Of a stretch of 20,869 nt of DNA, positions 1-20,869 are shown piece after piece. Numbering within the stretch: position 1 is the stretch's first letter; every line of letters starts with the position of its first letter. The position numbers and the translations under genes were made by a program. The notes beneath the pieces are model-generated. The model was given only the letters and a program-made list of their open reading frames with translations. It searched no databases and was not told the origin of the DNA. Location of the stretch: assembly GCF_006345805.1 (NCBI RefSeq), contig NW_021824043.1, forward strand, positions 1 through 20,869, read 5' to 3'. The stretch comes from Octopus sinensis. Taxonomy: Eukaryota.

Positions 1-66
1 TCCTATATGTAGATTTCTATAACTCCCAAAGGGAGGCAGATAAAATCTGCCTTTTATAATAAGAGA
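1..66 (-). mobile_element. Probable 5' end of a non-autonomous Helitron, truncated by the window edge
   Basis: Minus strand reads A|TCTCTTATTATAAAAGGCAGATTTTATCTGCC: a 5'-TC start after A plus a TATAAAA run, like the start of the Helitron at 3040. Internal palindrome GGCAGAT-AAA-ATCTGCC at 35-51. The 3' CTRR end is not in the window. Confidence 0.45.
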
Positions 67-463
67 TTATTGGGGCCCTGAGATATGTAACACACTGCCT
101 AAATACAATCTTGAGAACTTAGGCATTAAAAACCAGAAACGAGAAAGCTGATACAAAGACTACAGACCCAATCCATCACTGGTACTGTAAAAAAATGTGT
201 GAACTTTCCAGAAGTTTATCACTTAAGTATATATGAACATGTCTAAACATGCAACTATACGCATGAGAAGACATGCATAAAACAAGACATACAAATCTGG
301 ACATATACATACATACATACGTACGTACATACATACATGCAAACATACTCTGTTGATGATGTTGAAATTCCAATGAAGGGGGACATGGATCTATGTTAGA
401 TACTGGTTCTTTCTCTATTGGCAAGAAATCTTGAAATAAAACTGAACAATAAAATACATAATA

Positions 464-531
464 GGCGCAAGCGTGGGTGTGTGGCAACAAACTTGCCTCT
501 CAAATACATGGCTTCGGGTTCAGTCCCACTG
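464..531 (+). mobile_element. tRNA-derived SINE head fragment (family A)
   Basis: GGCGCAAGCGTGGGTGTGTGG...GGGTTCAGTCCCACTG has A-box- and B-box-like motifs and is homologous to the reverse complement of 6970-7038. Confidence 0.75.
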
Positions 532-596
532 AATATACATCTGATTTATATCTGCCAGCTATGAAACAAACGTATGTTTGTTTGTATACATGTTGC

Positions 597-638
<42 letters not shown>

Positions 639-660
639 TTGTGTGTGTATGTGTGTGTAT

Positions 661-780
661 TGGGAGTTTATAATGCCATTCGCGATAGTGTTATCTAATT
701 GTATTAATTAGCGAGTACAGGTGACGTGACGAGTTAATTTAGTTAATTAGCGCATTGATTCATATCAGCTTAGTCTCCAC
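661..780 (+). repeat. Dispersed ~120 bp repeat, copy 1
   Basis: Shares TGGGAGT-TATAAT...TTAGTTAATTA-CGCATTGATTCATATCAGC-TA-TCTCCA with 3572-3689. Confidence 0.8.
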
Positions 781-932
781 TTTATATGTGGGTGTACAAA
801 TACCTTCTTTCCTTCCCTGAGCGTCTGATAATACTTTCCATGTATACCACTTCCACTCCACGTTGTTGTTTTTTCTTTCTTGTGCTTGTTCTTATCGTTT
901 ATTTGGATTTACTATATATATATATATATATG

Positions 933-1095
933 TACCGAGTAAACCATAAATGTGAAACAAGGTGGAAAAAAGAGTACTCAAAATACCAGTGGTAGAGTAT
1001 ATGCTTTATTTTAAGCAGCAGAAAATTCACAAAATCTGTTACGCCAGAGTAAAGATTTTGTTTTGAATTTTCTGCTGCTTAAAATAAAGTATATA
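933..1095. mobile_element. Foldback remnant of HHR-associated repeat family D
   Basis: Perfect 26-bp inverted repeat 1004-1029 / 1064-1089 plus CAAAATCT/AGATTTTG. 933-1050 is homologous to 15803-15925. Flanked by (TA)n on both sides. Confidence 0.75.
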
Positions 1096-1369
1096 TATAT
1101 ATATATATATTATATGTATATATATATGTATGTATGTATATATATATATACATAGAATATATGTGAACACATTGGAAGACATGGAATATATAATATATAT
1201 ATATATATATTTACATACACTCATATATATACTTATGTCTTCTATCACATACACACACACATACTCACACACGCGCACACACATACTCACACACGCACAC
1301 ACACACACACATATACAGACATATATATGTATCTATCTGTGCGTGTGTGTATGTCATGTATATGTACTA

Positions 1370-1536
1370 TGTCTGTCCTCGACCACCCACCACTTGGCAA
1401 TCAGCGTTCATGCCTTTAAATTCACCTCACATAGATGTTCAATAAAAGATACTGATTGAATAAAAAGCAGATTTAAAACAAAAGGAAATAGACACCAGAA
1501 ACGAATCGTTCGGGAACATAAACCCTTCAAAAATGG
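1370..1536 (+). mobile_element. Highly decayed 3' part of SINE family A
   Basis: Weak similarity to the reverse complement of 6060-6210 (TGTC...CCACCACTTG-CAA-C, AAAAGA-AC-GAT-GAATAA); follows a CA/TG tract as in other copies. Confidence 0.4.
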
Positions 1537-1704
1537 AAGGGAACTGGTATTCTAATACTCACAATGAATCTGTCTCTGTTAAATATAAAGGGCCTAGTGT
1601 AACGCGAAGTGTCCCCTTAAGGTGTGTTTTCCATCCTAATTATGTGATCAAATTGTCGCTAAATAGGGTTCGATTGCCCATGATAAGAAATCCGGATGTA
1701 TAAT

Positions 1705-1890
1705 TTTTGAGATGAGGATTTCTGTACGTTATTTACATTATTTACATTGGATGGATATGTGTCCTCATCTTGTTTGTTGTTACCACAACGTTTCGGCAGG
1801 TTTACTCTCCAGCCTTCATCAGGTGTCCAGGTAGAATTTTGAACCCAAACCTGGGTTTTCATTCCTAACTTATGTTTTTGCTGATGTTGT
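1705..1890 (-). mobile_element. Short repeat family C carrying a hammerhead motif (Penelope-like terminal-repeat derivative)
   Basis: Homologous to 16148-16327; adjoins (TTA)n; contains the HHR at 1782-1827. Confidence 0.75.
1782..1827 (-). ncRNA. Minimal type I hammerhead ribozyme motif (family C)
   Basis: Minus strand: GACAC-CUGAUGA-A-GGCUGG-AGAGUAAA-CCUGCC-GAAA-CG-UU^GUGGU. Core intact, stem II 5/6 bp, palindromic stem III (ACGU), GUU triplet, stem I 4/5 pairs. Confidence 0.75.
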
Positions 1891-1897
1891 TGTTATC

Positions 1898-1898
<1 letters not shown>

Positions 1899-1963
<65 letters not shown>

Positions 1964-1964
1964 A

Positions 1965-2022
<58 letters not shown>
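1899..2022. repeat. (TTA)n microsatellite
   Basis: Direct reading; one short interruption near 1960. Confidence 0.97.
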
Positions 2023-2334
2023 GTCATTTATATATATATACATATAAATATTCAATAGACAGAGTCAACAGGAAGGAGTAGTTTTAGACAGCTATTTAAT
2101 AAACACTACATATGTTTCGATGCAACATAAATCCACATATACACAGATTTTAAATTGAGCAACGGTTTCACCTGTATAATGAGACCCACGGTGAATGCCT
2201 AAACCTAGACATGGAATTCTACTGGCTATTTCGTAATTCTTACGGTGAACAATCTCTATTTTGTATTCCGATACGTTCCTAACGGAATGCACCTTCAATA
2301 TCTGTGTCTGTGTAATGTATGTCTATATATATAC

Positions 2335-2526
2335 AGTCGCCATGATAGATCGATAGCCACTACACACATTTTTTTCTTTCCTTGTTTCTTTCTGTGTTCC
2401 TTTCTGTGGAAGAGCGTAGGCTCGAAACGTAATAGACTTTTTCTATTCCCAAGCGTTATACTAATACATTTGTTTGTTTTCTACACCACCTGTCTTCGTC
2501 CTTTGTTTCTTTCGTGAATTCCCCCC
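2335..2526 (+). mobile_element. Repeat family B copy 1 with variant-core hammerhead-like motif (2400-2436)
   Basis: CTTT-CTGTGGA-A-GAGC-GTAG-GCTC-GAAA-CG-TA-ATAG; homologous to 9535-9725 and to the reverse complement of 13019-13106. Confidence 0.75.
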
Positions 2527-2548
2527 ATATATCTCTCTATCTCACTAT

Positions 2549-2728
<180 letters not shown>

Positions 2729-3039
2729 ACCGAAAACATATATAGTTATAACTAACACTATGTTATAAAACATTTTATTGAATTATGTTATATCACATTA
2801 TATAATATTACTTTATATTAAGTTATATATTCGTAGGAATGTATTTTGCATATATTTTTTTATGTAAACATCGTATGAAAGTTACGATCAATAAGACGAA
2901 AATAACGATCATTATATTAAATTAAGAAGAAAGAAGAGCACGGTAGAATCTTAAAGCTGACTGTTCAGAAATGATGTGATATACGTGTGTTCAATCTAAG
3001 CCTGCAAAGCATATACATACATATATATATATATACATA

Positions 3040-3436
3040 TCTATATATATAAAACTGTAGTTGTGTGAGTGTCTGTCCCCTTCGATTTAGAATCCTAACT
3101 ACTCCCACATTTTGCGGTGCAGTTTAACCAAAACCGGGTATCTTATAGTCGTGATTCATATCGAGCCCTTCTGGGTATTAGCGCGCGTCTACGATGAGTC
3201 TACGATTTAAAAAAAAAAAATTACCACATTTTTTTCCATTTTAATGCATTTTTCGCTATTATATAAGAAGTAACTCTCTAAAAATGTCTACGAGAGTCAA
3301 CGATTTATAAAAAAATTTACCATAATTTTTTTCCATTTTAATGCATTTTTTGCTATTTTTTTGGCTATAACTCTCTAAAAATGCTTATATAGTTATTTCC
3401 CTTACAAACCCGAGCAACGCCGGGCGATACTGCTAG
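3040..3436 (+). mobile_element. Complete non-autonomous Helitron with internal ~98 bp tandem duplication
   Basis: A|TCTATATATATAAAA...CTAG|T, i.e. inserted between A and T. Subterminal hairpin CCCG(A)GC-AAC-GC-CGGG at 3409-3424, 8 nt before CTAG. Tandem units at 3187-3285 and 3286-3382. Confidence 0.88.
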
Positions 3437-3453
3437 TATATATATATATATAT

Positions 3454-3490
<37 letters not shown>

Positions 3491-3571
3491 GTGTGTGTGT
3501 GTGTGTGTAAACACGCACACGTATGATTTTATATATATATATTATGTATATGTATAGTGTATGTATATGTG

Positions 3572-3689
3572 CTGGGAGTGTATAATATTGACAACAGTAA
3601 TATTTAATTGCATTACTTAATGAATGCGGGTGGCAAGATGACTTACATTAGTTAATTAACGCATTGATTCATATCAGCCTAATCTCCAT
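3572..3689 (+). repeat. Dispersed ~120 bp repeat, copy 2
   Basis: Diverged direct repeat of 661-780. Confidence 0.8.
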
Positions 3690-3728
3690 GCTATGTGTGG
3701 GTGTTCATATCTATGCATGCATGTTTGC

Positions 3729-3765
<37 letters not shown>

Positions 3766-3894
3766 AATCTCAATGTGCACATATCTACCACTTTCCTGGC
3801 CAGACAATGTCTTCCCAATTGAGCTTGTTGCGTCAACAATTGCCGAAAGGTAGGAGACATACCATTCATAGGCTCTAATCATTTCTTATTATTT

Positions 3895-4095
3895 TAAGAT
3901 TTACATGTTTCAGTCAGGCTGGAGCACCGTCTTGAAGAACTTTAGTCGAACGACTCGATCACAGAACTATTTTTTTAAAAACTGCGAATTTATTCCTTCG
4001 CCTCCTTTTACCGAACCGCTATGCTAGGAGGACGTAAAAAAACTATCACTGGTTGCAAAACTGTGGTGGGAAACAAACATATATACAAAAAAAAT

Positions 4096-4142
<47 letters not shown>

Positions 4143-4243
4143 GGTGGGCTTCTTTCAGTTTCTATCTACCAAAACCATTCACAAGACTTTGGTCGGCGCG
4201 ACAACATAGTAGAAGTCACTTGCCCAAAACGGTTTGCCACTGG
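3895..4243 (-). mobile_element. SINE family A, diverged, 5'-truncated, with central (TA)n
   Basis: 3900-4080 matches 6015-6205 (TGTTTCAGTCA...GCTGGAGCACCG...CCGAACCGCTA). 4141-4243 matches 6880-6978 (GGCTTCTTTCAGTTTC...TAGTAGAAG-CACTTGCCCAA). Confidence 0.8.
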
Positions 4244-4300
4244 AAGAAGGATATAGTATTTTGCGTTCCGAATCAGTTCTCATCCCTAGCTGGTGATTGT

Positions 4301-4345
4301 CACACGCTGATGACGGGTTACTAATCAGAAACCCGGGTCCGCGTG
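4301..4345 (+). ncRNA. Type I hammerhead ribozyme motif at the apex of a long imperfect hairpin (family E)
   Basis: CACACG-CUGAUGA-C-GGGUU-ACU-AAUCA-GAAA-CCCGGG-UC^CGCGUG: intact core, GUC triplet, palindromic ACCCGGGU stem III. Stem I extends outward to 4255/4394. Confidence 0.75.
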
Positions 4346-4602
4346 TATCACGTGAGGCTGGACATGAGAACAATGATTTCCCTTCGCAAATACTGATCGG
4401 GTACAGACAGTGTGTCGCTAACCAGTTGGAGGAGATGTCTTCCTGGTGTTATAAACTACAGTAACATCGTCTCATATGTGTCAACCACATTTAGGTGGCA
4501 AATATACTTATATATACATATATATACATATGCATAAATGTAATATATATATATATATATATAATATATATATATATACATATACATATGCATACACGTG
4601 TG

Positions 4603-4637
<35 letters not shown>

Positions 4638-4748
4638 GTTAGATAGATAGATGCATACATACATATGTATCTATCTATCTCTATATTTACAATATGTGTA
4701 TATGTGTGTGTATGTGTATAAACTACACATATTAGGTATTATATATAT

Positions 4749-4790
<42 letters not shown>

Positions 4791-5111
4791 AAGAGCCGTG
4801 AGACAGTCATTCATCAACCGTCGACTAGAGACTAGAAAATCGTCACCTCTCCACGGATATTTCTTTCCTAGAATGCCCAGAAGCGTCATTGCTACCAAAA
4901 GATGTCTGGGTTAGGTTGACCCACACTTTCGCCTGCTACTCTACTCCATTATTCAGCTACAGCTATGACCACTTCAGCCGTGTCTGGCAAATATTTACTT
5001 TTCATTACTCATTTAGAATTTCTTCATTGCACTCATCCTTACACTTTCTCGCACACGTGTCTGCCATAACCTTGCTGTGAAATATTTCCTTACGTGTTTT
5101 GCCTTCACGTG

Positions 5112-5358
5112 AATAGCGCATAGCCTAGTAGTTAGGAGTTTGTATTCACGTTCGCTTGATCGCGGTTTCAATTCCTGGAAAGGATATTGTATTTTGGGCA
5201 AAACACTTAATTTCAAGTTGCTGAAGTAAGCTCAACTATAAATGATAAACCCTGCAATGAACTGGTGTCCCGTTCATGAGTTACTTTATGATCTTGGTAC
5301 CCTATGCGCCACGAAAACCGGGTAACTGCTGTTCTTATGAGCCCTAAGACACGGAAGA
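5112..5358 (+). mobile_element. tRNA-derived SINE (family F), diverged
   Basis: A-box-like TAGCCTAGTAG and B-box-like GGTTTCAATTCC; shares TTG-GCAAAAC-CTT-ATTTCA, ACTGGTGTCCCGTTCA and AAAC-GGGTAAC with 20580-20830. Confidence 0.7.
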
Positions 5359-5999
5359 GTAATTCCCAGAGATCTTAGAATTCCACTTTATAAACTTCCT
5401 GCTCTGCTGTCCTTCATAAGTTCGATGCTAGTCTAGTTGGACTAGACGTAACCAGGACAATCCGAGGTTACTAGAACAACCGAAGAATACTACCATTTTG
5501 CATCGTGTACCACCCCAAATCTTTTATATTTTAAGCCCTTTCTTTCATACACGCATTCTTTCTAGTGCATTCCAAGACTCGCATCATGAGGTTTTGTTTT
5601 CTTCAAGTCAAACCATGACATTAATTTTAGGACAATTACTTCACTTTTGCCACAAAAATCTGACCTGGACATTGAAGCGGTTTTCATTCCTTTAAGCTTC
5701 TAATAGACAGACGCGCTGATAGATAGACAGTCAGACAGACAAGTAGAAAGCTACACCAACATTCACAAAAATACTCACGCATGCAAACACACACACACCG
5801 AAACACACACACATAAATAGGTATACATATATTTGTATATATGAATTCATATGGGTTGCTCTCACTCTCTCTCTTTCTCTTATTCTTTCTTTCTCTCTAC
5901 ATAAACACACATACACGCATATATATGCATACATATATATATATGTATATATAGGTGTGTATATATATATGTATATATACATAAAAAGAGGTATATGTG

Positions 6000-6218
6000 C
6001 TCTTTACTCTTTACTCTTTTACTTGTTTCAGTCATTTGACTGCGGCCATGCTGGAGCACCGCCTTTAATCAAGCAACTCGACCCCGGGACTTATTCTTTT
6101 TGTAAGCCCAGTACTTATTCTATCGGTCACTTTTGCCGAACCGCTAAGTACCGGGGACATAAAACACCAGCATCGGTTGTCAAGCAATGCTAGGGGACAA
6201 ACACAGACACACAAACAC

Positions 6219-6273
<55 letters not shown>

Positions 6274-6820
6274 ATATATATATATATTATATATGTGTGT
6301 GAAATAGAAGATGAATAATCTTGTAGTAGATTAATCAAAAGTTTACCGATACTTAGTAGCAAAAATCACAGCAGTAAACAGCACGGTTGGAGGTACAACC
6401 ATATAGTGTTGCAACCGTGCGTTGGTGCGGATAATTGAAATTAAAACATTATGGTGAATTGAAGAAATGGAGCTGAACGCAGATTGAACAGAAATCGTTT
6501 TATTTCATTCTACACGTGTTTCGAAAGACACAAAATTACCAAAATCCGATTGAATAATGGGACCATATTGTGTCTTTCTCTCAGGAAGAAAAAAAGGAAA
6601 TCCGTTGGAAAAACAAAAACAGAACAGAGGCGGAGCAAAAAAAATCGAACTATGCTCCTAAGAGCCCAACGGATTCCTTTTTCTTATGAAGAGAAAAGAC
6701 ACAATATGGTCCCATTATTCAATCGGATTTGTGGTAATTGTGCCTTTCGAAACACGTGTAGAATGAAATAAACGATTTCTGTTCAATCTGCGTTCAGTCC
6801 ATTTCTTCAATTCACCAATA

Positions 6821-6877
<57 letters not shown>

Positions 6878-7038
6878 CGACCAGGCTTCTTTCAGTTTCC
6901 GTCTACCAAATCCACTCACAAGGCATTGGTCGGTCCGGGCTATAGTAGAAGACACTTGCCCAAGAAGCCACGCAGTGGGACTGAACCCGGAACCATGTGG
7001 TTGATTAACAAGCTACTTACCACACAGCACTCCTGCGC
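6000..7038 (-). mobile_element. Full-length SINE family A split by insertions in its central microsatellite
   Basis: Head 6877-7038 (minus: GCGCAGGAGTGCTGTGTGGTAAG..., B box GGTTCAGTCCC at 6977-6987). 3' part 6000-6218 ends in a (GAGTAAA)n-like tail. Same two-part arrangement as 3895-4243. Confidence 0.85.
6452..6817. mobile_element. Young foldback element (arms 6452-6608 and 6666-6817), each arm carrying a hammerhead-like motif and a poly(A)-signal-like A-run (family G)
   Basis: Near-perfect ~155 bp inverted repeat with a 57-nt spacer. Right arm (+): ATGAAGA-GAAAAGACACAA...TTGTGCCTTTC-GAAA-CACGTG-TA^GAATGAAATAAA. Left arm (-): CTGA-GA-GAAAGACACAA...TTGTGTCTTTC-GAAA-CACGTG-TA^GAATG. Confidence 0.85.
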
Positions 7039-7076
7039 ATATATATATACACCATAAATATGTATATATGTGCATC

Positions 7077-7111
<35 letters not shown>

Positions 7112-7683
7112 GATATATATAATATATATATATACATGTATATATGATGCACATATATATATACAATCACTTATATACAGAGACACACACACACACCCAC
7201 ACACAACCAAGGGAATGCTAAAAATGTTTAACCTCTTTGCGTTCATTTTTATTGAACTTGAATATTTTTCGGGTACAGTACTTAACATCCACACACATCT
7301 ACATATATATGAGTGTGTGTGTAAGTGTGTTTGTGTGCCTAGTTATGTAATGTGTGTGTATATATATATATATATATGAATTTATCTATACAGACTTATT
7401 TATCTTTGCATATATACATATATATATAATATATATATATAATATATATATAATATATTATATATAATGTATATATATATATATACATACATATATATAA
7501 AGATGTATGTACACATGTGTATGTGTATACGTATTCAAGCGTGTGTGATGTGTTTGTGTTTGGTGTAAGAAGAAACTGACAAACAGTGATGCTGTAAAGA
7601 CTAGAGATGTGTATTTACCGATGAGAAAACCAGACCTGGAAGGCTAAGTGATACCAGATGTATCTCCACCACTCACACACTCA

Positions 7684-7731
<48 letters not shown>

Positions 7732-8209
7732 ACACACACACACACACCTTACATTTCTTTAAGAACCAATCTCCAAAGCAACATACAGCTATCATTCGAG
7801 GAAACCGATTCTTCTCGTTTGCAACTTGTTTCAACTCTTGCGATATCCGGTGAATGGCATTATTTTTGTTTCGCTTAAAACGAATTTCAAGCGAATATCC
7901 CTCCTCTATGGAATTGCCATTCAACGAATGTTCTAGAACTGCAACCTTATCAATGACTGTCTTAATCTCACAGAGTCATAATAAAGATTTAATTATGTGT
8001 GTGAGGTGGGTGGGGTGAGTCCTGTTTTATCTCTTATCAAACGGTAACTTATAAGGAATCAATCTGTATTGCTTATATAATCCCAATCGTCAAATACACC
8101 TAAGAATACGTGAGAAAATGTATATGTATATGTTTATGCGTGTATATTAGATATGTCTGTATGTATGTACGAATGTATATATCACCACAAGACGCATGCA
8201 CTTACATAC

Positions 8210-8272
8210 ATACATATATACATGCATACATACGTACATATATGCGTGCATACATATATATTTACATATATA

Positions 8273-8308
<36 letters not shown>

Positions 8309-8374
8309 TGTATGTATGTATGTATGTATGCAGTATGTATATATAATATAAACAGAAAAAGAGAGATATGAGAG

Positions 8375-8428
<54 letters not shown>

Positions 8429-8488
8429 TTTGTGTGTATATGTGGAGTATGTAGTGAATATATATATAATATACATACATATATATGT

Positions 8489-8534
<46 letters not shown>

Positions 8535-8549
8535 GTGTGTGTGCGTGTT

Positions 8550-8580
<31 letters not shown>
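8210..8580. repeat. Compound (TA)n/(TATG)n/(TG)n microsatellite
   Basis: Direct reading. Confidence 0.95.
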
Positions 8581-8581
<1 letters not shown>

Positions 8582-9189
8582 AGTGTTTATCAGAAGCAAC
8601 AGAGTGACTCACGGAATGAGAGTTTCGAGTGTATTGGACTTATGAAAATTGTGTCAGATCGCTGATAATAGCATTTCGCTGGACAGTCCTAGAAGGAATT
8701 ATGATAACAAGTACGATGTCACGTGTATAATTTTTTTCCTTTCCATATAATTTGCCAGTTCTGTTCAAGAAGTAAATACGTAAATATATAAACAAATAAG
8801 AAAAATGTTTGCCCACTTACACACACATATATAGATAGATAAATTGATAGATAACTAGATAGATAGATAAATAGATAGATAGATTGTTAGATAGATAGAT
8901 AGATTAGTTTTACTTCTACTGGTTTCATCCAAAAGCTGCGGTCATACTGGGCCAATGTCTGTAATGTGACTATTTTTATTATTTCACATTCGCTTCCTGA
9001 TTTCCACTATGGAGCTGTTAGTGGAGATGCAAACTGGACAGAGCAGTTTTTCCTTCCGGAACCTCAGATAAAAATGGTTCCTATTGTGTCCACATCTCCA
9101 CCTCGCAGATATCTGGGGTTGCCTGGCAGAACGTTGGAAAGTTAAGGGCTCTTAAAACCGAAGCTGTTACAGAACTGGTTCCTTACTCT

Positions 9190-9510
9190 AGATCGGGGGT
9201 TTTTGATCTATGAACCCCTTTGATTACTATTTTTTTGTGGTGCCCTCTTCTTATAACCATTCGATGTTTAAAAACTATTTTTAAAGAAACTTCTTTCAAA
9301 ATTTCTATTTTGTTTTTCACACATTAATTATTGTAGGTCGAACTATCTAAAGTCTTGGAGAAAGACATCTAGCTGTTTCTTGCAATACATACCAATGCAA
9401 AAGCGAAGTTTTTCAGGGGCCCTGAAAATACTGCTGTGGATGCCCAATTTTGCTATTTTGTTGCATGGACTAAAAAAAAATTATATGGACCCCTCAGGGG
9501 GCACATGAAT
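9190..9510. mobile_element. Possible decayed non-autonomous hAT-like DNA transposon
   Basis: Scattered ATGGACCCC-like motifs near both ends (9209, 9237, 9436, 9465, 9485) and a GGGGGTTTTT start; no clean TIR pair or TSD found. Confidence 0.3.
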
Positions 9511-9534
9511 AGAAAGATAATCAGAAAGGTATGT

Positions 9535-9725
9535 GTCAGTTGCTCACTAGCCACTAAACCTTTTTTTCTTCTCTGTTTCTTTCTGTTCCTTTCTGTTTAA
9601 GAGCGTAGGTTCGAAACGTAAAAGTCTTTCTCACTTCACGAGCGTTAAACTAATACATCTGTTTGTTGTTTGCAAACCCGTCTGCGTTTTTTGTTTTGTT
9701 TTAATTCTTTTGTAAATTCCAACTA
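9535..9725 (+). mobile_element. Repeat family B copy 2 with decayed hammerhead-like motif (9589-9624)
   Basis: CTTT-CTGTTTA-A-GAGC-GTAG-GTTC-GAAA-CG-TA-AAAG; colinear with 2335-2526; ends at (TA)n. Confidence 0.75.
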
Positions 9726-10374
9726 TATATATATACACTCACGCAGATAGATAATGCACTAGTATTTGCACATGTACAGGCACAGACACGCGCACATTCG
9801 TACACATACACATACGCACACATATGTATATATACATATTTTGGTAGTTATATGAACATATGCATATATGTATGCAATGCGTTTGAATGTATCTTAATTC
9901 TGGTAAGGGATAACAAACTCTGAAGCACCTCATGGGATGGAATGGGAATGACAGGTATATTGTTTCATATACTTTCAACATAATGGACTCTACTAAAGTA
10001 CGCCAGGAGCGGAGGGGAACAGGTGAGTCTGCTAAACCGTGCAGCAGATCGAATCTGTCACACGGAAACAATAAAGTTGCCTCCTAAGGTTTCCTACATA
10101 TATTGATCCGACGAGATGGTGGAAGATTCTCCTTAAGGCGCCGCGTAGGGACTGAACTCTGTGAAGTGAATGTTTGAATCAACTGCCGTAACCGCGACAA
10201 TGTCTTATTGTCCCTGCAGGGAAAATAGATAGAACTGACCGTAGCAGAATTTGAACTCAGGTATATTACTCAAGAAAGTAATTAACAATGATTACCAGCC
10301 TTGACATTTCTAAGTGAAACCAATATATTTCCTGTTGAATTTATGTTCAACATGACTTCCGGAAATCTGGTATC

Positions 10375-10408
<34 letters not shown>

Positions 10409-11410
10409 TGCGCGCACCTATACATGTGCGTGTGTGTTCGTGCGTGATGGAAATGAGGTTTCAACTAAATTTTTCTTTGGTAAGCATTCCGATTCCAACG
10501 AGTTGTCAGAAACATTCGATGGTTTTCTTTTCCCCACCCATTTATTTTAATGTAACCGAATGAAGGTGAAGGTGACGGTACCATGAGAGTATACCATAAA
10601 CATGACTAGTTCCTAGTAGACTGGTGCTGAACCCATGGAAACGCTCGTTCATCCGATCTCCAATTGAACTGAATGTGTCGGCCGGAACGTGGAAATTTTG
10701 AGAGGTCGACTTCACTCTCCACGAAGTGAGAAAACCATTCCTGGGTTGTTCTTTCACTAATAGCATATTCTACGTACACAGCACAAATATCTTAAGTGGC
10801 TTTGACAGCTTTGGAATTATGACAGGAAACGAAGAGAGCCAGGTGTCGAAAATGCTAATTTCTTTCTGTTTGGCATTCAAAGGTCATGGGTCTGAAAAGG
10901 GGTAAAATTTATTCAAATATCAAAATCGATAAAAATACATTTTGTATTTATTCAAACATTGGAAAGAAACGAAAGAGTTTATCTGGCTAGCCAATACTTA
11001 TGAATAAAATAATAGAAATCGTTAAAAATGGGGCTTTCTCAGAGCGGACATTGGCCGAGTATCTCGTATATAGAATTTCTCAAAATGTTCTTCAATTTGT
11101 GTACTTCACAATTTTTAATGTCGATTACTGGGTACAACAGGTCTCAATAAAGATTTACTCGATTGGTTGTTAAGTTGTTACTTGGACTTTAGATAATACG
11201 AGCTTAAGAAAAGAGTCTTTTAGTGCCAAAGGAAGAACCCAGAGTTTCTATCACTGAACACAGAGCGCACCAAGCATACTCGGTGCCTTACACAGTAGCG
11301 GGAGATTTCTGAATTAATTGCATGTATATTCCAAGACATGCAAAAACACAAACATATCGTCCGTTTGTGACTCTTTCTGTCTCTTAATGGCAACTCTATC
11401 TACCTTTCCG

Positions 11411-11527
<117 letters not shown>

Positions 11528-11529
11528 TG

Positions 11530-12264
11530 TAAATGTATATTGTATTATGTGTGTATAGTATGTATATTTGTGTATATATAAATATATTATATACCTACAC
11601 ACGTATATATGTAATACACACACGTACACACGGATATATATATATATACATATGTGTGTGTGTGCAAGCAAATATTCATAAATATGCATTTATATATTAT
11701 TTACACACACATACACACACATGCATGCACAAACAGACACATACATATATATGTATATATATACATACATACATACATATATATATACAGTCTATATACA
11801 CACATAACATATACATACATACACACACAAGTATATATATGTACGTGTGCATATGTATATACATGTATATATATGCATACATATACACACACACACGCAA
11901 ACACATACACACACACGTATATATGTACATCTACATGCATACATACATATATATTTATATATACATACAATATATATGTACATCCATAATATATATGCAT
12001 ACATGCACACATATGTATATATATATGTGCGTGTGTTTATGTATAATATATGTCTGTATGACGGTTTATGTATGTATGCATGTATAGTATATAATGTATA
12101 ATATTTATATGTATGTATAAATATCATATATATATTGTATAATATATAGATATGATATATATTATACATATATATATATTATATATATATATATATAATA
12201 TATATATACATATAATATATAATACTATATATATATATATACATATATACATATATATATATAT
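11530..12264. repeat. Long degenerate (TA)/(CA)/(TG) low-complexity tract
   Basis: Direct reading. Confidence 0.93.
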
Positions 12265-13018
12265 ACCCCCCCTAATGTGCGCGTTCCGCACTGAAGCGTG
12301 TGTAAATTCTGATAGGTTTCATTTTATTGGAACCTATAACGATTCGGAGGATTTACAGCAAAACCTAAGAGCAGAGGAAGAAGACGTCAATAATTATTTC
12401 CATCTGGAAAATATTAGAAACCGTGGCACCAAAATTTGGCATTAAACGTAGAACAATCCTTAGAATTGGCGTCATAGAAAAGAGTTAATACATGGACAAT
12501 CCCACAGACGGATGTGAACATCGTTCGGTAGCCATTTAAATGCTGTTTAGTCTGTTCTCCGACATATTGCCTCGCAATCATACAAAAATGGTGGCTAGGG
12601 GTTAGTGGTTTCATATTAATATTTTCTGTTTATTATTGGAAGGTTATGTAGTGCTTCTTCATAATTCAGATTATCCAATATCAGAAGCTTGGGAGAATAT
12701 GTAGGGATTAAGGGCTTGGGTTTATAGTTAGTCGTTAAAGAATTAATTATCAGGGAACAAATGCTAGCTCTTGAACAACTATGGAGGCCAAACGGTCACA
12801 AATATGCACGGTATTAATTTAATTAATATATATATGTATGTATGTATATATGTTTGTGTGTGCCTATACATATATACATATATCTATGTGTATGTATGAA
12901 GTTATATGTATTTAAATGTATGTAATTTGAACTGTATATATTTGTGTGTATATATGTATACATATATTTGCATGCATGTATATATATATATATATATACC
13001 TACATATATACATATATA

Positions 13019-13106
13019 GTTCAAATTTACAGAAAACAAAAGACGAAGATAGGTATAGGGACAGCAAGTAGGTGCATTAGTTTAACGCTCGGGAAGAATG
13101 AAAGAC
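13019..13106 (-). mobile_element. Repeat family B copy 3 (3' part only)
   Basis: Minus strand GTCTTTCATTCTTCCCGAGCGTTAAACTAATG...CTTCGTCTTTTGTTTTCTGTAAATTTGAAC matches 9624-9723. Confidence 0.7.
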
Positions 13107-13139
13107 ATCTCCTGCTGCTGGCTATTGACACACTCTCAT

Positions 13140-13300
13140 TTAGACACATTGCCAGCAATTTTGAGTGGAAGGGCCAGACAATATCACCGACCCCAGTATA
13201 TCACTGGTACTTTATTTTATCGAGGTATGAAAGGCAACGTTAACCACGTGCGATTTGAACTCATAATATAAAGGCTCTAACGCTCCACCAACTCTGCCAA
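13140..13300 (-). mobile_element. Decayed tRNA-derived SINE (family H-like)
   Basis: CCAGCAATTT...CGACCCCAGT...CTGGTACTTTATTTTATCGA...ATGAAAGGCAA...ATTTGAACTCA; parallels 13389-13590. Confidence 0.65.
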
Positions 13301-13388
13301 TCCATCTCTTTTATAAATCAATATACACCGAATGCCAAGACGGCATTCAAATTTCACTTAAGGGGATCATTGAGGTAACTATCATATT

Positions 13389-13590
13389 GGTCTCAAATTC
13401 TGGTACAAGGCCAACAATTTCGAGAGAGTGTGTAACTCTATTACATCGACCCTAGAGCTTAACTGCTGCTTATTTTATCGATCCCGAAAGGATGGAAGGC
13501 AAAGTCGACATCGGCGGAATTTGAACTCAAAACGTAAAGACGGACGAATTTGCGGCTAAGCATTTTGTCTGGCAAGCCAACTTTTCAGCT
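13389..13590 (-). mobile_element. tRNA-derived SINE (family H)
   Basis: Minus strand: AAATGCTTAGCCGC...TTTACGTTTTGAGTTCAAATTCCGCCGATGTCGACTTTGCCTTCCATCCTTTCGGGATCGATAAAATAAG, with a B-box-like GAGTTCAAATTCC. Confidence 0.8.
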
Positions 13591-14299
13591 GTCTTTTGTA
13601 GTTGTAATATTACGGACTTCGGTTTTGGTATTACTCTGCTTTTATAGAACAACACTGGTTTTACGCTACTGGTTTTTAAGACACTAGTCTTTAAAAAATA
13701 GGGCATATTTTATAGTGCAATCCTACATACACAATGAAAAGGAGAAGTGATCCCCACGTCTAAGACAGGAGCTAAACAAGAGCAGCAACAACTACGATTT
13801 AACTTGTTCCCTGTTAAGAAAATTTTCTTCGCCAAAGAGTTCTAAAAAATAAACAAAGTTAAACTGTTGCAACAATTATTTAATCCAGGATACGATAGAA
13901 ATCTTATTCGGCTGATTCTTTCATAGTGTCATTCACAGTTGTCATTAAACCCCCACCCCATCATAGAAAATTCTAAAATTAAACTAAAGAGCATAATCAA
14001 TAAAAAAAAACTTGATTTAAAAGAGGTAATTCCTTCGTACTTTTGTGTCATTACTTCTTTGTAATTTGAAATATTTGCAGAAATTTAATGAAAACACTGA
14101 ATAAAAGTTCAGTTCGTATTCCATTGATATAGTTTGAATATTTAATATGAATTATGTGTTTGGTGAATATTAGTTAACATTGCATCGATATCTGGCCGGA
14201 AATTTTCGCTTGAAAATTGTTTTGGGTATTTAATAAATCCTTGGATAACCTTATAGACACTTCCCACCGGCGTTGAAGACTTTTAGGGTTTCCAGTCTG

Positions 14300-14530
14300 A
14301 AGTGAGGAAAAAAGTGAATGCGGTTTCATCAGAGATGACATTTTTTTTTTTTTTTGCATTGAGCCATTGATCAATTCTGATAGACTAGACACCATTTTCT
14401 TCCACTTATCAGTGTTAATGGGAAACACGAAAAGTTTAGCTGCTGCAGCCTTTCCATGGCGTCTAGGGCCATGAAGCACACAAGGTTTTGGATGACTCAG
14501 AGTTGAGAAAATTGTGACTCTTTGTCGATC
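14300..14530 (-). pseudogene. Tc1/mariner transposase fragment
   Basis: Frameshifted translation LHGPRRHGKAAAAKLFV...KW...KNVISDETAFTFF; nucleotide similarity to 17560-17760. Confidence 0.7.
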
Positions 14531-15173
14531 ACAGATTTAAATGATCAAGGATGGTACAAAGTGAAGGTCTATATGTCTTTGTTTAGCAGCATATTTCAAC
14601 ACGAAGTGTTGGGGCGGCTATTCAAAGAATCAGGATGTTTAACTTTATGGGAAAGTCTCTGTCGACGAGATATGACGCCAAGAGTGTAAGACAATATGAT
14701 GTACACCCCATCAAAAGATGTCTTCTAAATATAGATATTAATCAGAACGACGCACGGCTAGAAGCCTATAGTACCCCTGTTGAGACAATGTGTCGTGGAT
14801 GCGCAAATGTAACTAGATAATATACTTGTTTTCTGGTTGGGTACCAGATTCAGCCATAATAGCGACAACCTAAAAGCAACAGTAATTAAAGTACAAAATA
14901 TTGCGCCGAACATTTCGTCGTAGGTTTAGTTTATTTTCAGCGTGGGATGTGATGACTTAACGGGATACGGAGATAAAACTATAAACGCGAGTATGGTAAT
15001 AAGCGAAATATAAGTTATGCGCAGTAAAAAATGGCCGAGGAGAATTTTAGTTCAGAGAAGGTGTCTAAATGCTAATCAAATAAACAGAAAGACATCACTG
15101 TAAAAAATTATGACGATTGGTGGTGTGAGGTAACGGATCCATTTCATGAATATGATATGCACACATACGTATA

Positions 15174-15215
<42 letters not shown>

Positions 15216-15290
15216 CATATATTTTTTTTTCTAGTTTCAGCTCAGAGCTGCGGCCATGCTGATGCACCGCCGTTAACATATCTATATATT

Positions 15291-15322
<32 letters not shown>

Positions 15323-15366
15323 CATATATATATAAATGTGTGTGTTGTGTGTGTGTGTGTGTGTGT

Positions 15367-15668
15367 GAAGGAGCATGGCTTAGTGGTAGGGTATTGCATT
15401 CACAATTGCGAGATCGCAGGTTCGATTCCCAAACCGGGTGTTGCGTTGAATTATTGAGCAAAGCACTTCATTTCTCGTTGCTCTACGATCATTTCGTCAT
15501 CTGACACGTGGGCATATGGTGCACCTGTACGGTTAGTGTCGATTTGATGCAACGAGTGAGCCTATGTGTACACAAACATTTGATCACTATAAACAAATCG
15601 TTTTCTGTGTGGTTATTTGGCAAGAAATTACCGAATCTACCTACGTCGTCTAACGACGGCAGAGTCCC
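15367..15668 (+). mobile_element. tRNA-derived SINE with well-preserved Pol III boxes
   Basis: A box TGGCTTAGTGG at 15376-15386, B box GGTTCGATTCC at 15419-15429, then TTGAGCAAAGCACTTCATTTC shared with family F heads. Confidence 0.8.
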
Positions 15669-15753
15669 GTCTTGTGTATATATATTCTAATCCAGAAACG
15701 GATTCGTCTATAATTAATCCAATAGGCTGGGATTTCGTTGTCTTCTTTCTCTT

Positions 15754-15801
<48 letters not shown>

Positions 15802-15802
15802 C

Positions 15803-15960
15803 GCGCGCGCATGTAAGCACACAGATGAAAAACAACATGGAGAAAATTGTACTCGGGTACCAAATCTAGAGTTATATATTATTTTATTAGAATTCAAGAA
15901 TGACCTAAAACCTGTTCCTGAGAGTTTCAAGTAACCGCTCATCAGACGCTTGTGGCAATA
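15803..15960 (-). mobile_element. Repeat family D copy with decayed hammerhead motif (15911-15949)
   Basis: Minus: GCGT-CTGATGA-GCGGTTACTT-GAAA-CTCTCAG-GA-ACAGG. The body is homologous to 933-1050 and lies between two (TA)n tracts. Confidence 0.65.
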
Positions 15961-15967
15961 ATGATAT

Positions 15968-16030
<63 letters not shown>

Positions 16031-16147
16031 CCAAAATAGCCAGTTGTAAATCTCAAGAACAGATCAGAGTAGTAACTCTGTTGACACGTCAAGTTATTTG
16101 CCACATGTGGCAGCTCCATGTTACTACTAATTTAATACAGTTCTATA

Positions 16148-16327
16148 TTTAAGAGATGGGGAATTATGTACATTATTTACATTAGACAGATATTTGTTCT
16201 CATCTTGTTTGTTGTTAACACAACGTGTCCCCAAGACACTTGATGAAGGCTGGAGAGTAAACCAGCCGAAACGTTGTGCTAACAACAAACAAGATGAGGA
16301 CAAATACCCGTCAAATGTAAATAATGT
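16148..16327. mobile_element. Family C foldback with hammerhead motif (16235-16280, + strand)
   Basis: Inverted arms ~16170-16226 / 16271-16327. GACAC-TTGATGA-A-GGCTGG-AGAGTAAA-CCAGCC-GAAA-CG-TT^GTGCT (C3->U, perfect 6-bp stem II). Confidence 0.8.
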
Positions 16328-16341
16328 CAATTATGTACTAC

Positions 16342-16737
16342 TTTAATCTCAGGCGGATCTTCCGCCAGCTGATTATCGGAGCAACGCTGCACCCTATATA
16401 CGCATATATATTGCCAGCGGAGGGAGTGAATCCCTACCATCTTCTAGCAGACAACAGTTTCGACCTGTCTTCAGTTGGCTCGTCTTCAGTTGCGAGTACC
16501 TGTTCGCTAGAGCGATAGCCAGGGTCCGCTTCAGCCAGCAATATATTGTAAACAAAGCGACCATCGGTCACTGATTTGCAGGATGAGCCAACCAACTCGA
16601 ACCTCAGTCATTCTCACAATAATGTTATTTGCTAGAGGACGGTAGGGGTTCGCTCCCCCTACTAGCAATGTATATTGTATATATAGAGTGCCGCGCTGCA
16701 CCGATAACCAGTGGCGAAAGATCTGCCTGGGGTTAAA
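16342..16737. mobile_element. Old diverged foldback element
   Basis: 16342-16459 is a diverged inverted repeat of 16621-16737; the inner GTTGGCTCGTC / GATGAGCCAAC also pair. Confidence 0.8.
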
Positions 16738-16801
16738 AAGTATAACTTGGAACAGCCACCTTGATGCGGCGATTAATTTTACGCATATGTATGAATGTAT
16801 G

Positions 16802-16838
<37 letters not shown>

Positions 16839-17109
16839 ACAAGCCGCTGCTGTTTATAGAGTGTTAAACACTTTCGGTATGCAAATTAGGGACTCCTTCA
16901 TAAAGTAACTGCTGCAATTGTTGAGTTTATAAACAGTTTGGCTGCTTGTTTCTCTGGAGATTGTCAAAATGATGTGGACGCAACCTAATAAAGTTCGAAA
17001 ATCGATTAAGGTTCTTCACCATTTTTTCGCTCTGCGGAGAAATGGCTGAAAAATTTGCCCTGTTTATAATTATACCATATGTTATGCATATATATAAATG
17101 TACCCGTAA

Positions 17110-17963
17110 TTTGAACCCATTTTAGGGGAATTTTTTGTCATTCTTCAAGTAAGATTTGTTTTACACATTTTGCGCGACGATGGTACAAGAAAGCAGCTCT
17201 TCACTATATGCTCAAAAATGCACCATAAATGATTGTTTATCATAAGATCCAGTGATTGTGCAGGCCCAATACCCGTGTTCTACTGGATCTTTGTGATCTT
17301 CGTACCATTTTTGAATAACAATAGTCGTAGGAATCTGCGCGTTGTTGCTCTGGAAGATTGCGCTAATACCATGGAACGATGTTTCTACAATAACATGGGT
17401 GTGGTCAGATAAAATACTCAGATAGCTCTTGGCTAAAAGAATTCCGTAGTAACAATTCCTCACAGAGGCACCTTCAAGCTTCATTGTAGAGACCAAATAG
17501 TCGAGGCTGGATTTTGTTTGTTTCTTCGTCACTGTCTCCTAACATAAACTCGCCCCGAAATGGAAAAAAAAGGTGAATGATGATTCATCAAAGATGACAT
17601 TTTTTCCAACGAGCCATTGATCGCTTTTGTAGAGAAGATACCATTTTATCCCGCTTAATGAGGAACAGAAATTCAGTAGTTGCAATCTTGCCACGGTATT
17701 AAGCAACAAAAGGCTTTGGTTGTCACACGGTTGGCAAAATTGTGGCTTAGCTCTGTTGTCACTTTTGCTGATATGGTTCATTGGCTTTTCTTAGACACAA
17801 TATATTTTATGATTCTGCGATGGCATTAGTGTGTTTTTCTTTCCGTGTACAATTATGCTTGAAAGAACTAGTTATTTCTTGTTGTAGAATGCTACCATAA
17901 TCTTAGGGGCTGCATCTCTTGTTCCAACAATTGACCTCTTTAGAAACCAGACAGATCACGCAA
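17110..17963 (-). pseudogene. Nearly full-length decayed Tc1-family transposase
   Basis: Across frameshifts and stops: RDLSGF*RGQ, TSSFKHN, KNVIFDESSF, YLSILSDHTHVIV...IFQSNNAQI...IQKWYEDH, SLDL...HLWCIFE, QILLEE*QKIPL. This is colinear with the Tc1 motifs DLSDFERGQIVG, VIFSDES, FQDDNAPIH, SPDLNIIEHLW and EEW.KIP. Confidence 0.9.
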
Positions 17964-18186
17964 CAAAACAAAACAAAAAACAAGTGGAAAAAGAAAAAAA
18001 CAGAATGCTGTACCATGAAATATAAGCTATACATAATGCATATGAACGTGTGTGTGTGTGTATTTATACAGACAGGAACAGTTTTCAATTTGTAATATTA
18101 CCGATAAAAAAATAAGTAAAAAGTGGTGTTTTCATTGTTTGTATATAGTGCATATATGTGTATAACACACACACACACACACAACA

Positions 18187-18231
<45 letters not shown>

Positions 18232-18484
18232 GTGTGTGTGTGTATGTGTGTGTACGCACGCACATTTACACATACACACATACTCGCACACACACACACA
18301 CACACGTATATATATTACACCCACATACACACAAGGCGTTGATGAAGACAGCCTAAATTCAAGCGAAAGAAGGAAATAAAGTGCACCAAACTACGTCACC
18401 AACACAAAACAAATGACGTAAACCTTTATCTTCCATGTTTGAACTTTTTTTCACCACATTCTACTTGATTCCGATAGGATTGTT

Positions 18485-18513
18485 ATTATTATTATCATTA
18501 TTATTATTATTAC

Positions 18514-18549
<36 letters not shown>
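18485..18549. repeat. (TTA)n microsatellite
   Basis: Direct reading. Confidence 0.95.
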
Positions 18550-18550
<1 letters not shown>

Positions 18551-19051
18551 CAATGATTATTCGTGTTGTTGTTTGTCACAGTTGAGCAATAATGTTGCTG
18601 GGATTTGCAAAGCAAAAGGAAAGTCCAACAAAACGCAGCTGGTAACCGTTAACAGAACATCCACCCCGATTTGGTACCATCCCCCAAAACACACACACAC
18701 ACTAAAACTAACACACACACACACACACACACACAGATATATATACATATATGTCAATATATACAAAGTTGTATTCCTATATTTGTATATAAATAACTTT
18801 TTCTGTATATATATATATATATGCCTTCATAGTTGTACTTCTGTATCTATATATAACTTTATGTGTGTGTGTGTGTGTATTTATATGTATGTACATTTGT
18901 GTATATAGTTAAAGAGACAGAGAGAGTTATATATGTGTGCGTATGTATGCATACATATAATATATACATGCATATATATGTATACATATAATATGTATGT
19001 ATATATATATATACATGCATATATATATATATATGTATAATATATATATAG

Positions 19052-19118
<67 letters not shown>

Positions 19119-19804
19119 ATATATATATAATCATATATAAATGCCTATATGTACATACTTATATATACATCCGTAAATGTGTTTATGCGTTTGTCTGCGT
19201 GACTTGCAGCCGACATCATTGGCTTTTAGGATCGGTTATTCCGCCAACTCTATGACGCCCAGCTTGAACTATCTGACACCATCGACGTAAAGACATCGCG
19301 TTGTGTTTACTTATTTTGGAACGAAGAATCACCTAAACCAAACTTCGCGAACCAAAATAATGCCATATGACATATTTCTAAAAATAGATTTGGGGGAATC
19401 ATTTCAAGAAGTGAAGAAGGATTATCGCGTGTGGAGGATGGATGGGAACTGAAGTGAAACTATGAGGTTGAACATTGGCATGTCTGGATGTCTGCAGAGG
19501 AAGAATGACAAGGGGTTTGTCTGAGAGAGAGAGAGAGAGAAAGGAGGAGGATGAGACCGATGAGAAAGAGGGAGTAAAGGATAGGAAGGAGGAGTACAAA
19601 GGATGGGGGAAGGAAAGGGTGGAAATAAGAGATAAGATGTTAACAATGGCAATGAATGTAAAACAAGGAAAGTAGAGAGGGTAGCCAGATAGATAGATAG
19701 GTAGGTAGGAGAGAGAGGGAGGGATAGACAGACAAACAGATAGATACATACATACATACATATATACATACATACACAGACAGAAAGAAACATAGATAGA
19801 CAGA

Positions 19805-19805
19805 C

Positions 19806-19890
<85 letters not shown>

Positions 19891-19936
19891 GATGGAGAAA
19901 TAGGTAGATAGATAGATGATAGATAGATAGAGAGAT
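19805..19936. repeat. (GATA)n microsatellite
   Basis: Direct reading. Confidence 0.95.
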
Positions 19937-20255
19937 AAGTTTCTTTATGGCCACACAGGCTGCACACAGATGGGACAAGTTACAAGGTAGATCTTTTCTT
20001 TTGGGGATGAAGAGAACAAAAACAAAAGAAAAAAAAAGGGGGTGGCGTAGGTTTTCGATCAAGAGGGATCGTAAAAGGAAGAAAGAATAAAAACAAAAAA
20101 AAACAAAAAAAAATTGAATAAAATAAAAAGAATAAAAAGAAAAAAAAAGAAAAGGAAAAGGAACAAAAGGAAAGAGAAATGAAAAAAGAAGAAAAAAGGG
20201 GGAAAAAAAGGGGAAGAGGAAAAAAAAGAACGATCAATAGGGATCGTGTATCACA
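19937..20255 (-). mobile_element. Probable 3' UTR of a LINE embedded in (GATA)n
   Basis: Minus strand: long T-rich tract, two CGATC-N6-GATCG hairpins, then ...TGTGTGGCCATAAAGAAAC running into (TATC)n; (GATA)n on both sides. Confidence 0.5.
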
Positions 20256-20329
20256 GATAGATGGATAGATAGATAAAGGATGGGAGGGAGAAAAGCAAAT
20301 AGATAGATAGATAGATGGATAGATAGATG

Positions 20330-20374
<45 letters not shown>

Positions 20375-20462
20375 AGGATGGGAGGGAGAAAAGCAAATAG
20401 ATAGATAGATAGATAGATGGATAGATAGATGGATAGATAGATAGATAGATGGATAGATAGAG

Positions 20463-20512
<50 letters not shown>

Positions 20513-20535
20513 AGGATGGGAGGGAGAAAAGCAAA
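20256..20535. repeat. Compound tandem repeat: (GATA)n spacer plus an identical 25-mer, three times
   Basis: AAAGGATGGGAGGGAGAAAAGCAAA at 20275-20299, 20373-20397 and 20511-20535. Confidence 0.92.
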
Positions 20536-20579
20536 CAAAACTTCAAATATTTCATATATGTTTATGCAAGTATTTGTGT

Positions 20580-20830
20580 TCACCCACGGGCTGGCGGTTA
20601 GGGCTTTAAATTCGCAATTTCCAGATTTTGATCGTGGTTTTGATCCCTTGGCCGTTCTGTGCTTTGTGTACTTGAGCAAAACCCTTTATTTCACCTCACT
20701 GCAGTCCAGTCAGTTATAAATGCTAATACTCTAGCAACAGACTGGTGTCCCGTTCAATAGGAATGTTGTGCTTTCGGCCATTTATATGTCACAGAAACTG
20801 GGTAACCACGTAACTACGTAAACAGCCCTA
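20580..20830 (+). mobile_element. tRNA-derived SINE (family F), diverged
   Basis: Homologous to 5112-5358 (GTTAGG, GATCG-GGTTT, CTTGAGCAAAAC, ACTGGTGTCCCGTTCA, GAAACTGGGTAAC). Confidence 0.7.
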
Positions 20831-20869
20831 TCAGTGCTAGAATTCGACACAACAATGTCCAGGGACTTT

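Follow-up and report, generated by a model that had tools for sequence, protein, structure and literature searches.

A Penelope-like element foldback in Octopus sinensis and the distribution of inversion junctions in its family

The foldback element at 935-1089

The window, i.e., the whole stretch of DNA that was analysed, is one entire unplaced contig of 20.9 kb (20,869 nucleotides), and the genome searched for related copies comprised 2.72 Gb. Element positions are numbered in the element sense, with +1 assigned to the first base 3' of the hammerhead ribozyme (HHR) cleavage site GUA^. The minus strand at 935-1089 carries the 3' end of a Penelope-like element (PLE), whose pLTR is inverted and whose tail lies on one side; the insertion is set in (TA)n. 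The following features were assigned:

913-931, no strand: (TA)n target microsatellite, left side (from the sequence; (TA)n flanks most family copies)
935-1003, minus strand: PLE tail, +38 to +108, on one side only (alignment; tail 31-mer with 3,359 exact matches)
1004-1042, minus strand: tail-bearing (sense) pLTR arm, -2 to +37 (alignment to family copy L143; fold of the family HHR)
1043-1044, no strand: inversion junction in HHR stem III, 2 unassigned nt (alignment; class of 55 exact junctions)
1045-1089, plus strand: inverted pLTR arm, -6 to +37, tail-less, stopping at the fixed +37 boundary of the family (alignment)
1090-1110, no strand: (TA)n target microsatellite, right side (from the sequence)
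15805-15972, minus strand: distant homologue (69%) with an HHR-like core at 15905-15945, not inverted (alignment)

The arms at 1004-1029 and 1064-1089, described in an earlier sequence-only reading as perfect over 26 bp with AATAAA read outward in each, are exact reverse complements (26/26) and both carry that motif. The pairing extends inward past the arms with a 3-nt bulge, giving a DNA fold of -36.8 kcal/mol and an RNA fold with z = -14.6 (none of 200 shuffles was as good). The foldback is asymmetric, as a tail of approximately 70 nt (935-1003) is attached to the left arm only, a feature absent from the earlier reading. In the alignment with L143, the tail-bearing arm extends to -2 and the inverted arm to -6. 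The junction is thus within stem III (-9 to -1), where the same reading had placed the centre, and the centre is about 3 edits from the exact stem III palindrome. The tail-bearing arm includes AATAAA and the 3' strand of stem I, and its HHR cleavage site falls between 1040 and 1039. Neither a CUGANGA nor a GAAA box was found in 935-1089 by sequence or alignment, in agreement with the proposed loss of the catalytic core. All that the window copy retains of the HHR is the cleavage site, one strand of stem I (the 3' strand) and remnants of stem III, so it cannot be a ribozyme. The locus is an ordinary dead retroelement fragment.

The Rfam comparison of the window returned sub-threshold hairpin matches only, with no hammerhead family, among 150 of the 211 rows. 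One of these, to mir-553 at 1004-1089, was far under its cut-off and illustrates that such foldbacks are liable to be misfiled as MITEs or miRNA hairpins. The neighbouring segment at 800-912 is the end of another abundant repeat, which has a (TA)n run in common with the PLE insertion; the same pairing of repeats was seen in copy L023.

An assembly or chimeric-read artefact was considered, as the contig is unplaced, 20.9 kb long and carries indel noise. When public contigs of four runs were compared with positions 800-1200, repeats being skipped, none bridged the junction, a result that is uninformative in either direction; the 1-2-nt indels at the junction may for this reason be assembly errors. 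As an origin of the foldback itself, an artefact is barely credible, since chromosome-scale contigs carry the same layout and outer boundary at about 1,900 places; the structure is also asymmetric with family-fixed boundaries, and the flanking DNA is not duplicated. A chimeric read, which the earlier reading had named as contrary evidence, was rejected on these grounds (asymmetry, fixed boundaries, recurrences).

The segment at 15911-15928, which had been used as the homologous reference for the HHR, does belong to a real homologue (119 of 172 alignment columns identical to the window element; score 142 versus a maximum of 60.5 in 300 shuffles). It was nevertheless rejected as a close family copy, close copies being 85-100% identical. 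CUGAUGA and GAAA are present in it and the stem III palindrome is absent, which makes it a poor reference.

Family identity and its relation to known PLEs

Judged by its sequence features, the family is an endonuclease-bearing (EN+) PLE, and probably a Neptune-like one. EN+ PLEs have one ORF in which a C-terminal GIY-YIG endonuclease follows the RT. The tail 31-mer has 3,359 exact matches genome-wide, and most family copies are flanked by (TA)n. Two long copies (L131 and L074) continue upstream of the pLTR into an ORF that has a YRDD motif and a Cys cluster and ends in a GIY-YIG-like region, with C-terminal GVVY..YTG..R directly 5' of the pLTR; this link of the pLTR to an RT/GIY-YIG-like ORF was observed directly. 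Marks of the Neptune clade are a Cys zinc-finger-like linker between RT and EN and a (TA)n bias; the family targets (TA)n, and in one copy, L131, a Cys cluster that may correspond to this linker stands ahead of the GIY-like motif. Protein-atlas look-alikes carried RVT_1 and GIY-YIG at 0.94-0.98 in part of their members, Pfam returned 0 families in the 5 ORF pieces scanned, and a PDB search gave no relevant match. The one-sided tail, present in 78 of the 78 copies examined, is the start of the next unit: in L051 and L227 it continues into the 5' UTR and the ORF start. L227 is near-full-length: its body is inverted, a direct pLTR precedes the ORF, and an open stretch of 457 aa contains YRDD. The pLTRs of the family thus occur both directly and inverted (70 of 100 copies for the latter). 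In L051, also near-full-length, the inverted arm and not the direct arm begins at the tail end. A MITE or DNA transposon was rejected because of the one-sided tail, the variable centres and the linked RT ORF, and a non-autonomous origin was rejected because long copies carry the ORF. The pLTRs of family copies contain the HHR core boxes with stems I and II, a predicted ribozyme. Subfamily B copies (L054, L068, L070 and others) have a CCGA(C/T)GA core (U4C variant) in place of CUGAUGA.

The layout of the window element is already known, and the useful result is the family-level junction map. In the parts compared, Craig et al. 2021 (PMC8557442) describe inverted copies, a one-sided tail and a (TA)n bias in EN+ PLEs and treat the origin of the inverted pLTRs as an open question, and Arkhipova et al. 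2013 (PMC3846280) report palindromes at inverted junctions, read as self-priming. As far as those parts go, the window family resembles these elements in its inverted 5'-truncated copies, one-sided tail, pLTR HHR, (TA)n and junction palindromes, and differs in its tail of about 70 nt versus their 30-40. According to the consulted sections of Cervera and de la Pena 2014 (PMC4209133) and a review (PMC6765202), animal PLEs carry type I HHRs with a short palindromic helix III, which probably act as dimers. The family HHR is of this type, with a CUGAUGA...GAAA core and a short palindromic stem III, unlike the window copy with its stem III remnants, cleavage site and single stem I strand. A mapping of PLE inversion centres relative to the HHR or RNA start was not found in a literature search of mostly open-access texts without supplements (Fig. 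S2 of PMC11167929 may bear on it); the retrozyme preprint (bioRxiv 10.64898/2026.07.22.740005) did not cover inversion centres in the sections compared.

Position of the inversion junctions

Junctions were mapped in the first 100 listed of the 3,359 tail 31-mer matches, all on contig C1. Seventy of these tail-picked copies were inverted, a lower bound: among the remaining 30, about 7 carry an inverted arm that is very short, and one called non-inverted (L058) is a long inverted copy missed by the inversion calling. The sample includes one pair of neighbouring duplicates (L063 and L064). The outer ends are fixed at +108 and +37, and in 123 of 134 pairs the two arms do not agree at position +38. 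Most junctions of the 70 inverted copies lie 5' of the ribozyme, typically about 45 nt upstream of the stem III join; the whole HHR is kept in both arms of 34, in one arm of 15 and in neither arm of 21. None of the 70 had a stem III junction (upper 95% bound 4.2%). When arms still at risk of ending were counted in 12-nt bins, 7/122 ended at -11 to 0, 14/115 at -23 to -12, 25/101 at -35 to -24, 56/76 at -47 to -36 and 4/20 at -59 to -48. The inner arm ends meet a wall at -46, with 30/140 at -46 to -42 versus 2/140 at -51 to -47. The sequence-only reading had proposed mapping the inversion centres against the HHR and had named a random spread as contrary evidence; breakpoints are strongly non-random, as it anticipated, and their main cluster is at -47 to -36, not at stem III. 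Non-inverted copies end at the same wall: of 16 at risk, 7 did so, including one that has a tiny inverted arm.

The inverted arm was more than 5 nt longer than the tail-bearing arm in 30 of the 70 copies, shorter in 16 and similar in 24, and the two arm ends were correlated (rho 0.56, p 5e-7). Both arms ran past the wall in 8 copies and one arm only in 5. In 6 of the 70 copies, both arms ended at or after the cleavage site (association p 1.4e-4), which hints at cleaved templates, although coupled trimming would look alike. Microhomology of at least 2 nt was present at 19 of 43 insertion-free junctions versus an expected 17.5% (p 5e-5), insertions were found at 24 of 67 junctions, several of them copied from the element, and 35 of 67 junctions were blunt or insertion-bearing. 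Microhomology together with templated insertions resembles joining by polymerase theta. At subfamily sites the two arms of one copy disagreed in 4/71, 3/82, 2/93 and 1/132 cases (1-6%), in sets that overlap because some loci enter two of them, versus 43-49% for random pairs; snap-back or gene conversion would make the arms just as alike. In L067, L095 and L190, the arms differ at subfamily-diagnostic sites, possibly reflecting two RNA templates.

Position -46 is the A of an initiator-like CCATTCT, and a CCAAT box lies about 75 nt upstream (about -120) in 10 of the 10 long copies shown. On these motifs, -46 is the presumed transcription start. The consulted part of PMC2377424 places PLE promoters inside the pLTR. 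The wall could instead mark an RT stop, imposed by RNA structure, a bound protein or 3' splice-site processing ahead of the hammerhead. Such a stop would suit the 5' base of the extended stem I, which the fold places at -42, the textbook 3' splice acceptor at -40, the D. virilis intron that ends at helix I (PMC4209133, in the part compared) and a second hammerhead family, described below, in which about 4 of 30 copies end, by eye, 5-15 nt ahead of stem I. It fits less well with arms that pass the acceptor AG by up to 6 nt, none of them seen entering an upstream exon, with the order of copying, as the RT reaches the 3' strand of stem I first and few ends are there, and with the many copies of the tRNA-headed second family that continue to the tRNA-like head. 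On balance we regard an RT stop as rather unlikely. In L143, a polypyrimidine-YAG 3' splice acceptor is predicted at -51 to -40, just ahead of HHR stem I.

Foldbacks were also counted genome-wide with one anchor pair and binned by spacer length, giving 133 with 0-30 nt, 328 with 31-60, 563 with 61-90, 811 with 91-120 and 185 with 105-134. By hand count, 26 of 50 listed foldbacks of the 105-134 bin have a spacer of at most 120 nt; spacers of 91-104 thus account for roughly 715 foldbacks (about 50 per nt versus about 6 per nt beyond), out of about 1,900 in total. The exact stem III junction occurs at 55 places genome-wide (control 0) and is seen in 10 of the first 50 short foldbacks listed, 2 of them with one mismatch, an excess with p 6e-17 versus a uniform null over 416 possible insertion-free products. 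Its share scales to about 27 of 1,900, or about 1.4% of anchored foldbacks (about 1-2%). The junction at CTAG (-43 to -40) made up 12 of the first 50 listed among 811 places, scaling to about 195, so the stem III junction is about 7-fold rarer; further small palindromes recur at junctions in the 31-60 and 105-134 spacer bins. Inversion at stem III, as proposed earlier, thus recurs in short foldbacks and not in the tail-picked copies, and other palindromes serve as junctions at least as frequently. As a local microhomology hotspot, stem III is genuine but minor.

Origin of the inverted copies and other foldbacks in the window

The sequence-only reading attributed the inversion to strand switching at stem III, which corresponds to a polymerase folding back at a palindrome and copying its own product, a general form of which was proposed for junction palindromes in the parts compared of PMC3846280. 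The over-representation of symmetric palindrome junctions (stem III 10/50, CTAG 12/50, others recurring) and the private variants common to both arms are in line with it. Under a one-way snap-back the longer arm should always be the same one, whereas 30 of 70 copies are longer one way and 16 the other. At 18 distinct loci examined among those with the exact stem III junction, the tail-bearing arm supplied the unpaired central base in 10 cases and the inverted arm in 7, with 1 uncalled (10 A to 7 T). Since either arm may be the longer and either may supply the central base, simple strand switching is disfavoured. No hairpin is predicted for the stem III cDNA (0 kcal/mol), versus an intermolecular duplex of -7.8 kcal/mol; 35/67 junctions are blunt or have insertions, and non-inverted copies stop at the same wall. 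The pile-up of bulk-mapped junctions 46 nt upstream of the cleavage site is new relative to the compared parts of PMC8557442 and PMC3846280, and the arm asymmetry misfits the self-priming of 2013; thousands of young junctions in the window family argue against its one-way form. Palindrome foldback is largely refuted as a general rule, and the switching at stem III put forward earlier does not explain the foldbacks; it is very unlikely to be the origin.

A secondary deletion would be a different route to the same structure, with a longer palindrome centred near -43 losing its centre by slippage between the two copies of stem III, one in each arm, which form direct near-repeats. It predicts both that either central base is found and that either arm is longer. 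For a comparison of subfamilies and divergence, the first 41 short places contributed 40 and the first 41 long places 38, the four not used being a neighbour duplicate and three loci whose spacers exceed 104. Subfamily B, the more diverged, made up 24 of 37 short-centred versus 15 of 38 long foldbacks typed (Fisher p 0.038), and 9 of the 10 stem III junctions in the short-foldback set were typed B, as a later loss of the centre would suggest. When the subfamilies are taken separately, short-centred copies show no consistent excess of divergence over long-centred ones (A, 1.4% versus 0.8%; B, 2.8% versus 3.5%), and a deletion leaves the wall, also in non-inverted copies, unexplained. We consider this account unlikely.

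The window element is better read as a 5'-truncated head-to-head EN+ PLE insertion, likely made of two joined cDNAs of one RNA, with stem III likely serving as simple microhomology; we hold this to be probable, with some reservation. The PLE protein would cut both (TA)n strands and prime one cDNA at each end of the tail, both cDNAs would run off at the RNA 5' end (-46, the presumed transcription start), and host end-joining would trim and join their 3' ends. Two-end priming, run-off and end-joining are what we infer from the layout, the pile-up and the microhomology excess. Every palindrome of the element would be a microhomology because both cDNAs carry the same sequence, and stem III would be a ready-made one between two identical cDNAs, pairing as it does in the HHR dimer. 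The stem III duplex is the most stable of the three palindromes tested, which would account for the approximately 1.4% of junctions there. Ribozyme cleavage is not needed, as the junction contains sequence 5' of the cleavage site.

LINE-1 5' inversions arise by twin priming, in which both target strands prime and microhomology is found at the junctions, and the two LINE-1 cDNAs copy adjacent segments. In the window family, both cDNAs would copy the same segment, which is why a palindrome results, unlike in LINE-1. For PAc (Poseidon, Anolis), the parts compared of Frangieh et al. 2024 (PMC11167929) report that in vitro two fixed RT starts flank the tail and both strands are extended, that products become shorter when the RNA is truncated at its 5' end, and that HHR cleavage is not required. 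In PAc and the window family alike, the tail corresponds to the beginning of the next unit; PAc is a Poseidon element, of another clade than the window family, so the two-site priming shown there is that of a Poseidon element, and the joining of the two products and genomic inversion centres lie outside the parts of that paper compared. Within these limits, the junction map ties the 2024 result to a genomic structure. The wider proposition, that inverted PLE insertions are not products of self-priming but two cDNAs from one RNA, started at both tail ends, run off at the 5' end and joined by microhomology, with inversion centres that map the start and a 6/70 class that records in vivo HHR cleavage, seems to us evenly poised between right and wrong. 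If it is true, the inversion centres of thousands of copies would map the transcription start to a few bases, and the 6/70 class would be a record of hammerhead cleavage in vivo. The model makes a one-base prediction, i.e., an RNA start at -46.

Several other inverted or hammerhead-like structures were found in the window. A second hammerhead family, whose anchor 26-mer has 8,764 matches and of which 30 copies were examined (L228-L257), is older and composite; many copies are headed by a tRNA-like segment, close to which some head-to-head pairs are joined (L241, L248). One of its foldbacks lies at 16163-16334, with 67-nt arms that are 87% identical, the inverted arm ending near stem III and the other arm retaining the HHR, and a further copy at 1729-1870 on the minus strand has an HHR-like core at 1771-1822. 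At 6452-6817, between (TA)n runs, lies a palindrome of approximately 365 bp whose arms are nearly perfect. An imperfect inverted structure was recognised by eye at 16355-16720, and within it, at 16438-16489 on the minus strand, lies an HHR-like CUGAAGA...GAAA motif with a long stem II. On the plus strand at 4307-4351, an HHR-like CTGATGA...GAAAC motif adjoins a (TA)n-flanked repeat.

What the first reader, a model, noticed from the sequence alone, without database searches (positions are those of the whole stretch)
1782..1827. Intact-core family C hammerhead; the two copies complement each other
Seen: this copy has an intact CUGAUGA/GAAA with one mismatch each in stems I and II. The 16235 copy has a perfect stem II but C3->U, and the 16170-16226 arm supplies GUGUU pairing with GACAC. 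Inference: the ancestral sequence is a fully paired HHR cleaving after GUU (between 1787 and 1786 here), with a 2-bp loopless stem III that needs dimerisation.
Basis: partly seen in the sequence, partly recalled or inferred. Interest (0 to 1): 0.7.

Follow-up and report, generated by a model that had tools for sequence, protein, structure and literature searches.

The report
Penelope-type hammerhead in a tRNA-headed repeat
This is one worn copy, among thousands in this animal genome, of a minimal self-cutting RNA motif already known from Penelope jumping genes; here it sits in a short repeat with a tRNA-like front end that is likely pasted by Penelope enzymes, and the motif likely cuts only in pairs or with a helper protein.

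Summary
A type I minimal hammerhead lies on the minus strand at 1827-1782, with an intact core, an extra A, one mismatch in each stem and a loopless ACGU palindrome. This is the published min-HHR of Penelope-like elements (PLEs; PMC4209133). The copy is ordinary: a 19-mer of the motif occurs 7,936 times in the genome (control 0), 5 of 30 unbiased copies are fully intact, and this one is not. The stem I mismatch is shared by 29 of 29 nearest relatives. The copies lie on opposite strands, 14.4 kb apart, so one transcript cannot hold both. The carrier is a short element with a tRNA-like head. It leaves the PLE footprint: head-to-head pairs (24 of 53 loci), a one-sided 3' tail (24 of 24 pairs) and target duplications. 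Across four subfamilies, 0 of 30 structured positions changed (CpG decay aside) against 26 of 78 free ones, yet inserted copies come from uncut RNA. Cleavage is untested and no autonomous partner was found. The scan noted a similar element before on other DNA of this genome.

The parts
1700..1886 (-). pLTR-like tail of the short element, subfamily S2; a solo copy with no head and no inverted partner
   Evidence: blastn hit 1703-1868 to a natural copy; profile hit 1837-1700, E 2e-34; linker start read; no head hit in the window; nearest to S2 rows in the tree
1823..1827 (-). hammerhead stem I, 5' strand
   Evidence: sequence
1815..1822 (-). core C3-A9 (CUGAUGA) plus the extra A between A9 and G10.1
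   Evidence: sequence; the extra base is a min-HHR hallmark (PMC4209133)
1795..1814 (-). stem II (5 of 6 pairs; private U-U at 1811/1798) with an 8-nt loop
   Evidence: fold; 27 of 29 relatives have A at 1798
1787..1794 (-). GAAA, palindromic ACGU (loopless stem III) and U17; predicted cut between 1787 and 1786
   Evidence: sequence; cleavage not tested
1782..1786 (-). stem I, 3' strand GUGGU; the G at 1783 is the subfamily state
   Evidence: 29 of 29 nearest relatives
1776..1789 (-). predicted 5-bp hairpin that covers the cut site and competes with stem I
   Evidence: MFE folds; probability of the first stem I pair 0.005 in this copy, 0.12 in an intact copy
1700..1737 (-). optional 3' extension (PLE-type tail), present in this copy; inner boundary approximate
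   Evidence: two-cluster distribution of 3' ends in the family
1899..2022 (-). (AAT)n linker; in full copies it joins the tRNA-like head to the tail, here the copy stops in it
   Evidence: TRF; family anatomy
16137..16229 (-). left, inverted arm of the second insertion; carries the long 3' tail and GUGUU but no core
16228..16335 (+). right arm of the second insertion, short 3' end, nearest to subfamily S1; hammerhead at 16235-16280 with C3 replaced by U
16125..16136 (+). left target-site duplication (12 nt, 1 mismatch)
16336..16347 (+). right target-site duplication

Best explanation
This is a decayed solo copy of a minimal type I hammerhead motif in the 3' tail of a very abundant short non-coding repeat with a tRNA-like head, which is likely transcribed by Pol III, likely pasted by the enzymes of a Penelope-like element, and whose ribozyme likely cuts only as a pair or with protein help. 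Shown: the anatomy (head with A- and B-box-like motifs, (AAT)n linker, tail of about 190 nt with the hammerhead), thousands of copies, head-to-head insertions with a one-sided tail and target duplications, four subfamilies in which the structured positions do not change, and decay of inserted copies at the rate of their flanks. Inferred: an autonomous PLE protein binds the tail and starts reverse transcription at two sites about 50-65 and 91-94 nt 3' of the cut site, one for each end of the insertion. The template is uncut RNA, because copies run across the cut site into the head. The loopless stem III and a competing hairpin keep a single RNA from cutting itself, which it must avoid or lose its promoter. 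Cutting would happen only in rare tandem transcripts, between two RNAs, or once the PLE protein has bound. This copy (U-U in stem II, no head, no tandem neighbour) is likely inert.
For: Motif features equal the PLE min-HHR of PMC4209133. 7,936 and 9,399 exact matches of two short words, controls 0; rough capture-recapture estimate about 60,000 arms from 4 of 30. Head within 450 nt in 37 of 53 loci; A-box-like motif in 50 and B-box-like motif in 55 of 83 aligned heads (rows include overlapping loci; box patterns recalled). Head-to-head pairs in 24 of 53 loci, and in 24 of 24 exactly one arm ends at +91 to +94 while the other ends at +69 or less. This is the tail signature described for PLEs (PMC3846280, PMC8557442, PMC11167929). 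Direct repeats of 10 nt or more at the ends of 15 of 22 pairs against 0 of 22 controls. S1 versus S4 majorities: 0 of 30 structured positions differ apart from 2 CpG-decay sites, against 8 of 16 free positions and 18 of 62 flank positions, Fisher p 8e-5; changes fall on N7, H17, loop II and distal stem I. In S1 the motif diverges 5.7% against 5.7% and 3.9% in the flanks. 23 of 24 copies anchored 3' of the cut extend across it and none starts at it. Intact RT plus GIY-YIG frames exist in the genome.
Against: No autonomous PLE with this tail among 38 GIY-YIG loci examined (only 150 of 5,029 candidates were scored). The head is not recognised as tRNA by Rfam, and relaxed ARAGORN calls are noisy. 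No cleavage or RNA-end data: the runs laid were contigs and their RNA status is a guess. Direct tandems are rare: same-strand neighbours in 4 of 53 loci, and only one clear two-motif tandem. In that tandem the double-hammerhead fold is predicted 9 kcal/mol above the MFE. The structured set in the Fisher test was defined from the hammerhead model, and CpG sites were set aside.
Confidence: 0.7

Rival explanations
1. Same element and same PLE mobilisation, but the motif no longer cuts in vivo. Its fold is kept because the PLE protein uses it as a landmark for binding or folding the template.
For: Inserted copies come from uncut RNA. In the anole PLE, ribozyme mutants did not impair insertion in vitro and no reads ended at the cut site (PMC11167929, passages). 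The cut triplet moved from GUA to GUU and a hairpin covers the site in S1-S3.
Against: All catalytic core bases are unchanged across four subfamilies, while changes fall on N7 and H17 and stay within cleavable triplets (GUA and GUU listed as active NUH sites in PMC3138052). That pattern is expected from selection on chemistry.
Confidence: 0.17
2. The tail is only the truncated pLTR of an autonomous PLE, and the tRNA-like head is a separate SINE that ended up next to it. There is no single PLE-driven SINE.
For: Solo truncated pLTRs with min-HHRs, including opposite-strand pairs 100-700 bp apart, are described (PMC4209133). 16 of 53 loci, and both window insertions, lack a head.
Against: Head, linker and tail are joined in a fixed order in 37 of 53 loci. 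The heads of S3 and S4 differ in step with their tails. No sampled copy leads into a PLE frame by eye.
Confidence: 0.08
3. One reading: this locus is a working ribozyme, and the two window copies make up for each other's defects.
For: The core at 1822-1787 is intact. In a mixed dimer one junction could in principle use this core with another copy's stem I 3' strand.
Against: Opposite strands, pointing apart, 14.4 kb; different subfamilies; private stem II mismatch; no head; the motif decays like its flanks; any partner in trans would be one of thousands of other copies.
Confidence: 0.03
4. The palindromic pairs are MITEs, DNA transposons with long terminal inverted repeats, and the hammerhead is a passenger.
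For: Many insertions are palindromes with target duplications.
Against: The two ends are systematically unequal (24 of 24 pairs), inner junctions are variably truncated (gaps -2 to 702 nt), and 27 of 53 loci are solo arms.
Confidence: 0.02

Closest known systems
Minimal type I hammerheads (min-HHR) in pLTRs of metazoan Penelope-like elements (Cervera and de la Pena 2014, PMC4209133; parts 1-2 of 4 read)
   Same: Core only, no loop 3, palindromic 15.2-16.2, extra base between 9 and 10.1, G10.1-C11.1, short helix I, thousands of variable mostly single copies, some opposite-strand pairs 100-700 bp apart, dimer-dependent and weak cleavage in vitro.
   Different: Here the motif rides in a non-coding element with a tRNA-like head; no flanked PLE frame was found. 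Stem II is 6 bp, against 7-8 bp reported for Schistosoma.
Insertions of endonuclease-bearing PLEs (PMC3846280, PMC8557442, PMC11167929; passages)
   Same: Inverted 5'-truncated copy head-to-head, palindrome at the junction, a 30-40 nt tail at one end only, short target duplications (8-10 bp reported; 10-16 nt repeats here), pLTRs sufficient to move unrelated sequence in trans.
   Different: No RT or endonuclease frame; a Pol III-type head instead of a pLTR promoter.
Schistosome SINE-like hammerhead repeats (Sm-alpha, Sj-alpha; seen only as summarised in PMC6765202, passages)
   Same: Pol III-type promoter followed by a hammerhead in a short, high-copy element.
   Different: Those occur in tandem and are freed by cleavage. 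These are solo or head-to-head, use a loopless minimal motif, insert uncut, and show the PLE tail.
Animal non-LTR retrozymes (PMC7229834, passages; bioRxiv 10.64898/2026.07.22.740005, part 1 of 5 and passages)
   Same: Short non-autonomous elements with a type I hammerhead, proposed to be moved by PLEs.
   Different: Retrozymes are head-to-tail tandem repeats that yield circular RNA; those characterised in PMC7229834 have canonical hammerheads. Direct tandems are rare here and element ends do not match the cut site.
Octopus tRNA-derived SINEs (Ohshima and Okada 1994; seen only as a citation in PMC4758252 and PMC10886601)
   Same: tRNA-derived high-copy short retroposons, likely in the same animal group.
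   Different: Could not compare sequences; the head may be one of those families. No hammerhead or PLE link in the passages seen.

Membership tests
PLE min-HHR | Conserved core CUGANGA, GAAA and UH | tested here: met
   1822-1816, 1794-1791, 1788-1787; unchanged in four subfamily majorities
PLE min-HHR | No loop 3; palindromic 15.2-16.2 | tested here: met
   ACGU at 1791-1788; majority state in S1-S3, CpG-decayed in S4
PLE min-HHR | Extra base between 9 and 10.1, and G10.1-C11.1 | tested here: met
   A1815; G1814-C1795
PLE min-HHR | Helix I of 4-5 bp and a long helix II | tested here: met
   majority subfamily 5 and 6 bp; this copy 4 of 5 and 5 of 6; S4 only 3 proximal pairs
PLE min-HHR | Self-cleavage as a dimer | not testable with these tools
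   only a folding estimate: the double-hammerhead fold is 9 kcal/mol above the MFE in one natural tandem
Autonomous PLE | RT plus GIY-YIG frame between pLTRs | tested here: not met
   no tblastn hit of a PLE protein in the window; none of 38 GIY-YIG loci carries this tail
PLE-mobilised insertion | Inverted 5'-truncated partner, head-to-head | tested here: met
   24 of 53 loci; window 16137-16335. Not met for the 1782 copy itself, which is solo
PLE-mobilised insertion | 30-40 nt tail on one end only | tested here: met
   24 of 24 pairs and the window pair
PLE-mobilised insertion | Short target-site duplication | tested here: met
   15 of 22 pairs with 10 nt or more, 0 of 22 controls
PLE-mobilised insertion | 3' end shared with an autonomous partner | tested here: inconclusive
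   not found, but only 38 loci from 5,029 GIY-YIG candidates were examined
tRNA-derived SINE | 5' head with Pol III A and B boxes | tested here: met
   A-like 50 and B-like 55 of 83 heads (box patterns recalled); head near 37 of 53 loci
tRNA-derived SINE | Head homologous to a tRNA | tested here: inconclusive
   no Rfam tRNA match; relaxed ARAGORN noisy; resemblance is by eye
tRNA-derived SINE | Pol III transcription | not testable with these tools
   only contigs of guessed-RNA runs were available
tRNA-derived SINE | LINE-type 3' end (A-rich or simple-repeat tail) | tested here: not met
   3' ends fall in two clusters of unique sequence; the simple repeat is internal
Non-LTR retrozyme | Head-to-tail tandem repeats with a hammerhead in each unit | tested here: not met
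   same-strand neighbours in 4 of 53 loci, one clear tandem

The most novel reading that the evidence does not exclude
A tRNA-headed SINE that is driven by Penelope rather than LINE enzymes and has kept a catalytically intact but monomer-silent hammerhead through four waves of amplification, although its cut site lies between promoter and priming site so that only uncut RNA can be copied. The ribozyme would then be a selected switch (cutting after protein binding or when two RNAs meet), and the subfamily series is a natural experiment on why PLEs carry hammerheads.
Probability: 0.5. Interest if true: 0.55.

Novelty: new variant of a known kind. Interest (0 to 1): 0.33.

Why it matters
The hammerhead itself is a known type and this copy is unremarkable. 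The carrier matters more. SINEs are normally paired with LINEs, and one that shows the strict PLE insertion footprint widens that rule. The role of hammerheads in PLEs is stated to be unclear (PMC8557442) and cleavage was dispensable in vitro (PMC11167929). Here a non-coding element of about 300 nt, with no reading frame to constrain it, kept every core base across subfamilies while free positions changed, which argues for selection on the ribozyme in source elements. It is also a small substrate for testing that with purified PLE protein.

Tried and rejected
Rfam scans found no hammerhead family and no tRNA in the head. The window repeat finder was swamped by microsatellites. I considered a type III hammerhead at the 16225-16239 hairpin with the inverted arm as stem III and rejected it: the arm leaves no unpaired H17 before stem I. 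Search for the autonomous partner: 30 GIY-YIG loci plus 8 longer stretches gave other hammerhead-like tails but not this one; a 17-nt match inside the endonuclease region (E 0.17) was treated as chance. L179 looked like a possible autonomous relative but is an older subfamily of the same short element. RNA evidence: all 24 runs listed were contigs. In the four laid, family contigs are abundant and mostly carry the paired stem I base, but RNA status is a guess and ends cannot be read; the depth fall 5' of the cut site is confounded by the query's divergence from the majority. An RNA-versus-DNA depth comparison on a majority copy remains open. A simple age order S4, S3, S2, S1, suggested by divergence and by stepwise shortening of the linker, is not confirmed by a tree on 122 columns, which places S1 nearest S4 (3 of 34 rows left out). 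Lunse et al. (small PLE hammerheads cleaving as dimers) was not held; only its title and the summary in PMC6765202 were seen. No paper supplements were opened; those of PMC4209133 and PMC13282606 may list this family.

Full report
Setting. The window is a whole 20,869-base contig of a 2.72-Gb assembly in 13,516 contigs. It is AT-rich and full of microsatellites. From size and make-up I take it to be an octopus-type animal genome; that is inference, echoed by earlier notes of the scan, and no tool named the organism.

Observation. On the minus strand, stem I 5' strand is 1827-1823, CUGAUGA 1822-1816, an extra A 1815, stem II 1814-1809 with 1800-1795 (U-U at 1811/1798), GAAA 1794-1791, then C, G, U, U (1790-1787) and GUGGU 1786-1782 with an A-G mismatch. 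The predicted cut is between 1787 and 1786. The copy at 16235-16280 has U in place of C3 and a perfect stem II, and the inverted arm beside it reads GUGUU. Rfam does not match the motif, and the copy alone folds no better than shuffles. The evidence against chance is the family: a 19-mer of the motif occurs 7,936 times and its reversed control 0 times.

The motif is a known type. Cervera and de la Pena (PMC4209133, parts 1-2 of 4 read) define the minimal hammerhead of metazoan Penelope-like elements. It has no loop 3, palindromic positions 15.2-16.2, an extra base after A9, a G10.1-C11.1 pair and a short helix I. It occurs in thousands of variable, mostly single copies, some paired on opposite strands, with no cleavage as a monomer and weak cleavage as a dimer. 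All the sequence features are met here. GUU and GUA are both listed as cleavable triplets (PMC3138052, passages).

The two copies do not complement each other. The fully paired form is real: a 21-mer ending in GUGUU occurs 4,421 times and the GUGGU version 123 times. But GUGGU is a subfamily state. All 29 nearest relatives of the window copy share it, whereas the stem II U is private (27 of 29 have A, 2 have G). Four subfamilies emerged. S1 is the majority, fully paired, with N7 either U (16 of 30) or A (9 of 30). S2 holds the 1782 copy. S3 has a longer linker and GUGGU (13 of 27) or GUGAU (7 of 27). S4 is the most diverged (9-11% from its majority, against 4-6% for S1), with GUA at the cut and only three proximal stem I pairs. 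The 16235 copy is nearest S1 and the 1782 copy nearest S2. Divergence and stepwise shortening of the linker suggest that full pairing is derived. A tree on 122 columns instead places S1 nearest S4 (31 rows, 3 left out). The order is open, but the outgroup has neither GUU nor a 5-bp stem I. Physically the copies face away from each other on opposite strands, 14.4 kb apart.

This copy is not special. Of 30 loci picked by a word outside the motif, 14 have the core at the right spacing and 5 are fully intact; the window copy fails on stem II. Four of those 30 also carry the 19-mer, giving a rough estimate of 60,000 arms, so thousands are in better shape. In S1 the motif has diverged 5.7% from its majority, against 5.7% and 3.9% in the flanks (the 3' figure includes the anchor word). 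Inserted copies decay neutrally. The 1782 copy has no head and no partner.

The carrier element. Full copies consist of a head of about 75 nt, an (AAT)n linker and a tail of about 190 nt containing the hammerhead. A head lies within 450 nt in 37 of 53 independent loci (60 loci less 7 overlaps). A-box-like and B-box-like motifs occur in 50 and 55 of 83 aligned heads (patterns recalled; rows include overlaps). Rfam does not call it tRNA, so tRNA origin is a resemblance. Of the 53 loci, 24 are head-to-head pairs within 800 nt, 27 are solo, and 4 have a same-strand neighbour, only one a clear tandem of two motifs. In 24 of 24 pairs exactly one arm ends 91-94 nt past the cut site and the other at 69 nt or less. 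Since 24 of 53 central copies are long, chance would give this about half the time per pair (about 0.5 to the 24th, my arithmetic). In one pair the short arm's hit stops at +3 and may be internally deleted. Direct repeats of 10 nt or more flank 15 of 22 pairs (21 loci plus the window; 3 complex loci left out) and 0 of 22 controls. The window's second insertion shows all of it: arms 16137-16229 and 16228-16335, tail on the left only, a small palindrome at the junction, and a 12-nt duplication. Inverted partner, one-sided 30-40 nt tail and short duplications are the described footprint of endonuclease-bearing PLEs (PMC3846280, PMC8557442, passages). The tail corresponds to two reverse-transcription start sites and is called unique to PLEs (PMC11167929, passages).

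Selection on the ribozyme, but uncut templates. Between S1 and S4 majorities, none of 30 structured positions differs apart from two CpG-decay sites, against 8 of 16 free positions in the motif and 18 of 62 in the 3' flank (Fisher p 8e-5; S1-S3 p 0.0096; S1-S2 p 0.18, not significant). The changes hit N7, H17, loop II and distal stem I. Source elements therefore kept the hammerhead. Yet the cut site lies between the head and the priming sites, and 23 of 24 copies anchored 3' of it run across it; none starts at it. Uncut RNA is the template, as found in vitro for the anole PLE, whose hammerhead cut only with protein present (PMC11167929). A loopless stem III and a hairpin over the cut site (first stem I pair probability 0.12 in an intact copy, 0.005 here) fit an RNA that must stay whole as a monomer. 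In the one natural tandem, the double-hammerhead fold is possible but predicted 9 kcal/mol above the minimum, so help from a protein is likely needed. These steps are inference.

Gaps. The genome holds intact RT plus GIY-YIG frames of 775-781 aa, but none of 38 loci examined carries this tail, out of 5,029 candidates of which 150 were scored. RNA data were contigs of runs only guessed to be RNA. They hold many family contigs, mostly with the paired stem I base, but show no ends.

Literature. Closest are the PLE min-HHR, PLE insertion structure, the schistosome Pol III plus hammerhead repeats (PMC6765202, passages) and animal retrozymes (PMC7229834, passages; bioRxiv 10.64898/2026.07.22.740005, part 1 and passages). 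I did not find a tRNA-headed, PLE-moved element in searches. An octopus repeat annotation mentions no ribozyme in its main text (PMC13282606, passages). The library is partial, and Repbase, Dfam and supplements were not seen. Earlier notes of this scan describe the same kind of element on other DNA of this genome. I reached this reading before seeing them and took from them the target-duplication test and PMC3846280; whether they concern the same sequence family I could not check.

Verdict. Observation confirmed; interpretation partly supported. The hammerhead is a known type and this copy a worn one. The tRNA-headed carrier with a strict PLE footprint and a selected but uncut ribozyme is a new variant of a known kind. 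Interest 0.33.

Noticed in passing
window 2354-2508 (+), 9548-9696 (+), 13024-13106 (-): Copies of a different repeat, 75-81% alike. The first two carry a degenerate hammerhead-like core ending in GAAACGUA; a similar stretch lies upstream of the PLE frame in L121 (about 1990-2140).
   Followed up: no
window 16497-16444 (-): Two CUGAAGA words 15 nt apart followed by a short stem and GAAAC, 110 nt from the second insertion; possibly another hammerhead-bearing stub.
   Followed up: no
window 15953-15911 (-) and 4299-4345 (+): Further CUGAUGA words with short hairpins; the first has GAAA at hammerhead spacing, the second lacks a clean GAAA after its stem.
   Followed up: partly
window 6448-6822, 998-1095, 12924-13027: Long fold-back palindromes unrelated to this family, possibly other head-to-head insertions or MITEs.
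   Followed up: no
L121:2721-5063, L122, L123:4745-7069: Uninterrupted frames of 775-781 aa with RT and C-terminal GIY-YIG and a cysteine linker; many near-identical copies, so likely recently active PLEs.
   Followed up: partly
L121:5935-5985: Near the 3' end of the 781-aa PLE family, a hammerhead-like fold whose core reads UUGAUAA, resembling the U3-A8 variant reported for Schistosoma PLEs in PMC4209133 (read by eye).
   Followed up: no
L094 and L126, about 490-630 nt after the GIY-YIG frame: A shared CUGAAGA-stem-GAAAGUAC hammerhead-like motif in the 775-aa PLE family, unrelated in sequence to this tail.
   Followed up: no
window 16225-16239: The junction of the inverted pair is a 5-bp palindrome made from stem I, and the left arm resumes at the ACGU, as if the core had been skipped between two AC words.
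   Followed up: partly
window 3187-3383: Two tandem copies of a 97-nt AT-rich unit.
   Followed up: no

Follow-up and report, generated by a model that had tools for sequence, protein, structure and literature searches.

A hairpin-forming insertion in the Octopus sinensis genome and the inverted ends of a Hydra-like Penelope-like element family

The arms of a foldback in the Octopus sinensis genome are almost certainly the 3' end (pLTR) of a Penelope-like retroelement (PLE), and the foldback as a whole is probably a 5'-truncated insertion of a 3.63-kb element of this type into a (TA)n microsatellite, made by twin priming on one RNA. It lies in the 20,869-nt stretch of DNA analyzed here, referred to in the following as the window, which is a whole 20.9-kb contig (NW_021824043.1) of the 2.72-Gb genome. 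The window is rich in microsatellites, and no gene-like ORF was found in it.

A reading made from the letters of the window, referred to as the sequence-only reading, had placed a near-perfect foldback at 6452–6817, and this foldback is real. When the arms, 6452–6608 and 6666–6817, were aligned, 147 of 160 columns were identical, and the differences were mainly small indels, as that reading had also said (11 gap columns versus 2 substitutions). Folding of the 391-nt region gave an energy of -230 kcal/mol, compared to -74.5 kcal/mol for shuffled sequences (z = -27.7), and none of 100 shuffles was equally stable. The predicted structure has 144 pairs between the arms, with a longest perfect helix of 36 bp, corresponding to a duplex of about 150 bp. 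The proposed interval describes the foldback arms correctly, but falls short of the full element: because the left arm runs on into a 150-nt family tail that had been missed, the insertion reaches 6298 and occupies 6298–6822 (Table 1). A target-site duplication cannot be read at this locus because (TA)n is present on both flanks. The insertion lies between two further dispersed repeats, at approximately 6005–6225 and 6875–7037 of the window, which recur in other fetched loci and which we take to be SINE-like.

Table 1. Features of the foldback insertion and of a second, smaller foldback in the window.
Feature	Position	Strand	Details
Main tailed copy, 5'-truncated PLE 3' end	6298–6668	-	Family positions -222 to +150 (0 = pLTR end); 94% to natural copy L031
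Tail of about 150 nt, start of next tandem unit (5' UTR)	6298–6444	-	Contig loose ends at 6308 enter (TA)n
Inverted tail-less copy, stopping at pLTR end	6666–6822	+	Family positions -162 to -3
Single-copy foldback loop	6609–6665	-	Ordinary family sequence, in the longer arm only; spacer matches family copies
Inversion junction	6666–6668	.	3-nt overlap CCA common to both arms, read from sequence
(TA)n target, left side	6224–6294	.	Microsatellite
(TA)n target, right side	6821–6874	.	Microsatellite
Right-arm type I hammerhead remnant	6676–6772	+	Core 6686–6692 with C3->A; stem II 6693–6748
Right-arm hammerhead, 3' pieces	GAAA 6749–6752; palindrome ACACGTGT 6752–6759	+	Predicted cut after 6760
Right-arm triplet and stem I	GUA 6758–6760; GAA 6761–6763; AATAAA 6767–6772	+	
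Left-arm type I hammerhead remnant	6498–6595	-	Core 6585–6579 without one A of A6/N7
Left-arm hammerhead, 3' pieces	GAAA 6522–6519; palindrome 6519–6512	-	Predicted cut after 6511
Foldback of the L041 family	Longer copy 1042–913; short inverted copy 1045–1089	- (longer copy); + (short copy)	

The locus was compared with contigs assembled from 4 of 24 public sequencing runs, which are sequences without strand information. The family sequence was borne out by these contigs, as were the two end points of the insertion; the loose ends of the contigs continue differently from the window past 6668. The inversion junction of the window was absent from the contigs of the four runs, and no contig spanned 6675–6710. 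This absence would fit an assembly artefact, in which a long read had been mirrored, as would the small size of the contig and the predominance of indels among the differences between family copies (97 versus 28 substitutions, with 84 of the indels in homopolymers). However, the sequences flanking the foldback do not mirror each other (the best local match covers 68 columns of approximately 324 nt), which argues against a read-level artefact, each end stops at a family-specific site of its own, and the same design is found at 40 of 57 loci of the family. The sequence-only reading had itself raised the possibility of an artefact; in light of these results, it is highly improbable. A>G differences were considered as a sign of RNA editing and rejected, since they were the same in the contigs of DNA runs and of runs guessed to be RNA, and thus are family variants.

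A genome search with the right arm yielded 463 candidates, of which 40 were scored and 30 were fetched. Upstream of the arm, the family copies enter a long ORF, and the arm is continuous with an RT-encoding unit of 3633 nt that is repeated in tandem (L031, L033 and L035); partial tandems form the pLTRs, and 5' truncation is heavy. This continuity, together with the inverted pairs described below, upholds the PLE origin with inverted partial ends that the sequence-only reading had proposed. One natural copy (L144) has an unbroken 895-aa ORF, with an RT domain followed by a C-terminal GIY-YIG endonuclease, both assigned via homologues. The L144 protein has 92 homologues with 28–42% identity in the best local alignments; it is 35% identical over 474 aa to one of them, P0039, whose GIY-YIG region was matched at E 3e-11. 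A Pfam search of the family ORF returned no RT or GIY-YIG match and nothing else of relevance, and a PDB profile search with the family alignment returned no solved structure, and the domain calls therefore rest on homologues and motifs. These motifs include SDKT, which contains the DKT motif, and a C-terminal CNLC..E..N..CPH that aligns with relatives; at the position matching RWK, the protein reads RIRWL. The copies are young and near-identical, with a median of 0 substitutions per copy.

The family shares many features with the Hydra clade of endonuclease-bearing (EN+) PLEs, which are described in PMC8557442 as having DKT and RWK motifs, a CxCX5C linker, (TA)n insertion and a length below 3 kb. 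Like them, it has a single ORF encoding RT and then GIY-YIG, a DKT motif, a C terminus of the form CxxC..E..N..CxH, insertion into (TA)n and, close to the 3' end, a type I hammerhead whose stem III is palindromic. It differs in its length of 3.63 kb (3633 nt, above the 3 kb given for the clade), in having RWL for RWK, and in the linker. None of the 4 long natural ORFs contains the CxCX5C zinc finger, nor does any of the three frames of L035, whereas all 48 relatives longer than 650 aa have it. In L144, the site between RT and endonuclease is taken up by a Ser/Asn-rich stretch of 157 aa, recalling the Asn-rich insertions found at the same place in the rotifer Penelope (PMC3846280). Because the linker is absent, the family appears from its sequence to be Hydra-like, and we do not place it as a member of the Hydra clade. 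The linker finger has been held to direct elements to (TA)n; its loss while (TA)n targeting is kept argues against the finger being required. Hydra-1_Obim, as listed in PMC8557442, has protein and hammerhead sequences different from those of the present family, which may nonetheless already be catalogued.

Inverted pairs were surveyed at 57 loci, 30 of them found with the arm and 27 more found with the tail (3 of 30 in the tail search repeated earlier loci); these are best-scoring matches and not a random sample, and at 5 of the 27 loci the fetched DNA ends within the copy. Inverted pairs were present at 22 of 30 arm-found and 18 of 27 tail-found loci (40/57 in all). The inverted foldback is the usual insertion form of the family. 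The 3' ends of the copies fell into two groups, with 28 at -10 to +14 and 29 at +142 to +151, where the reference stopped, and none between. In pairs with both ends visible, one arm was tailed and the other tail-less in 20 of 21 arm-found and 17 of 17 tail-found cases (37/38), the presence of one tail per pair being given by design in the latter set; the exception, L006, is a pair without a tail on either arm. At the 57 loci, all 42 pLTR ends adjoined (TA)n, as did 45 of the 46 tail ends (87/88). Arm length varied between less than 100 nt and 3 kb, and no two loci had the same junction. An overlap at the junction was clear in 4 of 22 junctions when scored by script, many being unmeasurable because of indels; that of L018 is a palindromic 6 nt. 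At L006 and L018, whole inverted insertions are tandemly duplicated with their flanks, approximately 950 and 810 nt apart, respectively, and one inverted pair of long copies (L109/L110) was seen.

A foldback that is short, palindromic and TA-flanked could be taken for a MITE with terminal inverted repeats that was moved by a DNA transposase. This explanation is ruled out by the variable arm length and the different junction at every locus, which leave neither fixed termini nor a uniform length. Furthermore, a MITE would not account for an extension of 150 nt at one end only, or for arms formed by the 3' end of a unit that encodes an RT. The sequence-only reading had predicted that the foldback would be miscalled in this way, and had allowed that the family might turn out to have the fixed ends of a DNA transposon and no conserved core. 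Instead, the ends are asymmetric, the center is variable, and the hammerhead core is conserved in 45 of 47 copies. Short PLE foldbacks could be mislabelled as MITEs, or as miRNA precursors.

The two arms of a pair were then compared at sites that are polymorphic in the family, using a flank-anchored haplotype test; an earlier version based on BLAST columns, which gave 22/150, was replaced because homopolymer sites were misaligned. In the arm-found set, 2 of 84 comparisons differed, versus 47% in shuffles, none of 5000 shuffles being as low, and in the tail-found set, none of 31 comparisons differed, versus 39% expected. There was no informative site in 6 of 20 and 6 of 18 pairs, respectively, including the window pair. 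The 5' breakpoints of the two arms lay within 15 nt of each other in 6 of 21 arm-found pairs (1.25 expected) and 6 of 18 tail-found pairs (1.84 expected). Within 75 nt, the match was seen in 14 of 21 arm-found pairs (4.1 expected) and was not significant in the tail-found set (11 of 18, 8.2 expected, P 0.09). The common haplotypes and matched breakpoints suggest that both arms of a pair are likely to come from one template. Other possible origins of the shared haplotypes are gene conversion, polishing of the assembly, or two RNAs coming from a single source locus.

The mechanism that we favor is as follows. The GIY-YIG domain would cut both strands of the (TA)n target, and both cut strands would prime reverse transcription on one RNA, one target end at +151 (the tail end) and the other at 0 (the pLTR end). 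The two cDNAs would stop near each other and get joined, giving an inverted repeat of variable length. When one RNA is copied from both the pLTR end and the tail end, the insertion would tend to become a hairpin. The PLE protein of Anolis Poseidon has been shown in vitro to cut both strands and to extend them, with two start sites, one at each end of the tail (PMC11167929). We infer that twin priming from two such start sites would fit the tails, the haplotypes and the breakpoints alike.

An alternative is self-priming, which was proposed for the rotifer Penelope (PMC3846280): one cDNA or antisense template would fold back and copy itself, and an endonuclease would trim one tail, a resolution of the tail that has also been proposed (PMC8557442). 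Self-priming would also explain the haplotype sharing and the matched breakpoints, and the palindromic junction of L018 is in its favor. However, it predicts that the tailed arm, being made first, should reach further, and the tailed arm was the shorter one in 7 of 21 arm-found and 12 of 18 tail-found pairs (19/39). It cannot give L004 and L032, where the tailed arm consists of a tail fragment only and has no sequence in common with the other arm, and in 37 of 38 pairs the endonuclease would need to have taken off one tail and left the other. For these reasons, we consider self-priming rather unlikely as the origin of the pairs, and prefer twin priming.

Twin priming itself is known from L1, for which Ostertag and Kazazian in 2001 reportedly described both target strands priming on one RNA to give an inversion, with segments that are said not to overlap and a second start site that is said to vary. 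The present family differs from L1 in that both start sites are fixed and the same 3' end is usually copied into both arms, yielding a hairpin. In our literature searches, which covered an incomplete collection, we found no paper arguing for twin priming in PLEs.

The sequence-only reading had described the foldback as two outward-facing hammerheads. The layout and the family motif bear this out, since the motif lies inside the pLTR end, with the predicted cut 66 nt before it, and each arm therefore carries a copy; as assembled, neither of the window arms passes a hammerhead descriptor. The same descriptor was passed by an intact copy (L027) and by 3 of 20,000 shuffles. We compared the motif in 47 copies, out of 51 from which 4 were dropped because they were truncated or rearranged in the motif; the 47 are not all independent, since some are tandem duplicates. 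The two copies in which the core CUGANGA is not intact are the window arms, which have a different lesion each, as had been noticed: the left lacks one A of A6/N7 and the right has C3->A. The base missing at 6580 is present in the family contigs from the public runs, as is a G at 6528. The lesions may be sequence error, considering that the differences between copies are mostly homopolymer indels. The GAAA, palindrome, GUA and GAA pieces were found in the right arm where the sequence-only reading had put them, and as a block they are intact in 44 of 47 copies. In contrast, AAUAAA does not directly follow the cleavage site, as had been claimed, but starts 6 nt past the predicted cut and borders an extended stem I.

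Stem II was correctly recognized as long, although the perfect version with a loop of about 35 nt is not that of the family. Folding of the family stem II gave 11 pairs with one A-C mismatch and a 30-nt loop. The perfect strand, UUGUGUCUUUC, occurs only in the left arm of the window, 1 of 47 copies, whereas the strand with the mismatch, UUGUGCCUUUC, occurs in 44 of 47. The Rfam model Hammerhead_1 (RF00163) aligned to the core of an intact copy at 14.9 bits (E 0.71), below its 34-bit cut-off, with 50 nt of the copy falling in the stem II gap of the alignment. A search with the window arm returned no hammerhead match, and one with the whole window returned sub-threshold hairpin and microsatellite matches only, the best of them at the foldback being a miRNA model. 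For stem covariation, the copies are too alike to vary.

Stem III was not predicted to form in a monomer (pairing probability, 0.015). With the structure fixed, the calculated energy was -7.5 kcal/mol per monomer and -30.1 kcal/mol for a dimer paired through the palindrome. The intact family hammerhead is thus predicted to work as a dimer via its 8-nt stem III palindrome. Of 30 near-full-length copies, 6 of them censored, none had its start at a distance of 10 nt or less from the predicted cut, in line with uncut RNA as the main template, as described for Poseidon (PMC11167929). In 11 of these 30 near-full-length copies (L099–L128), the start falls in the interval from -2 to +142 relative to the upstream pLTR end, a zone that may mark the transcription start.

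In its general design, the motif resembles the minimal dimer-type PLE hammerheads of PMC4209133, sharing the type I core in the pLTR, the palindromic stem III, the G10.1-C11.1 pair and an enlarged helix II. It differs from them in that helix II has 11 pairs instead of 6–8, its loop is large, and A9 is not followed by an unpaired base. The Hydra-clade hammerheads have a stem II of 3–7 bp and a loop of 3–10 nt in the 26 rows listed in PMC8557442, compared to 11 pairs and 30 nt here. A comparable design is that of the plant element PLE-X1_sMoe, with a stem II of 9 bp and a 35-nt loop (PMC8557442 supplement).

A wider proposal, which we advance tentatively and with some doubt, is that PLE inverted ends are made by a dimer of the protein that cuts the two strands of (TA)n and copies one RNA twice, here in a family without the linker zinc finger, and that the accompanying long-stem-II hammerhead is dimer-dependent and missed by standard models.

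We then considered whether the foldback at the window locus could be kept for a function, either as a source of dsRNA serving as a substrate for ADAR or Dicer, or as a regulated ribozyme pair. The predicted duplex of about 150 bp would suit the first of these, and siRNAs were found to match inverted Penelope regions in transgenic Drosophila (PMC3681739), so that a dsRNA role through ADAR or Dicer, as judged from the structure, is plausible. The ribozyme pair is unlikely: a transcript of either strand would have a single hammerhead in sense orientation, which the long hairpin is predicted to bury (pairing probability for stem II, approximately 1e-38). Nevertheless, the window foldback is one of many young, near-identical insertions, both of its hammerhead cores are damaged and predicted to be masked, and the window has no gene-like ORF, all of which makes maintenance for a function very unlikely. 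With both cores damaged in the assembled sequence and, by prediction, hidden in the hairpin, the window foldback is likely a dead by-product of insertion, with dsRNA as its only possible activity.

Several of these structures have been published for other PLEs. An inverted truncated copy and a one-sided tail are described in PMC8557442 and PMC3846280, the former listing Penelope-13_HM as having an inverted copy that is 5'-truncated, and one hammerhead on either strand. Pairs of hammerheads on opposite strands, 100–700 bp apart in metazoan PLEs, are reported in PMC4209133, and siRNAs from inverted Penelope in the Drosophila study cited above. Adineta Penelope (PMC3846280) and Anolis Poseidon (PMC11167929) are the most similar in insertion structure, with head-to-head inverted pLTRs of which one is tailed, palindromes at some junctions, and two RT start sites. 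The family differs from both in its tail of about 150 nt, compared to the published 30–40 bp, and in its arm statistics, which favor twin priming over self-priming. The window locus itself is an ordinary product of a known retroelement class; what is new is modest, namely the arm statistics and a Hydra-like family that lacks the linker zinc finger and has both a tail of 150 nt and a hammerhead with a long stem II. According to PMC8557442, it is an unsolved problem how PLEs form tandem and inverted ends and how they come to find microsatellites. The arm statistics tie the start sites observed in vitro (PMC11167929) to the inverted structure in the genome, making the mechanism directly testable. 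PLE foldbacks would also add many potential dsRNA hairpins to the genome.

Other PLE copies and hammerhead-like motifs were observed in the window and elsewhere in the genome. At 913–1094, the window contains a second, smaller PLE foldback that adjoins (TA)n and belongs to a different Hydra-like family, that of L041, whose hammerhead is short-stemmed (Table 1). An older copy of the 3' end of the same family, 71% similar, is present at 15761–15975. A third Hydra-like family (L051, L054, L056, L060, L061 and L068) has an intact CxCX5C linker and a hammerhead-like motif approximately 200 nt after the ORF, with the core CCGAAGA (U4 to C); when read by eye, stem I and the palindromic stem III can still pair. 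A separate repeat of about 290 nt (L068 830–1124; L129–L143; 1709 candidates), to which no ORF could be tied in the fetched stretches, has a hammerhead-like motif whose stem II region spans 51 nt and whose stem III contains a further 8-nt palindrome; this repeat also forms inverted pairs. Three further hammerhead-like matches, in L043, L049 and L068, have 45–69 nt between the core halves, and in two of them stem III is palindromic. A long stem II may thus be a common design in this genome.
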